64,000 nt of DNA, taken from the NCBI GenBank assembly GCA_035700865.1, contig DASSOH010000024.1, positions 18,201-82,200 on the forward strand, in the 5' to 3' direction. The notes beneath the pieces are model-generated. The model did not search any database. It had not been told where the DNA came from and was given only the letters and a program-made list of their open reading frames with translations. The DNA comes from Candidatus Limnocylindria bacterium. Lineage in GTDB: Bacteria > Chloroflexota > Limnocylindria > QHBO01. The position numbers were made by a program, and so were the translations under genes. Below are positions 1 to 64,000 of the stretch, piece by piece. How positions within the stretch are numbered: the first letter of the stretch is position 1; each line of letters starts with the position of its first letter.

Positions 1-84
1 CCGTCGGTTCGCCCGCGCGGAGCGCAGCAGCGACCGGGATCGTCGCCGGGCGACGAGATGGACGTCGACGACATCCCCTTCTAG
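1..84 (+). CDS. ssb: single-stranded DNA-binding protein, 3' end (partial)
   Basis: In-frame tail ...GDEMDVDDIPF* matches the conserved acidic SSB C-terminus (DDDIPF). It lies directly upstream of rpsR, as in rpsF-ssb-rpsR operons. Confidence 0.55.
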   Translation, partial: PSVRPRGAQQRPGSSPGDEMDVDDIPF

Positions 85-102
85 ATCACGAGGACCGATT
101 CC

Positions 103-372
103 ATGGCAAGCCCCCGTTCCCGCCGCGAGACGGCGGACTACTACCGAGATCGCCGGCGTCGCAAGGTCTGCAACTTCTGCGTCGACAAGGCCGAGAGCAT
201 CGACTACAAGGAGGTCAACCGCCTCCGCCGCTACCTGAGCGAGCGCGCGAAGATCGAGCCGCGTCGCAAGACGGGCACCTGCGCGCGTCACCAGCGGATG
301 CTGACCACCGCGCTGAAGCGGGCCCGTCAGGTGGCGCTGCTGCCGTACGCGCCACAGCACCTCCGCCCCTGA
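103..372 (+). CDS. rpsR: 30S ribosomal protein S18
   Basis: 89 aa. Motifs [48 protein letters not shown] are diagnostic of S18. Confidence 0.93.
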
Positions 373-422
373 TCGACCGATGAGCCGGGCCGCCTCGCTG
401 GCGGCCCGATCGGTTCCCGCAC

Positions 423-1229
423 GTGCTGACCGCCCTCCTCCTCTTCCTCGGCGGCCTGGGTGCCGGCGTCTTCGGATCGCTCCTCGGGCTGGGCGGCGGC
501 ATCCTCCTGGTGCCGCTGCTCACCGTCGGCTTCGGCTACTCGATCGTGAGCGCGGTGGGCACCAGCCTGGTGTGCGTGGTCGCGACGTCCGCTGGCGCCG
601 CATCCCGCTACGTCCGCACCGGCCAGGCGGACGTGCGGCTCGGCATCACCCTGGAGGTGGCGACCGCGACCGGCGCGCTGGCCGGCGGCTTCGTTGCCGG
701 CATCATCCCGGAGCGGCTGCTGGCGGGCTTCTTCGCGCTCCTGCTGCTGTACACCGCCTACACCCTGGGCCGGCGCGCCTTGGCGCCGACGCCCGCCGGC
801 ACCGCGCCCGAGGCGCGCTCGTGGGCCCGAGCGGGCGAGGAGGCGCCGGCGTATCGCACCACGCGGCTGCCGGCCGCGATGGCCGGGTCGCTGGGAGCGG
901 GCGTCATCTCGGCCCTGCTGGGCATCGGCGGCGGGATCGTGAAGGTGCCGATCGTCCACCTGGTGATGGGCGCCCCCATGCACGTCTCGGTCGCCACCAG
1001 CAACTTCATCATCGGGGTGACCGCCGCGACCGGCGCCTACGTCTACCTGTTCCGCGGCGAGATCAGCCCGGCCGTGGCCGGGCCGGTCGTGCTCGGCGTG
1101 GCGCTGGGGGCGGCCGCCGGCGCGCGGATCTCGGGTCGCGTCAGCGGACGGTGGCTGTCATTCGTGTTCCTGGCGGTCCTGCTGTTCACCGCCTTCCAGA
1201 TGGCGCAGCGCGCGCTGGGTGCCGCATGA
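423..1229 (+). CDS. TauE/SafE (DUF81) family sulfite/anion exporter membrane protein
   Basis: GTG start. Two internally repeated halves with GxGGG motifs (LLGLGGGILLVPLL and LLGIGGGIVKVPIV), multi-TM, 268 aa. Confidence 0.8.
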   Translation: MLTALLLFLGGLGAGVFGSLLGLGGGILLVPLLTVGFGYSIVSAVGTSLVCVVATSAGAASRYVRTGQADVRLGITLEVATATGALAGGFVAGIIPERLLAGFFALLLLYTAYTLGRRALAPTPAGTAPEARSWARAGEEAPAYRTTRLPAAMAGSLGAGVISALLGIGGGIVKVPIVHLVMGAPMHVSVATSNFIIGVTAATGAYVYLFRGEISPAVAGPVVLGVALGAAAGARISGRVSGRWLSFVFLAVLLFTAFQMAQRALGAA

Positions 1230-1627
1230 GCGCCCCGACCACGGCACCCGATGTCGCGCCGGCGGGTGGTCCACTGCGTCGATGGGTGTCGACCGTCCTG
1301 ACCATCGGCGTGTGGAGCGCCGTCGCCCTCGTGGCCGTCGGGATCGGCTGGGCGGTGCTGGCCGGCCGCTCCCTGGAGCTGGCGCCGGGGTCGCTGCTGG
1401 ACGAGCTGACGGCCGGGGAGCCGGGGAGCGTGGTGCTGCTGGGCATCCTGCTGCTGGTGCTGACGCCGGTGGCGCAGCTGGTGGCCGCCGTGGCGGCCTT
1501 CGCGCGCAACCGTGAGCGGGGCTACGTGATCGTGACGCTCGTCGTCCTGGGTGTGCTCGTCTTCAGCCTGGTCCTGGCCGCCCTCACCGGCGGGGGCCCC
1601 GAGTCGGCGGCCGGCGTCCTCGTTTGA
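1226..1627 (+). CDS. DUF1634-like small membrane protein, partner of TauE
   Basis: ATG overlaps the TauE stop (ATGA). About 133 aa with 3-4 TM helices. DUF1634 genes are typically adjacent to DUF81/TauE genes. The upstream part of ORF 380..1627 is a spurious extension. Confidence 0.5.
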   Translation: MSAPTTAPDVAPAGGPLRRWVSTVLTIGVWSAVALVAVGIGWAVLAGRSLELAPGSLLDELTAGEPGSVVLLGILLLVLTPVAQLVAAVAAFARNRERGYVIVTLVVLGVLVFSLVLAALTGGGPESAAGVLV

Positions 1628-1654
1628 CGCGGGCGCCCGGGGTCGGCGACACTC

Positions 1655-1765
1655 CACCGGCCCGAGGGGGAGTACCCCTGACAGGTGTCATCGTCAGGAC
1701 GGCGGGATGGATCCCGTCCGGTGGCACCGGCCGATCGCAATGGTCGGGAGAGACCTTCGGCGATC
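1655..1765 (+). ncRNA. yybP-ykoY (manganese) riboswitch upstream of TerC
   Basis: GGGGGAGUAC...GUGUCAUCG...GGGAGAGACCUUCGG matches conserved yybP-ykoY blocks (GGGGAGUAG / GUCAUAC / GGAGAGACCUUU). It sits in the 155-nt gap immediately 5' of a TerC-family gene, the canonical regulated gene class. Confidence 0.6.
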
Positions 1766-1782
1766 GGTAGGAGGCTGCACTG

Positions 1783-2703
1783 GTGCCCGAACTCGTTTCG
1801 TGGTCGATCTTCGCGATCGCCATCTTCGGCCTGCTCGCCCTGGACCTGTTCGTCTTCCACCGCGAGGCGAAGCCGGTCGGCATGCGCGAGGCGTCCGTCT
1901 GGGTCACCGTGTGGGTGTGCCTGGGCCTCGCGTTCGGGGCGTTCATCTTCCTGACGCGCGGGGCGACCAGCGGCGGTGAGTACCTGGCCGGGTACCTCAT
2001 CGAGTACTCGCTCTCGATGGACAACGTCTTCGTCTTCGCCGTGCTCTTCGCGTACTTCGCCGTCCCGGCGCAGTACCAGCATCGGCTGCTCTTCTGGGGC
2101 GTCATCGGCGCGATCGTCTTCCGCGCCGTGTTCATCGTCGCCGGCACGGCGCTGCTGGAGGCGTTCCACGTCGTCATCTACGTCTTCGGCGCGCTGCTGC
2201 TCGTGACGGCCTGGCGCATGGTGACCGCCGGGACCGAGAACGTGGACCCCAACGCCAACCCGTTCCTGCGCCTGATGCGCCGTGTCATCCCGGTGACCGA
2301 GGACTACCAGGGCCAGCGCTTCTTCGTCCGTCGTGGCGGCCGGCTGTGGGCCACGCCGCTGTTCGCGGCGCTGGTGGTGATCGAGTCGAGCGACATCATG
2401 TTCGCCATCGACAGCGTCCCGGCCATCCTCTCGATCACGACCGACACCTTCATCGTCTTCACCTCGAACGCGTTCGCCATCATGGGCCTCAGGTCGCTGT
2501 ACTTCCTGCTGGCCGGGCTGATCGATCGGTTCGAGTACCTGAAGTACGGCCTGGCGGCGCTGCTGGCCTTCGCCGGCGTGAAGATGCTGCTCAGCGACGT
2601 GGTGCACCTGGACGTCTGGGTCTCACTGGGCATCATCGTCGCCATCCTGGCCAGCTCGATCGTGATCTCGCTGATGGCGACCCGAACGGTCGGGCGGGCG
2701 TAG
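1783..2703 (+). CDS. TerC family integral membrane protein (Alx/MntP-like Mn efflux candidate)
   Basis: GTG start behind AGGAGG. TerC signatures include EYSLSMDNVFVFAVLF and a second repeat DSVPAILSITTDTFIVFTSNAFAIMGLRSLYF. Confidence 0.85.
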   Translation: MPELVSWSIFAIAIFGLLALDLFVFHREAKPVGMREASVWVTVWVCLGLAFGAFIFLTRGATSGGEYLAGYLIEYSLSMDNVFVFAVLFAYFAVPAQYQHRLLFWGVIGAIVFRAVFIVAGTALLEAFHVVIYVFGALLLVTAWRMVTAGTENVDPNANPFLRLMRRVIPVTEDYQGQRFFVRRGGRLWATPLFAALVVIESSDIMFAIDSVPAILSITTDTFIVFTSNAFAIMGLRSLYFLLAGLIDRFEYLKYGLAALLAFAGVKMLLSDVVHLDVWVSLGIIVAILASSIVISLMATRTVGRA

Positions 2704-2711
2704 CCCAGCCG

Positions 2712-3842
2712 ATGGACGTCGTCCTGCTGGTCGTCGCGCTCGGCGTGATCCTCGGTTCCGCCGAGCTGTTCACCAACGGGATCGAGTGGTTCGGTCACAA
2801 GCTCGACCTGGCCGAAGGAGCGGTGGGCAGCGTGCTGGCGGCCGTCGCCACGGCCATGCCGGAGACGCTGATCCCGACCATCGCCATCGTGGGGCCGGCG
2901 CTGAGCGGTCGGGATCCGCAGGCGTCACACGAGATCGGCGTCGGCGCCATCCTGGGCGCCCCGTTCATGCTGTCGACGGTCGCCATGTTCGTGACCGGCG
3001 CGGCCGTCCTCGCCTTCGCGCGTCGCGGCCGGCGGACGGAGGCGATGGACGTCTCGACCCCGGTGCTCGGGCGCGACATCAGCTTCTTCGTCATCGGGTA
3101 TGCCATCGCCATCGGGACGGCGTTCCTGCCCGCGGACCCGTGGATCCGGTGGCCGGTCGCGGCCCTGCTGCTCGGGATGTACCTGTACTACGTGCGGCTC
3201 CACTTCGCCGACGAGCGCGAGGAAGGCGACGCCTCCGACCTGAACCGCCTGCACGCCACGCGGCTGCCGGGCGTCCGGCGAGGAAGCGCCATCGAGGTCC
3301 GTCTCCTGCCGGACGACGCCGATGAGCGGGATCACCTCTCGGTGGCCACCCACCACGAGCCCCGGATGCGGGTCATCGTCGGCCAGGTGGTGGCGGCCAT
3401 GGTGCTGATCGTGGTCGGGGCGCAGGTCTTCGTCGGCTCGGTCGACCGCATCGCCACCGCGATCAGCTTCGACCGCACCATCCTGGCGCTGATCATTGCC
3501 CCCATCGCGACCGAGCTGCCCGAGAAGTTCAACAGCGTGCTCTGGGTGCGCAACGGGAAGGACACGCTGGCGATGGGCAACATCACCGGCGCCATGGTGT
3601 TCCAGTCGTGCATCCCGACCGTGCTCGGCCTGCTGTTCACCGCCTGGACGTTCACGCCGGAGAACGCCATCGGCTTCGCCTCCGCGGGGGTCGCCTTCGT
3701 GGCCGTGGCGCTGATCTTCGGCACCATGCTGCGCACCGGCCGCCTCTCCGCGAAGGTGCTGCTGCTGGGCGGCCCGCTGTACCTGGTGTACCTCTGGCTG
3801 GCCCTGGCGAGCCCGCTGGGTGGCGCCGCCATCGGTGCCTGA
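2712..3842 (+). CDS. Na+/Ca2+ exchanger (CaCA/YrbG) family membrane protein
   Basis: ATG follows the TerC stop. Two alpha-repeat regions (GSAELFTNGIEW..., GNITGAMVFQSCIPTVLGL), typical of sodium/calcium antiporters. The upstream part of ORF 2346..3842 is a spurious extension. Confidence 0.75.
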   Translation: MDVVLLVVALGVILGSAELFTNGIEWFGHKLDLAEGAVGSVLAAVATAMPETLIPTIAIVGPALSGRDPQASHEIGVGAILGAPFMLSTVAMFVTGAAVLAFARRGRRTEAMDVSTPVLGRDISFFVIGYAIAIGTAFLPADPWIRWPVAALLLGMYLYYVRLHFADEREEGDASDLNRLHATRLPGVRRGSAIEVRLLPDDADERDHLSVATHHEPRMRVIVGQVVAAMVLIVVGAQVFVGSVDRIATAISFDRTILALIIAPIATELPEKFNSVLWVRNGKDTLAMGNITGAMVFQSCIPTVLGLLFTAWTFTPENAIGFASAGVAFVAVALIFGTMLRTGRLSAKVLLLGGPLYLVYLWLALASPLGGAAIGA

Positions 3843-3844
3843 GC

Positions 3845-3868
3845 GGTCGGCGCGCGCCGCGCGACCGG
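3845..3868 (+). terminator. GC-rich hairpin after antiporter gene
   Basis: Imperfect inverted repeat ggtcggcgcgcg/ccgcgcgacc immediately after the stop. No U-tract. Confidence 0.2.
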
Positions 3869-3924
3869 AGGACCATCGGCCCGTCCGGGAGGCCGGATGG
3901 CAGGCGGGCGACCGAGCGACCGTC

Positions 3925-3932
3925 GGTATACT
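3925..3932 (+). promoter_or_regulatory. -10 element GGTATACT upstream of ilvE
   Basis: Same (T)GGTATACT-type motif recurs upstream of rpmF, rpsB, rplS, nusA, rpsO and the Zn-peptidase gene in this window. It lies about 70 nt 5' of the ilvE start. Confidence 0.35.
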
Positions 3933-4001
3933 TCTTGCGCTCGCTGTCCGTCGATGGCGCGTGCGACGACCGCCGTCCGACCCGACGACAAGGAGGCCAG
4001 A

Positions 4002-4964
4002 GTGCTGAAGCAGGAACCCCGACCCCAGCCGGCGTCGGTGGAATCCACGACCGAGCTGTGGGCGTTCTTCCGGGGCGAATTCGTCCCGCTGCGCGAAGCG
4101 AACATCAACGTCATGACCCACGGCTTCAACTACGGGACGGGCGTCTTCGAGGGGATCCGCGCCTACTGGAACGGCGACGAGGAGCAGCTCTTCGCGCTGG
4201 AGCTGATCGCGCACTACGAGCGCATCCGGAACTCGGCGCGGCTGCTGATGATGGACGTCAAGCAGTCGGCGCAGGAGCTGGCCGACATCACCGTCGAGCT
4301 GCTCCGCCGCGACGGGCTGCGCGAGGACGTCTACATCCGGCCCATCGTCTACAAGAGCTCCGAGACGATCGGCGTGCGCCTCCACAACCTCGACTCCGAG
4401 ATCACGATCTTCGGCGTGCCCTTCGGCCAGTACATCGACACCGAGGGCGGCGTCCGCGCCCAGGTCTCCAGCTGGCGCCGGACCGATGACAACGCCGTCC
4501 CGGCCCGCGGCAAGATCACCGGCGCCTACGTCAACTCCGCCCTGGCCAAGAGCGAGGCCCAGCTCAACGGCTACGACGAGGCGATCGTGCTGACCGCCGA
4601 CGGCCACGTCAGCGAGGGCAGCGCCGAGAACATCTTCCTGATCAAGGACCGGACCCTCGTCACGCCGGCCGCCACCGACAACATCCTGGAGGGCATCACC
4701 AGGCGTCGCCTGATCGAGATCGCCCGGACCCGTCTGGAGCTGCCGGTCGTCGAGCGCAGCGTGGACCGGACGGAGCTGTACGCCGCCGACGAGATCTTCC
4801 TGTGCGGCACCGGCGCGCAGATCAGCCCGGTGATCGAGGTGGACCGCCGCGCCGTGGGAAGCGGCCGGCCCGGCACGATCACGCGCGAGCTGTCGCGCAT
4901 CTACTTCGACGCGGTGCGCGGGAAGGTCCCCGAGTACCGCGAGTGGCTGACGCCGGTCTACTAG
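4002..4964 (+). CDS. ilvE: branched-chain amino acid aminotransferase
   Basis: GTG start 5 nt after AAGGAGG. Class IV aminotransferase motifs (FVPLREANINVMTHGFNYGTGVFEGIRAY, ETIGVRLHNL, LTADGHVSEGSAENIF). The ORF-track start at 3897 lacks an RBS. Confidence 0.9.
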   Translation: MLKQEPRPQPASVESTTELWAFFRGEFVPLREANINVMTHGFNYGTGVFEGIRAYWNGDEEQLFALELIAHYERIRNSARLLMMDVKQSAQELADITVELLRRDGLREDVYIRPIVYKSSETIGVRLHNLDSEITIFGVPFGQYIDTEGGVRAQVSSWRRTDDNAVPARGKITGAYVNSALAKSEAQLNGYDEAIVLTADGHVSEGSAENIFLIKDRTLVTPAATDNILEGITRRRLIEIARTRLELPVVERSVDRTELYAADEIFLCGTGAQISPVIEVDRRAVGSGRPGTITRELSRIYFDAVRGKVPEYREWLTPVY

Positions 4965-5018
4965 GAGAAGCGGCGCGGCGGGATCGGCGTCGTCGCTGAC
5001 CGGTCCGCGGCCGGCCAG

Positions 5019-6680
5019 GTGAGGATGACGAACGCCGAACCCCGCGATCGGTACCACGCACTCGGACGGCTGCTCGAGATGGTGCCTGGCACCATCTCGT
5101 GGGCCGTCCTCATCCTGCCCATCTGGCTGAGCTTCAGCTACCCGTGGCTGGTCGCCTACTTCGTCCTCAGCTTCGACTTCTACTGGTTGTGCCGGGCGCT
5201 GTGGTTCAGCGCCGCGGTGATCGTGGCCTACCGGCGCATCCGCCGGGTGGGCCGGGTCGACTGGATGGACCGCCTCGGGCGGCTCGAGCGGCTGCTGACC
5301 GAGCAGCGGAGCCACGGGCCGATCGCGCCCGAGCAGCGATCTCGCGCGGCGCTGGGGATCTCGCTCACGGGCCGCGTGACGGCCGACGAGCGGCGGTCGG
5401 CGCGAGAGGAGCTCGACGACCGCCGCCTGGTCCACGCGCTGCCGGATGACCCGCCGCGCGTCGACGAGATCACTCACCTGGCGCTGATCCCGACCTACAC
5501 CGAGTCGCTCGAGAAGCTGCGCCACACCGTGCGCGCGCTGGCCGAGGCGGCGTGGCCGAAGGAGCGGAAGATCTGCGCCATCATCACCCGCGAGACCGAC
5601 GCGGGCGGCCGCGACAACGTCGCGCGGCTGCGCGAGGAGTTCGGCGACGCCTTCGCCGAGTTCATCCACATCCTGGACCCGCTCGAACCGGGCATCGTCG
5701 TCGGCAAGTCGAGCGCCATGGCATGGGGTGGGCGCTACCTGTATCGGCTGCTGGTGCGCGAGCGGGGGATGGATCCTCGACGCATCCTGGTCACCGACCT
5801 GGACGCCGACTACCGGGTGCACCCCCAGTACTTCGCCTACCTGACCTGGGCTCACCTGACCGATCCGAACCGCGAGACGCAGCTCTACCAGCCGATCCCG
5901 TACTTCCACAACAACCTGTGGGAGGCACCGGTGCTGCAGCGGCTGTTCGCCGCCGTGCTGACCCAGCTCCAGATGTGGCGCAGCGTGCTGCCGGAGAAGC
6001 TGCAGAGCTTCGGCTCGTACTCGACCACGCTGCACCTGGTGCACGACGTCGGGTACTGGGCCACCGACGCCATCCCCGAGGACAGCCGCTTCTACTGGAA
6101 GAGCTACTTCCGGTACGGCGACCGGTTCCGCGCGGTGCCGCTGTTCATGCCGATCTACGGCGACGCCGTCCGCGCTCGCGGCTACTGGCGCAGCATGGCG
6201 GAGCAGTACCTGCAGGCCCGTCGCTGGGCGTGGGGCGTGACGGACATCCCGTACGTCATCGAGAACGCGCTGAACCACCCGGAGATCCCGTTCTGGTCGC
6301 GCTTCTGGCGGATCCTGAACCTGTTCGGCGAGCACATCAACTGGGCGATCGCGCCATTCGTCGTGATGTTCGGGGCGACCGTCCCCCTGCTGATCAACCC
6401 CGCCTTCGGCGAGACGACGCTCGGCCAGAACCTGCCGCTGTTCGCGAGCGTGATGCTCACCATCGCGCTCGTCAGCCTCTTCGTCCTCATCGTCGTCGAG
6501 CACCGGATCGTGCCGCCGCGCCCCGCGGAGTGGGGTCCAGTCCAGCGCATCGTGAGCTACGTCCAGTGGCTGGGGCTGCCGTTCGTCGGCATCTTCTTCA
6601 GCAACCTGCCGGCGCTCGACGCCCAGACGCGCCTGCTGACCGGTCGGTACCTGGAGTACCGGGTCACCGAGAAGGCCTGA
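5019..6680 (+). CDS. membrane-embedded processive GT2 glycosyltransferase (cellulose/chitin/PNAG-synthase-like)
   Basis: 2 N-terminal TM helices and a GT-A core with DLDADY (DxD), PEDSRFYWKSYFRYG (TED-like) and LQARRWAWG (QxxRW), then at least 4 C-terminal TM helices. 553 aa. Confidence 0.6.
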   Translation: MRMTNAEPRDRYHALGRLLEMVPGTISWAVLILPIWLSFSYPWLVAYFVLSFDFYWLCRALWFSAAVIVAYRRIRRVGRVDWMDRLGRLERLLTEQRSHGPIAPEQRSRAALGISLTGRVTADERRSAREELDDRRLVHALPDDPPRVDEITHLALIPTYTESLEKLRHTVRALAEAAWPKERKICAIITRETDAGGRDNVARLREEFGDAFAEFIHILDPLEPGIVVGKSSAMAWGGRYLYRLLVRERGMDPRRILVTDLDADYRVHPQYFAYLTWAHLTDPNRETQLYQPIPYFHNNLWEAPVLQRLFAAVLTQLQMWRSVLPEKLQSFGSYSTTLHLVHDVGYWATDAIPEDSRFYWKSYFRYGDRFRAVPLFMPIYGDAVRARGYWRSMAEQYLQARRWAWGVTDIPYVIENALNHPEIPFWSRFWRILNLFGEHINWAIAPFVVMFGATVPLLINPAFGETTLGQNLPLFASVMLTIALVSLFVLIVVEHRIVPPRPAEWGPVQRIVSYVQWLGLPFVGIFFSNLPALDAQTRLLTGRYLEYRVTEKA

Positions 6681-6684
6681 CCCG

Positions 6685-7821
6685 ATGACCGATCGCGTGC
6701 CCCCCATCGCCCGCGTGCGGCTGGCCCGTTCGCTCCCGCGCCTGCTCGCGCTGCCGGCCGTCCTGCTGCTGCTTGGCGCGGGCGTCGCGGTCATCGGGCT
6801 GCTCCTGCTGCCGATGCCGGCCGGCGGCATCGTGGCCGTCGCCGCGGCCGTGCTCGTCCTCGTCGGCGCCTGGTGGGCCATCCGCATGCTCAGCGTTCGC
6901 CTGGACGTCGAGGAGGCGGCGGTCCACCTGCACTGGCTGGGCGGCGAGCGTCGCTACGTGCTGACGCCCGGGCCCGTGACGCGCGTCCGCTTCCGCGGCG
7001 ACAACGCCTCGACGCTTCGGGCCCGCAGCTCGTGGCTTGGGTGGCAGCTGGGCGCCGCCACGCTGCGGGACGAAGAGGACATCCAGGTCATCCGGCTGGC
7101 GCCGACCGCGACCGCCATCCTGGTGCCGACCGAGGACGGCCGCCTGGCCATCGCCGCGGCCGACGAGGAGCAGCTGCTCGACGCGCTCACCGAGGCGGCA
7201 CGCGCCCGGCAGCGCCTGGAGGCGGTGGCGCAGCAGGACGCCGCCGAAGCCGCGCCGAACGAAGCGGCGGCGGCGCCTCCCGATCCGGAGTCGGAGCCCC
7301 AGGCCATCGCGCCGGACCCGCGGCTGATGACCGGGATCGAGCGCGCCGCCTACGAGCGTCACCTGGCGGAGGAACGAGCGGCTGCCGAGGCGGCCGCGCT
7401 CGCGGCCGCCGCGGCGCAGGCGGCGACGGAGGAGGAAGAGGCGCGCCGCGCGGCCGAGGCCGGTGCCGGGCCGCAGCCAGCGGACGAGCCCGCCGTCGCC
7501 GCCGAGCGGCCGGCGCGGCCCCGGCGCTGGCGTCCCCGGATCGGGATGCGGATCGAGCGGCCGCGCGCCACCGCCGCCTTCATCCTGCTGCCGATCGCCG
7601 GCGCGGGCGTGGCGTGGGGAATCGGGCTGATCTCGGGCCGGATGCCGGAGCCGACGACCGATCTCGGGCGGCTCACGGCGCTGGCCTTGGTGCTGGCGGG
7701 GCCGGCGACGTCGGTCGGCGCGATCATGGCGCGCGCCTGGTGGCCGCGCATCATCGGCGTGGTCGTGGCGGGCGGCCTGGCCGCGTCCGTCTTCATCGGG
7801 CGGGCGCTGCTGGGCGGTTGA
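6685..7821 (+). CDS. membrane protein with bacterial PH-like (bPH/DUF304-type) domain and Ala/Glu-rich low-complexity linker
   Basis: ATG 5 nt after the GT2 stop, so translationally coupled. Two N-terminal TM helices, then a PH-like segment (LHWLGGERRYVLTPGPVTRVRFRG...). A long AEAAAL-type repeat follows, then C-terminal TM helices. Confidence 0.5.
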   Translation: MTDRVPPIARVRLARSLPRLLALPAVLLLLGAGVAVIGLLLLPMPAGGIVAVAAAVLVLVGAWWAIRMLSVRLDVEEAAVHLHWLGGERRYVLTPGPVTRVRFRGDNASTLRARSSWLGWQLGAATLRDEEDIQVIRLAPTATAILVPTEDGRLAIAAADEEQLLDALTEAARARQRLEAVAQQDAAEAAPNEAAAAPPDPESEPQAIAPDPRLMTGIERAAYERHLAEERAAAEAAALAAAAAQAATEEEEARRAAEAGAGPQPADEPAVAAERPARPRRWRPRIGMRIERPRATAAFILLPIAGAGVAWGIGLISGRMPEPTTDLGRLTALALVLAGPATSVGAIMARAWWPRIIGVVVAGGLAASVFIGRALLGG

Positions 7822-7959
7822 CGCCGGCGCCTCGATTGACAGCGCTCCGGCGCGCTGCGACGATCGGGCGCGAACCGAAGACGGTGACGACGGAGCCACG
7901 GCGGCCGTCCGCACGACCACGAGCGAGCCTGGACGGTGGGAGCAGGCGGCACGGCGACG

Positions 7960-8165
7960 GCGCGTCATCCCTCCCGAGCCGGAGGCGCCAAGCGACCCGC
8001 GCTGGTCCCAGTGCCGGCCGTGCGTAACGCCTCCCGGGTGCGGCCCACCCGATAGCATCGGCCACGAGAGGACCGAGTCCGCGCCCGGAGGGCGCATCGG
8101 TCAAGCGCGGGTGGTACCGCGGGAGTGTTCCCGTCCCGGAGTTCCGGGGCGGGTTTGTCGTTCAT
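7960..8165 (+). ncRNA. T-box riboswitch leader of ileS
   Basis: Conserved T-box sequence AGCGCGGGUGGUACCGCGGG (8104-8123) with the UGGU bulge for the tRNA NCCA end. Terminator hairpin cccgtcccgga-gt-tccggggcggg + UUUGUCGUU (8130-8160) follows. A candidate AUC (Ile) specifier sits at about 8055. Located 5' of ileS. Confidence 0.6.
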
Positions 8166-8191
8166 CGGAGAGTCGAGCGAAGACGCGAGCT

Positions 8192-11100
8192 GTGTTCAAG
8201 CCGGTATCGAGCAAGCTGGAGATGCCTGCCCTGGAGCAGGAGGTCATCGCGCGCTGGCGCGAGCGCGACACGATGGCCCGCTACCTGGCCCGCAACGAGG
8301 GGTCGGAGCGGCGCTACAGCTTCCTGGACGGCCCGATCACGGCCAACAACCCGATGGGCGTGCACCACGCCTGGGGCCGGACGTACAAGGACCTCTTCCA
8401 GCGCTTCCACACCATGCTCGGCGAGCGGCAGCGCTACCAGAACGGGTTCGACTGCCAGGGCCTGTGGATCGAGGTCAACGTCGAGCGCGAGCTGGGCTTC
8501 AACAACAAGCGCCAGATCGAGGAGTTCGGCATCGGCCGCTTCGTGGAGCTGTGCAAGGCCCGCGTCGACAAGTACGCCGCCATCCAGACCGAGCAGAGCA
8601 AGCGGCTCGGCTACTGGATGGACTGGGACCACTCGTACTACACGAACTCCGACGAGAACAACTACACGATCTGGGCGTTCCTGGCGCACTGCCAGCGCGA
8701 GGGCCTGCTGTACCGCGGCCACGACGTGATGCCGTGGTGCCCGCGCTGCGGGACCGGGATCAGCAACATGGAGGCGGCCGAGGGCTACGCGGAGGCGAAG
8801 CACACCTCGGTCACCGTGCGCCTCCCGATCACCACGCCCGGCCACGAGGGCGAGGACCTGCTGGTCTGGACGACGACGCCGTGGACGTTGTCGAGCAACG
8901 TCGCGGCGGCCGTCCACCCCTCGCTCATCTACCAGCTGGTGCAGGGCCGCGACGGCCGTCGCTGGTGGGTCAGCGCGGGCTCGAAGGCGCGCGTCGCGCG
9001 GGACGCCGAGGTGGTCGCGGAGGCGCAGGGCGCCGACCTGGTGGGCCTGACCTACGACGGCCCGTACGATCACCTGCCGATCGCCGCCGGCGTCGAACAT
9101 CGCGTCGTCGAGTGGCTGGAGGTGTCGGACGAGGAGGGGACCGGCATCGTCCACATCGCCCCGGGCTGCGGGCAGGAGGACTTCGCCCTCTCCAAGCTGC
9201 ACGGGCTGGCGGTCCTCGACCCCATCGACGAGTTCGGGGTGTTCAAGGACGGCTACGGCTGGCAGACCGGCCGCTACGCCGGCGCCACGGAGGACCCGGC
9301 GCAGGACCTCGCGCGCGACGTGGTCGAGGACCTCTCGAAGCGCGGCCTGCTGGTGGCGAAGGAAACCTACAGCCACTCGTACCCGCACTGCTGGCGCTGC
9401 GGCACCCAGCTCATCTTCCGCCTGGTGGACGAGTGGTTCATCGCCATGGACCCGCTGCGCGCGCCGATCAGCGAGTCGACGCGACGGGCCACCTGGCTGC
9501 CGGAGGGGATCGGCCTCCAGGAGCGCGAGCTCGACTGGCTCCGGAACATGGGCGACTGGATGATCAGCAAGAAGCGCTACTACGGTCTCGCCCTGCCCAT
9601 CTGGGAGTGTGTCGAGTGCGACGGCTGGGAGGTCATCGGCTCCAAGGAGGAGCTCCGGCAGCGGGCGGTCGCGGGCTGGGACGAGTTCGAGGGCCACTCG
9701 CCGCACCGGCCGTGGGTGGATGCCGTCGAGATCGCCTGCTCGAGCTGCGGCGGGCGCGCGCGCCGCACGACCGACGTCGGCAACCCCTGGCTGGACGCGG
9801 GCATCGTGGGGCTCTCGACGCTGGGGTGGAACTCCGACCGCGCCTACTGGGAGGAGTGGTACCCCGCGGACTTCGTGACCGAGTCGTTCCCCGGGCAGTT
9901 CCGCAACTGGTTCTACGCGCTGCTGACCGAGTCGACCGTCATGACCGGCCAGGCACCGTTCCGCACGCTCTTCGGCTACGCGCTGCTCCGCGACGAGCAG
10001 GGCGAGGAGATGCACAAGAGCAAGGGGAACGCGATCTGGTTCGACGACGCCGCGGAGCGCATCGGCGCCGACGTCATGCGCTGGATGTACGCCAGCGCGA
10101 ACCCGGCGGTGAACCTCAACTTCGGCTACCACCTGGCGCACGAGGAGGTCCGGCGCTTCTTCCTGCCGCTGTGGAACACCTATGGCTTCTTCGTCACCTA
10201 CGCGCGCCTCGACGGCTGGACGCCGGACCAGACCGATGGCGCCGCCGGCGCCCGGACCCTCCTGGACCGATGGATCCTCTCGCGGCTCGACGCGCTGGTG
10301 GGGGAGGTGCGGGACGGCTTCGCCGGCTACGACGCCATGCGGGCCGCCCGGGCGATCGAGGCCTTCGTCGACGACCTCTCGAACTGGTACGTCCGCCGCA
10401 ACCGGCGCCGCTTCTGGAAGGGCGAGCTGGATGCCGACAAGCGCGCCGCCTACGCGACGCTGCACGAGGTGCTGACCACCCTGGCGCGGCTCATGGCGCC
10501 CGTCGTGCCGCACCTGGCCGATGCGCTGTGGGAGAACCTGGTCGTCTCCGTGGATGCCTCCGCCCCCGACAGCGTGCATCTCACCGACTTCCCCGAGCGC
10601 GTTCCGGGGCGTGCCGATCCCGCCGTCGACGCGGCCGTGGACCTCGCCCGCCGGACCGTGGCGCTGGGTCGCGCGGCACGCTCGGCGTCCGGGCTGCGGA
10701 CGCGTCAGCCGTTGCGCGCGGTGCAGGTGAAGCTCCCGGCGTCGGCGCGCGGCGCGCTGAGCCCGGATGCGGCCGTGACTCGGGAGCTGACGGAGCAGAT
10801 CACCGAGGAGCTGAACGTGAAGGCGCTCGAGCTGATCGGCGACGAGGCCGAGATGGTGGAGCGGACGCTGTACCCGCTGCTGCCGGTCCTCGGCCCACGC
10901 CATGGCAAGGCGGTCGGCGCCATCATGGCCGGCGTCCGTGGCGGTGACTGGCAGGTCCACGAGGACGGCACGGCGACCGTCGGCGGGGTCAGCCTGCAGC
11001 CCGACGAGTTCGAGCTGACGGCCCGGGCGCGCGCCGGCCACGAGGTGGCGGAGGATGGCGACCTCTTGGTCGCGCTGGACACGACGCTGGACGCCGAGCT

Positions 11101-11389
11101 GCAGGCCGAAGGCCTGGCGCGCGAGGTGGCGCACCGGCTGCAGGCCATGCGCAAGGCCGCCGGCTACGACATCGACGACCGAGTGGCCGTGGCGGTACGC
11201 GGAGACGCCGACACCGTGCGGCGCCTGACGCCGTACCGGGACTGGCTCGCGGAGGAGCTGCTGGCGACCGCGCTCGATCTCGGCGAGGCCGTCACGCTGG
11301 CCGCGCCCGATCGTCGCGAGACGGCCGAGCTCGACGGGGTCACGCTGGACCTCGCCGTGGCGCGCACCACGGGGACCGGCGTCCGGTAG
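8192..11389 (+). CDS. ileS: isoleucyl-tRNA synthetase
   Basis: GTG start gives VFKPVSSKLEMPALEQEV..., matching Thermus-type IleS N-termini (MFKEV...). HMLGERQ-type class I motifs and KMSKS (MHKSKGN). About 1066 aa. Confidence 0.93.
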   Translation: MFKPVSSKLEMPALEQEVIARWRERDTMARYLARNEGSERRYSFLDGPITANNPMGVHHAWGRTYKDLFQRFHTMLGERQRYQNGFDCQGLWIEVNVERELGFNNKRQIEEFGIGRFVELCKARVDKYAAIQTEQSKRLGYWMDWDHSYYTNSDENNYTIWAFLAHCQREGLLYRGHDVMPWCPRCGTGISNMEAAEGYAEAKHTSVTVRLPITTPGHEGEDLLVWTTTPWTLSSNVAAAVHPSLIYQLVQGRDGRRWWVSAGSKARVARDAEVVAEAQGADLVGLTYDGPYDHLPIAAGVEHRVVEWLEVSDEEGTGIVHIAPGCGQEDFALSKLHGLAVLDPIDEFGVFKDGYGWQTGRYAGATEDPAQDLARDVVEDLSKRGLLVAKETYSHSYPHCWRCGTQLIFRLVDEWFIAMDPLRAPISESTRRATWLPEGIGLQERELDWLRNMGDWMISKKRYYGLALPIWECVECDGWEVIGSKEELRQRAVAGWDEFEGHSPHRPWVDAVEIACSSCGGRARRTTDVGNPWLDAGIVGLSTLGWNSDRAYWEEWYPADFVTESFPGQFRNWFYALLTESTVMTGQAPFRTLFGYALLRDEQGEEMHKSKGNAIWFDDAAERIGADVMRWMYASANPAVNLNFGYHLAHEEVRRFFLPLWNTYGFFVTYARLDGWTPDQTDGAAGARTLLDRWILSRLDALVGEVRDGFAGYDAMRAARAIEAFVDDLSNWYVRRNRRRFWKGELDADKRAAYATLHEVLTTLARLMAPVVPHLADALWENLVVSVDASAPDSVHLTDFPERVPGRADPAVDAAVDLARRTVALGRAARSASGLRTRQPLRAVQVKLPASARGALSPDAAVTRELTEQITEELNVKALELIGDEAEMVERTLYPLLPVLGPRHGKAVGAIMAGVRGGDWQVHEDGTATVGGVSLQPDEFELTARARAGHEVAEDGDLLVALDTTLDAELQAEGLAREVAHRLQAMRKAAGYDIDDRVAVAVRGDADTVRRLTPYRDWLAEELLATALDLGEAVTLAAPDRRETAELDGVTLDLAVARTTGTGVR

Positions 11390-11390
11390 A

Positions 11391-11927
11391 GTGGAGTCCG
11401 TGGAGGCGAGCACCATCGAGACGAACGCGAGGCCGGCGACGAGCCGGCACGTCGTCCTGCTCGCGCTGGTGGCCGTCGTCCTCTACGTCGCCGATCAGCT
11501 CACCAAGGCGCTCGTGGTCGCCAACATCGAGCCGGGCCAGCGGATCTCGGTGGTCGGGGACCTGGTGCAGCTGTGGCACGTCCGCAACGACGGAGCCGCG
11601 TTCAGCCTCCTGCCCGGCGCCACGTGGCTGTTCATCCCGGTGCACCTGTTCGCGATCGGCATGGTCGTCTACTTCGCCCGCGCCTTCCGCGACCGTGGCC
11701 CGTGGATCCACGTCGTGCTGGGCGCCATCCTGGCCGGATCGCTCGGCAACCTGACCGATCGGGTGCGCCTGGGGTACGTCGTCGACTTCGTGAGCGTCGG
11801 CATCGGTGACATGCGCTGGCCGACCTTCAACGTCGCCGATCCGTCGATCGTGATCGGCATCCTGGTGCTCGTCGCCTACCTCACCTTCGTTGACGGTCGC
11901 GAGCCGCGCGACGCCGGCCGGGCGTGA
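11391..11927 (+). CDS. lspA: lipoprotein signal peptidase II
   Basis: Immediately after ileS. Motifs NDGAAFSLL, GNLTDRVRLGYVVDF, FNVADPSIVIGI are typical of LspA. Confidence 0.9.
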   Translation: MESVEASTIETNARPATSRHVVLLALVAVVLYVADQLTKALVVANIEPGQRISVVGDLVQLWHVRNDGAAFSLLPGATWLFIPVHLFAIGMVVYFARAFRDRGPWIHVVLGAILAGSLGNLTDRVRLGYVVDFVSVGIGDMRWPTFNVADPSIVIGILVLVAYLTFVDGREPRDAGRA

Positions 11928-12898
11928 CGGCGGTGGCCGACCGGACCGTCGAGGGCGAGGCATCGGCGGGACGGGTCGACCTCGCGGTGGCCGCCGTCGC
12001 GGGGATCAGCCGCGCCCATGCCCAGCGGCTCATCGGTGACGGCCGCGCGCTGGTCGACGGGCAGCGGCGGAGGTCGAGCGACCGGCTCCACGGCGGCGAG
12101 CGGGTGACGGTCGAGCTCACGGCGCCGCCGGATGCCCGGCTGCTGCCCGAGTCGATCCCGCTGCGCATCGCCTACGAGGACGCGTCGATGCTCATCGTCG
12201 ACAAGCCCGCCGGCCTGGTCGTCCACCCGTCGGCCGGTCACGGCACGGGGACGCTGGTCAACGCGCTGCTCGGCCGCGCCCAGGACCGCGGCGAGGCCCT
12301 CGGGTCCATCGCCGGCGTCGGTCGGCCGGGCATCGTCCATCGGCTCGACAAGGAGACGAGCGGGCTGCTGGTGGTGGCCAAGACCGACGCGGCGCAGGCG
12401 AGCCTCATGCGCCAGTTCGGCGAGCGAACGGTCGACAAGGAGTACCTCGCCCTGGTGCGCGGAGAGGCACCGGCCGCGCGCGGGCGGATCGAGGCGCCGA
12501 TCGGCCGCGACCCGCAGGACCGTCAGCGCATGGCGGTGGTCGCCGGCGGCCGAGAATCGGTGACCGAGTACGAGCAGCTGGCCAGCGGCGGCGGCTACAC
12601 CCTCCTCTCCCTGCACCCGCGCACCGGGCGCACGCACCAGATCCGCGCGCACCTGGCGTATCTGGGCCTGCCGATCGCCGGCGACCTGCGCTACGGCGGG
12701 GGAGAGGGGCCCGGCGGGCTGCGCCGCCAGTTCCTGCATGCGGCACGGCTGCGGCTGGAGCGCCCGGCGGACGGCGCGATGCTCCGCGCCTGGAGCGAGC
12801 TGCCGCCCGAGCTCGCCGCCTGCCTCGACGCGACGGGCATCCGCGGCGAGATCGCGGCACTGCCGGTCGGCGTGGGCACGGAGGTGGAGGAAGCATGA
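11924..12898 (+). CDS. rluD: RluA-family 23S rRNA pseudouridine synthase (RluD-like)
   Basis: S4-like N-terminus, catalytic HRLDKETSGLLVVAKT motif, and canonical ileS-lspA-rluD order. Confidence 0.85.
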   Translation: MTAVADRTVEGEASAGRVDLAVAAVAGISRAHAQRLIGDGRALVDGQRRRSSDRLHGGERVTVELTAPPDARLLPESIPLRIAYEDASMLIVDKPAGLVVHPSAGHGTGTLVNALLGRAQDRGEALGSIAGVGRPGIVHRLDKETSGLLVVAKTDAAQASLMRQFGERTVDKEYLALVRGEAPAARGRIEAPIGRDPQDRQRMAVVAGGRESVTEYEQLASGGGYTLLSLHPRTGRTHQIRAHLAYLGLPIAGDLRYGGGEGPGGLRRQFLHAARLRLERPADGAMLRAWSELPPELAACLDATGIRGEIAALPVGVGTEVEEA

Positions 12899-13524
12899 CC
12901 CCCGGCACGGACGCGGAGAAGCGCATGACCTTCCCGAACCCGATGCTGGTGGTCGTGTCGGGGCCGTCGGGCGTCGGGAAGAGCACCATCGTGGCCGAGC
13001 TGGCCAGGCGACGCCCCCAGGTCGTGCCGATCGTGACGGCCACGACGCGCGCGAGGCGCGCCAACGAGATCGACGGCGTGCACTACCACTTCCTCAGCGA
13101 GCAGCAGTTCCGCGAGCTGATCGACCGCGACGGCCTCCTCGAGCACGCGGACAACCACGGCTACTGGTACGGGACGCCGGTCGACCAGGTCCGCGGCATC
13201 CTGGCCGCCGGCCGCGACGCCATCCTCACCATCAGCCCGGAGGGCGCCCGCAACGTCCGGCGCCACGTCCCGGACGCGCTCCTGATCTTCGTGATGCCGC
13301 CGACCATGGAAGCGCTCGCCGCGCGGCTCCGCGGTCGGGGATCGGAGTCGGAGGAGAGCATCGCCCGACGCCGTCGCGATGCGGAACGCTGGATGGCCGA
13401 GTCCGGCGACTACGACTACGTGGTGGTGAACGAGACCGGCCACCCCGAGGAGGCGGCCGAGCGCATCTGGGAGATCATCCAGGCGGAGGCGCGCCGCGAT
13501 CCTCCGCGCCGCCCCAGGGTGTGA
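12895..13524 (+). CDS. gmk: guanylate kinase
   Basis: P-loop VVSGPSGVGKSTI, TTRARRANEIDGVHYHF, GYWYGTP. Confidence 0.9.
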   Translation: MTPGTDAEKRMTFPNPMLVVVSGPSGVGKSTIVAELARRRPQVVPIVTATTRARRANEIDGVHYHFLSEQQFRELIDRDGLLEHADNHGYWYGTPVDQVRGILAAGRDAILTISPEGARNVRRHVPDALLIFVMPPTMEALAARLRGRGSESEESIARRRRDAERWMAESGDYDYVVVNETGHPEEAAERIWEIIQAEARRDPPRRPRV

Positions 13525-13544
13525 GCCCGACGGCACCCGGGCCG

Positions 13545-15938
13545 ATGACTTCGCCGCCAGTGCCGGACGCACGCGTCCGCGTCGCCGTCGAGGCCCTGGC
13601 CGACCGGCCGGAGCGCACCTTCAGCTACGTGTTGCCGGCGGAGCTCGGCCCGGCCGAGCCGGGCAGCCTCCTGCTGGTGCCATACGGGCGGCGCCTGGCG
13701 TTGGGGTACCTGCTGCCGCCCGAGGGGCCTCCGCCAGCGTCCGACGAACCGGCGGCCGAGGCCGACGGCGCGCTCAAGTCCGTGGAGGCCGTCGTGTCGT
13801 CGCCGATGCTGACGCCCGACCTGCTGGCCCTCGCCGAGGAGATCGCGGCCTACTACCGCGCACCGGTGGGCACGACCCTGGCCGCCATGCTGCCGCCCGG
13901 GCTCGAGTCCCGACTCCTCCGCCGCTGGCGGGTGGCCGACCCCGCGGAGCTGCCGCCGGCCGCGCGCCCGCTGGTCGACGCCGATGGCTGGATCGCCGAT
14001 GCCGCCCTCCTGCGTCACGCGCCCCGTCGTGGACGGACCGCCTGGCTGGAGGGGCTCCGCCGCCGCGGCGTGATCCGCGCCGAGTGGTCGCTGCGTCCGG
14101 CCAGCGTCAGCGAGCGCCGGATCCGCACCATCCGCCGCCTGGAGGGTGGTGACGAGCCGCTGCGGCGCGCACCGGTGCAGCGCGCGATCCTCGAGGCGCT
14201 GGGCGACGACGAGCTGACCATGCCCGAGCTCGCGCAGCGGCTCGACGCGGAACCCGCGTCGCTCCTGGCGCCCGCACGCCGGCTGGAGGCACTCGGACGG
14301 GTCGAGCTGGGCTGGCGCAGCGTGGACCGCGACCCGCTGGCGCATCGGTCGCCGGCCGATCCGCTCCGCCACGCGCTCGCCGCGGAGCAGCTCGACGCGC
14401 TCGCGGCCATCGAGCAGCTGCCGCCGGGCGGTGAGCTGCTGCTGCAGGGCGTCGCTGCCTCGGGCAAGACCGACGTCTACCTCGCGGCGGTGGAGGCGGC
14501 GCTGGAGGCCGGTGGCAGCGCCATCCTGCTGGTCCCCGAGACGAGCCTCATCCCGCAGCTCGCGGATCGCGTGCGTGCCGTCGTCGGCGAGGCGCTCGCC
14601 GTCGTCCACTCGGGCCTGTCGGCGGGGGAGCGCCACGACGAGTGGTGGCGCATCCTGCGCGGCGAGGCGCGGGTGGTCGTCGGCACCAGGACGGCGGCGT
14701 TCGCCCCGTTGCGCGACCTGCGCCTGATCGTCGTCGACGAGGAGCACGAGGGCGGCTACAAGTCGGACCGGACGCCTCGCTACGATGCGCGCTGGGTCGC
14801 CCGTCGCCGCGCCGCGCTGGTCGGAGCCCGCGCCATCTTCGGCTCGGCGACGCCCGACCTGGTGACGCTGGCCCGGGTGCGTGGCGGCCACGCGGAGCGT
14901 GCGCACCTCGCCGCGCGCCGCGTGGGCGAGGCGCCGAGCATCGAGGTCGTCGACATGCGGAGCGAGCTGACGTCCGGCAATCGCTCGATCTTCTCCGCAG
15001 CGCTGGCCGATGCCCTCGGCGCCCTGCGCCGCGGGCGCGAGCAGGCCGTGCTCCTGATCAACCGCCGCGGTGCGGCGACCTTCATCCTGTGCCGCGACTG
15101 CGGCGAGTCGCTGCGTTGCCCCGACTGCGATCTGCCCTTCGTCTTCCACCTGGCGGGTGGGACGCTGCGGTGCCACCACTGCGGCCGCACCGCCGCGGCC
15201 AGCGAGACGTGCCCCAGCTGCGGCAGCCGCCGGATCCGGTACTTCGGGGCCGGCACGCAGCGGGTCGAGGCGGAGCTGCACGGCCGGTTCCCGGGCCTGC
15301 GCATCGGGCGCCTCGACTCGGACGCGCTGGCCGCGAGGCGCGGCTTCGAGGCCGCCTACGACGACTTCCGCGACGGCCGCATCGACGTGCTGGTCGGGAC
15401 CCAGCTGGCGGCGAAGGGCCTGGACCTGCCGACGGTGACGCTCGCCGCGGTCGTGGCCGCCGACGTGACGCTCAACCTGCCGGACTACCGGGCGGCGGAG
15501 CGGACCTTCCAGCTCCTGGCCCAGGTGGCCGGGCGCGCGGGCCGCGGGCCCGACCCGGGTCGCGTGATCTTCCAGACCTACGCGCCGTCGCACTACGCCG
15601 TGCGGAGCGCGGCCGCGCTGGACGTGGACGCCTTTGCCGACGAGGAGCTCCTCAGGCGCCGCCTCCTCGGCTATCCGCCGTTCAGCGTTCTCGCCCGCCT
15701 GCTGATCGCCGATCCGGACCGTGCGACCGCCGAGACGCGCGGGCGCGAGGCCGCCGAGGCGGTCGCCGCGCCGGGCATCGAGGTGCTGGGACCGCTCCCC
15801 GGCTACGTTCCGCGGCGCGCCGGACGGTATCGGTTCCAGGTCATCCTGCGGGCTCCCGACGCGGTGACCCGAGCCGCGGCGCTGGAGCGCGTGCCGCCGC
15901 GCGTGGCCATCGACGTGGACCCCGAGTCGCTCCTGTGA
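13545..15938 (+). CDS. priA: primosomal protein N' (replication restart helicase)
   Basis: Walker A GVAASGKT, DEEHEGGYK, and Zn-binding cysteine cluster CRDCGESLRCPDCDLPFVFH...CHHCG...CPSCGS. The ATG at 13545 is the in-frame start inside the longer 12738..15938 ORF. Confidence 0.9.
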   Translation: MTSPPVPDARVRVAVEALADRPERTFSYVLPAELGPAEPGSLLLVPYGRRLALGYLLPPEGPPPASDEPAAEADGALKSVEAVVSSPMLTPDLLALAEEIAAYYRAPVGTTLAAMLPPGLESRLLRRWRVADPAELPPAARPLVDADGWIADAALLRHAPRRGRTAWLEGLRRRGVIRAEWSLRPASVSERRIRTIRRLEGGDEPLRRAPVQRAILEALGDDELTMPELAQRLDAEPASLLAPARRLEALGRVELGWRSVDRDPLAHRSPADPLRHALAAEQLDALAAIEQLPPGGELLLQGVAASGKTDVYLAAVEAALEAGGSAILLVPETSLIPQLADRVRAVVGEALAVVHSGLSAGERHDEWWRILRGEARVVVGTRTAAFAPLRDLRLIVVDEEHEGGYKSDRTPRYDARWVARRRAALVGARAIFGSATPDLVTLARVRGGHAERAHLAARRVGEAPSIEVVDMRSELTSGNRSIFSAALADALGALRRGREQAVLLINRRGAATFILCRDCGESLRCPDCDLPFVFHLAGGTLRCHHCGRTAAASETCPSCGSRRIRYFGAGTQRVEAELHGRFPGLRIGRLDSDALAARRGFEAAYDDFRDGRIDVLVGTQLAAKGLDLPTVTLAAVVAADVTLNLPDYRAAERTFQLLAQVAGRAGRGPDPGRVIFQTYAPSHYAVRSAAALDVDAFADEELLRRRLLGYPPFSVLARLLIADPDRATAETRGREAAEAVAAPGIEVLGPLPGYVPRRAGRYRFQVILRAPDAVTRAAALERVPPRVAIDVDPESLL

Positions 15939-15960
15939 GGTGGCTACAATTGGCGCCGCC

Positions 15961-16467
15961 ATGGTCATCCGCCGCATCCTCACCGCCGACGAGCCCATCC
16001 TCCGCGAGCGCACCAAGAAGGTGTCCAGCTTCGACGCCAGCCTGCATCGGCTCCTCGACGACATGCTCGAGACGATGCGCGACGCCCCGGGCGTCGGCCT
16101 GGCCGCGAACCAGATCGGCGTCCCGCTGCAGGTGGCCGTGATCGAGGTCGACGGCAAGATCACCGAGCTGGTCAACCCGCAGATCGTCAAGTCCTCGGGC
16201 GAGCAGACCGATTGGGAGGGCTGCCTCTCCATCCCGGGCTTCGTCGCCGAGGTGACGCGCGCCGCGAAGGTCACCGTGAAGGCGCGGGATCGGCACGGCA
16301 GGGAATTCCGGGTCAAGGGCGAGGAGCTGTTCGCTCGGGCGCTGCAGCACGAGATCGACCACCTGAACGGCGCCCTGTACATCGACTACCTCGAATCCCT
16401 CGAGGAGCTCGTCCGCGTCTCGGAGGCTCCCGACGAGGTGGAGGAAGAGACGGCCGCCGGCATCTAG
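15961..16467 (+). CDS. def: peptide deformylase
   Basis: GVGLAANQIG, EGCLSIPG, HEIDHLNG metal-binding motifs. The ATG at 15961 is preferred over the GTG at 15940. Confidence 0.9.
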   Translation: MVIRRILTADEPILRERTKKVSSFDASLHRLLDDMLETMRDAPGVGLAANQIGVPLQVAVIEVDGKITELVNPQIVKSSGEQTDWEGCLSIPGFVAEVTRAAKVTVKARDRHGREFRVKGEELFARALQHEIDHLNGALYIDYLESLEELVRVSEAPDEVEEETAAGI

Positions 16468-17423
16468 TGGGACGCATCGGCCGGATCGCATTCCTGGGAA
16501 CGGGCGCGTTCGGCGTGCCGCTGCTCGCGCACGTCCTCGACGCCGCCGACGACCTGCTCGTCGTCAGCCAGCCGGATCGTCCGGCCGGCCGCCAGCTCCA
16601 GCTCCGCGCGACGCCCATCGCCGCGCTGGCCCGCGAGCGCGGCGCCCGGGTCGTGACGCCGACCCGGCTGCGCGCCGAGGAGGCGAAGGAGGCGATCCGG
16701 GACTTCGCGCCGGACGGGCTGCTGCTGGTCGCGTACGGCCAGCTGGTTCCGCGCGACCTGCTGGAGCTCGCGGAACGTCCGCCGCTGAACGTCCACCCGT
16801 CGCTGCTGCCCCGGCACCGTGGAGCGGCCCCGGTGGCCGGGACGATCCTCGCCGGCGACCCCGAGGGCGGCGTGACGCTGATGGTGATGACCCCCGAGCT
16901 CGACGCCGGCCCGATCGTGGCCCGCTGGCCGGTCGCGCTGACCGGGCGCGAGACGACCCCGGAGCTCGAGGCGCGGCTGTCGGACCTGGCCGCCGAGGTC
17001 GTTCCCGCCGAGCTGGAGCGCTGGGCGGTTGGCGATCTGACGATGACGCCGCAGGACGATCGCGCCGCGACGCACGTCCACCCGTTCACCCGGGCGGACG
17101 GCTGGATCGACTGGCGGCGGTCCGCGGTCGACATCGATCGCCAGGTGCGCGCGCTGCAGCCGTGGCCGGGGACGTGGACGACGCTGGACGATCGTCGCGT
17201 CCACGTCCGTCGCGCGCGACCGGTGGCCGGCGTGGACGCCGTGCCGGTCGGCGCCCTGCTGCCCGGCGAGGTGCCCCGCGTGGCCTGCGGCGTTGGCGCG
17301 ATCGAGCTCGAAGTGGTCCAGCCCGAGGGGCGGCCGACCATGCCGGCCGACGCGTGGCGGCGCGGGCTCCCGCGCGACCACGTCCTGCTCGGCGCCGGCC
17401 GGCCGGAGGAAGCGCTCCGCTGA
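16467..17423 (+). CDS. fmt: methionyl-tRNA formyltransferase
   Basis: GTG overlaps the def stop. N-terminus IAFLGTGAFGVP, then NVHPSLLPRHRGAAPV and the C-terminal domain. def-fmt pair. Confidence 0.88.
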   Translation: MGRIGRIAFLGTGAFGVPLLAHVLDAADDLLVVSQPDRPAGRQLQLRATPIAALARERGARVVTPTRLRAEEAKEAIRDFAPDGLLLVAYGQLVPRDLLELAERPPLNVHPSLLPRHRGAAPVAGTILAGDPEGGVTLMVMTPELDAGPIVARWPVALTGRETTPELEARLSDLAAEVVPAELERWAVGDLTMTPQDDRAATHVHPFTRADGWIDWRRSAVDIDRQVRALQPWPGTWTTLDDRRVHVRRARPVAGVDAVPVGALLPGEVPRVACGVGAIELEVVQPEGRPTMPADAWRRGLPRDHVLLGAGRPEEALR

Positions 17424-17430
17424 TCGGCGC

Positions 17431-17445
17431 CGGCCCCCGGGGCCG
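17431..17445. terminator. GC hairpin between convergent fmt and BON genes
   Basis: cggccc-ccg-gggccg inverted repeat within the 27-nt convergent gap. Confidence 0.3.
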
Positions 17446-17450
17446 GGCTC

Positions 17451-18032
17451 TCAGTGGGCCAGGCTGTGCACGTCCGTCGGCGCCGTCTCGCCGGGCAGGT
17501 GCATCAGGTCGTGGACGCTCCACACGCCCTCGATCCGCTCGGCTCGCTGCACCAGCTCACGGCGCATGGCGTCGTCCGGGATCTCGCCCCGCAGGACCAC
17601 GATGCCGTGCTCGACGTTGATGTTCAGGTCGCCCTTCGGAACGCTCGGGTCGGCGAACAGCTCGCTCTGCACGCGGTCCGCGATGGTCGCGTCGTTCCCC
17701 GGGTCCTCGCCGTCGTGGCCGCCGGCCGCTCGGATCGCGGCCACCCGACCCTCGACCGCGGCGCCGACGCGCCGGGTCTCGCGCTCGAGCTGCCGCCCGG
17801 CACGCCGAACGGCCGCGGCGGACTGGTCGGCCAGGCGCGCGCGGCGTGCGCGGCCGCGGGCGGGGTCCAGCAGCATGGCGGCGGCAGCGCCGGCGGCGGC
17901 ACCGAGGGCGGACAGCCCCAGCGCGCCCATCCAGCCCGGACCGCTGTTTCCGCTGGCCGCCAGGCGGGCGCGGCGGCGCGTCTCGTTGGCGACGTCGTCG
18001 CCCCGGTGAAGAAGTCTTGTCAGGAGGTCCAT
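17451..18032 (-). CDS. BON-domain (OsmY-like) membrane-anchored protein
   Basis: C-terminal BON domain (DLNINVEHGIVVLRGEIPDDAMRRELVQRAERIEGVWSVHDL) and one TM. Start chosen at MDLLTRLL with a GAGGAA RBS 9 nt upstream. The ORF track extends further 5'. Confidence 0.65.
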   Translation of the reverse strand: MDLLTRLLHRGDDVANETRRRARLAASGNSGPGWMGALGLSALGAAAGAAAAMLLDPARGRARRARLADQSAAAVRRAGRQLERETRRVGAAVEGRVAAIRAAGGHDGEDPGNDATIADRVQSELFADPSVPKGDLNINVEHGIVVLRGEIPDDAMRRELVQRAERIEGVWSVHDLMHLPGETAPTDVHSLAH

Positions 18033-18127
18033 CGGTCGTTCCTCTGCGTATCGTCTGATAGATCCGGCACGCACGCGGCGTGCCGTGCATCGGCCGGACG
18101 GCTGGGGAATGGGGGACCGTTCGGTCG

Positions 18128-18135
18128 GATATACT
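18128..18135 (+). promoter_or_regulatory. -10 element GATATACT upstream of Zn-peptidase gene
   Basis: TATACT hexamer about 35 nt upstream of the ATG at 18170. Confidence 0.3.
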
Positions 18136-18169
18136 CGACCGAGCCCTCACGGAGGTGGGCAACACACCG

Positions 18170-18895
18170 ATGTTCTTCGACCCGATCTACATCATCGCGG
18201 TGCTGATCCCGACCCTGGCCATCACCGGCTGGGCGTCGTGGCGCGTCCGCTCCACCTACAGCAAGTGGTCCAAGGTCGACTCGGGCATCAACCTCGATGC
18301 CTTCGACTTCGCGCGCCGGCTCCTGGATCGCCAGGGCCTGCATGACGTGAAGATCGAGCCGACCCCCGGCCAGCTCACCGATCACTACGACCCGCGCGGC
18401 AAGGTGCTGCGCGTGAGCACCCAGGTCGCGGACGCGTCCGCGCTCGAAGCGGCCGGCCTGCGTTCCGCCACCCCCCGGCTCTCGGTCGCGGCCGCCGCCG
18501 TCATCGCCCACGAGGTGGGCCATGCCCTGCAGGACCAGCAGCGCGAGCCGATGATGGCCCTGCGCCAGGCGATCGTGCCCGCCGCCAACTTCGGCTCGAG
18601 CATCGCCCCGTGGCTGGTCATCGCCGGCGTCATGTTCCAGGTCACGGGGCTGGCGATCGTCGGCCTCATCGGCTTCGCCGGTGCCGTGCTCTTCACGTTC
18701 GCGACGTTGCCGGTCGAGATCGGCGCATCCGGCAAGGCCCTGGCCTTCGTCAACGGCCTGGGCATGGTCGGAGAGCGCCAGGATGGCGCACGGGCGGTCC
18801 TGAAGGCCGCCGCGTGGACGTACGTGGCCGGTGCGCTGACCGCGCTGCTCACGTTCCTCTACTACGTGTTCCTGATCTTCGGCCGACGTGACTGA
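18170..18895 (+). CDS. membrane zinc metallopeptidase (HExxH, Zn_peptidase_2/YpfJ-like)
   Basis: ATG behind GGAGGTGG. HEVGHALQ motif and multiple TM segments. The ORF-track start at 18080 lacks an RBS. Confidence 0.7.
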   Translation: MFFDPIYIIAVLIPTLAITGWASWRVRSTYSKWSKVDSGINLDAFDFARRLLDRQGLHDVKIEPTPGQLTDHYDPRGKVLRVSTQVADASALEAAGLRSATPRLSVAAAAVIAHEVGHALQDQQREPMMALRQAIVPAANFGSSIAPWLVIAGVMFQVTGLAIVGLIGFAGAVLFTFATLPVEIGASGKALAFVNGLGMVGERQDGARAVLKAAAWTYVAGALTALLTFLYYVFLIFGRRD

Positions 18896-20030
18896 GCTCG
18901 CGGTCGTCGGGCCCCGGCCCGCCATCAGCGAGATCGACCCAGCAGCGCTCGCCGCGTGGCTCACCGCCCGCGGCGAGCCCTCGTACCGGGCCTCGCAGGT
19001 CCTCGCCGGCGTCCACCGCCCGCAGGTCGGCGGCTTCGAGGACCTCACGGACCTGCCCCGGGGTCTTCGCCCCGCGCTGGCCGAGGCCTTCCGGTTCAGC
19101 ACGATCGTCGACAGCCACGTGGTGGGCGCCGACGGCGGGCTCACGGCCAAGGCCGTCCACGAGCTGCACGACGGGCAACGCATCGAGTCGGTCCTGATGC
19201 GCTACCCGTCCCGCACGGGCACCCGCACCACGATCTGCATCAGCTCGCAGGCCGGCTGCGCGGTGGCCTGCCCCTTCTGCGCCACGGGGCAGGCGGGCTT
19301 CGGCCGCCAGCTGTCGCCCGGCGAGATCGTCGACCAGGTGCTGCACTGGCACCGTCCTCCCTGGTCGGCGCTGGCCGACGGCGAGGGCCACTACAACATC
19401 GTGTTCATGGGGATGGGCGAGCCGCTCAACAACGCGGACCGCGTGTTCGAGGCCGTCCGGCTCCTGAACGACCCGCAGCGGCTGGGCATCGGTGCCCGGC
19501 ACATCACGGTCTCGACCTCCGGCGTCGTCCCGGGCATGGACCGCATGGTGGACGAGCTGCCGCAGGTGAACCTGGCGATCAGCCTGCACGCCGCGACCGA
19601 TGCGCTCCGCGACGAGCTCGTGCCGATCAACCGCAAGTGGCCGGTCGCCGAGGTGATCGCCGCGGGCCGGCGCTTCGCCGCCCGCACGGGGCGGCGCGTC
19701 AGCCTCGAGTACGTGATGATCGACGGCGTGAACGACACGGACGACCAGGCCGCCCGCCTGGTCGAGCTGGCCCGCGGCTGGCGCTCGCACGTGAACCTGA
19801 TCCCGCTCAACCCGACGCCGGGGTCCCGATGGAGCGGCACGTCGCCGGCCGGCATCACCCGGTTCGTCGGCATCCTGCGGGACGGGGGAGTCGCCGTGAC
19901 GGTACGTGACACGCGCGGCCGGGAGATCGAGGCCGCGTGCGGCCAGCTCCACGCGCAGTTGCGGGGACGGTCCCTGCGCGACGCACGCGAGGCGCGGGCC
20001 ACGGCCGAGGTCGCGGCGGCGAGCCGCTGA
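18888..20030 (+). CDS. rlmN: 23S rRNA/tRNA m2A methyltransferase RlmN (radical SAM)
   Basis: CISSQAGCAVACPFCATG radical-SAM cysteine motif, C-terminal conserved Cys, and overall RlmN/Cfr architecture. Confidence 0.88.
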   Translation: MTELAVVGPRPAISEIDPAALAAWLTARGEPSYRASQVLAGVHRPQVGGFEDLTDLPRGLRPALAEAFRFSTIVDSHVVGADGGLTAKAVHELHDGQRIESVLMRYPSRTGTRTTICISSQAGCAVACPFCATGQAGFGRQLSPGEIVDQVLHWHRPPWSALADGEGHYNIVFMGMGEPLNNADRVFEAVRLLNDPQRLGIGARHITVSTSGVVPGMDRMVDELPQVNLAISLHAATDALRDELVPINRKWPVAEVIAAGRRFAARTGRRVSLEYVMIDGVNDTDDQAARLVELARGWRSHVNLIPLNPTPGSRWSGTSPAGITRFVGILRDGGVAVTVRDTRGREIEAACGQLHAQLRGRSLRDAREARATAEVAAASR

Positions 20031-20728
20031 TGGGCCGACCGCACATCTCGGCGTCGATCCTGAACGCCGACTTCAGCCGCCTGGGCGACGAGGTTCGTCG
20101 CGCCGATGCGGGCGGCGTCGACTCGATCCACCTCGACGTCATGGACGGTCACTTCGTCGACAACCTGACCATGGGCCCCGTCGTCGTCGATTCGCTGCGA
20201 TCGCACTCGGCATTGCCGTTCCACAGCCACCTGATGATCGACAACCCGCTCGCCTACGCCGAGCGCTTCGCGGAGGCGGGGAGCGACCTCATCGTCTTCC
20301 ACGTGGAGGCGGACGACGACCCGAATGAGGTGATCCGCGCCATCGAGGCGGCGGGGCGCCGCCCGGGCATCGCCCTGAACCCGGAGACGGGGGCCGAGAC
20401 GGTCCTCCCGTACCTCGACCGCGTCGACCTCGTGCTGGCCATGACCGTCCACCCGGGCTGGGGCGGGCAGTCCTTCATCGCGGACGTGCTGCCGAAGATG
20501 CGGTCGTTGCGCGACGAGATCTCGCGCCGTGGGTTGGCCGTCGAGATCGGCGTCGATGGCGGCGTGAAGCTGGACACCATCGGCGATGCCTGGGATGCCG
20601 GCGGATCGGTGCTCGTCGTGGGCAGCGGCCTGTACAGTACGGACGGCGATCTGGCGCCCACGGTCGCCGCGCTGCGTGCCGCCGCCCTCGGCCGCGCCGA
20701 TGATCACCGCGACACCGAAAGGACCTGA
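20030..20728 (+). CDS. rpe: ribulose-phosphate 3-epimerase
   Basis: ISASILNADFSRLGDE, DSIHLDVMDGHFVDNLTMGP, VDGGV. The ATG overlaps the rlmN stop. Confidence 0.9.
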   Translation: MGRPHISASILNADFSRLGDEVRRADAGGVDSIHLDVMDGHFVDNLTMGPVVVDSLRSHSALPFHSHLMIDNPLAYAERFAEAGSDLIVFHVEADDDPNEVIRAIEAAGRRPGIALNPETGAETVLPYLDRVDLVLAMTVHPGWGGQSFIADVLPKMRSLRDEISRRGLAVEIGVDGGVKLDTIGDAWDAGGSVLVVGSGLYSTDGDLAPTVAALRAAALGRADDHRDTERT

Positions 20729-20761
20729 CCGCTGCCCTCACGCCGCCTGCTTCCGCTGCTC

Positions 20762-22357
20762 GTGGTCGCCGTGCTTGCCGCCGTCCTCACCGCCTGCAGC
20801 GACGGACCGAACCTGCCGTTCGTGCCGACACCGAACCCGACCCCCGAGCAGCCGCGCGAGGTCGCCGTGACCGTCGTCGTGCGCGGGGGTGACACGCCGA
20901 TCGCCGGCGCGGACGTCGCCGCGGACGGGACCTCGGCCACGACCGGCGACGCCGGGACGGCCTCCCTGACCGCCATGCGCGGCGCCGAGATCGAGGTCAC
21001 CGCGGACGGGTACGACGCGGCGACGGCATCGGTGCCGGACGAGGGCGACCTGCGTGTCGAGCTGCGATCGAACGTCGCCTCGGGGACCATCGTCGACCAG
21101 GCGGGTGAGCCGATCGCCGGCGTCCGCGTCTTCGTCGACGGATCCGACTCGCTGGTCGAGTCCGACGAGGACGGTGTCTATGCGCTGGCCGGGGTGCCCG
21201 AGGAGGGCACGCTGATCTACAAGATGCCGGGGTATCGGCTGGTCGAGCTGCCGATCGACGGCCGACTCCCGGGGGACGTGACGATGCAGCCGTTCGCGGC
21301 GCGGGCGCTCTACGCCCCGGCCGCGATCTTCGAGGCTCCGGGGCGCCTGGAGCAGTTCCTGGACCTGATGGAGCGGACCGAGGCGAACGCCATGGTCATC
21401 GACGTCAAGGAGACGTCCGGCCAGCTGTACTTCGCGACCGATCTGCCGGAGGCGGTCCAGGCGGGCGCCGTGATGGACAACCCGATCTTCGACCTCTCGG
21501 AGCTGCTCCCGATGCTCAAGGAGCGCGGCATCTACACCATCGCCCGCATGGTGGTCATGAAGGACAACACCACGGCGGCGGCGCGTCCCGAGCTCGCGGT
21601 GCGCAACGTGGCCACCGGCGAGCCGTGGCGTGACAACATCGGCGGCGCGTGGCTGGATCCATCGGCGCCCGGCGTCGCGGAGTACGTCGCGGCCATCGCC
21701 GGGGACCTGGCGGACAAGGGTTTCGACGAGGTGCAGCTGGACTACATCCGCTTCTTCAGCGATGGTCCCTACGACCTGGCCGATACGAACCTGCCGAACG
21801 TCCAGTCCTTCCGGCTGCCGGCCATCCAGCGCGTGCTGCGCGTGATCAGCACGCGACTCGACACCACCAAGGCCTTCCTGGGCGCCGACGTCTTCCCGAT
21901 CAGCTTCATCGTCCCGGACGACCAGGGCATCGGGCAGCGGCCGGAGGTGATCATGCCGTACGTGGACTACTTCTGCCCCATGGTCTACCCGTCGCACTAC
22001 GGCCCCGGCGTGTTCGGCTTCCCGGTGCCGAACGAACACCCGTACGAGGTCATCGACGAGACGTTGCAGATCATGAACGAGGAGAAGGACGGCCTTCCCG
22101 TCGTCATCCGGCCGTGGATCCAGGACTTCGGCTACGGCCCGTTCCCGCCGTACACGGCGGACCAGGTCCTGGCCGAGATGCAGGCCGCCGCCGACAACGG
22201 GGCGAAGGGCTGGATGATCTGGAACGCGCGCGCCACGTTCACGGAGGCGGCGCTGGGTCCGCCCCGGGAGGGCGAGGACTCCGCGCCCGTGACCTCGCTG
22301 CCGCCCGCGCCGTCCGAAAGCGCCGAGCCCTCGATCTCTCCCTCGAGCTCTCCCTAG
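20762..22357 (+). CDS. lipoprotein, putative TIM-barrel glycoside-hydrolase-like (DUF4015/GHL10-type)
   Basis: Lipobox LTAC|S. Central region VIDVKETSGQLYF...WLDP...DEVQLDYIRF... resembles GHL10/DUF4015. Pro/Ser-rich C-terminal tail. The true start may be the upstream in-frame CTG at 20732 (RRLLPLLVV... signal). Confidence 0.5.
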   Translation: MVAVLAAVLTACSDGPNLPFVPTPNPTPEQPREVAVTVVVRGGDTPIAGADVAADGTSATTGDAGTASLTAMRGAEIEVTADGYDAATASVPDEGDLRVELRSNVASGTIVDQAGEPIAGVRVFVDGSDSLVESDEDGVYALAGVPEEGTLIYKMPGYRLVELPIDGRLPGDVTMQPFAARALYAPAAIFEAPGRLEQFLDLMERTEANAMVIDVKETSGQLYFATDLPEAVQAGAVMDNPIFDLSELLPMLKERGIYTIARMVVMKDNTTAAARPELAVRNVATGEPWRDNIGGAWLDPSAPGVAEYVAAIAGDLADKGFDEVQLDYIRFFSDGPYDLADTNLPNVQSFRLPAIQRVLRVISTRLDTTKAFLGADVFPISFIVPDDQGIGQRPEVIMPYVDYFCPMVYPSHYGPGVFGFPVPNEHPYEVIDETLQIMNEEKDGLPVVIRPWIQDFGYGPFPPYTADQVLAEMQAAADNGAKGWMIWNARATFTEAALGPPREGEDSAPVTSLPPAPSESAEPSISPSSSP

Positions 22358-22361
22358 CCCG

Positions 22362-22808
22362 ATGCGCCTGGTGGTCCAGCGCGTGACCCGGGCGTCGGTG
22401 TCCGCCGACGGCGAGCTGCTGGGACAGATCGAGCGCGGCGCGGTGGTGCTGGCCGGGATCGGTCGTGAGGACACGGTCGAGGTGGTCGACCAGGTGGCCG
22501 AGAAGCTGCTCGGCCTGCGCTACTTCGAGGACGACGAGGGTCGGACGAACCGATCCGTCACCGACGTCGAAGGTTCGCTGCTGGTGGTCAGCCAGTTCAC
22601 GCTCTACGCCGACGTGCGCCGCGGGCGGCGCCCCGGCTTCACGGATGCCGCGTTGCCTGACCAGGCGGTCCCGCTGCTCGATCGGTTCGTGGAGCGGTTG
22701 CGCGCGTCGGGCGTCGAGGTAAAGACCGGGCGATTCGGTGCCTCGATGGCCGTGGACCTGGTGAACGACGGCCCGTTCACGCTGGTGCTCGATTCCGACC
22801 ACCGCTGA
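22362..22808 (+). CDS. dtd: D-aminoacyl-tRNA deacylase
   Basis: MRLVVQRV...SQFTLYAD...GPFT consensus. 148 aa. Confidence 0.92.
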   Translation: MRLVVQRVTRASVSADGELLGQIERGAVVLAGIGREDTVEVVDQVAEKLLGLRYFEDDEGRTNRSVTDVEGSLLVVSQFTLYADVRRGRRPGFTDAALPDQAVPLLDRFVERLRASGVEVKTGRFGASMAVDLVNDGPFTLVLDSDHR

Positions 22809-22908
22809 CGGTGCCTCGCCCGCGTCTTCGGTGGCGGTTGTCATCGGTCTGTCGTGGCGACGCCAGGCGGCCTCGAATCGACGTCGACCGGTGGGGAAGC
22901 GCAGTAGC

Positions 22909-23033
22909 GTCGCCAGGACAGACGGCTGACGACGAGGAGCGGCCTGACCTCGTCTACGGTCGCCAGGACAGACGGCTGACGACAGGGAACGGCGCCACAG
23001 CGCGCAGTGTCGCCAGGACAGACGGCTGACGAC
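22909..23033. repeat. three identical 25-nt direct repeats (GTCGCCAGGACAGACGGCTGACGAC) separated by two 25-nt spacers
   Basis: Exact copies at 22909-22933, 22959-22983 and 23009-23033. A degenerate inverted copy lies at about 22841-22862 (gtcatcggtctgtcgtggcgac). Located in the dtd/rpmB convergent intergenic region. Confidence 0.85.
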
Positions 23034-23070
23034 GACGGAACGAACCGCCACCCTTCGGCGGACATGCGAA

Positions 23071-23094
23071 CGCCCGCGTCGGACGACGCGGGCG
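23071..23094. terminator. hairpin shared by convergent dtd and rpmB
   Basis: cgcccgcgtc-ggac-gacgcgggcg perfect 10-bp stem, 25 nt 3' of the rpmB stop. Confidence 0.4.
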
Positions 23095-23118
23095 CATCGG
23101 TTCAGGCGAGGGGGAAGG

Positions 23119-23310
23119 TCAGACCTTCTGCGCGGTGCGGCGGCAGCGGCTGCAGGCGCTGACCTTCGCAACCTTGCCGTCACGGGTGACGGTCATCGGC
23201 TGGAGGTTGGGCAGCCATCGGCGCAGCGCGCGCTTGCGGTTCATCCCGACGGACTGGGGATTCCAGCCGGTGATCGGGCGCTTGCCGCAGATGTCGCAGA
23301 CGCGAGCCAT
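23119..23310 (-). CDS. rpmB: 50S ribosomal protein L28
   Basis: MARVCDICGKRPITGWN...RRWLPNLQ matches L28. 63 aa. It is the 3' end of the long antisense ORF 23119..25341. Confidence 0.9.
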   Translation of the reverse strand: MARVCDICGKRPITGWNPQSVGMNRKRALRRWLPNLQPMTVTRDGKVAKVSACSRCRRTAQKV

Positions 23311-23394
23311 GGTCGAACGGGTCTCCAATCGCATGAAAAACCCGGCGCTCACCGCGCCGGAGCGACGCCGATGGTAGCACGCTAGGATCGGGCC

Positions 23395-25476
23395 ATGCAA
23401 TCGAGCCGGCCGCTGGCGCCCGATGAGCTGGACCGGCCGATTCGCCACGCGATCCCGGCCCTGGCGCGCGGCGCGTCCGCGCTCGCCAAGCTGGGCATCA
23501 CGACACCGCGCGAGGCGCTCTGGTACCTGCCGTTCCGGTACGACGATTTCAGCGACCTGCGCACCCTGGACGCGCTGGTGCCGGACGAGAAGCAGTCGGC
23601 GCTGGTCCGCGTCGACGCCGTCCGCGTCGAGCCGGGCTTCGGCCGCCGGCCACAGCGCGTCATCGCCCAGCTCAGCGACGCGGTCGGCTCGGCCGAGGCG
23701 GTGTGGTTCGGGCGCCGGTACGTCGAGCGGCGCCTGCGCGTCGGCGACGAGATCGTGGTCAGCGGCAAGGTCAGCCAGCGCGGGTGGCGCTTCAGCTTCA
23801 CCTCGCCCGAGTTCAGCCCGGCCGGCCACGAATCGGTCCACACGGCGCGCGTCGTGCCCGTCTACCACCTGGCGGCCGGGGTCACCCAGAAGCGCCTGCG
23901 CGAGCTCCTGGCGCGCATCCTGGAGATGGCGCTGCCGGCGGTCGAGGACCCCCTGACCGATGCGGAGCGCGGGGCTCTCCCACTTCTCGGCGCGGCGCTC
24001 CAGACCGCCCACTTCCCTGAGGAGGCTGCCGACGTCACGGAGGCGCTCGACCGCCTGGCGTTCGACGAGCTGTACGCGCTGCAGCTGACGCTGGCGCAGG
24101 CGCGTCAGGCCCGCGAGCACCTGGTCGCGCCGCGGATCGCCGTGACCGATGCGCAGCTGGACGAGATCGTGGGCACGCTGCCGTTCGAGCTGACGCGCGA
24201 CCAGGCGAGCGCGGTAGAGGCGATCGCGGCGGACCTCGCCTCCGAGCGGCCGATGCGCCGGCTGCTCCAGGGTGACGTCGGCAGCGGCAAGACGGCGGTG
24301 GCGGCGGTCGCCCTGGCCAGCGCGGTGCGCGCCGGATGGCAGGCGGCGCTCATGGCGCCGACCGAGATCCTGGCGCGGCAGCACCACCTGGGCCTGGCCC
24401 CGCTCCTCGAGGCGCTGGGCGTTCGTGCCGAGTTCCTCTCGGGGTCGCTGCCGGCAGCGCGCAAGCGCGAGATCCACGACGCCATCGGCGGAGGGATGGC
24501 CGAGGTGGTCATCGGGACGCATGCCGTCATCAGCGAAGGCGTGGAGTTCCCACGACTGGGCCTGGCGATCGTCGACGAGCAGCACCGCTTCGGTGTCGGG
24601 CAGCGGGCCGCGCTGCAGGCCAAGGGCAGCGGGGGAGAGCCCCACCTGCTGGCGCTCACCGCCACGCCGATTCCGCGCACGCTCGCCCTGACGGTGTACG
24701 GCGACCTCGCCATCTCGACCATCCGCGAGCTGCCGCCGGGCCGGCAGCCGATCCGCACCGAGATCCGCGACCGGCGGGCGCTGCCGAAGATCGAGGGCTT
24801 CCTGGCGTCGGAGGCGGCCGAGGGGCGGCAGTCGTTCGTCGTGGTGCCCCTGGTGGCCGAGTCCGAGTCCCTCCAGGCGGCCAGCGCCGAGGCGGAGGCC
24901 CAACGGCTCCAGGCCGCACTTCCGCAGCTGCGCGTCGGGCTGGTGCACGGCCAGCAGAAGGCCGAGCTCCGCGACGCGACCATGACGGCCTTCGCCGCTG
25001 GCGAACGGGACGTGCTGGTGGCGACCACCGTCATCGAGGTCGGCATCGACGTCCCGAACGCCAGCGTGATGCTCATCGAGGACGCCGAGCGCTTCGGCCT
25101 CGCCCAGCTCCACCAGCTGCGGGGTCGCGTCGGTCGGGGGCCGCATCGCTCGTTCTGCATCCTGCTGTCCGACGCGACGGATCCGCTGGCGAGGGAGCGG
25201 CTGGAGGTGGTGCGGGGCTCCCAGGACGGGTTCGCCATCGCCGAGGCCGACCTCCGGCTGCGCGGGGCCGGAAACCTGCTCGGCACACGGCAGTCCGGCC
25301 TGCCGCCGCTCCGCATCGCGTCGCTGTTCGAGCCCCGGCACCTGCGGCTCGCCGAGCGAGCTCGGGCGCTCGCCGACGCGGTGGTGGCGGCGGATCCGGG
25401 GCTCGAGCGACGCCCCGAGCTCGGGCGCCTGCAGGCCGACTTCACCCGTCTCGAGGAGGAGGGGGACGCGGCCTGA
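23395..25476 (+). CDS. recG: ATP-dependent DNA helicase RecG
   Basis: Wedge domain, helicase motifs GDVGSGKT, DEQHRFGV, TATPIPRT, QLHQLRGRVGRG. 693 aa. Confidence 0.92.
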   Translation: MQSSRPLAPDELDRPIRHAIPALARGASALAKLGITTPREALWYLPFRYDDFSDLRTLDALVPDEKQSALVRVDAVRVEPGFGRRPQRVIAQLSDAVGSAEAVWFGRRYVERRLRVGDEIVVSGKVSQRGWRFSFTSPEFSPAGHESVHTARVVPVYHLAAGVTQKRLRELLARILEMALPAVEDPLTDAERGALPLLGAALQTAHFPEEAADVTEALDRLAFDELYALQLTLAQARQAREHLVAPRIAVTDAQLDEIVGTLPFELTRDQASAVEAIAADLASERPMRRLLQGDVGSGKTAVAAVALASAVRAGWQAALMAPTEILARQHHLGLAPLLEALGVRAEFLSGSLPAARKREIHDAIGGGMAEVVIGTHAVISEGVEFPRLGLAIVDEQHRFGVGQRAALQAKGSGGEPHLLALTATPIPRTLALTVYGDLAISTIRELPPGRQPIRTEIRDRRALPKIEGFLASEAAEGRQSFVVVPLVAESESLQAASAEAEAQRLQAALPQLRVGLVHGQQKAELRDATMTAFAAGERDVLVATTVIEVGIDVPNASVMLIEDAERFGLAQLHQLRGRVGRGPHRSFCILLSDATDPLARERLEVVRGSQDGFAIAEADLRLRGAGNLLGTRQSGLPPLRIASLFEPRHLRLAERARALADAVVAADPGLERRPELGRLQADFTRLEEEGDAA

Positions 25477-26018
25477 TGCGTGTCATCGCCGGAACGGCCC
25501 GCGGCGTCCCGCTGGTGGCGCCCCGCGGCGCCGCCACGCGCCCCATCACCGACCGTGTCAAGGAGACGCTGTTCGCCATCCTGGGCGATCACGTCCCCGA
25601 GGCGCGGGTCCTCGACCTGTACGCCGGCAGCGGGGCGATCGGCATCGAGGCACTGTCACGCGGCGCGGGGGGCGCCGACTTCGTGGAGCGAGACCGGCGC
25701 GCGCTGGACGCGCTGCGGACGAACCTCGAGCGGACGCGGCTGGCTGCGGCCGCATCGGTCCATGCGACCGACGTCGAGCGGTTCCTGGCGTCGGCCGGCG
25801 AGGCGACCTGGGACCTCGCGACGCTCGATCCGCCCTACGAGACGCGTGCTATGGTGGCGCCGCTTCGCGCGCTGGTGCCGCACCTGGCCCCGGACGCGGT
25901 GGTGGTGCTCAAGCACTTCTGGCGGACCGAGGTGCCGGCCGTCGAGCCGCTGGCGGTCGTGCGACAGCGGCGCTTCGGCGAGACGATGCTGACCTTCCTG
26001 CAGCTGGAGGCTCCATGA
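25476..26018 (+). CDS. rsmD: 16S rRNA (guanine966-N2)-methyltransferase
   Basis: MRVIAGTARG...RPITDRVKETLFAIL...DLYAGSGAIGIEALSRGA...DPPY. The ATG overlaps the recG stop. Confidence 0.88.
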   Translation: MRVIAGTARGVPLVAPRGAATRPITDRVKETLFAILGDHVPEARVLDLYAGSGAIGIEALSRGAGGADFVERDRRALDALRTNLERTRLAAAASVHATDVERFLASAGEATWDLATLDPPYETRAMVAPLRALVPHLAPDAVVVLKHFWRTEVPAVEPLAVVRQRRFGETMLTFLQLEAP

Positions 26019-26524
26019 CGCGTGTCGCGGTCTTCCCCGGCTCGTTCGACCCAATGACGAACGCCCATCTCGACGTCGCGCGTCGGGCGTCGGGACTGTA
26101 TGACGCGCTGGTCATCGGCGTGCTGAACAACCCCAGGAAGCAGCCGCTGTTCGACATCCACGAGCGGGTCGACCTGATCCGCCAGTGCGTGGCGGACCTC
26201 GGGGACCACGTCAGCGTCGACGCATTCGACGGCCTCACCGTCGATTTCGCCCGGCGGCACGGGGCGCGGTTCATCGTGCGCGGCCTGCGGGCGGTGAGCG
26301 ATTTCGAAGCCGAGCTGCAGATGGCTCTCACCAATCGCAAGCTGGCGCCCGAGGTCGACACCACCTTCCTGATGACGGCCCTGGAGTACGGCTACGTCAG
26401 CAGCTCGCTGACCAAGGAGGTCGCGCGCTTCGGCGGCGACATCACCCCCATGGTTCCGCCCTCCGTGGCCGAGGCGCTGGTGCGACGTCTGGCGGACCGG
26501 CCGGCTGGTGGCTCACGCGTATAA
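26015..26524 (+). CDS. coaD: phosphopantetheine adenylyltransferase
   Basis: AVFPGSFDPMTNAHLDV, NPRKQPLF, RGLRAVSDFEAELQMA. Confidence 0.92.
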   Translation: MTRVAVFPGSFDPMTNAHLDVARRASGLYDALVIGVLNNPRKQPLFDIHERVDLIRQCVADLGDHVSVDAFDGLTVDFARRHGARFIVRGLRAVSDFEAELQMALTNRKLAPEVDTTFLMTALEYGYVSSSLTKEVARFGGDITPMVPPSVAEALVRRLADRPAGGSRV

Positions 26525-26554
26525 TCGGCCGCCAAGGAGGGTCGCGCCACGGAC

Positions 26555-27088
26555 ATCATCTTCCTCGTCGAGCGCCTGGAGTCGCTCGTCGCGGCCAGCA
26601 AGAAGCTGCCGCTGACGAACAACGTGGTGCTGGACCAGGCGGCCGTGCTCGAGCTGATCGACCAGCTGCGCGTCTCCGTGCCCGAGGAGGTGCGCCAGGC
26701 GCGGCGGGTGACCGAGGAGGCCACGCGCATCACCGAGCGCGCCCGGGACGAGGGTGACGCGATCGTCGCGCGTGCGCAGGAGCAGGCCGCCCAGATGCTC
26801 GAGGAGCGCGAGCTGGTGCGCGCGGCGCAGCAGCGTGCGGCCGAGATCATCGAAGCCGCGCAGGCAGAGGCCCGCGAGCTGCGGCGCGGGGCGGACGAGT
26901 ACGCCGCCGGCGTGCTGATCCGGCTCGAGGGCGAGTGCATCAAGGCGCTGACGAGCATCAAGCGGGGGATCGACATGCTCGACGAGCGCCACCGCGTCGC
27001 TCCGGCCGGCGACGGGCGCGGGCCGGCCCAGGGCGAACCGATCGTGGTCGACGCCGAGGACGAGGCTCCCGCCACCCCGCGACCATGA
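26555..27088 (+). CDS. DivIVA-domain-like coiled-coil protein (start uncertain; no canonical start codon)
   Basis: Strong SD AAGGAGGG at 26534-26541, but the in-frame codons after it are ACG GAC ATC ATC... with no ATG/GTG/TTG until GTG 26624. The sequence (LPLTNNVVLDQAAVLELIDQL..., heptad-rich) resembles DivIVA/GpsB N-domains. Same frame as coaD, separated by a single TAA. Confidence 0.45.
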   Translation: MIFLVERLESLVAASKKLPLTNNVVLDQAAVLELIDQLRVSVPEEVRQARRVTEEATRITERARDEGDAIVARAQEQAAQMLEERELVRAAQQRAAEIIEAAQAEARELRRGADEYAAGVLIRLEGECIKALTSIKRGIDMLDERHRVAPAGDGRGPAQGEPIVVDAEDEAPATPRP

Positions 27089-27648
27089 CCTCCTTCAACG
27101 TCGCCGGGCTGCTCCACGAGCCGCCCGGGTCGACGCGGGACATCCGCCTGCGCGACCACTACGTCACCCTGGGTCCGGACGTCGAGCTCGCCGGTCCCCT
27201 GGACGCGGACCTGCGCCTCCAGCGCACGAACCGCGGCATCTTCCTGCGCGGCGAGCTGCGAGCCCCCCTGCGACGCGTGTGCGGCCGCTGCACCGAGCCG
27301 TACGTGGACGACGTGCGGGTCCCGGTCGAGGAGGAGTTCCTGCCGACGCTGGACCCGGTGACGGGCGTGCCGGTCCGCACCGATGGCGCGGACGACGCGA
27401 CGACCCAGTGGATCGACGAGCACCACGAGATCGAGCTCGACGGCGTCTTCCACGACGAGCTGGCGCTGACCGAGCCGATGCTGCCGCTGTGCCGCCCTGA
27501 TTGCCCCGGCCTGTGCGTCGAGTGCGGCGAGCGCCTCGATCGCGGCGACCATGCTCATGGCGGACCGGAGATCGATCCCCGACTGGCCGGCCTGGCCGCG
27601 CTTCTCGACCGCGGCGATGCCGGCGAGGACGATCCCGAGCGCAACTGA
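27085..27648 (+). CDS. yceD: YceD/DUF177 family protein (23S rRNA accumulation, Cys4 motif)
   Basis: CGRCTEP...CRPDCPGLCVECGE pattern, and the conserved position immediately upstream of rpmF. Confidence 0.85.
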   Translation: MTSFNVAGLLHEPPGSTRDIRLRDHYVTLGPDVELAGPLDADLRLQRTNRGIFLRGELRAPLRRVCGRCTEPYVDDVRVPVEEEFLPTLDPVTGVPVRTDGADDATTQWIDEHHEIELDGVFHDELALTEPMLPLCRPDCPGLCVECGERLDRGDHAHGGPEIDPRLAGLAALLDRGDAGEDDPERN

Positions 27649-27670
27649 CCATCGCTCCGGGGCCGCGCAT

Positions 27671-27699
27671 TTCGCATCCGGCGTCCGGCCGGGTATACT
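27671..27699 (+). promoter_or_regulatory. candidate sigma70-type promoter of rpmF-plsX (TTCGCA-17-TATACT)
   Basis: -10 TATACT at 27694-27699 preceded by GG. 37 nt upstream of the rpmF GTG. Confidence 0.35.
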
Positions 27700-27736
27700 G
27701 CGGCGTCCCCGTCTGCATCGGTCAAGGAGATTCCGC

Positions 27737-27940
27737 GTGGGCGTTCCCAAGCGAAAGGTATCCAAGGCGCGCCAGGGTGAGCGCCGCGCGCATCTCGCCA
27801 TGAGCGCCCCGCCGCTCGTCGAATGCGAGCACTGCCATGAGCTGCATCGTGCGCACCACGTGTGCCCGACCTGCGGCTGGTACAACGGCCGCGAGGCGGT
27901 CGCCATCGAGCCGGTCACGCCGACCGAAGGTCAGCGCTAA
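27737..27940 (+). CDS. rpmF: 50S ribosomal protein L32
   Basis: GTG behind AAGGAGA. VGVPKRKVSKARQGERRAH...CEHCHE...HHVCPTCGWYNGR. Confidence 0.92.
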   Translation: MGVPKRKVSKARQGERRAHLAMSAPPLVECEHCHELHRAHHVCPTCGWYNGREAVAIEPVTPTEGQR

Positions 27941-27946
27941 CTGAGC

Positions 27947-29002
27947 ATGCGCATCGCGGTCGACGCGATGGGAGGCGACCACGCCCCTCGCGAGATCGTC
28001 CGCGGAGCCATCGACTACGCCGCCACCTCCCCCGACCAGGTGATCCTGGTCGGTGACGTGCCGCGCCTCGAGCGCGAGATCGCGGCCTACGGCAAGGGCC
28101 GGCCCGGCAACCTCGATCTGGTCGACGCCCCCGAGGTGATCGAGATGGGCGAGCACCCGGCCACGGCGCTGCGCTCCAAGCGCAAGGCCTCCATCGTCGT
28201 CGCCACCGACCTGGTGCGGGACGGCGAGGCGGATGCCGTCGTCTCCGCCGGCTCGACCGGCGCCACCATGGCCGCCGCTGTCTTCCGCCTCGGCCGGATC
28301 GACGGCATCGACCGCCCGGCGCTGCCGGCGCACATGCTGACCGCCACCGGTCCGGTGATGCTGCTCGACGTCGGCGCCAACGTGGACTCCGACCCGGAGA
28401 ACCTGGTCCAGTTCGCCGCGATGGGCGCGATCTTCGCCGAGCACGTCCTCCACGTCGGCAACCCGCGCATCGGGCTGCTCAACATCGGCGAGGAGCCCGA
28501 GAAGGGTGACGAGCTCGCGCGCCAGGCGCACGAGAAGCTGAGCAGCCTCGACCTGCACTTCGTCGGCAACGTGGAGGCGCACGACATGATCGCCCACCGC
28601 GCGGACGTGGTGGTCTGCGACGGGTTCGTGGGCAACGTGGTCATCAAGTTCTTCGAGGGCATCACCAGCTTCATCTTCCGGGCGCTGCGCGAGGACCTCC
28701 AGCAGGGGCCGATCGCGCCGCTGGCGCTGCTGGCGCTGAAGCCGGGATTCGACAAGATGAAGGCGCGTTTCGACTACGAGCGCTATGGCGGTGCGCCGCT
28801 GCTCGGGGTGAAGGGCGTGAGCATCGTCACCCACGGGCGCGCGAAGGCTCGCATGATCGAGAACGCCATCCGGGTCGGGTCGGAGGCCGCGCACGCGCGG
28901 ATCCCCTCGCTCATCGAGCAGTGGACCCGCGAGCACCCGGCGCTGGCGCACCGCGGGGTCCGTTCGCGCCTCGCCGCGCGGCTCCACCGGGAACGCGCGT
29001 GA
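27947..29002 (+). CDS. plsX: phosphate acyltransferase PlsX
   Basis: [14 protein letters not shown]..., [13 protein letters not shown]. Follows rpmF as in Firmicutes/Actinobacteria. Confidence 0.92.
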
Positions 29003-29448
29003 GTCCCGCGACCGCGCCCTCGCGCGCGCAGCACCGTGGCGGCCCCGGCCTGGTGGCCCGCCGGTTGGCCCTGCTGGCCCTGTTCGAGGACGAGTTCCGC
29101 CCCGGGCGGGCCGGGGAGGCCCTGGATCGGCTCGCGTCGGAGCGCGACGTATCCAAGGAGGTGCGGGCACACGCTCGATCCATCGTGGAGGGCGTGGCCG
29201 CGCACCGCCCGGAGCTGGACGCCCGAATCGCGGTGGAAGCCCCGCTCATCCCCGTCCCGGAGCTCGGTCGCGTGGAACGAACCATCCTCCGGAGCGCGCT
29301 GTACGAGGTGCTATACTCCGCCGCGACCCCGAGCGGGGAGCCGATGCACGACGCGGTGACCCTCGCCCGGATCTACGCCGGCGATGCCGCACGACGGCTC
29401 GTCAACGGCGTGCTAGGGAGCGTTTCCAGATCGGGTGGAGGAGCCTGA
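28999..29448 (+). CDS. nusB: NusB-family antitermination-like protein (paralog in unusual context)
   Basis: GTG overlaps the plsX stop. [50 protein letters not shown] match NusB blocks. 149 aa. Confidence 0.65.
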
Positions 29449-29453
29449 AATTC

Positions 29454-29696
29454 GTGACTGACGGGACCACGTACGAACGACTCAAGAAGATCATCGTCGA
29501 GCAGCTCGGCGTCGACGAGGAAGAGGTCACGCCTGAGGCCTCGTTCGTCGAGGACCTGAACGCCGACTCGCTGGACCTGGTCGAGCTCATCATGAGCCTC
29601 GAAGAGGAGTTCGGGATGGAGATCTCGGACGAGGACGCCGAGAAGATCCAGAAGGTCTCCGACGCGGTCGAGTACATCGAGGAGCACCAGCAGTAG
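29454..29696 (+). CDS. acpP: acyl carrier protein
   Basis: GTG behind [47 protein letters not shown] with phosphopantetheine Ser in DSLD. Confidence 0.92.
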
Positions 29697-29709
29697 CGCG
29701 GGTGCCTTG

Positions 29710-30456
29710 ATGGAGGCTCCCTCACTGGCGGACCTGGGCACGCGTCTCGGCATCGACCTGAGTGATCCGGACCAGGTACGCCAGGCATTCGTCCACAGCT
29801 CGTACCACAACGAGAACCCCGACCTCGCCCCCGGGCACAACGAGCGGCTCGAGTTCTATGGCGACGCCGTCATCGGCCTGGTCGTCAGCCGGCTCCTGTA
29901 CGAGCGCCATCCCGACGAGGACGAGGGGTTCCTGACGGCCCGTCGCGCCGCCCTGGTCAACCGCGAGGCGCTGGCCGGCATGGCGCTCGAGCTCGGACTC
30001 GACCGCCTGCTGCTGCTCGGACGCGGTGAGGCCGAGGGCGGTGGCGCGACGCGACCCTCCGTCCTGGCCGCGTGCTTCGAAGCGCTGGCCGGCGCCCTCT
30101 CCCTCAGCGAGGGGCCGGATCGAACCACCGAGGTGCTGCGCCGGCTCTTCGTCCCGCGCCTCGAGGCCCTCTCGGTCGACACGGCGCCGAAGTCGGCCAA
30201 GTCGCGCTTCCAGGAGCTCACCCAGCGCGTGCACGGGCTGAAGCCGGTGTACCAGCTGCGGAGCAGCAGCGGTCCGCCGCACCTCCAGGAGTTCGTGGTC
30301 GCCGCCATGCTGGACGGGCGGGAGCTGGGGATCGGGACCGGCTCCAGCCGCCAGCGGGCGGAGGAGCAGGCCGCCGCCGCCGCCCTCGAGGCCCTCGAGG
30401 CGGAGAGCGAGGCCGTGGCGGGCGCGCGACCGCGGAGAGCGGCGAAGGCTCCGTGA
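29710..30456 (+). CDS. rnc: ribonuclease III
   Basis: ERLEFYGDAV (RNase III signature), C-terminal dsRBD. ATG at 29710, TTG at 29707 is the alternative start. Confidence 0.9.
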   Translation: MEAPSLADLGTRLGIDLSDPDQVRQAFVHSSYHNENPDLAPGHNERLEFYGDAVIGLVVSRLLYERHPDEDEGFLTARRAALVNREALAGMALELGLDRLLLLGRGEAEGGGATRPSVLAACFEALAGALSLSEGPDRTTEVLRRLFVPRLEALSVDTAPKSAKSRFQELTQRVHGLKPVYQLRSSSGPPHLQEFVVAAMLDGRELGIGTGSSRQRAEEQAAAAALEALEAESEAVAGARPRRAAKAP

Positions 30457-33400
30457 GCCGCCTGCGCGAGCTTCGGCTCCACGGCTTCAAGTCCTTCGCC
30501 GACCAGACCCGCTTCGTCTTCGAGCCCGGCGTCAACGCCGTCATCGGGCCGAACGGCTCCGGCAAGAGCAACATGGCCGATGCCGTGCGATGGGTGCTCG
30601 GCGAGCAGTCCAACCGATCCCTGCGCACGCGGCGCGCCGACGACGTCATCTTCGCCGGCTCCGAGTCGCGCAAGCCGCAGGGCATGGCCGAGGCCGTCCT
30701 CACCCTGGACAACGAGGATGGATGGCTGCCGATCGACTTCGCCGAGGTCAGCATCGGACGGCGGGCATATCGGTCCGGCGACAGCGAGTACCTGATCAAC
30801 GGGGCGCGCGCCCGCCTGCGCGACGTGGTCGAGCTCCTGGGCGAGGGCCGGCTGGGCGCGAACGAGCTCGTGGTCGTGGGGCAGGGGACGGTCGACGCGG
30901 CCCTCTCGCTCCGGCCCGAGGAGCGCCGGCAGCTGTTCGAGGAGGCGGCCGGCGTCAAGGGCCTGCAGGTCAAGCGCAACGAGGCGTCGGGCCGGCTGAC
31001 GAAGTCCCTGGACAACCTGGCGCGGGTCAGTGACATCATCGGCGAGCTCAAGCCGCAGGTCCGCCGCCTGGCCCTCCAGGCCGAGCACCAGCAGCAGCAC
31101 GATGCCCTGGGCGCGCGTGCACGGGCGCTGGTAGGGGCGTCCCATCGGCGCCGTGAGCAGCAGGCGCGCGCGCGCCTTGGCGACGCCCGGCGTGCCGCCG
31201 CGGCGGCCGAGGCGGCCCTCGCCGCCTTCCGCGAGTCGCAGGAGGCCACGCGCAGCGCGGTGCAGGCGGCGGAGGCCCGCTACTGGGAGGCCGAGGAGGC
31301 GGCGCGGGTGGCGGCCCAGGAGCGCGAGGCGACGCGCGAGGCGCTGATCCGGGCCGAGAGCCGGCTCGAGAACCTCGACGCCAGGCTGCGCGAGCTCGGT
31401 GCGAGCCTGGCCCGCGAGGAGCGGGAGCTGGCCGACGCGGAGCAGTCGGCGGCGGCACCGGCGACCACGACGCAGGAAGAGATCGCCCCGGCCCTGGCCG
31501 AGGCCCAGGCCGCGGAGGAGGGCTGGCGGCTGACCGTCACCCGCCTGGCCGAGGCCGACGAGGCACTGCTCGCCGCCGAGGAGGCGGTGGCCGCCGTCCG
31601 GGCGCGCGAGAGCGACCGGATCGCGACCGCCGCGCGGGCGTCCGAGGAGGCCGCGCGGCACGTTGCCCGCCTCGAGCAGCTCGAGCGCGAGACTCGAGAC
31701 CTCCGCGCCCGCGTCTCGGAAGCCAGCGACGCGAGTGGGCGTGCCGCGGCCGCGGTGGCGGAGGCGTCACGACGGGTCGAGGACGCGCGGGTGGCACTCG
31801 ACAACGCCGCCGCGCAACGCGACGAGGAACAGGCCGCGGCGGACGCCGCGCGGCAGCGCGCCGTCGAGCTCGACGAGCGGCGGCGGGCGCTCCGCGCCGA
31901 GCTCGACGCGATCGCCGAGCCGCACGATGCCGCCTCCCGACTGGGGCGCCGGCTGCGCGCCGCCGGGTGGCCGTCGCTGCTCGACGCCATCGACGCGCCG
32001 GAGGCGTCGTGGCCGGCCATCGAGGCCGTCGTCGGCGGGGAGCTGGAGGGCGCGCTGCTCTGGAAGGACGCCGATCCGTCCGAGGCGCTCGACGCCGCGC
32101 GCGGGGCGGCCCGACTGCTGGCGCCCGGCGAGGCGAAGGTGGCTGAGCGGGAGGCCGCCTGCGCGGCTGTGGACGGCTCGATGACGCTCGCCGAATGGGT
32201 CGGGGGAGCGGGTGCGCCGGAGGCGTTCCATCGCACCGTCGTGGCGCGCGACCTCGGCGCCCTGCTCGCGGGCTGGCGGCGGCTCCCGGCGGGGTGGAGC
32301 GCGGTCACCGACGCGGGCGACCTGGCGGACGCCCGTGGCATCGTCGTGCTGCGTGGGCGAGCGGATCCACCGGGCGGCGCGGCCGCGCGCGTCCACGCCC
32401 GGCGACGAGAGCTGACTGACGCCGTCACGCGGCTCGAGGAGGAGACGGCCAGCGCGCAGCGCGCAGCCCACGACGCCACGGAGCGGCTGCGCGCCGCACG
32501 GGACGCCCACCTGGCCGCGAGCGAGCGCCACGACGACGCGGAGCGTCGCCTGCGTCAGGCCCGGGGCGAGGAGGAGGCGGCGGCCGCCCAGGCCGAGCGC
32601 CTGGAGGCGAGGCTCCTGCGCCTGGACGAGGAGCGGGCCGCCCTGGGGCCGATGCCGGCCGCGAGCGCCACGTCGGCCGGCGACGGCACGACCTCGGAGC
32701 TTCCGCAGCTCGAGGCCGCCGCGCTCGGCGCGCGTGCCGAGCGGGACCGTTTGGCGGCGGAGCGGGACACGGCGCGCGAACGCTGGACGGCGAGCCGACA
32801 GGCGGCGGAGGAGATCGAGACCAGGACCGCGGGGCAGCGCCAGGAGCGCGCCGTCCGCGAGGCACGGATCGCCCAGCTCCGGGCCGCGCTGCCCGAGCGC
32901 CGATCGCAGATCGAGGTCGCGACGGCCGAGCGCGACGAGGTCGCCACGGCGGCGGCCGCAACGAGGGAGGCCGATGAGGCAGCGCGCGCGCGCCACCAGG
33001 CGGCCGAGGCGTCGCGGGCGGAGCGACGCCGCGAGCTGCTCGAGCTGGAGCGCGGCGCCGGGAGCGCCGGCACCCGGTTGGCCGAGCTGGAACGGCAGGC
33101 CCAGGCCACGGCGATCGAGGCGTCGCGTCGCGACGAGGCGCTCGGGGCGCTGGCGCGCGAACGGGAGCTCGCCATGGAGGGCCTGCCGGAGACGGATGCC
33201 GCGCCGCCGACCGACGAGGTGGAGGCACTGGACGACGAGGCGCTCGAGGTCGAGCTGCGGAGGGTTCGCCGCACGCTGGCGCAGATCGGATCGGTCAACC
33301 CGTTCGCCGTCGAGGAGCACCGCGAGCTGGCGACCCGGCTGGACGAGATGAGCGGACAGGACGCCGACCTGCGAGCGGCCATCACCTCGACCGAGGAGCT

Positions 33401-33905
33401 CATCGCCCGGCTGGACGGGGAGATCACCCAGCAGTTCGACACCGCCTTCCGCGCCATCGCGGAGCACTTCGACGCGTACTGCCGGCTCCTCTTCGCCGGC
33501 GGCTCCGGTTCGCTGCAGATGGCCGACGAGGCCGATGGCGACGCGCCCGGCGGCATCGAGATCGTGGTGCGGCCGCCCGGCAAGCGGCTGCAGCGCCTGG
33601 CCATGCTGTCGGGCGGCGAGCGGGCGCTGACCGGTGTCGCCCTGCTGTTCGCCATGCTGACGGTGAACCCGGTACCCTTCTGCATCCTGGACGAGGTCGA
33701 CGCCGCGCTGGACGAGGCCAACATCGGCCGCTTCGCGCAGGCGCTCCGGCGCCTCTCGGAGTCGATCGACTTCGTCGTCATCACGCACAACCGCGCCACC
33801 ATCGAGGTGGCCGACACGATCTACGGAGTCACCATGACCGATGCCGCGGTCAGCCGCGTCCTCTCGCTCCGCCTCGCCGACCTGCCGGCCGAGGTGACCG
33901 CCTAG
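30453..33905 (+). CDS. smc: chromosome segregation protein SMC
   Basis: GTG overlaps the rnc stop. Walker A GPNGSGKSN, long coiled coils, hinge, C-terminal LSGGERALTGVALLFAM...DEVDAALD signature. About 1150 aa. Confidence 0.92.
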   Translation: MSRLRELRLHGFKSFADQTRFVFEPGVNAVIGPNGSGKSNMADAVRWVLGEQSNRSLRTRRADDVIFAGSESRKPQGMAEAVLTLDNEDGWLPIDFAEVSIGRRAYRSGDSEYLINGARARLRDVVELLGEGRLGANELVVVGQGTVDAALSLRPEERRQLFEEAAGVKGLQVKRNEASGRLTKSLDNLARVSDIIGELKPQVRRLALQAEHQQQHDALGARARALVGASHRRREQQARARLGDARRAAAAAEAALAAFRESQEATRSAVQAAEARYWEAEEAARVAAQEREATREALIRAESRLENLDARLRELGASLAREERELADAEQSAAAPATTTQEEIAPALAEAQAAEEGWRLTVTRLAEADEALLAAEEAVAAVRARESDRIATAARASEEAARHVARLEQLERETRDLRARVSEASDASGRAAAAVAEASRRVEDARVALDNAAAQRDEEQAAADAARQRAVELDERRRALRAELDAIAEPHDAASRLGRRLRAAGWPSLLDAIDAPEASWPAIEAVVGGELEGALLWKDADPSEALDAARGAARLLAPGEAKVAEREAACAAVDGSMTLAEWVGGAGAPEAFHRTVVARDLGALLAGWRRLPAGWSAVTDAGDLADARGIVVLRGRADPPGGAAARVHARRRELTDAVTRLEEETASAQRAAHDATERLRAARDAHLAASERHDDAERRLRQARGEEEAAAAQAERLEARLLRLDEERAALGPMPAASATSAGDGTTSELPQLEAAALGARAERDRLAAERDTARERWTASRQAAEEIETRTAGQRQERAVREARIAQLRAALPERRSQIEVATAERDEVATAAAATREADEAARARHQAAEASRAERRRELLELERGAGSAGTRLAELERQAQATAIEASRRDEALGALARERELAMEGLPETDAAPPTDEVEALDDEALEVELRRVRRTLAQIGSVNPFAVEEHRELATRLDEMSGQDADLRAAITSTEELIARLDGEITQQFDTAFRAIAEHFDAYCRLLFAGGSGSLQMADEADGDAPGGIEIVVRPPGKRLQRLAMLSGGERALTGVALLFAMLTVNPVPFCILDEVDAALDEANIGRFAQALRRLSESIDFVVITHNRATIEVADTIYGVTMTDAAVSRVLSLRLADLPAEVTA

Positions 33906-34942
33906 TGTTCTGGCGCCGCCGCGAGCGCCCGGCCGAACCCCAGGTCCCCGCCGAACCGGACGTCGCCCCCGTGGCGCCGACCGCCCCGGAACCCGAGCCG
34001 GTGGCCGCGCCACCGATGACCGTGGCGCGTCCGCGCCGCGAGGCCGGCGGCATGGGGCTGCGCGGGCGTCCCTCGGGCCTCGGCGCCCGGCTGCGCTCGG
34101 TGTTCGGGGCGGGCACCACCGCGACCGACGAGACGTGGGACGAGGTCGAGGAGGCGCTGATCGCCGCCGACGTGGGTGGTCCGGCCACGCTCGAGCTGGT
34201 GGACGCGGCCCGTGAGCGATTCCGCGCCGCCGGTGGCCGCAGCGGCGAAGACGCGCGGCGCGCGCTGGCCACCGAGATCCGCGATCGGCTCGCCCGGGTC
34301 GGGTCGGGCCGATTCGAGCTCGGGCCGGCGCCGTCGGTGATCCTCTTCGTCGGCGTCAACGGGACCGGCAAGACGACGACCATCGCCAAGCTGGCGCACC
34401 GGCTCCTGGCCGAGGGGCACAGCGTCGCGCTCGCGGCCGCGGACACGTTCCGCGCGGCGGCGGTCGAGCAGTTGCGCATCTGGGGCGAGCAGCTCGGCGT
34501 ATCGGTCATCGCCCAGCGGGCGGGCGCCGATCCGGGCGCCGTGGCGTTCGACGCGGTCGCGGCCGCCGAGTCGCGCAACCTCGACGCGATGCTGGTCGAC
34601 ACGGCCGGCCGGCTCCAGAACAAGCAGCAGCTGATGGACGAGCTGTCGAAGATCCGGCGGGTCATCCAGCGGCGGCTGCCGGACCAGCCGCGACACGTGC
34701 TGCTCGTCCTGGATGCCACGACGGGTCAGAACGGGCTGTTGCAGGCCGAGGCGTTCAGCCGCGAGGCAGGGGTCACGGGCATCGTGCTGACCAAGCTCGA
34801 CGGCACCGCCAAGGGCGGCGTCGCGCTGGCCGCGGCGGATCGATTGGGGGTGCCGATCGTCTTCGCCGGCGTCGGCGAGGAGGTCGACGCGCTGGCGCCG
34901 TTCGACCCCGAAGCCTTCGTCGAGTGGCTGTTCGCCGAGTAG
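33905..34942 (+). CDS. ftsY: signal recognition particle receptor FtsY
   Basis: GTG overlaps the smc stop. NG domain GVNGTGKTTTIAKLA, DTAGR, TKLDGTAKGG. Confidence 0.9.
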   Translation: MFWRRRERPAEPQVPAEPDVAPVAPTAPEPEPVAAPPMTVARPRREAGGMGLRGRPSGLGARLRSVFGAGTTATDETWDEVEEALIAADVGGPATLELVDAARERFRAAGGRSGEDARRALATEIRDRLARVGSGRFELGPAPSVILFVGVNGTGKTTTIAKLAHRLLAEGHSVALAAADTFRAAAVEQLRIWGEQLGVSVIAQRAGADPGAVAFDAVAAAESRNLDAMLVDTAGRLQNKQQLMDELSKIRRVIQRRLPDQPRHVLLVLDATTGQNGLLQAEAFSREAGVTGIVLTKLDGTAKGGVALAAADRLGVPIVFAGVGEEVDALAPFDPEAFVEWLFAE

Positions 34943-34948
34943 GCTTCG

Positions 34949-34977
34949 TTGCCGGTCGGCCGGCCGACGCCTAGAAT
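34949..34977 (+). promoter_or_regulatory. candidate sigma70 promoter of ffh (TTGCCG-17-TAGAAT)
   Basis: Near-consensus -35/-10 with 17-nt spacer. 58 nt upstream of the ffh ATG. Confidence 0.45.
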
Positions 34978-35034
34978 GGGCAGCCGTTTGCCGGTCATCC
35001 CAGGCCGGCCCCGCCATCCCCGTACCGGTTGAGC

Positions 35035-36372
35035 ATGTTCGAGTCCCTCTCGTCGCGCCTGCAGGGCATCACCCAGCGCCTGCGCGGCAAGGCCCGCATC
35101 ACCGAAGCCGATCTCGACGCCGCGCTGCGCGAGATCCGCCTCGCGCTGCTCGAGGCGGACGTCAACTTCAAGGTCGTCAAGGAGTTCGTCGGTCGCATCC
35201 GCGAGCAGGCGGTCGGGACCGATCTCCTCACCGGCCTCAATCCGGGGCAGCAGATCGTCAAGATCGTCCACGACGAGCTCGTCGCGACGCTGGGGGGCGA
35301 GCGCCACCACCTGGGACTCGACGGCCGTCCCGCGGTGATCATGATGGTCGGCCTGCAGGGCTCCGGGAAGACGACCACGGCGGCGAAGCTGGCGGTTCGG
35401 CTGCGCCGCGAGGGCAAGCGACCGCTGCTCGTGGCGGCCGACGTCTACCGGCCCGCCGCGGTCGACCAGCTCGTGCAGCTCGGGGATCAGATCGGCGCGG
35501 AGGTCCACACCCGCCCGGTCGGCACGCCGGCCCTCGAGGTGGCCCGCTCCGGGCTGGAGGCCGCGCGGCAGCGCAACCACGACGTGATGATCCTCGACAC
35601 CGCCGGCCGGCTCCACGTCGACGAGGCCATGATGGACGAGCTGGTGCGCATCTCCGGGACGGTGACGCCGTCCGAGACGCTCCTGGTCGTCGACGCCATG
35701 ACCGGCCAGGAGTCGGTGCGCGTGGCGGAGGCGTTCCACGCCCGCCTGCCGGTCACCGGCCTGGTTCTGACCAAGATGGACGGCGATGCGCGAGGCGGCG
35801 CGGCGCTCAGCATCCGCGCCGCGACCGGGCTGCCCGTGGCCTTCCTCGGCACCGGGGAGCGCACCGACGGGCTGGAGCCCTTCCATCCCGACCGCCTGGC
35901 GCAGCGCATCCTGGGCATGGGCGACATCCTGAGCTTCGTCGAGCGCGTCCAGGAGAACGTCGACCGCGAGGAGGCCGAGCGCGCGGCCCAGCGCATGATG
36001 GAGAACCGGTTCACGCTGGAGGACTTCCGCAGCCAGCTGAACCAGATCAAGAAGATGGGGCCGATCGGCCAGCTGGTCGGCATGATCCCCGGCGCCGGCG
36101 CCATGGCGGGCGCCGCTCAGGAAGCGGTCGACTCGGGCCAGATGACGCGCATCGAGGCGATCATCGACTCGATGACCCCCGAGGAGCGGCGACGACCGGA
36201 GATCATCAAGGCCTCGCGGCGTCGGCGCATCGCCCTGGGGAGCGGGACGTCGACGGCCGAGGTCAATCGGCTGCTGAAGCAGTTCGTCGAGATGCAGAAG
36301 ATGATGAAGATGCTCTCCGGCGGCAAGCTGCCACGCATGGGCGGCGGCCTCGGCGCGCTGCTGGGGCGCTGA
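35035..36372 (+). CDS. ffh: signal recognition particle protein Ffh
   Basis: MFESLSSRLQG..., GLQGSGKTTTAAKLA, DTAGR, TKMDGDARGG, Met-rich M domain. Confidence 0.92.
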   Translation: MFESLSSRLQGITQRLRGKARITEADLDAALREIRLALLEADVNFKVVKEFVGRIREQAVGTDLLTGLNPGQQIVKIVHDELVATLGGERHHLGLDGRPAVIMMVGLQGSGKTTTAAKLAVRLRREGKRPLLVAADVYRPAAVDQLVQLGDQIGAEVHTRPVGTPALEVARSGLEAARQRNHDVMILDTAGRLHVDEAMMDELVRISGTVTPSETLLVVDAMTGQESVRVAEAFHARLPVTGLVLTKMDGDARGGAALSIRAATGLPVAFLGTGERTDGLEPFHPDRLAQRILGMGDILSFVERVQENVDREEAERAAQRMMENRFTLEDFRSQLNQIKKMGPIGQLVGMIPGAGAMAGAAQEAVDSGQMTRIEAIIDSMTPEERRRPEIIKASRRRRIALGSGTSTAEVNRLLKQFVEMQKMMKMLSGGKLPRMGGGLGALLGR

Positions 36373-36379
36373 ACCACCG

Positions 36380-37948
36380 ATGCATCGACTCGTCATCGCC
36401 GCGACCACGCTGCTCGCCCTGACCGGGGCGGTCGTCGTCGGCGCCTACCTCTTCCTCTTCGCGGCCTCGAGCGACCGGCTGGCGACCCTCGCGCCCGAGC
36501 GGACGGCGTTCTACGTCAACGTCTACCTGCAACCCTCGACCGGGCAGCAGATGAACCTGGCCGGCCTCATCGGCCGCATCCCCGGCTTCGAGGACACCTC
36601 GACGCTCGACGAGAAGATCGACCAGATCGCGGAGAACCTGCTGTCCGGATCGGGGATCGACTACCGCACCGACGTCAAGCCCTGGCTCGGCAACCAGCTG
36701 GCGATCGCCGCCTGGCCGGGCGGGGAGCAGCTCGAGGCGCAGCCGGTCCTGCTCGCCGAGGTGAAGGACCGGGCGGCCGCGGAGGCGTCGATCGCCGACG
36801 TCGCCAGCGACACCGAGTTCCGCACCGAGGCGTACGGCGGCGTCGACCTGCACCTTGCCGATGGCACGGCCTACGCGTTCGTGGACGACCGGACATTGGT
36901 GGTGGCCCCGGACGCGGCCGACCTGCAGGCGGTCGTGGACGTGGCCGGTGGCGATCCCGACCTCGCGTCGCGCACGGACTTCCGCACCACGATGGACAGC
37001 CTGCCGGCCGATCACCTGGCCTCGGTCTTCGTCGACCTGGCGGCCATCGCCGAGGCGACCGATACGGCCGAGCAGCTGGCCGCGGTGAGCACCGCCGGCG
37101 CGGCGCTGGTCGCCGAGCGCGACGGCATCCGTCTGAGCGGCAGCGCGCCGTTCGACATGCAGGACGCCGGCGCGTCCTCGAAGGCGACCTTCGCCCTCGG
37201 CACGGAGCCCTCCAGCCTGGTGGACTGGATGCCCGACGACACCGTCGCGGAGCTCGTCGTGTTCGGCCTGCGCCAGACGCTGGAGGACGCGGAAGCGGCA
37301 GTGCAGGCGACGCCGGACGGCCAGGACGTCACGAGCACCCTCGACGCGGTGCGTGCCATCGCCGCCTTCGGCCTGGGAGTCGATCTCGACAAGGACATCC
37401 TGCCGCTGCTCGACCGCGAGGTGGCGATCGCCATCAGCGGCGTCGACGGTGACCTCCCGACGGGCCAGCTGCTGCTTCGGCCGGACGATCCCGACGCGGC
37501 CGAGCAGGCGCTGGACCGCGTGGCCGACGGCCTCGCGAACCTGGCCGGCGCGACGCGCGCCGAGTCCGACGTCGACGGCGTGACCGTCTCGACGCTGGAC
37601 GTCCCCGACGTGGCCACCATCGCCTGGACCCGCGCCGAGGGCCTGCTGATCCTGGGCCTCCGTCCCGAGGACGTCGCGGCTGCCGTGCGGGCCCACGACA
37701 GCGGGGAGGCCCTCGGAGCGACGGACGCCTACCGGCGCACCTTCGAGGTCGCCGGCGCGCGCGCCGGCAACGAGGCGTGGGTGGACGTGCAGGCCGCCAT
37801 CCGGCTGCTGGGGGCCGACGCGGACCTGCCCCAGGACGCTCGCGATATCCTTGGCCAGATCGGTGCGTTCGGGTTCACCGCCCCGTCCCGGTCAGATCAG
37901 ATCGAGTTCCACGCGGTGGTGACGGTCGACGACCGCACCGCCGAATGA
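36380..37948 (+). CDS. secreted/membrane-anchored hypothetical protein (DUF3352-like)
   Basis: N-terminal TM/signal anchor then an acidic Ala/Asp-rich extracytoplasmic domain. 522 aa. Inserted between ffh and rpsP. Confidence 0.4.
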   Translation: MHRLVIAATTLLALTGAVVVGAYLFLFAASSDRLATLAPERTAFYVNVYLQPSTGQQMNLAGLIGRIPGFEDTSTLDEKIDQIAENLLSGSGIDYRTDVKPWLGNQLAIAAWPGGEQLEAQPVLLAEVKDRAAAEASIADVASDTEFRTEAYGGVDLHLADGTAYAFVDDRTLVVAPDAADLQAVVDVAGGDPDLASRTDFRTTMDSLPADHLASVFVDLAAIAEATDTAEQLAAVSTAGAALVAERDGIRLSGSAPFDMQDAGASSKATFALGTEPSSLVDWMPDDTVAELVVFGLRQTLEDAEAAVQATPDGQDVTSTLDAVRAIAAFGLGVDLDKDILPLLDREVAIAISGVDGDLPTGQLLLRPDDPDAAEQALDRVADGLANLAGATRAESDVDGVTVSTLDVPDVATIAWTRAEGLLILGLRPEDVAAAVRAHDSGEALGATDAYRRTFEVAGARAGNEAWVDVQAAIRLLGADADLPQDARDILGQIGAFGFTAPSRSDQIEFHAVVTVDDRTAE

Positions 37949-37984
37949 CCGCAGCACGACAACCATCAGAGAGGTGATCACCAC

Positions 37985-38395
37985 TTGGCAGTTCGCATTC
38001 GATTGACTCGCGTCGGCGCCACGAAGCGGCCGGCATACCGGGTCATCGCCATCGACCAGCGCCGTCCGCGCGACGGGCGCGCCCTCGAGATCCTGGGGTA
38101 CTACGACCCGTTGACCGAGCCGGCCACCGTCCACCTCGAGACGGAGAAGATCAAGGCCTGGATCGGCAAGGGCGCGCAGCCGTCCGAGACGGTCACGAAG
38201 CTCATGCGCCTGGCCGAGAAGCCGGCCGCGGACGCGGAGGGGACGGCGAAGCCGAAGCGAGCGACCCGATCGTCGAAGCCGAAGGCGTCGGCCAAGAAGG
38301 CAGAGCCAGCCGCCGAGGCCGAGCCAGCCGCCGAGGCTGAGCCAGCCGAAGCGGCGACGGAGGCGCCCGCCGAAGCGGAGCCGACCGAGGCGTGA
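37985..38395 (+). CDS. rpsP: 30S ribosomal protein S16 with Lys/Ala/Glu-rich C-terminal extension
   Basis: TTG start behind GAGAGGTGA. MAVRIRLTRVGATKRPAYRVIAIDQRRPRDGRALEILGYYDP. Confidence 0.9.
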   Translation: MAVRIRLTRVGATKRPAYRVIAIDQRRPRDGRALEILGYYDPLTEPATVHLETEKIKAWIGKGAQPSETVTKLMRLAEKPAADAEGTAKPKRATRSSKPKASAKKAEPAAEAEPAAEAEPAEAATEAPAEAEPTEA

Positions 38396-38631
38396 AGGAG
38401 TTCCTGGAGTACGTCGCCCGGTCGCTCGTCGACAAGCCGGACGCCGTCTGGGTCGAGGAGGACCGGGAGGGCGACGAGACCATCCTGACCCTGGGCGTCG
38501 ACCAGGAGGACATGGGCCGCGTCATCGGACGTGACGGCCGGATCGCCAACGCGATCCGCAGCCTGCTGCGTGTCATGGCCACCCGGGATGGGCGCCACGT
38601 CGAGCTCGAGATCGTCTCCGACGACGACTGA
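38392..38631 (+). CDS. KH-domain RNA-binding protein (YlqC/UPF0109)
   Basis: GTG overlaps the rpsP stop. GRVIGRDGRIANAIRSLL KH motif. Conserved position between rpsP and rimM. Confidence 0.85.
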   Translation: MKEFLEYVARSLVDKPDAVWVEEDREGDETILTLGVDQEDMGRVIGRDGRIANAIRSLLRVMATRDGRHVELEIVSDDD

Positions 38632-39121
38632 CCGGCTGGCCGTCGCGCGCATCATCGGCCCGAAGGGCCTGAGCGGCGCCGTGCGGCTGGAGCTGGTCAC
38701 CGACTGGCCGGAGGAGCAGATCGTCGTCGGCGCCGAGCTCTGGCTCGAGGGTGACGACAAGCCGGTGCGCGTCACCCGCGTCGAGCGCGGCGGGCGCGTC
38801 CTCGCCGTGCACCTCGATCGGCTCGGCTCGCGGGAGGCCGCCGAGGCGGTCGTTGGCCGCTACCTGGAGGCTCCGGCGGCGCCACTGCCTGCCGACACGT
38901 ACTTCTGGCATGACCTCATCGGCCTGCGCGTCGAGGACGAGCACGGCTCGGTCATCGGCGAGCTGGTCGAGATCTTCCGCGCCGGCGGCAACGAGGTGTA
39001 TCGCGTGGTCGGGCCGGAGGGCGAGCGGCTGGTGCCGGCGCTGCGCAGTGCGATCAGCCGGATCGACCTCGAGCAGGGGCGGATGGTGCTCGCCCCCGAC
39101 GACGCCGAGGAGGTCCGCTGA
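38588..39121 (+). CDS. rimM: 16S rRNA processing protein RimM
   Basis: VARIIGPKGLSGAVRL... PRC-barrel C-terminus. The ATG at 38588 overlaps the KH gene by 44 nt. The alternative start is CTG 38636, so the start is uncertain. Confidence 0.8.
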   Translation: MGATSSSRSSPTTTDRLAVARIIGPKGLSGAVRLELVTDWPEEQIVVGAELWLEGDDKPVRVTRVERGGRVLAVHLDRLGSREAAEAVVGRYLEAPAAPLPADTYFWHDLIGLRVEDEHGSVIGELVEIFRAGGNEVYRVVGPEGERLVPALRSAISRIDLEQGRMVLAPDDAEEVR

Positions 39122-39127
39122 GGGCCG

Positions 39128-39856
39128 ATGCGGATCGACGTCGTCACCCTCTTCCCCGAGCTGATCGAGCCGGCCCTCAGGACGTCGATCATCGGGCGCG
39201 CGGCGGAGAGCGGCCGGGTCGAGTTCGGCATCCACGACCTTCGTGATCACGGGTTGGGCCGGCACCGCTCCGTGGACGACTACCCGTACGGCGGGGGAGC
39301 GGGGATGGTGATGCGCCCCGAGCCGCTGTTCGCGGCCATCCAGCCGCTGCGCGACGCCGGCGCCCATGTCGTCCTCATGGACGCCGCAGGTGAACGCCTG
39401 ACCGATGCGCTGGCGCGCGAGCTCGCCGGGGTGCAGCACCTGGCGCTGGTCTGCGGCCGATACGAGGGCGTGGACGAACGCGTCCGGACGCTGGTCGATC
39501 GGGAGGTGAGCATCGGCGACTACGTCGTCACCGGCGGGGAGCTGCCGGCGCTCGTGGTGGTCGACGCGGTCGTGCGGCTGGTCCCGGGCGTGATCGCCGA
39601 GGCGTCGCACGTCGACGACTCGTACGCGTCGGGCCTGCTCGAGTATCCCCAGTACACGCGGCCGGAGACGTTCCGCGACCTGGCCGTCCCGCCGGTGCTG
39701 CTGTCCGGCAATCACGGGGAGGTCGAGCGCTGGCGCCGTCGCGAGGGGCTGCGACGCACCCTCGAGCGACGGCCCGATCTGCTCGATGGCGCCGAGCTGA
39801 GCGACGAGGACCGCCGATTCCTCGACCGCTTGCGCCGAGGGCAGGACGAGGCCTAG
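39128..39856 (+). CDS. trmD: tRNA (guanine37-N1)-methyltransferase
   Basis: [11 protein letters not shown]..., [37 protein letters not shown]. Confidence 0.92.
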
Positions 39857-39883
39857 CGCCGCCTCGCGGCCGGGTGCCGCGCT

Positions 39884-39912
39884 TGTCGGCCCGCGGAGCG
39901 TGTTGCTATACT
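39884..39912 (+). promoter_or_regulatory. candidate promoter of rplS (TTGTCG-17-TATACT)
   Basis: -35/-10 with 17-nt spacer in the trmD-rplS gap. 89 nt upstream of the rplS ATG. Confidence 0.4.
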
Positions 39913-40000
39913 TCCTCGGTCGCGGCCGCTCTGCGCGGTCGCGTTCGCATGCCACGCCAGTAAGCCGCGGGTAAGCCCGCGATAAGAGGTCGCCCCCAGG

Positions 40001-40348
40001 ATGAACGCCATCAAGGAGCTCGAGCGCGAGCAGCTCCGGACCGACGTACCGGAGATCGCCCCCGGCGATACCGTTCGCGTCTCGGTCAAGGTCGTCGAGG
40101 GCAACCGTGAGCGCGTCCAGGTCTTCGAGGGCACCGTCATGCGGATGCGTGGCGGCGGCCTCAACCACCAGATCACCGTTCGCCGCATCGCCAGCGGCGT
40201 CGGCGTCGAGCGCACGTTCATGGTCCACGCCCCCCGGATCGACAAGATCGAGGTCGTCCGTCACGGCGTCGCGCGGCGCGCGCAGCTCTACTTCCTGCGC
40301 GATCGCGTCGGCAAGTCCGCCACCCTCCGCGAGCGCCGCTCGAACTGA
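40001..40348 (+). CDS. rplS: 50S ribosomal protein L19
   Basis: [37 protein letters not shown]... Confidence 0.92.
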
Positions 40349-40350
40349 CC

Positions 40351-40384
40351 CGGTGACCCGGTCCGCCTCGGCACCGGTTCACCG
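40351..40384 (+). terminator. hairpin terminator after rplS
   Basis: cggtgacccgg-(12-nt loop)-ccggttcaccg, an 11-bp stem with one mismatch, 3 nt after the rplS stop. Confidence 0.4.
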
Positions 40385-40430
40385 AACGCGTCCCGTGCGC
40401 CCCACCCGTCCCCGCGCGCGCGACGCGCAC

Positions 40431-41090
40431 ATGCGCCACGAGCGTGAGCTGCACCTGGCCGGCTTCCGTCGCGTCGCCGGGATCGACGAGGTCGGGCGCG
40501 GCTGCCTGGCCGGCCCGGTCGTGGCGGCGGCGGTCATCCTCCCCGAGCGTCACCGCATCCGGGGCCTGCGCGACTCGAAGGTGCTGGGACGCGCCCGACG
40601 TGAAGCGCTCTACGCCCAGATCCTGGATCGGGCTGAGGCGGTCGGCGTGGGCTGCGTGGAGGTCGAGACCATCGACCGCATCAACATTCTCCAGGCCACC
40701 AAGCTCGCCATGCGCGAGGCGCTCGGCCGCCTCAACCAGCCGGCCGATCACCTGCTCATCGACGCGCTGTCGCTGCGCGACGTCGAGCTGCCGCAGCGGC
40801 CCATCATCGACGGCGACGCCATCAGCGCTTCGATCGCGGCCGCCAGCATCGTCGCCAAGGTGACGCGCGACCGGATCTGCGACGAGATGGATCGTCGCTT
40901 CCCGGCGTACGGCTTCGCGCGCAACAAGGGCTACGGGACGCGGCACCACGTCGATGCGCTGCTCGGCGAGGGACCGTGCGAGTGGCATCGGCGCTCCTTC
41001 TCGCCCATCCGACAGCTCCTCGCCGGTGAGCAGCTGTCGCTGGCCCTCGACTTCACCATCGTGGACGAGGCGACGCTCGACCCCGACTGA
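40431..41090 (+). CDS. rnhB: ribonuclease HII
   Basis: VAGIDEVGRGCLAGPVVAAAVIL, DSK, catalytic DE..D residues. ATG at 40431. Confidence 0.88.
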   Translation: MRHERELHLAGFRRVAGIDEVGRGCLAGPVVAAAVILPERHRIRGLRDSKVLGRARREALYAQILDRAEAVGVGCVEVETIDRINILQATKLAMREALGRLNQPADHLLIDALSLRDVELPQRPIIDGDAISASIAAASIVAKVTRDRICDEMDRRFPAYGFARNKGYGTRHHVDALLGEGPCEWHRRSFSPIRQLLAGEQLSLALDFTIVDEATLDPD

Positions 41091-41136
41091 TCACCCCGCA
41101 CCGCCGCCCCAGCCTCGCCTCCCGCGAGGAGACCCG

Positions 41137-41508
41137 ATGTCCAATCCGCGCCACGAGCTCGGCCTGCGTGCGGAGGCGGCGGTGGCGGCATGGCTGGCGA
41201 GATGCGGCTGGCGGATCCTGGCCACGCGCCACCGCGTCCGCGGCGTGGGCGAGGTCGACCTGGTCGCCCTCGACCCGTCCGAGGTGCTCGTCGCGCTGGA
41301 GGTCCGCGCCCGGCGGTCGACGCGGACCGGGGCGGCTGCCGCCACGCTCGACGGGCGGCGGGTCGGACGCCTGGCCCGGACCCTGGCCGGCTACGCGGAG
41401 CGATCGCCGGTTCGTCACCGTGGCCTCCGCATCGACCTGGTCACGGTGGAGCCGGACACGGTGACGGGGTGGCGGATGGTCCGCCACCCCGCCGTGGGCG
41501 AGCGTTGA
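41137..41508 (+). CDS. yraN: YraN family (UPF0102) endonuclease
   Basis: ATG behind GAGGAG. GEVDLVALDPSEVLVALEVRARR. Conserved position after rnhB. Confidence 0.8.
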   Translation: MSNPRHELGLRAEAAVAAWLARCGWRILATRHRVRGVGEVDLVALDPSEVLVALEVRARRSTRTGAAAATLDGRRVGRLARTLAGYAERSPVRHRGLRIDLVTVEPDTVTGWRMVRHPAVGER

Positions 41509-41523
41509 AGCGCGCGGCGGAGG

Positions 41524-42462
41524 TCAGCCGCCGAAGAGCACCTCGAGCACGCGGATCGAGGCGATGTACGGCCGCGTGACGCCGTAGATGCCGTGCCGGT
41601 CGGTGGCGTACTGCCCCTGGTAGTACGCGGCGAGGACGAGCTCACGGTCGCCGTCGTAGCGCTGGAGGTAGTGCGCCAGCAGCCGCACGCCCGCCCGCAC
41701 GTTGTGGGTGGTGTCGTGGATGTCGACGGGCGTGCCGAGCATCGCCTCGGCGACCCACGCTCCGGTGGCCGGCATGAGCTGCATGACGCCGACCGCTCCA
41801 GCCGAGCTCACCACCTCCTGGCGCCAGCCCGACTCCTGCCAGGCGACGGCCAGCGCGAAGGCGGGTGGCACGCCGAAGCGCTGCGCCTCGGTGACGATGA
41901 GCTGCCGCATGGCGTCGCGTTCGGCGACCAGCCGAGCCATCGACGGCGGCATGGCCGGGGCAGCCGGCGCGGCCGGGGCAGCCGGCGCCGGAGTGGGGTT
42001 CGATGCCGTCGGAGCGCTGCCCGGGATGGTCAGCTGCTGCCCGCCGTAGATGCGGCTGGGATTGGTGATGGCGTTGGCCGCGACGATGGCTGACACGCTC
42101 ACGCCGTAGCGGCGGGCGATGGTCCACAGGCTCTCGCCGCGCGCGACGGTGTGGACGGTGGCCGACGCGACGGGTGCGGCCGGCGCCGCCGCCGGTGCGG
42201 GCGCGGCCGGGGCAGCCGGCGCTGGCGCCGTCATCCGCAGCCGCTGACCGACGTAGATGCGGTTCGGGTTGGCGAGGCCGTTGAGCGCGACGATGTCGGC
42301 GATCGCGACGCCCTGTCGCCGCGAGATGCCGGTCAGGGTGTCGCCATCCTGGACGACGACGACCGGATCGGCCGCCAGCGCGACGCCGACGAGGAGTGGG
42401 CCGGCCGTCAGCGCGGTGGCCAGGCCGAGAGCGGGGAAGAGCCGGGGACGGTGGGACAACAT
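41524..42462 (-). CDS. secreted peptidoglycan lytic transglycosylase with two LysM domains
   Basis: Signal peptide, two LysM repeats (DTLTGISRRQGVAIADIVALNGLANPNRIYVGQRL and ESLWTIARRYGVSVSAIVAANAITNPSRIYGGQQL), Pro/Ala linkers, C-terminal SLT domain (ESGW...GVMQLMP...AAYYQG). Confidence 0.85.
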   Translation of the reverse strand: MLSHRPRLFPALGLATALTAGPLLVGVALAADPVVVVQDGDTLTGISRRQGVAIADIVALNGLANPNRIYVGQRLRMTAPAPAAPAAPAPAAAPAAPVASATVHTVARGESLWTIARRYGVSVSAIVAANAITNPSRIYGGQQLTIPGSAPTASNPTPAPAAPAAPAAPAMPPSMARLVAERDAMRQLIVTEAQRFGVPPAFALAVAWQESGWRQEVVSSAGAVGVMQLMPATGAWVAEAMLGTPVDIHDTTHNVRAGVRLLAHYLQRYDGDRELVLAAYYQGQYATDRHGIYGVTRPYIASIRVLEVLFGG

Positions 42463-42666
42463 GGACCTCCGGTGAGCACGGCCAGGAGTCTCGAATTCGA
42501 CGAAATCTCCGGTTGCGTCGGTGGAGCGACGCGCGAGCCGATGCTAGGAGCCGTCCGGGACGGGTCAAGGTACGAGCGGGCGGCCGCATCGGTACTGGAG
42601 TACCGTCCGGTGCGGTCCGGACCGGATCGGTGGGCCGGAGCCTCCCTGGGGGGGGCGGGCGCCCTC

Positions 42667-42675
42667 TGGTATACT
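42667..42675 (+). promoter_or_regulatory. extended -10 (TGGTATACT) upstream of rpsB-tsf
   Basis: Leaves a leader of about 140 nt before rpsB. Confidence 0.35.
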
Positions 42676-42818
42676 GTCGGACGGCCCACGCCACCGCGTG
42701 GCGCCGTGTCCCCATCACACACGCCCGGCGGATCTCGCTGGCCATCGGTGCTCGCGCCTGATCGGTGCGAGTCGGCCCGAGACGCGAGGCCGGGCGGAGG
42801 AACAACCGGAGGTATCTC

Positions 42819-43769
42819 TTGGCTGCCACGACCATGAAGCAGCTGCTCGAAGCGGGCGTCCACTTCGGGCACCAGACTCGGCGCTGGAATCCGAAGATGC
42901 GCGAGTACATCTTCGCGGAGCGCAACGGGATCCACATCATCGATCTCGCGCAGACCGTCACCCGCCTGGACGATGCGCTGGAGTTCGTCCGCGAGACCGT
43001 TCGCCGGGGCGAGGGCATCCTCTTCGTCGGCACGAAGAAGCAGGCCCAGGAAGCCATCGCGGAAGCCGCGCAGCGCTCCAACCAGCACTTCGTCAACACG
43101 CGCTGGCTGGGCGGCATGCTCACCAACTTCAACACGATCAAGCGCCGGATCCAGCGCCTCGAGGCCCTGGAGGCCCGGCGCGACTCCGGCGAGTTCGAGC
43201 GCCTCACCAAGAAGGAGGCGTCGAAGCTCAACGACGAGATCACCAAGCTGGACGCGGCCCTGGGCGGCATCCGCAAGATGCGCCGCCTGCCGGGGGCGGT
43301 CTTCATCGTCGACCCGCACCGCGAGTCGATCGCGGTCGCGGAGGCCCGGCGGCTGGAGATCCCGATCGTGGCCATGACCGACACGAACTGCGACCCCGAC
43401 GTCGTCGACTGGGTCATCCCGGCCAACGACGACGCCATCCGCTCGGTCAAGCTCGTGTGCGGGCTGGTTGCCGATGCGGCGGCCGGCGCCATCGTGGAGC
43501 GGCAGGCGCGCCTGGACGAGGAGTTCGAGCAGGCCGAGGCCATGCCCCCGGTCGACGAGGCGGCCCTCACGTCGGAGGCCGATTACACCGCGGCCCTGGC
43601 CTCGGGCGAGGCGCTCGTCTTCGAGCCCGAGCCGGAGGACGACGAGGAGGAGGAGCGCCGCGCCCGCGCGCGGCGAGCCGCGCACATCGAGGAGGGCGAG
43701 CCCGAGCGCGATCCCGACCGTGAGCACGAGCGCCTCATCGACGAGCACAGCAAGGAGCCCCGCGTCTAG
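42819..43769 (+). CDS. rpsB: 30S ribosomal protein S2
   Basis: TTG start 6 nt after GGAGG gives [27 protein letters not shown]. Acidic C-terminal extension. Confidence 0.92.
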
Positions 43770-43787
43770 GCGGTGGCAGGAAGGAAC

Positions 43788-44429
43788 ATGACGAACACCC
43801 TGATGATCAAGCCCGAGGATGTGAAGCGGCTCCGGGAGCAGACCGGCGCCGGGATCATGGACTGCAAGCGTGCGCTCGAGGAATCGGGCGGCGACTACGA
43901 GAAGGCCGCCCTGTGGCTCCGCGAGAAGGGCCTGTCGACGGCTGCCAAGAAGGCCGGCCGCGCCGCGCGCGAGGGCATGATCGCCAGCTACATCCACCAC
44001 GGCGCGCGTCTCGGCGTCCTGCTGGAGCTGAACTGCGAGACCGACTTCGTGGCGCGGACCGACGACTTCCAGCAGCTGGCCCGCGACCTCGCCATGCAGA
44101 TCGCCGGCATGTCGCCGCAGTACGTCGGCCGCGACGACGTCCCGGCCGAGGTGCTCGAGGAGCAGAAGCGGCTCTTCGCCATCGACGCCGAGCGTGACGG
44201 CCGGCCGGCAGACCGAATCCCGATGATCGTCGAGGGCAAGCTCAACAAGTGGTTCGAGCAGGTGTGCCTGCTCGAGCAGCCCTACCGCGACACGGACAAG
44301 AAGATCAGCGACCTCATCACCGAGAAGGTCGCCCTGCTCGGCGAGAACATCAAGGTCGCCCGCTTCGCGCGGATGGCCGTCGGTGAGACGGCGGCCGATG
44401 CGAGCGAGCCGTCCGACGAGGGCGCCTGA
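43788..44429 (+). CDS. tsf: elongation factor Ts
   Basis: [29 protein letters not shown] (UBA-like N-terminus) and [10 protein letters not shown]. Confidence 0.92.
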
Positions 44430-44433
44430 ACCG

Positions 44434-45186
44434 ATGACGGTGTCGACCACCGCGGACGCGACGGCCCAGGATCCCCGCCGGGTGCTGCTCAAGCTCTCCG
44501 GCGAGGCCCTGATGGGTGAGCACGAGTACGGGATCGATCCCGCAGTCGTGCGCGACATCGCGTCCCAGGTGGCCGACAGCGCCGGAGAGGGGATCCAGGT
44601 CGCCATCGTCGTCGGTGGCGGCAACATCTTCCGGGGGCTCGCGGCCTCCGCCCGCGGCATGGACCGCGCCACCGGCGACTACATGGGCATGCTGGCCACG
44701 GTCATGAACGGCCTCGCCATCCAGGATGCGCTCGAGCAGGCCGGCTGCCCGACCCGGGTGATGAGTGCCATCGCCATGAACGAGATCTGCGAGCCCTACA
44801 TCCGGCGCCGCGCGGTGCGGCACCTGGAGAAGGGCCGGGTGGTGGTCATGGTCGCCGGCACCGGCAACCCCTACTTCACGACCGATACGGCCGCGACCCT
44901 GCGCGCCGTGGAGGTGCATGCGCAGGTGATCCTCAAGGCCACCCGCGTCGACGGGGTGTACGATGCCGATCCGGAGACGCACCCGGAGGCGCAGCGCTTC
45001 AGCCGCATCGGCTACACGCAGCTGCTGAGCAGCCGGCTGCAGGCCCTCGATGCCACCGCCGTCAGCCTGGCCATGGACAACGAGATGCCGATCGTCGTCT
45101 TCGACATGACGGTTCCGGGCAACATCGCCAGGGCGGTCCGCGGCGAGCGGATCGGCACGCTGATCTCAGGAGAGGAGTCCCGATGA
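44434..45186 (+). CDS. pyrH: UMP kinase
   Basis: [46 protein letters not shown]. Confidence 0.92.
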
Positions 45187-45740
45187 CGCACGAGGCGCTG
45201 ACCGCCATCGAACCCAAGATGCAGCGTGCGGTCGAGGCGATGGAGCGTGACTTCGGCGGATTCCGCACCGGCCGGGCCTCGACCGCGCTGGTCGAGCGCA
45301 TCGTGGTCGACTACTACGGCGCGCAGACCCCGCTGAACCAGCTGGCCGGCATCAGCACGCCCGACCCGCACCTCATCGTGATCCAGCCCTGGGACCGTTC
45401 GGTCCTGTCGGCCATCGAGAAGGCGATCACCAAGAGCGACATCGGCCTCGTCCCGAACGTCGACGGCACGGTGGTGCGGCTCAACGTGCCGCCGCTCACC
45501 GAGGAGCGGCGTCGCGACATGGTGAAGCAGGTGCGGCGGCGGACGGAGGAGGCCAAGATCGAGGTGCGCAACCACCGCCGGGAGGTTGCGGACCAGCTCA
45601 AGCGCGCGATGCGCGACGGCGAGCTGAGCGAGGACGACGAGCGGCGTGAGCTCGAGCAGCTGCAGAAGCTGACGGACCGCTTCATCGAGGCCATCGACTC
45701 CCGCGCCGATCGGAAGGAAGCCGAGATCCTGGAGGTCTGA
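45183..45740 (+). CDS. frr: ribosome recycling factor
   Basis: [51 protein letters not shown]. Confidence 0.92.
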
Positions 45741-45742
45741 GC

Positions 45743-46435
45743 GTGCCGGAGGCGGCCGCTCCACGGCACGTCGCGATCATCGCCGACGGCAATCGTCGGT
45801 GGGCGCGGGATCGGGGACTGCCCGTCCTGGCCGGCCACGTCCAGGGCATCGAGGCCATCCGGCCGATCGTGCGCCGCGCGCGCGACCGCGGCGTCTCGAC
45901 CCTCAGCGTCTACACCTTCAGCACCGAGAACTGGTCGCGCCCCGGCGACGAGGTGACCGGCCTCTTCGGCCTCATCGACGGCGCGGTTCGGCAGTACACC
46001 GACGAGCTGATCGAGGAGGGGGTGCGGGTCCGGGTCATCGGCCGCCTGCACGAGGCGCCGGCGGACGTTCAGCGCTCCATCCGGAACGCCGAGGAGCGCA
46101 CCCAGGCCGGCGCGAGGCTCGACCTCAACATCTGCTTCAACTACTCGGGCCGGGCGGAGATCGTGGACGCCGCCCGGGAGCTCATCGCCGCGCGGGTCGA
46201 TCCGGAGTCCGTCGACGAGGCCCATTTCGCGACCCACCTGTACACGGCCGGCCAGCCGGACGTCGACCTGCTGATCCGGACCGGCGGGGACGTGCGGACC
46301 AGCAACTTCCTGATCTGGCAGGCGGCGTACGCCGAGCTGGTCTTCTGCCCCAAGTACTGGCCCGAGTTCACGCCGGAGGACTTCGACGAGGCCCTGGCCG
46401 ACTTCGCGCGCCGCGAACGGCGCTTCGGCGGCTGA
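45743..46435 (+). CDS. uppS: undecaprenyl diphosphate synthase
   Basis: HVAIIADGNRRWA, LSVYTFSTENWSRP, LLIRTGGDVRTSNFLIWQAAYAEL. Confidence 0.9.
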   Translation: MPEAAAPRHVAIIADGNRRWARDRGLPVLAGHVQGIEAIRPIVRRARDRGVSTLSVYTFSTENWSRPGDEVTGLFGLIDGAVRQYTDELIEEGVRVRVIGRLHEAPADVQRSIRNAEERTQAGARLDLNICFNYSGRAEIVDAARELIAARVDPESVDEAHFATHLYTAGQPDVDLLIRTGGDVRTSNFLIWQAAYAELVFCPKYWPEFTPEDFDEALADFARRERRFGG

Positions 46436-46439
46436 TCCG

Positions 46440-47339
46440 ATGCTCCGCACGCGCCTCCTGACCGCCGCGATCCTGGGGCCGATCATCCTCGCGGTCGTCC
46501 TGCTCGGCGAGCCGTGGCTGTCGCTGCTGATCGGTCTCGTCGCCTTCCTGGCCCTGGTCGAGGTGGTGTCGCTGCTCGACGCCGCCGGGTACCAGCCACC
46601 GCAGGTGCTCAGCATCCTGGCCGGGATGGCGCTCACGGCGGCGGGGCTCACGGCGGCGAACGCGCAGGGCGTGGGCGGCCCGGCCGCGACCCTGCTGGCG
46701 TCCCTCGACCCGCCCGGCATCGTGGCGGCCACACTGGTCGCCAGCGTCCTGCTGCTGGCCGCCGCCGGGTTCATGCGCGGCGATCCGCGGGCGGGCTTCG
46801 TGACCTGGTCGATGACGACCTTCGGCATCGCCTACGTCGGCCTGCTGCTGCCGACGATCGTGCTGGTCGCGCACCTCGCGCCACCGGGGGGCAGCTGGAG
46901 CAGCGGCGTCGGCGCCTTCGACATCGGTTCCGGGGTGGCGTGGGCGCTGACCCTGGTGCTCATCGTGTGGGGCTACGACACCGGTGCGTACCTCACGGGC
47001 CGCCTGATCGGCCGGCGCCGCCTGGTGGAGCACATCAGCCCCTCGAAGACGGTGGAGGGCGTCGCCGGCGGCCTGATCCTGTCCACCATCGGCGCGGGCA
47101 TCGGGGCGTGGCTGATCGGGCTCGAGCCATGGCACCCGCTGGTGATGGGCCCGCTGGTCGGCCTGGCGGCGCAGGCCGGTGACCTCGCCGAGTCGATGCT
47201 GAAGCGCGCCGCCGGCCGCAAGGAGTCCGGGTTCCTGGTGCCGGGCCACGGCGGCATCCTGGACCGCATCGACTCGTTCCTCTTCGCGGCGCCGGTGCTC
47301 GCGGGATACGCGCTCCTCGTCGCCGGCCGGATCGTATGA
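46440..47339 (+). CDS. cdsA: phosphatidate cytidylyltransferase
   Basis: Polytopic membrane protein with the CTP_transf_1 signature SPSKTVEGVAGG...PGHGGILDRIDS. Confidence 0.88.
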   Translation: MLRTRLLTAAILGPIILAVVLLGEPWLSLLIGLVAFLALVEVVSLLDAAGYQPPQVLSILAGMALTAAGLTAANAQGVGGPAATLLASLDPPGIVAATLVASVLLLAAAGFMRGDPRAGFVTWSMTTFGIAYVGLLLPTIVLVAHLAPPGGSWSSGVGAFDIGSGVAWALTLVLIVWGYDTGAYLTGRLIGRRRLVEHISPSKTVEGVAGGLILSTIGAGIGAWLIGLEPWHPLVMGPLVGLAAQAGDLAESMLKRAAGRKESGFLVPGHGGILDRIDSFLFAAPVLAGYALLVAGRIV

Positions 47340-48463
47340 CCGGGGTCGCCATCCTCGGGTCGACCGGATCCATCGGCCGCCAGGCGCTGGAGGTGATCGA
47401 CGGGCTGGGCGATCGGTTCGAGGTGCTCGGCCTGGCCTCCGGGCGCGGCGGCGAGACGTTCGTCCAGCAGCTGGACCGATGGCCCGCGGCGCGGGCGTGG
47501 TGCGCCGAGAGCGAGGCGTCCGTGCCGGGCGACCGTCGCGCGGCGGGGCTCGTCGAGCTCGCGACGCTCGACGGGGTCGAGCTGGTGGTGGTGGCCACCA
47601 CCGGGATGGCCGCGCTGCCCGCGGTGCTCGACGCGCTGCGCGGCGGCCGGCGCGTGGCGCTGGCGAACAAGGAGACGCTGGTCACCGGCGGCCACCTGGT
47701 GGCGCGCGCCCTCGACGAACTCGGCGGCGATCCGCTCGATCGCCTCCGGCCCATCGACAGCGAGCACTCGGCCATCTGGCAGTGCGTGGTCGGGGAACCG
47801 CGAGACGCCGTCGAGCGTCTGGTGCTGACCGCCAGCGGAGGGCCGTTCCGCGGCCGTCCACCGGAGTCCCTGGCGGGGGTGACGGCGGGCGAGGCGCTGG
47901 CGCACCCGACCTGGCGGATGGGGCCGAAGATCACCGTCGACTCGGCCACCCTCGTCAACAAGGCCTTCGAGGTGATCGAGGCCAAATGGCTGTACCGGCT
48001 CCCGTACTCTAGGATTGACGCCGTGATCCATCCCCAGAGCGTGGTGCACTCGCTGGTCGAGTTCACCGACGGCTCGTTCAAGGCCCAGCTCGGCCTGCCC
48101 GACATGCGCCTGCCCATCCAGTACGCGCTCACCCACCCCGACCGGCTGTCGTCGCCGACGCGCCGCTCCCATCCGGCGGATTGGGGCTCGCTCGACTTCG
48201 CGCCACTGACGCGCGGCAGCTACCCGGCGTACGACGTCGTTCGCGACGCCGCCTCCGCCGGCGGCAACCGCGGAACCGTGGTGAACGCCGCCGACGAGGT
48301 CGCGGTAGCGGCCTTCCTGGACGGTCGCATCGGCTTCATGCAGCTGACGGCGACCCTCGCGACCAGCGTCGAGCGCTGGGGCAGCGACCGCGAGCCGGAG
48401 CTCGACGAGCTGGTGGAGCTGGATGCCGAGATCCGGGACGCGCTGCGGATGGAGCTGCCCTGA
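47336..48463 (+). CDS. dxr: 1-deoxy-D-xylulose 5-phosphate reductoisomerase
   Basis: ILGSTGSIGRQAL, LANKETLV, PIDSEHSAIWQC, LTASGGPFR. Confidence 0.92.
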   Translation: MTGVAILGSTGSIGRQALEVIDGLGDRFEVLGLASGRGGETFVQQLDRWPAARAWCAESEASVPGDRRAAGLVELATLDGVELVVVATTGMAALPAVLDALRGGRRVALANKETLVTGGHLVARALDELGGDPLDRLRPIDSEHSAIWQCVVGEPRDAVERLVLTASGGPFRGRPPESLAGVTAGEALAHPTWRMGPKITVDSATLVNKAFEVIEAKWLYRLPYSRIDAVIHPQSVVHSLVEFTDGSFKAQLGLPDMRLPIQYALTHPDRLSSPTRRSHPADWGSLDFAPLTRGSYPAYDVVRDAASAGGNRGTVVNAADEVAVAAFLDGRIGFMQLTATLATSVERWGSDREPELDELVELDAEIRDALRMELP

Positions 48464-49590
48464 TGGACGTGCTCGCCACCGTCGCCGCCTTCATCGGCGT
48501 CCTGGTCGTGCTCGTGCTCGTCCACGAGCTGGGCCACTTCGTCGCCGCCAAGCGCAGCGGCATCACCGTCGAGGAGTTCGGGATCGGCTTCCCGCCGCGC
48601 ATCACCTCGGTGACGTGGCACGGCACGCGATACAGCCTGAACTGGATCCCGCTGGGCGGCTTCGTGAAGATGCTCGGCGAGGACGGCGACGTCGAGATCC
48701 GGAGGCTCCGCGAACGCGGCCTCTCCGACGACGAGATCGAGCGCGCCATGAACGGGGCCTTCAACCGGCGCCCGGTATGGATCCGGGTAGGCGTGCTGCT
48801 CGCCGGCGTCGCCATGAACTTCGTGCTGGCGGCCGCCCTCTTCGCGATCGCGTTCAGCATGCCGGTGCCGTACGGCCAGGGCCCGCTGCAGGTCGTCTCG
48901 ATCCAGCCGGACAGCCCGGCGAGCACCGCGCTCGACGTCGGCGACGTGATCACCGGGGCCGACGGGGAGACCTTCGATCGCTCCGCCGACCTGACCGACT
49001 ACATCAACGAGCGCGCCGGAAGCGAGGTGACCCTGCAGGTCCAGCGCGACGGCAAGGCCCTCGACGTGACGGTCACGCCGCGCGTCGTCACCGAGCAGGA
49101 GCGTGCCAGTGGCGTCGGGCCGGTCGGGTTCGGCTACAAGCCGGCCGAGGTGGGTGAGGATCCGCCGATCGCTGACGGACCGATCGACGCGGTGGCGCGC
49201 GGAACCGGCTTCGCCGGCACGCTGGCCATGCAGATTCCCGGCGGCCTGGCCGATGCCGTCGGCGGCCTGCTGGGCCTGAACCCGAACGCCGGCGACGCGC
49301 GCGGACCCATCGGCATCGCCCAGGAGACGGGGGAGGTCCTCGACTCGCCGCTGTTCAACCAGCTGCTGTTCGTCGGGCTGCTGTCGGTCAACCTGGCGGT
49401 GCTCAACGTGCTGCCGTTCCCGCCGCTGGACGGCGGACGGATCGCCGTCGTGCTGGTCGAGGCCGTCCGGCGCCGCCGGCTGCCGGCCGAGCGCGAGGCG
49501 CTGATCTACCTGACCGGCTTCGCCGTCCTCATCGCCCTCGTCATCCTGATCAGCATCCAGGACATCCAGCGGCTGATCACCGGCGGCTGA
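48463..49590 (+). CDS. rseP: RIP site-2 metalloprotease RseP
   Basis: HELGHFVAAK (HExxH), PDZ domain, LDGG motif near the C-terminus. ATG overlaps the dxr stop. Confidence 0.9.
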   Translation: MDVLATVAAFIGVLVVLVLVHELGHFVAAKRSGITVEEFGIGFPPRITSVTWHGTRYSLNWIPLGGFVKMLGEDGDVEIRRLRERGLSDDEIERAMNGAFNRRPVWIRVGVLLAGVAMNFVLAAALFAIAFSMPVPYGQGPLQVVSIQPDSPASTALDVGDVITGADGETFDRSADLTDYINERAGSEVTLQVQRDGKALDVTVTPRVVTEQERASGVGPVGFGYKPAEVGEDPPIADGPIDAVARGTGFAGTLAMQIPGGLADAVGGLLGLNPNAGDARGPIGIAQETGEVLDSPLFNQLLFVGLLSVNLAVLNVLPFPPLDGGRIAVVLVEAVRRRRLPAEREALIYLTGFAVLIALVILISIQDIQRLITGG

Positions 49591-49605
49591 CACCCCTGCC
49601 GCGAC

Positions 49606-49631
49606 CCGGCGTATATCGTGATATACGCCGG
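49606..49631. terminator. perfect palindrome CCGGCGTATAT-cgtg-ATATACGCCGG after rseP
   Basis: 11-bp arms and a 4-nt loop, 16 nt after the rseP stop and about 20 nt upstream of the nusA promoter -35. It could instead be an operator. Confidence 0.4.
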
Positions 49632-49649
49632 AGCTGACGCGCGCCCCAT

Positions 49650-49679
49650 TTGGCGGTGACCGAGCGCATCGGCTATACT
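49650..49679 (+). promoter_or_regulatory. candidate promoter of nusA-ylxR-infB operon (TTGGCG-18-TATACT)
   Basis: -35/-10 pair 124 nt upstream of the nusA ATG. Confidence 0.4.
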
Positions 49680-49732
49680 CCGCATCGGTTCTGCCGGCCA
49701 ATGCGAACCACAAATATTGAACCTAGTGCCAG

Positions 49733-49768
49733 GACGTGGGTCGGTTCGCCATCCCACGTCTTTGTTTT
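49733..49768 (+). terminator. intrinsic terminator/attenuator in nusA leader
   Basis: gacgtggg-(12-nt loop)-cccacgtc followed by TTTGTTTT, the only clean U-tract terminator in the window. 34 nt upstream of the nusA start codon. Confidence 0.55.
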
Positions 49769-49802
49769 CGTCCGGAACCGGGTAGGCGAGCGAGGAGCGG
49801 CC

Positions 49803-50930
49803 ATGAATCGAGACTTCATCGGAGCATTGCTCCAGCTGAACGCCGAGAAGGGTGTGCCGCAGGAAATCCTGATCAGGACCCTCGAGCAGGCCATCGAATC
49901 CGCGTATCGTCGCAACGCCGATGCGCCCGAGAACGTGGTCGTGACGGTCAACCCCGAGTCGGGGGAGATCACCGTGGCGCGCGAGTACGAGGTGGTCGCC
50001 GGGGAGCAGGAGATCGAGGACCCCGAGCTCCAGATGACGGCCGCCGCCGCACAGAAGATCGATCCCACCACCGGCGTGGGCGGCAAGGTGCGCGTGCCGG
50101 AGAACGTGACGCAGGCCCAGCTGGGCCGCATTGCGGCGCAGACGGCGGGGCAGGTCTACCGCCAGCGGCTGCGCGAGGCGCAGCGCGACGTGATCTTCCA
50201 GCAGTACGCCGCCCGCGAGGGCGAGATCATGACCGGGAACGTGCAGCGCACCACCGACTCGGCCGTCGTGCTCGACATGGGCAAGGACGTCGAGGCGGTG
50301 CTGGCCGTGACCGAACAGCTGCCGAACGAGACATATCGCATCGGGCAGCACCTCAAGGTCTACGTGATGGAGGTGCGGCGCACGACGCGCGGCCCGGTCA
50401 TCGTCGCCAGCCGCACGCACCGGGGCTTCCTCCGCCGCCTGATGGAGATGGAGATCCCCGAGATCTACAACGGCACCGTGGTGATCCGGGGGATCGCCCG
50501 CGAGGCTGGCAGCCGCTCCAAGGTGGCGGTCGAGTCCCGTCAGCCCGGCGTCGACGCCAAGGGCGCGGCGGTCGGGCAGCGCGGGGCGCGGATCCAGGCC
50601 ATCGTCGCCGAGCTCAACGGCGAGAAGGTCGACATCGTGCTGTGGGACGAGGATCCGGGGCGCTTCGTCGCCGAGGCGCTGAGCCCCGCCGAGGTGCTCA
50701 GCGTGCGGATCGACGAGGAGCACAAGATCGCCAACGTCATCGTGCCCGAGCGTCAGCTCAGCCTGGCCATCGGCAAGGAGGGGCAGAATGCCCGCCTGGC
50801 CGCGAAGCTGACCGGCTGGCGCATCGACATCCGCTCGGAGGCGGGCGTCGCCACCGCGGCCGCCGGCAGCGGCGAGCATGGTGCCGAGGCCGGCGCCGAG
50901 GCGCCGGACGATGCCGAAGCGACGACCTGA
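49803..50930 (+). CDS. nusA: transcription termination/antitermination factor NusA
   Basis: [21 protein letters not shown]..., S1 and two KH domains ([22 protein letters not shown]). No rimP is present upstream. Confidence 0.92.
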
Positions 50931-51183
50931 TCACGTCCCGACCCGCACCTGCGCGGTGTGCCGGACCTCGCGCCCGAAGCGCGAGATGGACCGGCTGGTT
51001 CGCGGGGCGGACGGGCTCATCCACCTCGATCCGACCGGGAAGCTGGCGGGCCGGGGCACATACATCTGTCATGAACCGGCCTGCCGGGACCCGCGGCGCG
51101 CCGCCGGGGCCGTCAGGCGGGCACTCGACGCGGATCTCGCGCCGGGAACGTTCGAAGTCGAGGTGAAGCATGCCGCCGAATAG
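50911..51183 (+). CDS. ylxR: YlxR/DUF448 family RNA-binding protein
   Basis: RTCAVCR...GRGTYIC...AC pattern. Overlaps the nusA 3' end and the infB 5' end. Confidence 0.8.
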
Positions 51184-53071
51184 ATACCGACCGCGCCGAG
51201 GGCCACGTCCGCAGCGCAAGCGCAGCGGACCACGCCCGGGTGGCGTGCTCACCGAGACGGCCCCGCAGCGCCCGTCCGGCCCGGTCGAGCTGCCCAATCC
51301 CGTCGTGGTCAAGGACCTCTCGGAGGCGCTGGGCGTCAGCAACGCCGACATCATCAACGTCCTGATCCGCAACGGGATCTTCGCCACCGTCAACCAGTCC
51401 ATCGACTTCGACACCGCGTCGCTGGTCGCCGGCGAGCTCGGGATGGAGACCGTCGAGCGCGGCGCCGCCGAGCGTGCCGCCGCCGAGGAGGCGCGCGAGC
51501 AAGAGCTGGTGAAGCCCGGTGCCGAGTCCGCCGACGCCCGTCCCAGCCTGTGGAGCGAGGATGATCCCTCCAAGCTCACGACGCGCGCGCCGATCGTGAC
51601 CGTCATGGGCCACGTCGACCACGGCAAGACCAGCCTCCTGGACGCGGTCCGCGAGACCAAGGTCGCGGCGGGGGAGTCCGGCGGCATCACCCAGCACATC
51701 GGTGCGAGCGAGGTCACCCACAACGGACGCCGCATCGTCTTCCTGGACACGCCGGGCCACGAGGCCTTCAGCGCCATGCGCGCGCGTGGCGCCCAGGTCA
51801 CCGACATCGCGATCATCGTGGTGGCGGCCGATGACGGCGTGATGCCGCAGACCAAGGAAGCCATCGACCACGTGCGCGCGGCGCGCGTGCCGATGATCGT
51901 GGCGATCAACAAGATCGACAAGCCGGACGCGAACCCGGACCGGGTGAAGCAGGAGCTGGCCGACAACAACGTGCTCATCGAGGAGTACGGCGGCGACGTC
52001 ATCTCCGTTCCGGTGAGCGCGAAGCAGCGCACCGGCATCGACGAGCTGATGGAGATGGTGCTGCTGGTCGCCGATCTGCAGGACCTCAAGGCCAACCCCG
52101 ACCGCGACGCGATCGGCACGATCGTGGAGTCGAAGGTCGACAAGGGCCGCGGCAACGTGGCCACGGTCCTGGTCCAGACCGGAACGCTCAAGGTCGGCCA
52201 GGTCGTCACCGTCGGCAAGACGTGGGGACGCGTCCGAGCCCTGAACACCGCCGCCGGCAAGCGCGTGAAGCAGGCGGAGCCGGCCACGGCGGTCGAGATC
52301 ATCGGCCTCCAGGGCTTGCCCGAGGCCGGCGACCACCTGCTGGTCGTGGCCGACGAGAAGGCGGCGCGCGACGCGGCCGAGGCCGCCGAGCGTGCGGCGG
52401 CCGGCGGCGAGGGCCGCCAGGTCAGCAGCCTCGAGGAGATCAGCGCGGCCATCCAGGCCAGCGAGACGGCCGAGCTGCGTGTCGTCCTCAAGACCGACGT
52501 CCAGGGGTCGCTGGGTGCCATCCGCGGCGCCCTGGAGCGGCTGAACACGACCGAGGTGCGGATCAACATCCTGCGCGAGGGCGCGGGCGACATCAACGAG
52601 TCCGACGTGAACCTCGCCTCGGCCTCGGACGCGGTGATCATCGGCTTCAACACGCGGCTGGACGCCGGAGCGCAGCGTGCCGTGGAGGCCACGGGCGTGG
52701 ACGTGCGCGTGTACGACGTCATCTACAAGCTGACCGATGACATGGCCCAGGCCCTCAAGGGCATGCTCGCGCCGAAGATGGTCGAGCAGGTCGAGGGGCA
52801 CGCGGAGGTCCGGATGGTGATCAAGGCCGGCAAGGCCGGGAACATCGCCGGCTCCTACGTCACGGACGGCCGCATCGTGCGTGGCGGGCAGGCGCGGCTC
52901 TACCGCGGCAGCACCCTGCTGGCCGATACGCGCATCACCTCGCTCAAGCGCTTCAAGGACGACGTCCGCGAGGTGCAGACCGGGTACGAGTGTGGCATCG
53001 GCCTCGACTACGAGGACATCGCCGAGGGCGACGTCGTCGAGTGCTACCAGATGGTGGCCGAGCAGGCCTGA
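51170..53071 (+). CDS. infB: translation initiation factor IF-2
   Basis: G domain ([27 protein letters not shown]), C-terminal beta-barrels. 633 aa. Confidence 0.93.
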
Positions 53072-53078
53072 GCGACCG

Positions 53079-53435
53079 ATGAGCCAGCGCACCGACCGGC
53101 TCGACAGCCAGATCCGGGCGGAGCTCATGCAGCTCCTCCAGCGCGAGATGAAGGACCCTCGAGTCGGGTTCGCCACCATCACGCGCGTGGAGACCGCCCG
53201 CGATCTCGGCTCGGCTCGGGTATGGGTCAGCGTCATGGGGACGCCGGAGGAGAAGGCGGCCACCATCCAGGCCCTGACCGATGCCGCCCCATGGATGCGC
53301 CGGCAGCTGGGCCAGCGCATCACGGTGCGACAGGTGCCGCAGCTGGTGATCCGCCTCGACGACTCGATCGAGGCCGGCGACCGCGTGCTGAAGCTGCTCA
53401 ACGAGCTCGAGGAGGAGCGCGCCGGTGAGCCGTGA
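53079..53435 (+). CDS. rbfA: ribosome-binding factor A
   Basis: RLDSQIRAELMQLLQREMKDPRVGFATITRVE...RQVPQLVI. Confidence 0.9.
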   Translation: MSQRTDRLDSQIRAELMQLLQREMKDPRVGFATITRVETARDLGSARVWVSVMGTPEEKAATIQALTDAAPWMRRQLGQRITVRQVPQLVIRLDDSIEAGDRVLKLLNELEEERAGEP

Positions 53436-54408
53436 CGCGGTGCTCGACGCGTTGCGCTCGGCGACCCGCATCACGACCATCTGCCACGAGAATCCCGATG
53501 CCGACTCGCTCGGGGCCGCCATCGCCCTGCGCATCGCCGCCGAGCGGATGGGGAAGCAGGCCGAAGTGGTCGCTGCCGACGGGGTGCCGCCGTTCCTGGC
53601 CGGGCTGCCCCGGGCCGGCGAGGTCCGGCGCCTGCCTGAGCTGGAACCCGACCTGGCGGTGATGCTCGACGGTCCGCTGTCACGGTCCGGCGCGGTCGTC
53701 ACCGAGGCCGCGGACTGGCTCGCGGCGGCACGCGTGGTGAACATCGACCACCACGTGTCGAACGACGGTGCGGAGGTGCCGCTGGCCTACGTCGACGCCG
53801 ATGCGGCCGCGACGTGCGAGATCGTGGCGCTCATGATCCCGGACCTCGGCGTGGACGTCGACGCGGAGATCGCCACCGCACTGGCCGCGGGGATCGTGCA
53901 GGACACCCACACCTTCTCGCACCCCAACGCCACGCCGCGCACGCTGCGGGTCATGGCCGACCTCGTCGCCGCCGGGGCGCCGCTCTCGCAGCTCCACAAG
54001 GCGATCTACGCGGACAAGCCGTTCAGCACCATGGCGCTGTGGGGCCGAATGCTGGCCGGCATCGGGCAGCGCCGCGACGGCAGGATCGTGCATGCCGCCC
54101 AGACGCTCGAGATGCTGCGCGAGACGGGTGCCGATCCCACCGCCACCGAGGGATTCGTGGACCTGCTGGCGAGCACCAGGACCGGGGAGATCACCGTCCT
54201 CTTCAAGGAAGCGGCCGCCGACCGCGTTCGCGCCAGCGTGCGGACCGCGGCGAGCGCGGATGCCGTCGCGATCACCACCGCCTTCGGCGGGGGTGGCCAT
54301 GCGCGGGCTGCCGGCTGCACGCTCGACGTGCCGCTGCCCGAGGCGCGGGATCGACTCCTGGACGAGTGCGAGCGCGAGCTGGACCGCGCCGATGCTCGGG
54401 GTCGTTAA
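53425..54408 (+). CDS. nrnA: DHH/DHHA1 phosphoesterase NrnA (nanoRNase/pAp phosphatase)
   Basis: HENPDADSLGAA, NIDHHVSN (DHH), C-terminal GGGH (DHHA1). Confidence 0.85.
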   Translation: MSRDAVLDALRSATRITTICHENPDADSLGAAIALRIAAERMGKQAEVVAADGVPPFLAGLPRAGEVRRLPELEPDLAVMLDGPLSRSGAVVTEAADWLAAARVVNIDHHVSNDGAEVPLAYVDADAAATCEIVALMIPDLGVDVDAEIATALAAGIVQDTHTFSHPNATPRTLRVMADLVAAGAPLSQLHKAIYADKPFSTMALWGRMLAGIGQRRDGRIVHAAQTLEMLRETGADPTATEGFVDLLASTRTGEITVLFKEAAADRVRASVRTAASADAVAITTAFGGGGHARAAGCTLDVPLPEARDRLLDECERELDRADARGR

Positions 54409-55279
54409 CCTCGACAAGCCGGTCGGGCCCACCAGCCATGACATGGTCGGGCTCCTGCGGCGGCTGACCGGGACGCGACGCATCGGCCATGCCGGCACGC
54501 TCGACCCGCTCGCATCGGGCGTGCTGCCCATCCTGGTCGGGGCCGCCACGCGGTTCAGCGAGGAGCTGACGGGCGGCTCGAAGCGCTACGACGCGACGAT
54601 CCGCCTGGGCGCTCGTTCGGCGACCGATGATGCCCAGGGCCCCGTCGAGCCCACCGGTGCGGCGATCCCCGACGACGACGCGATCCGCGCGGCGGTGGCG
54701 GGCTTCGTCGGCACCTTCGAGCAGCGGCCGCCGGCCTTCAGCGCCCGGAAGCAGGGCGGGCGGACCGCGCACCGCGCCGCGCGGGCGGGGGAGCCGCTCG
54801 ACCTCCCATCGCGGACGGTGAGCATCGAGTCCATCGAGGTGCGATCCATCCAGCGCGCGGACGGCATGGCCGACGTGCGCGTCGATCTGCGCTGCGGGGC
54901 CGGCACCTACGTGCGTTCCGTCGCCCGCGACGTCGGGGATCGGCTCGGCTGCGGCGGGCACCTGGCTGCCCTGCGCCGAACGGAGGCGGCCGGCCTGCGC
55001 GTCGACGACGCCGTCACGCCCACGCAGCTGGAGGCGCTGGCGCAGGCCGGACGCCTCGCCAGTGCCGTCATGCCCGTCGGCGAGTTCCTGCACATGCCCC
55101 GCGCGAGCCTGGACGCCGTCGAGGCGGCGCGATTCCGCAACGGTTCCACCGTCGACGTCGACCGCGGCCTGGCCGGGCGGATCTCGGCCTGGAGCGAGGG
55201 GCGGCTGCTGGGCATCGGATCCGCCGAGGCGGGACGGCTGCGGCCGGTGAAGGTCCTGCCGACCGAGGTCGAGGCGTGA
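54392..55279 (+). CDS. truB: tRNA pseudouridine55 synthase
   Basis: GVVNLDKPVGPTSHD, GHAGTLDPLASGVL, PUA-like C-terminus. Confidence 0.9.
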   Translation: MLGVVNLDKPVGPTSHDMVGLLRRLTGTRRIGHAGTLDPLASGVLPILVGAATRFSEELTGGSKRYDATIRLGARSATDDAQGPVEPTGAAIPDDDAIRAAVAGFVGTFEQRPPAFSARKQGGRTAHRAARAGEPLDLPSRTVSIESIEVRSIQRADGMADVRVDLRCGAGTYVRSVARDVGDRLGCGGHLAALRRTEAAGLRVDDAVTPTQLEALAQAGRLASAVMPVGEFLHMPRASLDAVEAARFRNGSTVDVDRGLAGRISAWSEGRLLGIGSAEAGRLRPVKVLPTEVEA

Positions 55280-56214
55280 GGCCACCGTTCGGCATCGAGC
55301 GACTTCCGGCGATCGGTCCGGCCGTGATCACGCTGGGGGTGTTCGACGGGGTGCATCGCGGGCATCGGGCCATCCTGGAGGCGACGACCACCGCGGCGCG
55401 CGAGCGGCAGGCGGCGTCGGTGGCGCTCGTCTTCACGCCGCACCCGGACGAGGTGCTGCGGCCCGGGACGACCGTCCCGCGCCTCCTGCCCCCGGAGCGC
55501 AGCCTGGAGGCGATCGAGGCGGTGGGCATCGGCCACGCCATCCCGGTCCGCTTCGACGACGAGCTGCGGTCCCTGGCGCCGGAGGCGTTCCTGGCGGCCC
55601 TGGCGCCCGCGATCGAGCTGCGCGGCATCGTCATGACACCGGGCAGCGCCTTCGGCCGCGGTCGCGCCGGCACGCTGGCGCGCGTCCGCGAGATCGGCGA
55701 CGGCGCCGGCTTCGACGCCATCGCCGTCGATCCGCTGCTGATCGACGATGCGCCGGTGTCGTCGTCCCGCATCCGTGACGCGCTCGCCGCCGGCGACCTC
55801 GACGCGGCGCGCCGGCTCCTGGGACGGGCGCCGGTGCTGGAGGGCACGGTCATCCACGGCGATCGGCGCGGTCGCGAGCTCGGCTTCCCGACCGCGAACC
55901 TCGGCTTCGACTACCCGCCTGCGCTGCCGGCGCTCGGCATCTACCTCGGACGGGTGAGCTGCCCGGCCCGCGAGGTGGGCCCCGATCACCCCGCGCTGGT
56001 CAGCATCGGCGTGCGGCCGACCTTCCACGAGCATGGTCTGCTGCTGGTCGAGGTCTACCTGCTCGACTGGGACGGCGACCTGTACGAGACGACCCTGGAG
56101 GTCGCGCTCGAGGCGCGGTTGCGCGACGAGCGGCGCTTCACCTCGGTCGACGAGCTGGTGGCCCAGATGCGCGCGGATGAGGCGCATGCGCGGCGGCTGC
56201 TGGCCGAGGGCTGA
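55276..56214 (+). CDS. ribF: bifunctional riboflavin kinase/FMN adenylyltransferase
   Basis: [19 protein letters not shown]-terminal kinase domain (GFPTANL, PTF). Confidence 0.88.
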
Positions 56215-56247
56215 CCGGGCACGCCGATGGCGAGAGCGGGCCTCCTC

Positions 56248-56256
56248 TGGTAGACT
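56248..56256 (+). promoter_or_regulatory. extended -10 (TGGTAGACT) upstream of rpsO
   Basis: 35 nt upstream of the rpsO GTG. Confidence 0.3.
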
Positions 56257-56290
56257 CGCCAGGCTAACGGAAACGAATGTGGAGGAATAC

Positions 56291-56560
56291 GTGCCGCTCG
56301 CCAAGGACGCGAAGAGCGCAATCGTCGAGGAATATGCCACGCACGAGGGCGACACTGGATCACCCGAGGTGCAGATTGCGCTTCTCACCGAGCGGATCAA
56401 GTCGCTGACGGAGCACCTGCGCAGCTTCCCCAAGGACAACCACTCGCGCCGCGGGCTGCTCAAGCTCGTCGGGCAGCGCCGACGGCTGCTGGCCTACCTG
56501 GTCCGCAACGACGTGGATCGGTACCGCGCCGTCATCAGCAGCTTGGGGCTGCGCCGCTAA
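56291..56560 (+). CDS. rpsO: 30S ribosomal protein S15
   Basis: GTG behind [30 protein letters not shown]...[20 protein letters not shown]. Confidence 0.92.
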
Positions 56561-56574
56561 CCCCGCTCGCGATC

Positions 56575-56616
56575 GACCCAGGGCCCCGAGCCAGTCGGAT
56601 TTGGGGGACCTGGGTC
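56575..56616 (+). promoter_or_regulatory. long interrupted stem-loop in rpsO-pnp intergenic region (candidate pnp leader processing/autoregulatory hairpin)
   Basis: gacccagg(g)cccc...(15-nt loop)...gggg(a)cctgggtc, about 12 bp with one bulge. In E. coli the rpsO-pnp intergenic region holds an RNase III-cleaved hairpin controlling pnp. No U-tract. Confidence 0.35.
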
Positions 56617-56731
56617 TCGCGCATCTGCTCACAACCCCCGAGCGGCATCCGAGGAACCACCTGACGCGGCGCTCCGACCCGGAGCGCGCCAGTTGGGCTC
56701 GCGTGCCGCGACAAGCACACTGGAGGATTCA

Positions 56732-59341
56732 GTGGCCATCAAGCACGAGGCCGAGATCGGCGGCCAGGTCTTCAGCATGGAGGCCGGCAAGCTCGCCGAG
56801 CAGGCCGACGGCGCGGTGATCGTCCGCTACGGCGACACCGTCGTCCTGGCGACCGCGGTCGCCAGCAAGGAGCCCCGCGAGGGCGCCGACTTCTTCCCGC
56901 TCACCGTCGACTACGAGGAGCGCATGTACGCCGCCGGCAAGATTCCGGGCGGCTTCATCAAGCGCGAGTCGCGCCCATCGGAGGCGGCCATCCTGGCCAT
57001 GCGCCTCACCGACCGGCCGATCCGTCCGCTCTTCCCGAAGGGCTACTTCAACGACGTCCAGATCGTCCTGACCGTCCTCTCCACCGACATGGAGAACGAT
57101 CCGGACATCCTGGCGCTGAACGGCGCCTCCGCGGCGCTGTCCATCAGCCACATCCCGTTCATGGGCCCGGTCGGCGCGGTCCGCGTCGGGCGCCTGAACG
57201 GCGAGTTCGTCACCAACCCGACCAACACCCAGCTCGACGAGAGCGATCTCGACCTCGTCGTCGCCGGCACCCGCGAGGCGGTGATGATGGTCGAGGCCGG
57301 CGCCAAGATCCTGCCGGAATCGGTCATGGCCGATGCCATCGCCTTCGGCCACAGCGAGCTGCAGAAGTCCATCGACCTGCAGGAGAAGCTGGTCGCCAGC
57401 GCCGGCACCCCCAAGAAGATGCCGTTCGTCGGACCCAAGGCGCAGTCCATCGTCAAGCTGGGCAAGCGCCTCGCGGCCGGCCAGAGCGAGTTCGTGGTCG
57501 TCGACCTCGAGACGACGGCCATGAAGCCGGAGCACGGCTACATCGTCGACGTCGCCGCGCTGCGCGTGCGAGACGGCAAGGTGGTGGATCGCTTCGAGTC
57601 GCTGGTCAACCCCGGCCGCCCGATCGTCGGCCACCAGGTGCACGGCATCACGACCGACGACGTGGCCAACGCGCCGATCGCCTCGGACGTGCTGAGCCGC
57701 CTGGTCGAATGGATCGGCGACGCGCCGGTCGTGGCGCACAACATCGCCTTCGACATGCCGTTCATCCTTCGCCACCTGCCTCCCGAGGCGAAGTGGGAGC
57801 CGAAGGAGCTGTACGACACGCTGGAGCTCGGCTACCAGCTGTACCCGGACGCCGGCGTCTGGAAGCTCGGCGACCTGGTGCGCTTCGTCTTCGGTCGCGA
57901 CCACGCCGCGGCTCATCGGGCCATGCCCGACGCCGAGGCCACGGCCGAGCTGTTCATCCACTTCACGCAGGGGCTGGCGGAGCGTCTCGACGCCATCCGC
58001 GAGGACATCGCCGCCGAGATCCGTCGTGCGCGCGAGGACTACAGCCGCTCCGAGCAGGGGCAGCACCTCGAGGACATCCGCCGGCGCCACGGCATCGGCT
58101 CCGCGCTCATGGACGTGATGACCAAGTCGACCGTCCGCGAGCTCGTGCTGACCGAGGACATCCGCATCGACGGGCGCGACACCAAGACCATCCGGCCCAT
58201 CAGCGTCGAGGTCGGGGTGCTGCCGCGGACCCACGGCTCCGCCATCTTCACCCGCGGGCAGACCCAGGCCCTCTCGATCGCCACGCTCGGGCCGTCCAGC
58301 GCCGTCCAGCGCATGGACACCATCAGCCCGGAGACCGAGAAGCGGTACCTGCACCACTACAACATGCCGCCCTACTCGGTGGGCGAGGCGCGCTTCATGC
58401 GCGGCCCCGGCCGCCGCGAGATCGGTCATGGCGCGCTGGCCGAGCGAGCGCTGCTGCCGGTGCTGCCGACCCAGGACGAGTTCCCGTACGTCATCCGCGT
58501 GGTGAGCGAGGTGGTGAGCTCGAACGGTTCGACCTCCATGGCCTCGACCTGCGGCTCCTCCCTGGCCCTGATGGACGCCGGCGTGCCGATCAAGGCGCCG
58601 GTGGGTGGTGCGGCCATGGGCCTGATCACCGACCCGGAGACCGGCCGGTACGCCGTCCTGACCGACATCAACGGCAAGGAGGATGCGTACGGCGACATGG
58701 ACTTCAAGGTGACCGGCACGGCCGAGGGCGTGACGGCGCTGCAGATGGACATCAAGGTCGCCGGCATCACCACCGAGATCATGCGTGACGCGCTGGAGCA
58801 GGCGCGCGTGGCCCGGCTCTTCATCCTGGAGAAGATGACCAACGTCATCAGCGCCAGCCGCGAGGAGCTCAGCCCGTTCGCCCCGCGCATCACGACCATC
58901 AAGATCCCCGTGGACAAGATCCGCGACGTCATCGGCTCGGGCGGCAAGGTCATCCGCCAGATCACGGCCGAGACGGGCACCGAGATCAACATCGAGGACG
59001 ACGGCACGATCCAGATCGCCGCGACCAGCGGCGAGGCCGCCCAGAAGGCGATCAAGTGGATCGAGGGCCTGACCAAGGACGTCGAGGTCGGCAAGGAGTA
59101 CCTCGGCAAGGTGACCCGGATCATGAACTTCGGGGCCTTCGTCGAGATCCTGCCCGGCAAGGAGGGCCTGGTGCACATCAGCCAGCTCGCCGACTACCGG
59201 GTGCCGCGGGTCGAGGACGTGGTCAGCATCGGCGACGAGCTGATGGTCGTCGTGACCGAGATCGACCGCATGGGCCGCGTCAACCTGAGCCGCCGTGCGG
59301 CGATGGAGCGGCACATGGCGAAGTCGGGCTCCAACAGCTGA
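56732..59341 (+). CDS. pnp: polynucleotide phosphorylase carrying an inserted DnaQ-like DEDDh 3'-5' exonuclease domain
   Basis: GTG behind TGGAGGA. Canonical PH1 ([26 protein letters not shown]), PH2 (MPPYSVGE...[18 protein letters not shown]), KH and S1 domains. About 185 extra residues sit in the helical domain (nt 57494-58050): [10 protein letters not shown] (Exo I), [12 protein letters not shown] (Exo II), [10 protein letters not shown] (Exo III). 869 aa versus about 700 typical. Confidence 0.9.
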
Positions 59342-59360
59342 CGGGCCCCGTCCGCACGCG

Positions 59361-60050
59361 ATGGAGGGGGCGGGCGGATCGACCGGAGGCGCGGCGGCGC
59401 TGGCGCAGGTCGCGGCTGAAGTCCGCGCCTGCGCGCGCTGCCCGCTCGCCGCGCGCCGCACTCGCGCCGTCCCGGGCGAAGGGAACGTCCTGAGCGACGT
59501 GCTCCTGGTGGGGGAGGGCCCCGGCGCGCGGGAGGATGCCACCGGCCGTCCGTTCGTGGGTCCGGCCGGCCAGCTGCTCACCGAGCTGCTGCGCAGCATC
59601 GGCTGGGAGCGGGAGGACGTGTTCATCACGAACGTGGTGAAGTGCCGCCCGCCCGGCAACCGCGACCCGGAGCCCCACGAGGTGGCCGCGTGCGGCAGCT
59701 ATCTCGATCGACAGGAGCGGGCGCTCGATCCGGCCGTCGTCGTGACGCTGGGTCGACACTCGCTCCAGCGCTACCTGCCCGGGTCGCGCATCGGCGCGAT
59801 CCACGGCCGGCTGCGTCGCTCGCCCTCGGGCCAGCACATCTTCCCGATGTACCATCCAGCTGCGGCGCTGCACCAGGCCTCGTTGCGCGAAACGCTCTTC
59901 CGGGACGTGCACGAGCTGCCCGCAGCGTTGCTGGTCGCCCGCGAGGCGCTCGATCGTGAGCGCATCCAGGCGGCTGGGGCCGAGGAGGCGGTGGCGCCGG
60001 GACCACCGGAGCCGTCGGCCGACGACGCCCAACAGATGACACTCTTCTAG
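59361..60050 (+). CDS. uracil-DNA glycosylase, family 4 (4Fe-4S)
   Basis: CARCPLAARRT...GEGPGAREDATGRPFVGPAGQLL...FITNVVKCRPPGNRDP...C. Confidence 0.85.
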   Translation: MEGAGGSTGGAAALAQVAAEVRACARCPLAARRTRAVPGEGNVLSDVLLVGEGPGAREDATGRPFVGPAGQLLTELLRSIGWEREDVFITNVVKCRPPGNRDPEPHEVAACGSYLDRQERALDPAVVVTLGRHSLQRYLPGSRIGAIHGRLRRSPSGQHIFPMYHPAAALHQASLRETLFRDVHELPAALLVAREALDRERIQAAGAEEAVAPGPPEPSADDAQQMTLF

Positions 60051-60058
60051 GAGCTTCC

Positions 60059-61723
60059 ATGCCCGAATCCCTGCGCATCATCCCGCTCGGCGGGGTGGGC
60101 GAGGTCGGCAAGAACATCACCGTGGTCGAGGCCGCCGGCGAGATCCTCGTCGTCGACTGCGGCCTCGCCTTCCCCGAGCCCGAGATGCTCGGCATCGACC
60201 TCGTGATCCCCGACGTGACCTACCTCGAGGAGCACCGGGACCGCGTGCGGGGCATCATCCTCACGCACGGCCACGAGGACCACACCGGTGCGCTGCCGTA
60301 CGTCCTGCCGAAGATCCCCGGCACGCCGATCTACGCCACCAAGCTGACCGAGGGCCTGGTGCAGGGCAAGCTTAAGGAGCACAAGCTGCTCGACAGCACC
60401 CCCCTGCACGTCGTGGAGCCGGGACGCGAGTTCGCGGTCGGCCCGTTCCGGATCACGCCGTTCCGCGTCAACCACTCCATCCCCGACGGCGTCGGCTACG
60501 CCATCGACACGCCGCTGGGCACGGTCGTCCACACCGGCGACTTCAAGTTCGATCACACGCCGCCCGACGGCAAGCGCGCGGACCTCGGCCTGATCGCCGA
60601 GATCGGCAACCGTGGCGTCGAGTTCCTGCTGTCCGACTCCACGCGAGCCGAGAAGGAGGGGTACACCCTCTCGGAGGCGACGGTGGGGGAGAGCCTGCAT
60701 CGGCTGGTCGGCGAGGCGCCGGGCCGGGTCATCGTGGCGACCTTCGCCAGCAACATCGGACGCGTGCAGCAGGTGCTCGACGCCGCCGCCGCGCACGGCC
60801 GCCGGATGGTGGCGCTGGGCCGGAGCATGGAGCAGAACATCGCCATCGCGCTGGAGCGCGGCTACCTCGAGGACCGCGACGGCACGCTGGCCAAGAAGGA
60901 CCAGCTCCAGCGGCTGGACCACGCGCAGCTGGTGGTGATGACCACCGGGTCGCAGGGCGAGCCGATGTCGGGCCTCACGCGGATGAGCAACCGCGACCAC
61001 CGCAACATCTCGATCGAGCCGGGCGACACGGTGATCGTCTCGGCCTCGCCGATCCCCGGCAACGAGGAGGCGGTGGCCAAGACCATCGACAACCTCTTCA
61101 AGGAAGGGGCGATGGTGCACTACGAGCCACTGGTGCACTGCCACGTCTCGGGCCACGGCTCGCGCGAGGAGCTCAAGCTGATGCTCGGGCTGGTCAAGCC
61201 GCGGCACTTCATCCCGGTCCACGGCGAGTACCGCATGCTGGTCCAGCACGGCCTGCTGGCCGAGGGTGCCGGCGTCGACGTGGACAAGATCTTCGTGCTC
61301 GAGAACGGCCAGGTCGTCGAGTTCGACGGCCAGAAGGCCCGGATGTCGGGCACGGTATCGGCCGGCGCGGTGCTGGTCGACGGCATCGCGGCCATCGACG
61401 GGATCGATGGGGTCGTCCTGCGTGACCGCCGCATGCTCGCCTCCGATGGCGTGGTGATGGTCGCGCTGACCGTCGACGCCAAGACGGGCCAGGTGCTCGG
61501 GGAGCCGGACATCGTCAGCCGCGGCTTCCTCTCCGACCCGGACGACCCGGTGCTGGGCGAAGCCCGCACGCATCTCGTCTCGGCGCTGCGGCAGCCGCGA
61601 CACGACGAGCACACGGCCGAGCCGGGGTACCTGAAGACCAAGGTGCGCGATACCCTCAGCCGCTACTTCCACCAGCGCACCAAGCGCCGGCCGATGATCC
61701 TGCCGATCGTGATGGAGGTCTGA
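60059..61723 (+). CDS. rnj: ribonuclease J (beta-CASP metallo-beta-lactamase RNase)
   Basis: LTHGHEDHTGALP (HxHxDH), beta-CASP motifs, C-terminal domain. 554 aa. Confidence 0.9.
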   Translation: MPESLRIIPLGGVGEVGKNITVVEAAGEILVVDCGLAFPEPEMLGIDLVIPDVTYLEEHRDRVRGIILTHGHEDHTGALPYVLPKIPGTPIYATKLTEGLVQGKLKEHKLLDSTPLHVVEPGREFAVGPFRITPFRVNHSIPDGVGYAIDTPLGTVVHTGDFKFDHTPPDGKRADLGLIAEIGNRGVEFLLSDSTRAEKEGYTLSEATVGESLHRLVGEAPGRVIVATFASNIGRVQQVLDAAAAHGRRMVALGRSMEQNIAIALERGYLEDRDGTLAKKDQLQRLDHAQLVVMTTGSQGEPMSGLTRMSNRDHRNISIEPGDTVIVSASPIPGNEEAVAKTIDNLFKEGAMVHYEPLVHCHVSGHGSREELKLMLGLVKPRHFIPVHGEYRMLVQHGLLAEGAGVDVDKIFVLENGQVVEFDGQKARMSGTVSAGAVLVDGIAAIDGIDGVVLRDRRMLASDGVVMVALTVDAKTGQVLGEPDIVSRGFLSDPDDPVLGEARTHLVSALRQPRHDEHTAEPGYLKTKVRDTLSRYFHQRTKRRPMILPIVMEV

Positions 61724-61729
61724 CCCGGC

Positions 61730-64000
61730 GTGGCCACCCGACGGCGCACGACAACCCGCCGCCGCACCACCCGACGCCGGCGCCAGCAGACGCCGTTCGT
61801 CGTCAGTGGCCGCTTCCTGCGCGAGGGGCTGGCGCTGGTCCTCCTCTTTCTGGCTATCATCAGCGTCATCGCGCTGTTCGCCCCGGACGCCGGCGCGATC
61901 GTCAAGCCCTGGCACGACCTGCTGACCACCATGCTGGGGTGGGGGATCGCCTTCGCCGCACCGCTGCTGGCCGGCTTCGCCGTGATGCTGTGGATGAAGA
62001 CCATGCCCGCCGAGCGCTGGATGGCGGCCACCGGCGCCGCCCTGGTGGCCCTGGCGCTGCTGGGCATGTTCCACCTGGCGGCGGGCGGAACGGCGGAGCT
62101 GGTGGGCACGCCGGAGGGCGGGGGAGCGGTGGGCTTCGCCGTGGCCGGGCTGCTGAAGGGCGCCGTCGGCGACGCCGGTGCCTGGGTGATGCTCGTGATC
62201 CTCGCCGTCGTCGGGCTGCTGCTCTACTTCAACATGACCATCGGCGACCTGGTGGCCGCCTACCTCGCCGAGCGCGACGAGCGCCGCGAGCTGGAGGAGG
62301 AGGCCGCCCGCAAGGCCGCAGGACGCCGGCGCCCGGCTGACGCCACCGGGCGCGCGGTGGAGCCCGCGCCGACCGCCGAGCCACGACCCGGACTGCTCGA
62401 CCGCATGCGGGACCGGCTGGCCGGCGGGCACGACGCCGAGGACGAGCCGCCGCTCATCGTCCGGCGCGAACGACCGGCGCCCGCCACCAACGGCCGCGTC
62501 CGTGTCGGTGGCATGCCCGTGCCGGCGCCCGTGCCGCCGGCGGCTTCGCCACCGGTCATGGCGCCATCCGACGACGACGCCGCCCCGGAGACCCGTCCCG
62601 CCGCCGCCGATGACCTCGAGCAGAGCGAAGAGGCGCGGCTGGCCGCGGCGGCCCAGGAAGAGGCAGCCGACGCCGCGCTGGAGTCCACGCAGCGCTCGTG
62701 GGACCTGCCCGGCCTCGAGCTGCTGGCCGATGCGCCCGAATCGAGCGCCGCGCAGATGGACCTCACCGCCAAGGGCCAGCGCATCCGCGAGACGCTGGCG
62801 CACTTCGGCATCGGCGTGAAGGTGGCCCGGATCCAGGAAGGGCCCGTCGTCACCCAGTACGCCCTCGAGGTCGAGCCGGGCATCAAGCTCAGCCGGATCG
62901 AGGGGCTTTCGGACAACCTGGCGCTGGCCCTCTCGGCCCGCAGCATCCGGATCGAAGCGCCCATCCCGGGCGAGCCGTACGTCGGCGTCGAGATCCCGAA
63001 CTCGGCGTTCGACCTGGTCACGCTCAAGGAGGTGCTGGCCAGCCGCAACTTCGCGGAGGCGTCGGATCGGTCGTCGCTGGCGTTCGCCCTCGGCCAGGAC
63101 GTGGCGGGACAGCCGTTCAGCGCCGACCTGTCGAAGATGCCGCACCTGCTGATCGCCGGGGCCACCGGGTCGGGCAAGAGCGTGTGCGTCAACGCCATCA
63201 TCGGCAGCTTCCTGATGAACACCACGCCGGCCGAGGTGAAGCTCATCCTCATCGACCCCAAGCGCGTCGAGCTGGCGCAGTACAAGGGCATCCCGCACCT
63301 GCTGACCGAGGTCATCGTCGAGCCGGACAAGGCGGTCAACGCGCTGAAGTGGACGGTCGGCACCATGGAGAGCCGATACGCCGAGTTCGCCGCCCGCGGC
63401 GTGCGCAACATCGCCGGCTACAACGAGGCGCTGCGCCCCGGCGAACCGCGGATGCCGTACGTCGTTGTGGTCATCGACGAGCTGGCCGACCTGATGATGA
63501 TCAGCGCGTACGAGGTCGAGGCCACCATCACCCGCATCGCGCAGCTGGCGCGCGCGACCGGCATCCACCTGGTGGTCGCCACCCAGCGCCCGAGCGTCCA
63601 GGTCATCACGGGCCTGATCAAGGCCAACATCCCGTCGCGCATCGCGTTCGCCATGACCTCGGGCGTCGACTCGCGGACCATCCTCGACACCACCGGCGCG
63701 GAGGACCTGCTCGGCCGTGGCGACATGCTGTACCAGCCCATCGACGCGCCGCGCGCCGTTCGCCTGCAGGGCGTGCTGGTCACCGATCCGGAGATCGACG
63801 CGGTGGCGCGACACTGGCGCGCCCAGGGTGGGCCGCAGTACCGGCCGGAAATCACCGCGCCCAAGCGTGACGGCAAGGCCGGGGGCCGGCCCGGGGAGGA
63901 CGAGGAAGAGGACGACGCCGATCCGCTGCTGACGCAGGCGGTGGACATCGTGCGGCGTTCGGACAAGGCCTCGGCCTCGCTGCTGCAGCGTCGCCTGCGC
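61730..64000 (+). CDS. ftsK: DNA translocase FtsK (5' portion; runs off window end)
   Basis: GTG start gives an Arg-rich N-terminus plus TM helices. Walker A GATGSGKS and FtsK gamma-proximal motifs follow. The frame is open to the window end and is absent from the ORF track because no stop codon lies in the window. Confidence 0.88.
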   Translation, partial: MATRRRTTTRRRTTRRRRQQTPFVVSGRFLREGLALVLLFLAIISVIALFAPDAGAIVKPWHDLLTTMLGWGIAFAAPLLAGFAVMLWMKTMPAERWMAATGAALVALALLGMFHLAAGGTAELVGTPEGGGAVGFAVAGLLKGAVGDAGAWVMLVILAVVGLLLYFNMTIGDLVAAYLAERDERRELEEEAARKAAGRRRPADATGRAVEPAPTAEPRPGLLDRMRDRLAGGHDAEDEPPLIVRRERPAPATNGRVRVGGMPVPAPVPPAASPPVMAPSDDDAAPETRPAAADDLEQSEEARLAAAAQEEAADAALESTQRSWDLPGLELLADAPESSAAQMDLTAKGQRIRETLAHFGIGVKVARIQEGPVVTQYALEVEPGIKLSRIEGLSDNLALALSARSIRIEAPIPGEPYVGVEIPNSAFDLVTLKEVLASRNFAEASDRSSLAFALGQDVAGQPFSADLSKMPHLLIAGATGSGKSVCVNAIIGSFLMNTTPAEVKLILIDPKRVELAQYKGIPHLLTEVIVEPDKAVNALKWTVGTMESRYAEFAARGVRNIAGYNEALRPGEPRMPYVVVVIDELADLMMISAYEVEATITRIAQLARATGIHLVVATQRPSVQVITGLIKANIPSRIAFAMTSGVDSRTILDTTGAEDLLGRGDMLYQPIDAPRAVRLQGVLVTDPEIDAVARHWRAQGGPQYRPEITAPKRDGKAGGRPGEDEEEDDADPLLTQAVDIVRRSDKASASLLQRRLR

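Follow-up and report, generated by a model that had tools for sequence, protein, structure and literature searches.

We consider it fairly probable that the block at positions 22830-23065 of the window, by which we mean the whole 64-kb stretch of Candidatus Limnocylindria (Chloroflexota) DNA analysed here, is one cluster of short, non-coding repeats from a dispersed family that is specific to the lineage and low in copy number, and that a trans-acting factor recognises the core of the repeat. The repeat is dispersed, is absent from the same site in close relatives, has a duplication origin, is constrained in place in its core and lacks the features of a CRISPR array. The label that describes it best is that of a REP/BIME-like, MIRU-like dispersed repeat cluster, and we refrain from filing it as a proven REP. 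As far as our searches show, the family is undescribed for the uncultured class Limnocylindria, a group of soil bacteria with, to our knowledge, no cultured representatives; a literature search for this repeat family returned nothing.

The block takes up most of a 310-nt spacer between two convergent open reading frames, dtd (22362-22808, + strand; D-aminoacyl-tRNA deacylase, PF02580, the name also given to its homologues in Ca. Limnocylindria) and the downstream rpmB (23119-23310, - strand; ribosomal protein L28, PF00830). Three copies of the 25-mer GTCGCCAGGACAGACGGCTGACGAC lie on the + strand at 22909-22933, 22959-22983 and 23009-23033 with zero mismatches and an exact period of 50 nt, just as the earlier note had described them. 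In 100 dinucleotide-preserving shuffles the expected number of copies was 0, and no fourth copy was found across the 64-kb window even when 3 mismatches were allowed. Tandem Repeats Finder reports the array as 2.7 copies of period 50 with a score of 168. The copies are separated by linker 1 (22934-22958) and linker 2 (22984-23008), both on the + strand and fast-evolving, and the last copy is followed by a tail (23034-23065, + strand). Pairwise, the window linkers are identical at 12/25 (linkers 1 and 2), 9/25 and 9/25 positions, with about 7-7.5/25 expected by chance. Upstream stands a degenerate inverted unit, GTTGTCATCGGTCTGTCGTGGCGACGC (22837-22863, - strand; nhmmer E=9e-6), 27 nt long and 85% complementary, in a head-to-head arrangement with direct unit 1; its distance of 43 nt 5' of the first direct copy agrees with the inverted copy that the earlier note had placed about 45 nt upstream. 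Between the two lie a non-conserved spacer (22864-22903), unrelated at the other loci of the family, and a 5' tag of unit 1, GTAG followed by C (22904-22908, + strand), which we delimited from an alignment of 16 direct units.

Two further symmetries, both absent from the earlier note, emerged from this dissection. The first is a perfect 10-nt outer inverted repeat, with its left arm GGTGGCGGTT at 22830-22839 and its right arm AACCGCCACC at 23043-23052 within the tail; the arms pair in the minimum free energy folds of both strands and lengthen the pairing between the inverted copy and the third direct unit. The second lies inside the core itself, which is an imperfect palindrome of the form GTCGCCAG-N9-CTGACGAC, written out in direct unit 1 as GTCGCCAG-GACAGACGG-CTGACGAC. 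Its 8-nt arms are complementary at 7/8 positions, with one C.A mismatch, and enclose a 9-nt centre.

An alignment of the 16 direct units, drawn from 6 loci, defines a family unit of about 50 bp, made up of a conserved core of about 25-35 nt and a freely evolving linker. The consensus is [C/G]TA[G/A/C]-N-GTCGCCAG-GACnGACnn-nTGACGAC, an imperfect palindrome with 8-nt arms. The units are nearly invariant over most of the 25 nt, with four variable positions, and the centre (GGAC.GAC) is conserved as well as the arms. A tag of the form [C/G]TA[G/A/C] precedes the core by two or three nt in most units, the TA being nearly invariant at -4/-3. It reads GTAG in 2/16 units and CTAG, CTAA, CTAC or ATAA in 10 others, and the core is entered via CGTC in 10/16 units.

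The short bulged hairpin that the earlier note had proposed for the repeat found no support as a conserved structure. Single-unit hairpins were not more stable than those of shuffled sequences (z from -1.4 to +0.2), and the predicted fold differed among variants. Likewise, folding energies of linker hairpins were not better than those of shuffled linkers. When we looked for co-evolution of the inverted and direct arms, no excess of identity within loci was seen, save a slight one in the locus L009, so that a selected long hairpin is unsupported. For the 310-nt spacer as a whole, the folding z-score is -1.9 on the + strand against -3.5 on the - strand. Since the centre is conserved and structure is neither in excess nor co-varying, recognition of the primary sequence by a protein fits better than a purely structural hairpin, and the pattern of conservation suggests that the core is probably bound by a protein, possibly a dimer. 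We also searched the open reading frame translations of the array, taken from both strands and concatenated, against a collection of 5.8 billion proteins. This gave 303 shared-word candidates, none with E<=10, and the lack of homologues counts against a coding function. Against Rfam, no match in the whole window reached the gathering score, and at 22700-23200 there were only chance-level matches with E above 4.

The repeat unit occurs at at least four unrelated intergenic loci besides the window, in related genomes. A genome scan, run as a pattern search over one genome per species with exact matches needed, returned beyond single chance matches two other contigs (L005 and L007) of the Limnocylindria metagenome-assembled genome (MAG) SMAG_U2445, and a scan of metagenome contigs added two further loci, L009 and L010 (the latter also found as L008). 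An nhmmer profile of the unit shows that all loci have a common layout, in which one degenerate inverted unit is followed, after 43-100 nt, by one to five direct units, with the 50-nt period kept at all loci that have two to five direct units. The sequence between the inverted and direct units is not conserved from locus to locus. Within each of the arrays of L005 and L007 the linkers are near-identical, indicating recent duplication.

The neighbouring genes of these loci are unrelated. L007 lies between genes for an MGMT-domain methyltransferase and a clpP-like protein and L005 between genes for an HTH protein and a mutase-like protein, the clpP-like and mutase-like assignments being made by reading the sequence only. 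At L010 the genes on either side run in one direction, and the one downstream shows a weak likeness to ImuB (an IMS_C match below Pfam's cut-off). The genes flanking the unit clusters are convergent in the window, L005 and L007 and unidirectional in L010, and at 4/5 loci the direct units are sense-oriented downstream of a gene. No gene was common to the neighbourhoods of the family loci, and no transposase or cas gene was found beside the fetched copies. A type III toxin-antitoxin system, in which ToxI-like tandem RNA repeats directly precede a toxin gene on one strand, was considered and set aside, the next gene here being the convergent rpmB and the neighbours differing at every locus.

Dispersal of the 25-mer in the manner of a REP-type element was what the earlier note had named as evidence against a dedicated array. 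Dispersed it is, which goes against such an array, although the family is low-copy and not abundant genome-wide. The window holds one cluster only, and sub-motifs of the core are not over-represented in it when tested in the manner of DUS/USS sequences. SMAG_U2445, a fragmented MAG, has two clusters and one solo unit. Few loci were recovered from very large collections, by scans that were exact-match and from MAGs, which assemble repeats poorly.

We then compared the dtd-rpmB site itself among strains and relatives. Five other contigs carry a Dtd identical to that of the window. Four of the five span the spacer, which in each is 310 nt long with three units and scattered point differences; the fifth same-species contig, L014, ends inside the element, suggesting that the element may break short-read assemblies. 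Seven other lineages were reached through Dtd homologues and through contigs with an identical L28 protein. Spacers of 55-59 nt contain the conserved hairpin described below and nothing else, and represent the empty site. The commonest form is a spacer of 115 nt (for example L016) with a solo degenerate inverted unit and zero direct units, and SMAG_U2445 has this solo form at dtd-rpmB despite its arrays at L005 and L007. Unrelated sequence makes up the spacers of 258 and 525 nt. One diverged relative, L032, has a spacer of 313 nt with the orthologous inverted unit and three direct units. A 10-nt direct repeat, CGCCCGCGTC (22817-22826 and 23072-23081), was examined as a candidate target-site duplication and rejected, because its right copy keeps the original upstream context of the empty sites.

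Dtd is 98% identical between L032, which has the array, and L029, which has the solo unit, and in L032 the last dtd codons and the entire spacer are of the window type inside flanks identical to L029. The presence of a window-type spacer between L029-like flanks suggests that the array and solo forms behave as alleles exchanged by homologous recombination. The variation seen at dtd-rpmB is all-or-none between alleles, with no copy-number polymorphism among the strains seen: the number of units is constant at three in the window, in the same-species contigs that span the spacer and in L032.

The orthologous array in L032 allowed us to compare the rates at which the parts of the block evolve. 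The three cores differ from those of the window at 6/75 positions (8%; 1/25, 3/25 and 2/25 in units 1, 2 and 3) and the inverted unit at 3/27 (11%). The linkers differ at 15/50 positions (30%) plus one indel, divergence being 28% with the indel in linker 1 and 32% in linker 2. Loop, left flank and tail are 40-43% diverged (40% over 22864-22908, 42% in the tail), and all non-core sequence together differs at 58/154 positions. By Fisher's exact test the cores are distinct from the linkers (p=0.003) and from all non-core sequence (p=8e-7). For comparison, 31.5% of the third codon positions of dtd differ between the window and L032, against 7-9% of first and second positions; judged from these rates, the 25-nt core is preserved in place about as well as non-synonymous coding sites are. 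The contrast between 8% in the cores, 30% in the linkers and about 40% in the flanks indicates that the core is held either by selection or by homogenisation against other copies of the family. Among same-species strains, the first base of unit 3 is G or A.

The linkers also retain traces of their origin. A hand alignment of linkers 1 and 2 of L032 gives a likeness of about 69%, and in L009, as in the window, linker identity is 12/25 where about 7.5 are expected (P about 0.03-0.04 each). This residual likeness in three arrays shows that the array began as a 50-nt unit duplicated in tandem and that the linkers decayed afterwards. Together with the different rates of cores (8%) and remainder (30-40%), it gives good support to one of the alternatives raised in the earlier note, a diverging 50-bp tandem duplication with one half under constraint.

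A more modest explanation would be a purely local minisatellite (VNTR), produced by slippage at one locus, with no family and no function. The 50-bp period, the intergenic place and the near-identical units of other arrays would suit it. We nevertheless regard it as very unlikely, given that the unit is found at several unrelated loci in several species, that three copies are fixed in the same-species contigs spanning the spacer and in the diverged L032, and that cores and linkers evolve at very different rates.

The same observations bear on the tiny CRISPR array that the earlier note had seen in this layout. An orphan mini-CRISPR array, with 25-nt repeats, 25-nt spacers and a degenerate terminal repeat, could be served by a distant cas locus, and the block does resemble CRISPR arrays in its fixed-length alternation of identical short repeats with dissimilar segments; a repeat of 25 nt also falls inside the range of 24-48 bp quoted for CRISPR repeats (PMC3733652). 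We nevertheless think such an array extremely unlikely. No core cas gene lies within the 64 kb, in agreement with the earlier note, which had seen none nearby: PADLOC found no Cas1, Cas2, Cas5, Cas6, Cas7, Cas9 or Cas12 among the 45 ORFs of the window, only generic helicase, ATPase and DEDDh exonuclease matches. The repeat is present at four or more other loci, in arrays of just one to five units that are each accompanied by an inverted copy, and the degenerate copy is inverted here too, unlike the terminal repeats of CRISPR arrays. The would-be spacers are near-identical within L005 and within L007, and the 69% likeness of the L032 linkers marks them as diverged duplicates and not as acquired DNA. 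Moreover, the linkers are orthologous between two diverged lineages with no units gained or lost, and the array is missing at dtd-rpmB in close relatives. Nor did foreign DNA yield a protospacer: neither the core pattern nor the two spacers tested matched viral contigs, and the whole block had no match among phages and plasmids. For CRISPR biology the block is a false lead, one that shows how a tandem REP-like unit with a fast-evolving linker can mimic a mini-array.

The opposite orientation of the units at the two ends of the block would suit a miniature non-autonomous transposon. In a MITE-like element, the inverted unit and the outermost direct unit would form terminal inverted repeats, and the inner units would be subterminal transposase sites, as at ends of the Tn7, Mu or IS21 type. 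The outer 10-nt inverted repeat extends the pairing of the ends out to 22830-22839 and 23043-23052, the left unit ends in TGACAAC and the right units in TGACGAC consistently at several loci, some relatives have the block at this site and others lack it, and the family is dispersed. We found no target-site duplication at any of five loci by reading the sequences, however, and no related transposase adjoins any copy. The range of zero to five direct units and the near-identical linkers point to local duplication and not to a fixed end structure, the interior between the units is not conserved among loci, and the solo inverted unit persists alone in many lineages. A dead insertion would not be expected to keep its cores in place as the remainder decays, and the difference between L032 and L029 looks less like a clean insertion than like alleles exchanged through homologous recombination in their identical flanks. 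A MITE-like element is in our view quite unlikely.

Somewhat less unlikely, though still an outside candidate, is an array of cis-elements selected by the host, in which a host factor would bind the 25-nt core and the phased copies would act together as a functional platform. As DNA, such a platform might block transcription or replication between the convergent genes; as RNA, it might offer repeated motifs for protein binding within the dtd 3' UTR. CsrA-type proteins bind GGA motifs, which the conserved CAGGAC(A/G) of the core resembles. Constraint on the cores in place matches that on non-synonymous coding positions, all 25 nt are conserved with the centre included, and the 50-nt period is strict at every locus. 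Dimers typically bind sites with pseudo-palindromic arms such as GTCGYCAG/CTGACGAC; these arms are perfectly complementary in units 2 and 3 of L032, through a C-to-T change, and the direct units are sense-oriented downstream of a gene at 4/5 loci. On the other hand, close relatives do without the array at dtd-rpmB, so it is dispensable there, and one L032 unit has lost the GGA (CAGAAC). We identified no candidate binding protein and no csrA gene, nor was there any sign of a replication terminus or origin at the block, where no skew switch is seen and + strand genes lie to both sides. Homogenisation against other copies of the family could also explain the conservation. We keep the host-platform reading open on account of the constraint on the core in the face of about 31% divergence at dtd third positions and about 40% in the flanks of the array. 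In its strongest form it would make the core the site of a Limnocylindria host factor and not selfish DNA, with 50-nt-phased arrays by terminators as host-maintained platforms, a proposition that we hold to be doubtful; such platforms could be an insulator or roadblock between converging polymerases on DNA, or a 3'-UTR decoy with repeated CAGGAC on RNA.

For the reading that we prefer, a cluster of a dispersed repeat family, the closest known counterparts are REP and BIME sequences. Tagged REPs are units of 20-40 bp with a terminal GTAG or CGTC tag, identified by stem-loops with a stem of 5-13 bp and a loop of 2-20 nt; they form head-to-head dimers able to fold into larger hairpins, occur in clusters reiterated in tandem with flanking DNA and prefer convergent and unidirectional intergenic sites (Di Nocera et al. 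2013, PMC3733652). Head-to-tail arrays are rare among the described REP families, and an example from the Chloroflexi is GTAG-23 of Thermomicrobium roseum, which is clustered at few loci (PMC3733652). The Limnocylindria units are similar in several respects. They are non-coding, about 25-35 nt long, with inverted arms within the size limits, and carry a short, unpaired, tag-like sequence at one end, here [C/G]TA[G/A/C] followed by CGTC. They form a head-to-head pair, are reiterated in tandem together with flanking DNA, and lie between convergent or unidirectional genes, downstream of coding regions. The family is lineage-specific and the composition of its clusters differs between relatives.

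There are differences as well. The palindrome that defines a REP is weak here, with 8-nt arms and a C.A mismatch, since the single-unit hairpin is no better than in shuffles and its fold is variable, and conservation is as high in the unit's centre as in its arms, which is unlike a REP loop. The tag is mostly CTAG, CTAA or CTAC and not the GTAG of tagged REPs, and head-to-tail arrays dominate. Whereas REPs number tens to hundreds of copies per genome, the copy number in Limnocylindria appears low, with one cluster in 64 kb. REPINs, the REP doublets mobilised by RAYT transposases of the IS200/IS605 Y1 type, whose genes are flanked by the repeats, are comparable in that copies persist and are conserved within a lineage. 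The arms of the Limnocylindria pair are however unequal, the inverted one being always degenerate, and show no co-variation; there are extra direct units, and the abundance seems far below that of typical REPIN populations. We know of no RAYT gene in these Limnocylindria genomes.

Two other classes of repeat share the modular or tandem character of the block. Mycobacterial interspersed repetitive units (MIRUs), reportedly described by Supply and colleagues in 1997 and 2000, are conserved over the whole unit, contain short ORFs that overlap neighbouring genes and vary in copy number among strains. Like them, the Limnocylindria units are about 50 bp long, within the 40-100 bp of dispersed minisatellites, head-to-tail, in few copies and at several intergenic loci, including inside operons (L010). 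Unlike in MIRUs, conservation covers only half of the unit, every array has an inverted partner and the copy number is constant in the strains seen. BOX elements of Streptococcus pneumoniae have a tandem middle module of about 45 bp (boxB) in variable copies and end modules that are partly complementary. They too are modular, dispersed, intergenic and foldable with a tandem middle module, but there is no sequence relation, and in our case the repeated module itself is complementary to the left end. Two things are unusual in the Limnocylindria clusters: a head-to-head pair is joined to head-to-tail reiteration at a fixed period, and conservation in place is four to five times better for the core than for the sequence around it.

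Each cluster is made up of one degenerate inverted unit that faces the first direct unit head to head, the arrangement of a REP dimer or a REPIN, and of direct units multiplied head-to-tail by local tandem duplication of the 50-bp unit, to three copies here. The core would be kept through a trans-acting factor, either a REP-type nuclease or transposase or a host DNA- or RNA-binding protein. Our searches identified no cognate transposase or binding protein for the core, and no transposase lay beside the fetched copies. The constrained core offers a tractable handle toward a sequence-specific DNA- or RNA-binding protein, or a REP-type nuclease, of Limnocylindria.

Between the block and rpmB lies a GC-rich hairpin (23071-23094) with a 10-bp stem and the loop GGAC, without a T-run, which is present in all relatives. 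The segment around it, 23066-23118, differs from L032 at 3/53 positions (6%). The hairpin is presumably a conserved bidirectional terminator common to dtd and rpmB and stands outside the repeat family. From its position between the dtd stop codon and this shared hairpin, the block is probably part of the dtd 3' UTR, into which it would be transcribed. There, the inverted and direct units may form a long hairpin, and the likely effect would be that proposed for REP/BIME clusters, namely a modulation of termination, insulation or mRNA 3'-end stability between the convergent genes. The remainder of the 64-kb window is otherwise of a housekeeping nature, with genes for ribosomal proteins, SRP54-type GTPases, SMC, RecG and a class I tRNA synthetase among others.

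The dtd-rpmB spacer varies from 55 to 525 nt across the relatives' contigs (L016-L045, Limnocylindria), in a gene order that is otherwise conserved: an RlmN-type radical SAM gene, rpe, a DUF4015 gene, dtd, rpmB and recG. Two of these spacers (258 nt in L022 and 525 nt in L024) contain sequence that is lower in GC and unrelated to the repeat family. We compared L032 (495-860), a relative with an orthologous three-unit array, with the window and with L029, a relative carrying a solo inverted unit. The Dtd proteins of L032 and L029 are 98% identical, and the L032 flanks are identical to those of L029, while the last codons of the L032 dtd and the entire array-bearing spacer between these flanks are of the window type. 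On this sequence comparison, the array-bearing spacer in L032 appears to be a cassette-like allele swap via homologous recombination.

Between the repeat block and rpmB, a GC-rich hairpin without a T-run (23071-23094) is found inside a 42-nt block (23066-23107) that is present in all relatives examined. The window and L016, a relative with a solo inverted unit, share this block without a single difference (100% identity), their Dtd proteins being only 83-84% identical. Despite the absent T-run, the block is presumably a bidirectional terminator common to dtd and rpmB. On the other side of rpmB, in the divergent rpmB-recG spacer, a terminator-like hairpin followed by TTTTT (23341-23361, minus strand) lies on the rpmB strand about 25 nt upstream of the start codon. 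It had no match in Rfam and may serve as an L28 leader or attenuator.

rpmB is among very few minus-strand genes in the window: heuristic calling over 1-64000 placed 44 of 46 ORFs on the plus strand. This calling missed rpmB, and one of the 44 (23135-23377, plus strand) is probably a spurious call over it. GC skew is weakly positive across the whole window (1-64000), with no switch in that interval.

A contig of the same species, L014 (2604-2700), ends 83 nt past dtd, beyond the inverted unit and ahead of the first direct unit. Since this end falls within the cluster, the cluster may break short-read assemblies, and family copy numbers in MAGs may therefore be underestimated.

Two further clusters of the family come from the relative MAG SMAG_U2445. 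In L007, a 203-nt tandem duplication unrelated to the family (650-1055; two copies, 83% identical) lies directly upstream of the repeat array, so that this intergenic region gathers several repeat kinds. In L005, the listed ORF of the upstream HTH protein runs with its 3′ end into the cluster's inverted unit (1939-1967), and some units of the family may therefore extend into coding sequence.

Follow-up and report, generated by a model that had tools for sequence, protein, structure and literature searches.

Does the pnp gene of a Candidatus Limnocylindria bacterium encode a polynucleotide phosphorylase (PNPase) with a second, hydrolytic 3'-5' exonuclease built into the same polypeptide, and if it does, on what nucleic acid would that second nuclease act? 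Few RNA decay enzymes have been studied as much as PNPase, and the Limnocylindria are abundant, uncultured soil and freshwater bacteria that include the genome-streamlined Candidatus Limnocylindrus. The gene lies in a stretch of 64,000 nucleotides from contig DASSOH010000024.1, which we call the window. On its plus strand, positions 56693 to 59341 form a single unbroken open reading frame (ORF) which, counted from a TTG codon at 56693 as in the ORF list, encodes 882 aa. The real start is likely the GTG at 56732, since the sequence GGAGG stands five bases before it and the resulting product of 869 aa has the same length as P0001, a JGI protein that is 100% identical to the window PNPase. An Rfam search of window positions 56200-60200 returned zero matches. 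The features of the locus are collected in Table 1.

Table 1. Features of the pnp locus, in window coordinates; residues are numbered from TTG 56693, and subtracting 13 gives the numbering from GTG 56732.
Feature	Coordinates	Strand	Basis
rpsO (ribosomal protein S15), conserved upstream neighbour of pnp	56294..56560	+	Pfam Ribosomal_S15, E 4.6e-37
Shine-Dalgarno GGAGG, 5 bases 5' of the probable GTG start	56722..56726	+	Direct sequence reading
pnp CDS, 869 aa plus stop (open frame reaches upstream to TTG 56693)	56732..59341	+	ORF list, TIGR03591, P0001; start and stop codons checked
PH1, first RNase PH-like core, residues 28-221	56774..57355	+	Pfam RNase_PH 28-155, RNase_PH_C 158-221
Helix 1 of the PNPase helical domain, residues 250-261, directly N-terminal of the insertion	57440..57475	+	AlphaFold2 secondary structure, pLDDT >90
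Nested DnaQ-type DEDDh 3'-5' exonuclease domain, residues 265-428	57485..57976	+	Pfam RNase_T match 57494-57955
Exo I DLETT, residues 271-275 (D271, E273)	57503..57517	+	D271, E273 invariant 251/251
Exo II HNIAFD, residues 349-354 (D354)	57737..57754	+	D354 invariant 251/251
Exo III HRAMPD, residues 408-413 (H408, D413); H-x4-D is the DEDDh subgroup signature	57914..57931	+	H408, D413 invariant 251/251
Rest of the PNPase helical domain, helices 428-445, 452-466, 470-488	57974..58156	+	AlphaFold2 helices; PF03726 match
PH2, second RNase PH-like core with phosphorolytic site R574, R575, H579, S613-T614-S615, D664, D670, K672	58157..58873	+	Alignment to E. coli
KH domain, residues 734-791	58892..59065	+	Pfam KH_1, E 1.2e-11
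S1 domain, residues 797-868	59081..59296	+	Pfam S1, E 1e-18

The identity of the host protein is clear from NCBIfam: the equivalog model for PNPase, TIGR03591, matches with 980.4 bits (cut-off 525) in two stretches that the insert separates, and a further PNPase model, NF008805, reaches 977 bits (cut-off 471). Pfam and alignments to PDB entries together show that the order PH1, helical domain, PH2, KH, S1 is kept, with the extra domain nested inside the helical domain; Pfam also reports a second RNase_PH match in the window protein, the coordinates of which are absent from its output. The order is that of the canonical PNPases of E. coli, Streptomyces antibioticus and Caulobacter crescentus (PDB 3cdi, 1e3h and 4am3), the PH cores are 53-59% identical to those of E. 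coli, and the metal- and phosphate-binding residues are identical to the canonical ones. Counterparts of E. coli R398, R399, H403, S437-439, D486, D492 and K494 all occur, T standing in place of S438, and these phosphorolytic-site residues are invariant across 251 aligned sequences, bar one alignment gap at K672. The conserved rpsO gene upstream marks this as the housekeeping pnp locus, the rpsO-pnp order being the same in E. coli, and the window gene is thus the housekeeping polynucleotide phosphorylase of the class Limnocylindria.

Unlike the canonical enzymes, this PNPase has about 160 more residues, which make up a complete DEDDh domain between helices 1 and 2 of the helical domain. In a PDB sequence search, solved PNPases covered residues 20-248 and then about 432-471 to 869, and the gap between these aligned blocks gives the net size of the insertion. 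None of the solved PNPases among the matches carries an added catalytic domain, and the longest PNPase chain among them, at 784 residues, is too short for such an insert. The excess segment itself is recognized by the RNase_T model of Pfam (PF00929) at residues 268-421, with an E value of 4e-20 and 73.4 bits against a gathering score of 24, rising to 76.6 bits when the segment is excised. Directly after it, residues 430-496 correspond to positions 28-81 of the 81 in the helical-domain model PF03726, at a score below its cut-off.

We used AlphaFold2 on residues 245-495 and obtained a model with a pLDDT of 95.4 and a pTM of 0.91, in which the alpha/beta DEDDh fold (266-425) has a short helix before it (250-261) and three long helices after it (428-488). 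The modelled insert has the RNase H-like alpha/beta architecture that defines the DEDDh superfamily, and it is thus predicted to adopt the canonical DEDDh fold, entering the helical domain between helix 1 and helices 2-4. A model of the full-length protein had a mean pLDDT of 62, with poor PH cores and confidence for residues 250-500 only, the low values elsewhere being attributable to the shallow PNPase part of the alignment; Foldseek with this model retrieved PNPases only.

These results bear on a sequence-only reading of the locus, which had taken the gene for a genuine PNPase, had placed an exonuclease block inside its helical linker, and had proposed a PF00929 profile search and an alignment to solved PNPases as checks. 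All of this holds, the insert being the part that solved PNPases leave unaligned, and the DLETT, HNIAFD and HRAMPD motifs that it listed are present exactly, with their catalytic residues intact. Its measurements need adjusting: the protein had been put at about 170 residues over canonical length, and the block directly before IRIDGRD rather than ahead of helices 2-4. Its coordinates of 57494-58050 begin exactly at the Pfam domain start and end about 25 residues beyond the exonuclease fold, within the helical domain.

As to which kind of DEDDh exonuclease was inserted, the best NCBIfam profile is NF005906, a 563-residue model named 'DEDD exonuclease domain-containing protein' (E 1.6e-42), followed by the DinG and PolC exonuclease profiles. 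The DNA polymerase III epsilon subunit proper (dnaQ) was rejected, with TIGR01406 reaching 73-75 of the 222.7 bits that its cut-off requires; the broad subfamily-domain model TIGR00573 was barely passed, at 73.1-76.5 against 71.5 bits. By these scores, the insert is a member of the epsilon-like domain family and not the replicative proofreading subunit. The solved structures nearest to it by sequence are the Thermotoga PolC exonuclease (3e-19), PolC, DinG, ExoX, Cas2-DEDDh and epsilon, and RNase T and Orn gave no match at E<=1e-5 in the same PDB sequence search. An RNase T or oligoribonuclease class was also rejected, the closest sequence relationship of the insert being, in that search, to neither rnt nor orn. 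Outside the PNPases, the nearest proteins share about 40-46% identity with the insert; among them are exonucleases of a single domain and others that are joined to GIY-YIG/UvrC motifs, BRCT or the DinG helicase. On sequence grounds, we class the insert as a DEDDh domain of the DnaQ type, most closely related to enzymes that act on DNA.

Those relatives sit in quite different hosts. The PolC proofreading exonuclease domain (PDB 2p1j, 9qpc), which is about 29% identical to the insert, belongs to a replicative DNA polymerase and acts on a mismatched DNA primer end, unlike the Limnocylindria PNPase. The DEDDh domains of DinG (S. aureus and B. subtilis; PDB 8zef, 9ii8) and of NF005906 proteins (PRK07883) are N-terminal fusions to DNA-repair modules, whereas the Limnocylindria domain is nested within a phosphorolytic RNase.

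The fusion is widespread in the class. The best 120 homologues of the window protein (86-100% identity) all combine PF00929 with PNPase domains; their sources are assemblies of NCBI, JGI, ENA and Logan, with contigs as long as 2.2 Mb, and the named ones are Candidatus Limnocylindria or Limnocylindrales. A segment spanning the junction is encoded in 20 GTDB species-representative genomes at 75-94% identity. A HMMER search with the insert also found an 864-aa PNPase from Candidatus Limnocylindrus (P0210), encoded behind rpsO, whose insert is only 40% identical to that of the window and stands at the same position; the best 120 homologues of this protein, down to 70% identity, likewise all have the insert. 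Further divergent versions (P0202, P0203, P0219 and P0235) came from the same search and share the gene string infB, rbfA, DHH/DHHA1, truB, ribF, rpsO, pnp, asd, UDG, RNase J, ftsK; the rpsO-pnp order recurs at four other loci (L030, L031, L032 and L035). In all, the intact fusion is found in >240 clusters, from independent assemblers and sequencing technologies.

Could the feature nevertheless be an artefact or a selfish element, that is, a chimeric assembly of pnp with a dnaQ-like gene, a neighbour fused by a frameshift, or an intein-like mobile insertion? At first sight, the many short 'stand-alone' RNase_T proteins in the databases, which share 70-85% identity with the insert, suggest a separate gene of that kind. 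They are fragments of the same pnp gene cut by long-read frameshifts, with PNPase flanks present and the same rpsO-pnp locus around them; BLAST against the full protein together with inspection of the loci ruled out a free paralogue. The recurrence of the intact fusion in so many independent clusters speaks against misassembly. An intein or other mobile insertion was also rejected, the window protein having no intein (Hint) or homing-endonuclease Pfam domain at E<=0.01 and the insert showing no compositional break from its host gene (GC 0.69 and GC3 0.95, with GC3 of 0.96-0.99 in the rest of the gene). Purifying selection, with dN/dS well below 1, points the same way, and we give an artefactual or selfish origin practically no credence. 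In contrast, a real and conserved architecture of a PNPase with a nested DEDDh domain is as good as certain. The sequence-only reading had judged the block to be in frame, uninterrupted, host-like in codon usage, and neither an intein nor a neighbouring gene, all of which the single ORF and its recurrence bear out; its concern about misassembly is answered by the independent assemblies, and the survey of orthologues that it suggested found the insert in every one of the best 120 homologues of the window protein and of the best 120 of P0210.

For the origin of the insert, we built a neighbour-joining (NJ) tree of 190 DEDDh domains, a tree of a short domain and without bootstrap support, in which, after rooting on a DinG-type protein, the embedded inserts all fall together in a clade of 30 that contains no free exonuclease. 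A midpoint-rooted tree had split the window clade from the Limnocylindrus clade, a split which gave way to the one clade after rooting with the DinG-type outgroup. This single clade, together with the identical insertion point, argues for one ancient acquisition of the domain, which would have been gained in the Limnocylindria ancestor and then retained.

The inserted active site has been kept throughout. D271, E273, D354, H408 and D413 are invariant in all 251 aligned full-length sequences, among which pairwise identity of the insert falls to 35% with a median of 50%. Invariant positions number 19 of the 164 in the insert, and all five catalytic residues are among them (hypergeometric chance about 1e-5). 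The adjoining motif residues T274, H317-G318, F353 and R409-A410 are fixed as well. The window gene was also compared codon by codon with 21 related loci; the window sequence belongs to every pair, so that the comparisons are not independent. The median dN/dS was 0.215 for the DEDDh insert, 0.138 for PH1, 0.132 for PH2, 0.216 for KH and 0.265 for the helical domain. To judge by these alignments, the two catalytic centres are both complete and evolve under purifying selection, and there is a good likelihood that the DEDDh site is active. The insert might instead lack catalysis and, on the distal ring face, bind nucleic acids or dock proteins, for example a helicase or RNase J. Binding alone would not need the fixed motif residues, and the invariance of the active site at such low insert identity makes a non-catalytic role very improbable.

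If the domain is active, the remaining question is its substrate. We lean modestly toward RNA as the main substrate of the DEDDh site, and the best explanation overall is, by a slight preference on the present sequence evidence, a two-chemistry 3'-5' exonuclease working on RNA. In E. coli PNPase, the helical domain is mobile and located on the side of the torus away from S1/KH; it contributes to a second pore that leads to the active site and has been proposed as a route for NDPs and phosphate (PMC2723993). From homology, the Limnocylindria PNPase presumably forms the usual trimer ring. RNA would then enter from the S1/KH face and be phosphorolysed to NDPs at the PH2 site, while three hydrolytic DEDDh modules would stand on the opposite face, beside the helical-domain side pore. 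Each module would hydrolyse free single-stranded 3' ends by a two-metal mechanism that releases NMPs, its roles, in the view we prefer, being the finishing of short limit oligonucleotides that resist PNPase and phosphate-independent 3'-end trimming, so that a single polypeptide would act as a two-chemistry 3'-5' RNA decay machine. Two observations count against this. By sequence, the nearest relatives of the insert (PolC, DinG, ExoX, epsilon and Cas2-DEDDh) are DNA-acting enzymes, the DinG of B. subtilis preferring single-stranded DNA (PMC12525004). In addition, window positions 53425-54405, on the upstream side of pnp within the conserved gene string, carry a DHH/DHHA1 (NrnA-like) gene; the cell may thus have a nanoRNase already, leaving less need for oligonucleotide clearance by the insert.

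Alternatively, the DEDDh module may act on DNA, trimming 3' ends hydrolytically for recombination, repair or R-loop removal and thereby extending the moonlighting of PNPase in DNA repair. The nearest neighbours of the insert in both sequence and structure are DNA exonucleases; its best profile is NF005906, and its nearest non-PNPase relatives include exonucleases fused to a GIY-YIG/UvrC motif, BRCT or the DinG helicase. PNPase itself digests single-stranded DNA in the 3'-5' direction and participates in the repair of double-strand breaks, in B. subtilis as well as E. coli (PMC2709576, PMC3241651, PMC5379764). A UDG-family gene is conserved shortly downstream of pnp, an adjacency that may be coincidence. 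Against a DNA substrate stand the host, a dedicated RNA-binding and RNA-degrading ring, and the placement of pnp within a conserved string of ribosome and RNA-metabolism genes (nusA, infB, truB, rpsO, pnp, rnj). Relatedness to DNA exonucleases also loses weight through the often loose sugar specificity of DnaQ-type DEDDh domains: B. subtilis DinG prefers single-stranded DNA and RNA-DNA hybrids and cuts linear single-stranded RNA only with Mn2+, and its exonuclease degrades the RNA strand of hybrids and R-loops (PMC12525004), the latter activity being itself a precedent for the R-loop removal proposed here. We regard a role on DNA as rather unlikely. The two functions suggested by the sequence-only reading, action on short or structured RNA and DNA 3'-end editing, are both compatible with the evidence from sequence.

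Returning to RNA decay by two chemistries, the eukaryotic RNA exosome offers a likeness in outline, with an RNase PH-type ring, an S1/KH cap and hydrolytic 3'-5' exonucleases (Rrp6, which is a DEDD nuclease, and Rrp44). Rrp44 lies on the exosome ring face opposite the cap, the counterpart of the helical-domain face of PNPase and so of the location of the insert. The exosome ring is catalytically dead and its nucleases, which belong to other families (DEDDy and RNB), are subunits of their own, whereas the Limnocylindria PNPase keeps the phosphorolytic site in the ring and has its nuclease covalently attached; the likeness is one of analogy and not of a homologous arrangement. It is conceivable, though doubtful, that this PNPase realizes the exosome principle in bacteria by covalent means, combining an RNase PH ring that retains phosphorolysis with a hydrolytic nuclease on the cap-distal face. 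Limit oligonucleotides, or 3' ends leaving the phosphorolytic site by way of the helical-domain pore, would then be passed to the tethered DEDDh sites. A hand-off of this kind would let degradation proceed to mononucleotides, and would make decay independent of phosphate where soil or freshwater is poor in it. Non-covalent partnerships of PNPase with a hydrolytic exonuclease of the DEDD family are described in the Caulobacter degradosome, where PNPase and RNase D share one assembly (PMC4245959), and in human mitochondria, where REXO2 follows PNPase-SUV3 by acting on the short decay products (PMC7261184).

Taken by its sequence, the Limnocylindria PNPase has an ancient, conserved and probably active nested DEDDh domain, a second nuclease of different chemistry built into PNPase and retained class-wide, Candidatus Limnocylindrus included. 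An active domain would provide a natural experiment that couples phosphorolytic and hydrolytic 3'-5' decay in one particle, a simple one-polypeptide system in which to study the reasons that exosome-type rings have for recruiting hydrolytic nucleases, and perhaps a connection of RNA decay with phosphate economy or DNA-end processing. We found no description of a PNPase-DEDD fusion in the full-text literature covered, which includes few of the subscription journals, or in a recent Limnocylindria genomics paper. This agrees with the sequence-only reading, whose author was aware of no described PNPase of this architecture, though the same architecture is already present, automatically annotated, in hundreds of public proteins from metagenome-assembled genomes. 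NCBI names these proteins PNPase, and JGI often names them 'DNA polymerase III epsilon subunit family exonuclease'; together with the stand-alone exonuclease genes made by frameshifts, the epsilon-subunit naming can mislead genomic inventories of replication proteins and RNases.

Counts taken from the 50%-identity representative library understate the PNPase-DEDDh architecture. The best match there to the insert, i.e., the DnaQ-type DEDDh exonuclease domain (Pfam RNase_T, PF00929) nested in the PNPase helical domain, was a 307-aa fragment with 68% identity. No full-length representative of the window's PNPase clade was found among the matches to the insert in this library and, as such, the protein that stands for this clade at 50% clustering may lack the insert or be a fragment.

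Frameshifts in long-read MAG assemblies (ENA ERZ250395xx) break pnp and the neighboring truB, asd, and RNase J genes into 2-4 gene calls, as seen for the proteins P0121, P0122, P0126, P0202, P0203, P0219, and P0235 and the related loci L031, L032, L034, and L035. As a result, truncated PNPases and RNase_T proteins that falsely look stand-alone have entered protein databases. Separately, non-PNPase relatives of the insert (P0204, P0205, P0207, P0208, and P0213) have multi-copy architectures, including a 1045-aa protein with three tandem RNase_T domains, a GIY-YIG domain, and a UvrB/C motif, and pairs of RNase_T domains joined to either a BRCT domain or a DinG-type helicase. These architectures show that the DEDDh exonuclease module is freely recombined.

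Gene-order comparison of window positions 49650-61720 with L031, L032, and L035 revealed a conserved RNA-metabolism gene string, which reads nusA, infB, (rbfA), DHH/DHHA1, truB, ribF, rpsO, pnp, (asd), UDG-family glycosylase, RNase J, and ftsK. The PNPase and RNase J genes are near neighbors separated by a DNA glycosylase gene. Where related loci carry ftsK, the window has a 390-aa ORF with no Pfam match at E<=1e-4, which may be a poorly conserved FtsK N-terminal part or a spurious high-GC ORF.

Features of the pnp neighborhood, in window coordinates
Feature	Coordinates	Strand	Evidence or context
DHH/DHHA1 NrnA-like phosphoesterase	53425-54405		between infB/(rbfA) and truB
rpsO-pnp intergenic leader	56558-56735	+	178 nt, RNA folding
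pnp 5' region bearing alternative starts	56693-56780	+	NCBI gene calls, E. coli alignment, GGAGG-GTG
UDG-family glycosylase	59295-60047		between pnp/(asd) and RNase J
RNase J	60059-61720		downstream of UDG-family glycosylase
390-aa ORF	62698-63867	+	downstream of RNase J

In NCBI gene calls, the proteins identical or near-identical to the window PNPase (P0004, P0006, and P0065) are 854-858 aa long, and the 854 aa of P0004 imply a start at M29 (MEAGKLAEQ..., counted from TTG 56693). This start probably lies too far downstream, since the E. coli PNPase alignment reaches upstream of M29 and translation from the GTG at 56732, which follows a GGAGG, would yield an 869-aa PNPase.

A search of window positions 56200-60200 returned no Rfam match in the rpsO-pnp leader. 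RNA folding predicted long GC-rich hairpins, with an MFE of -87.7 kcal/mol, whereas shuffled sequences gave -72.9 +/- 5.0 (z = -2.9). The predicted hairpins are reminiscent of the one in the E. coli pnp leader that serves RNase III/PNPase autoregulation.
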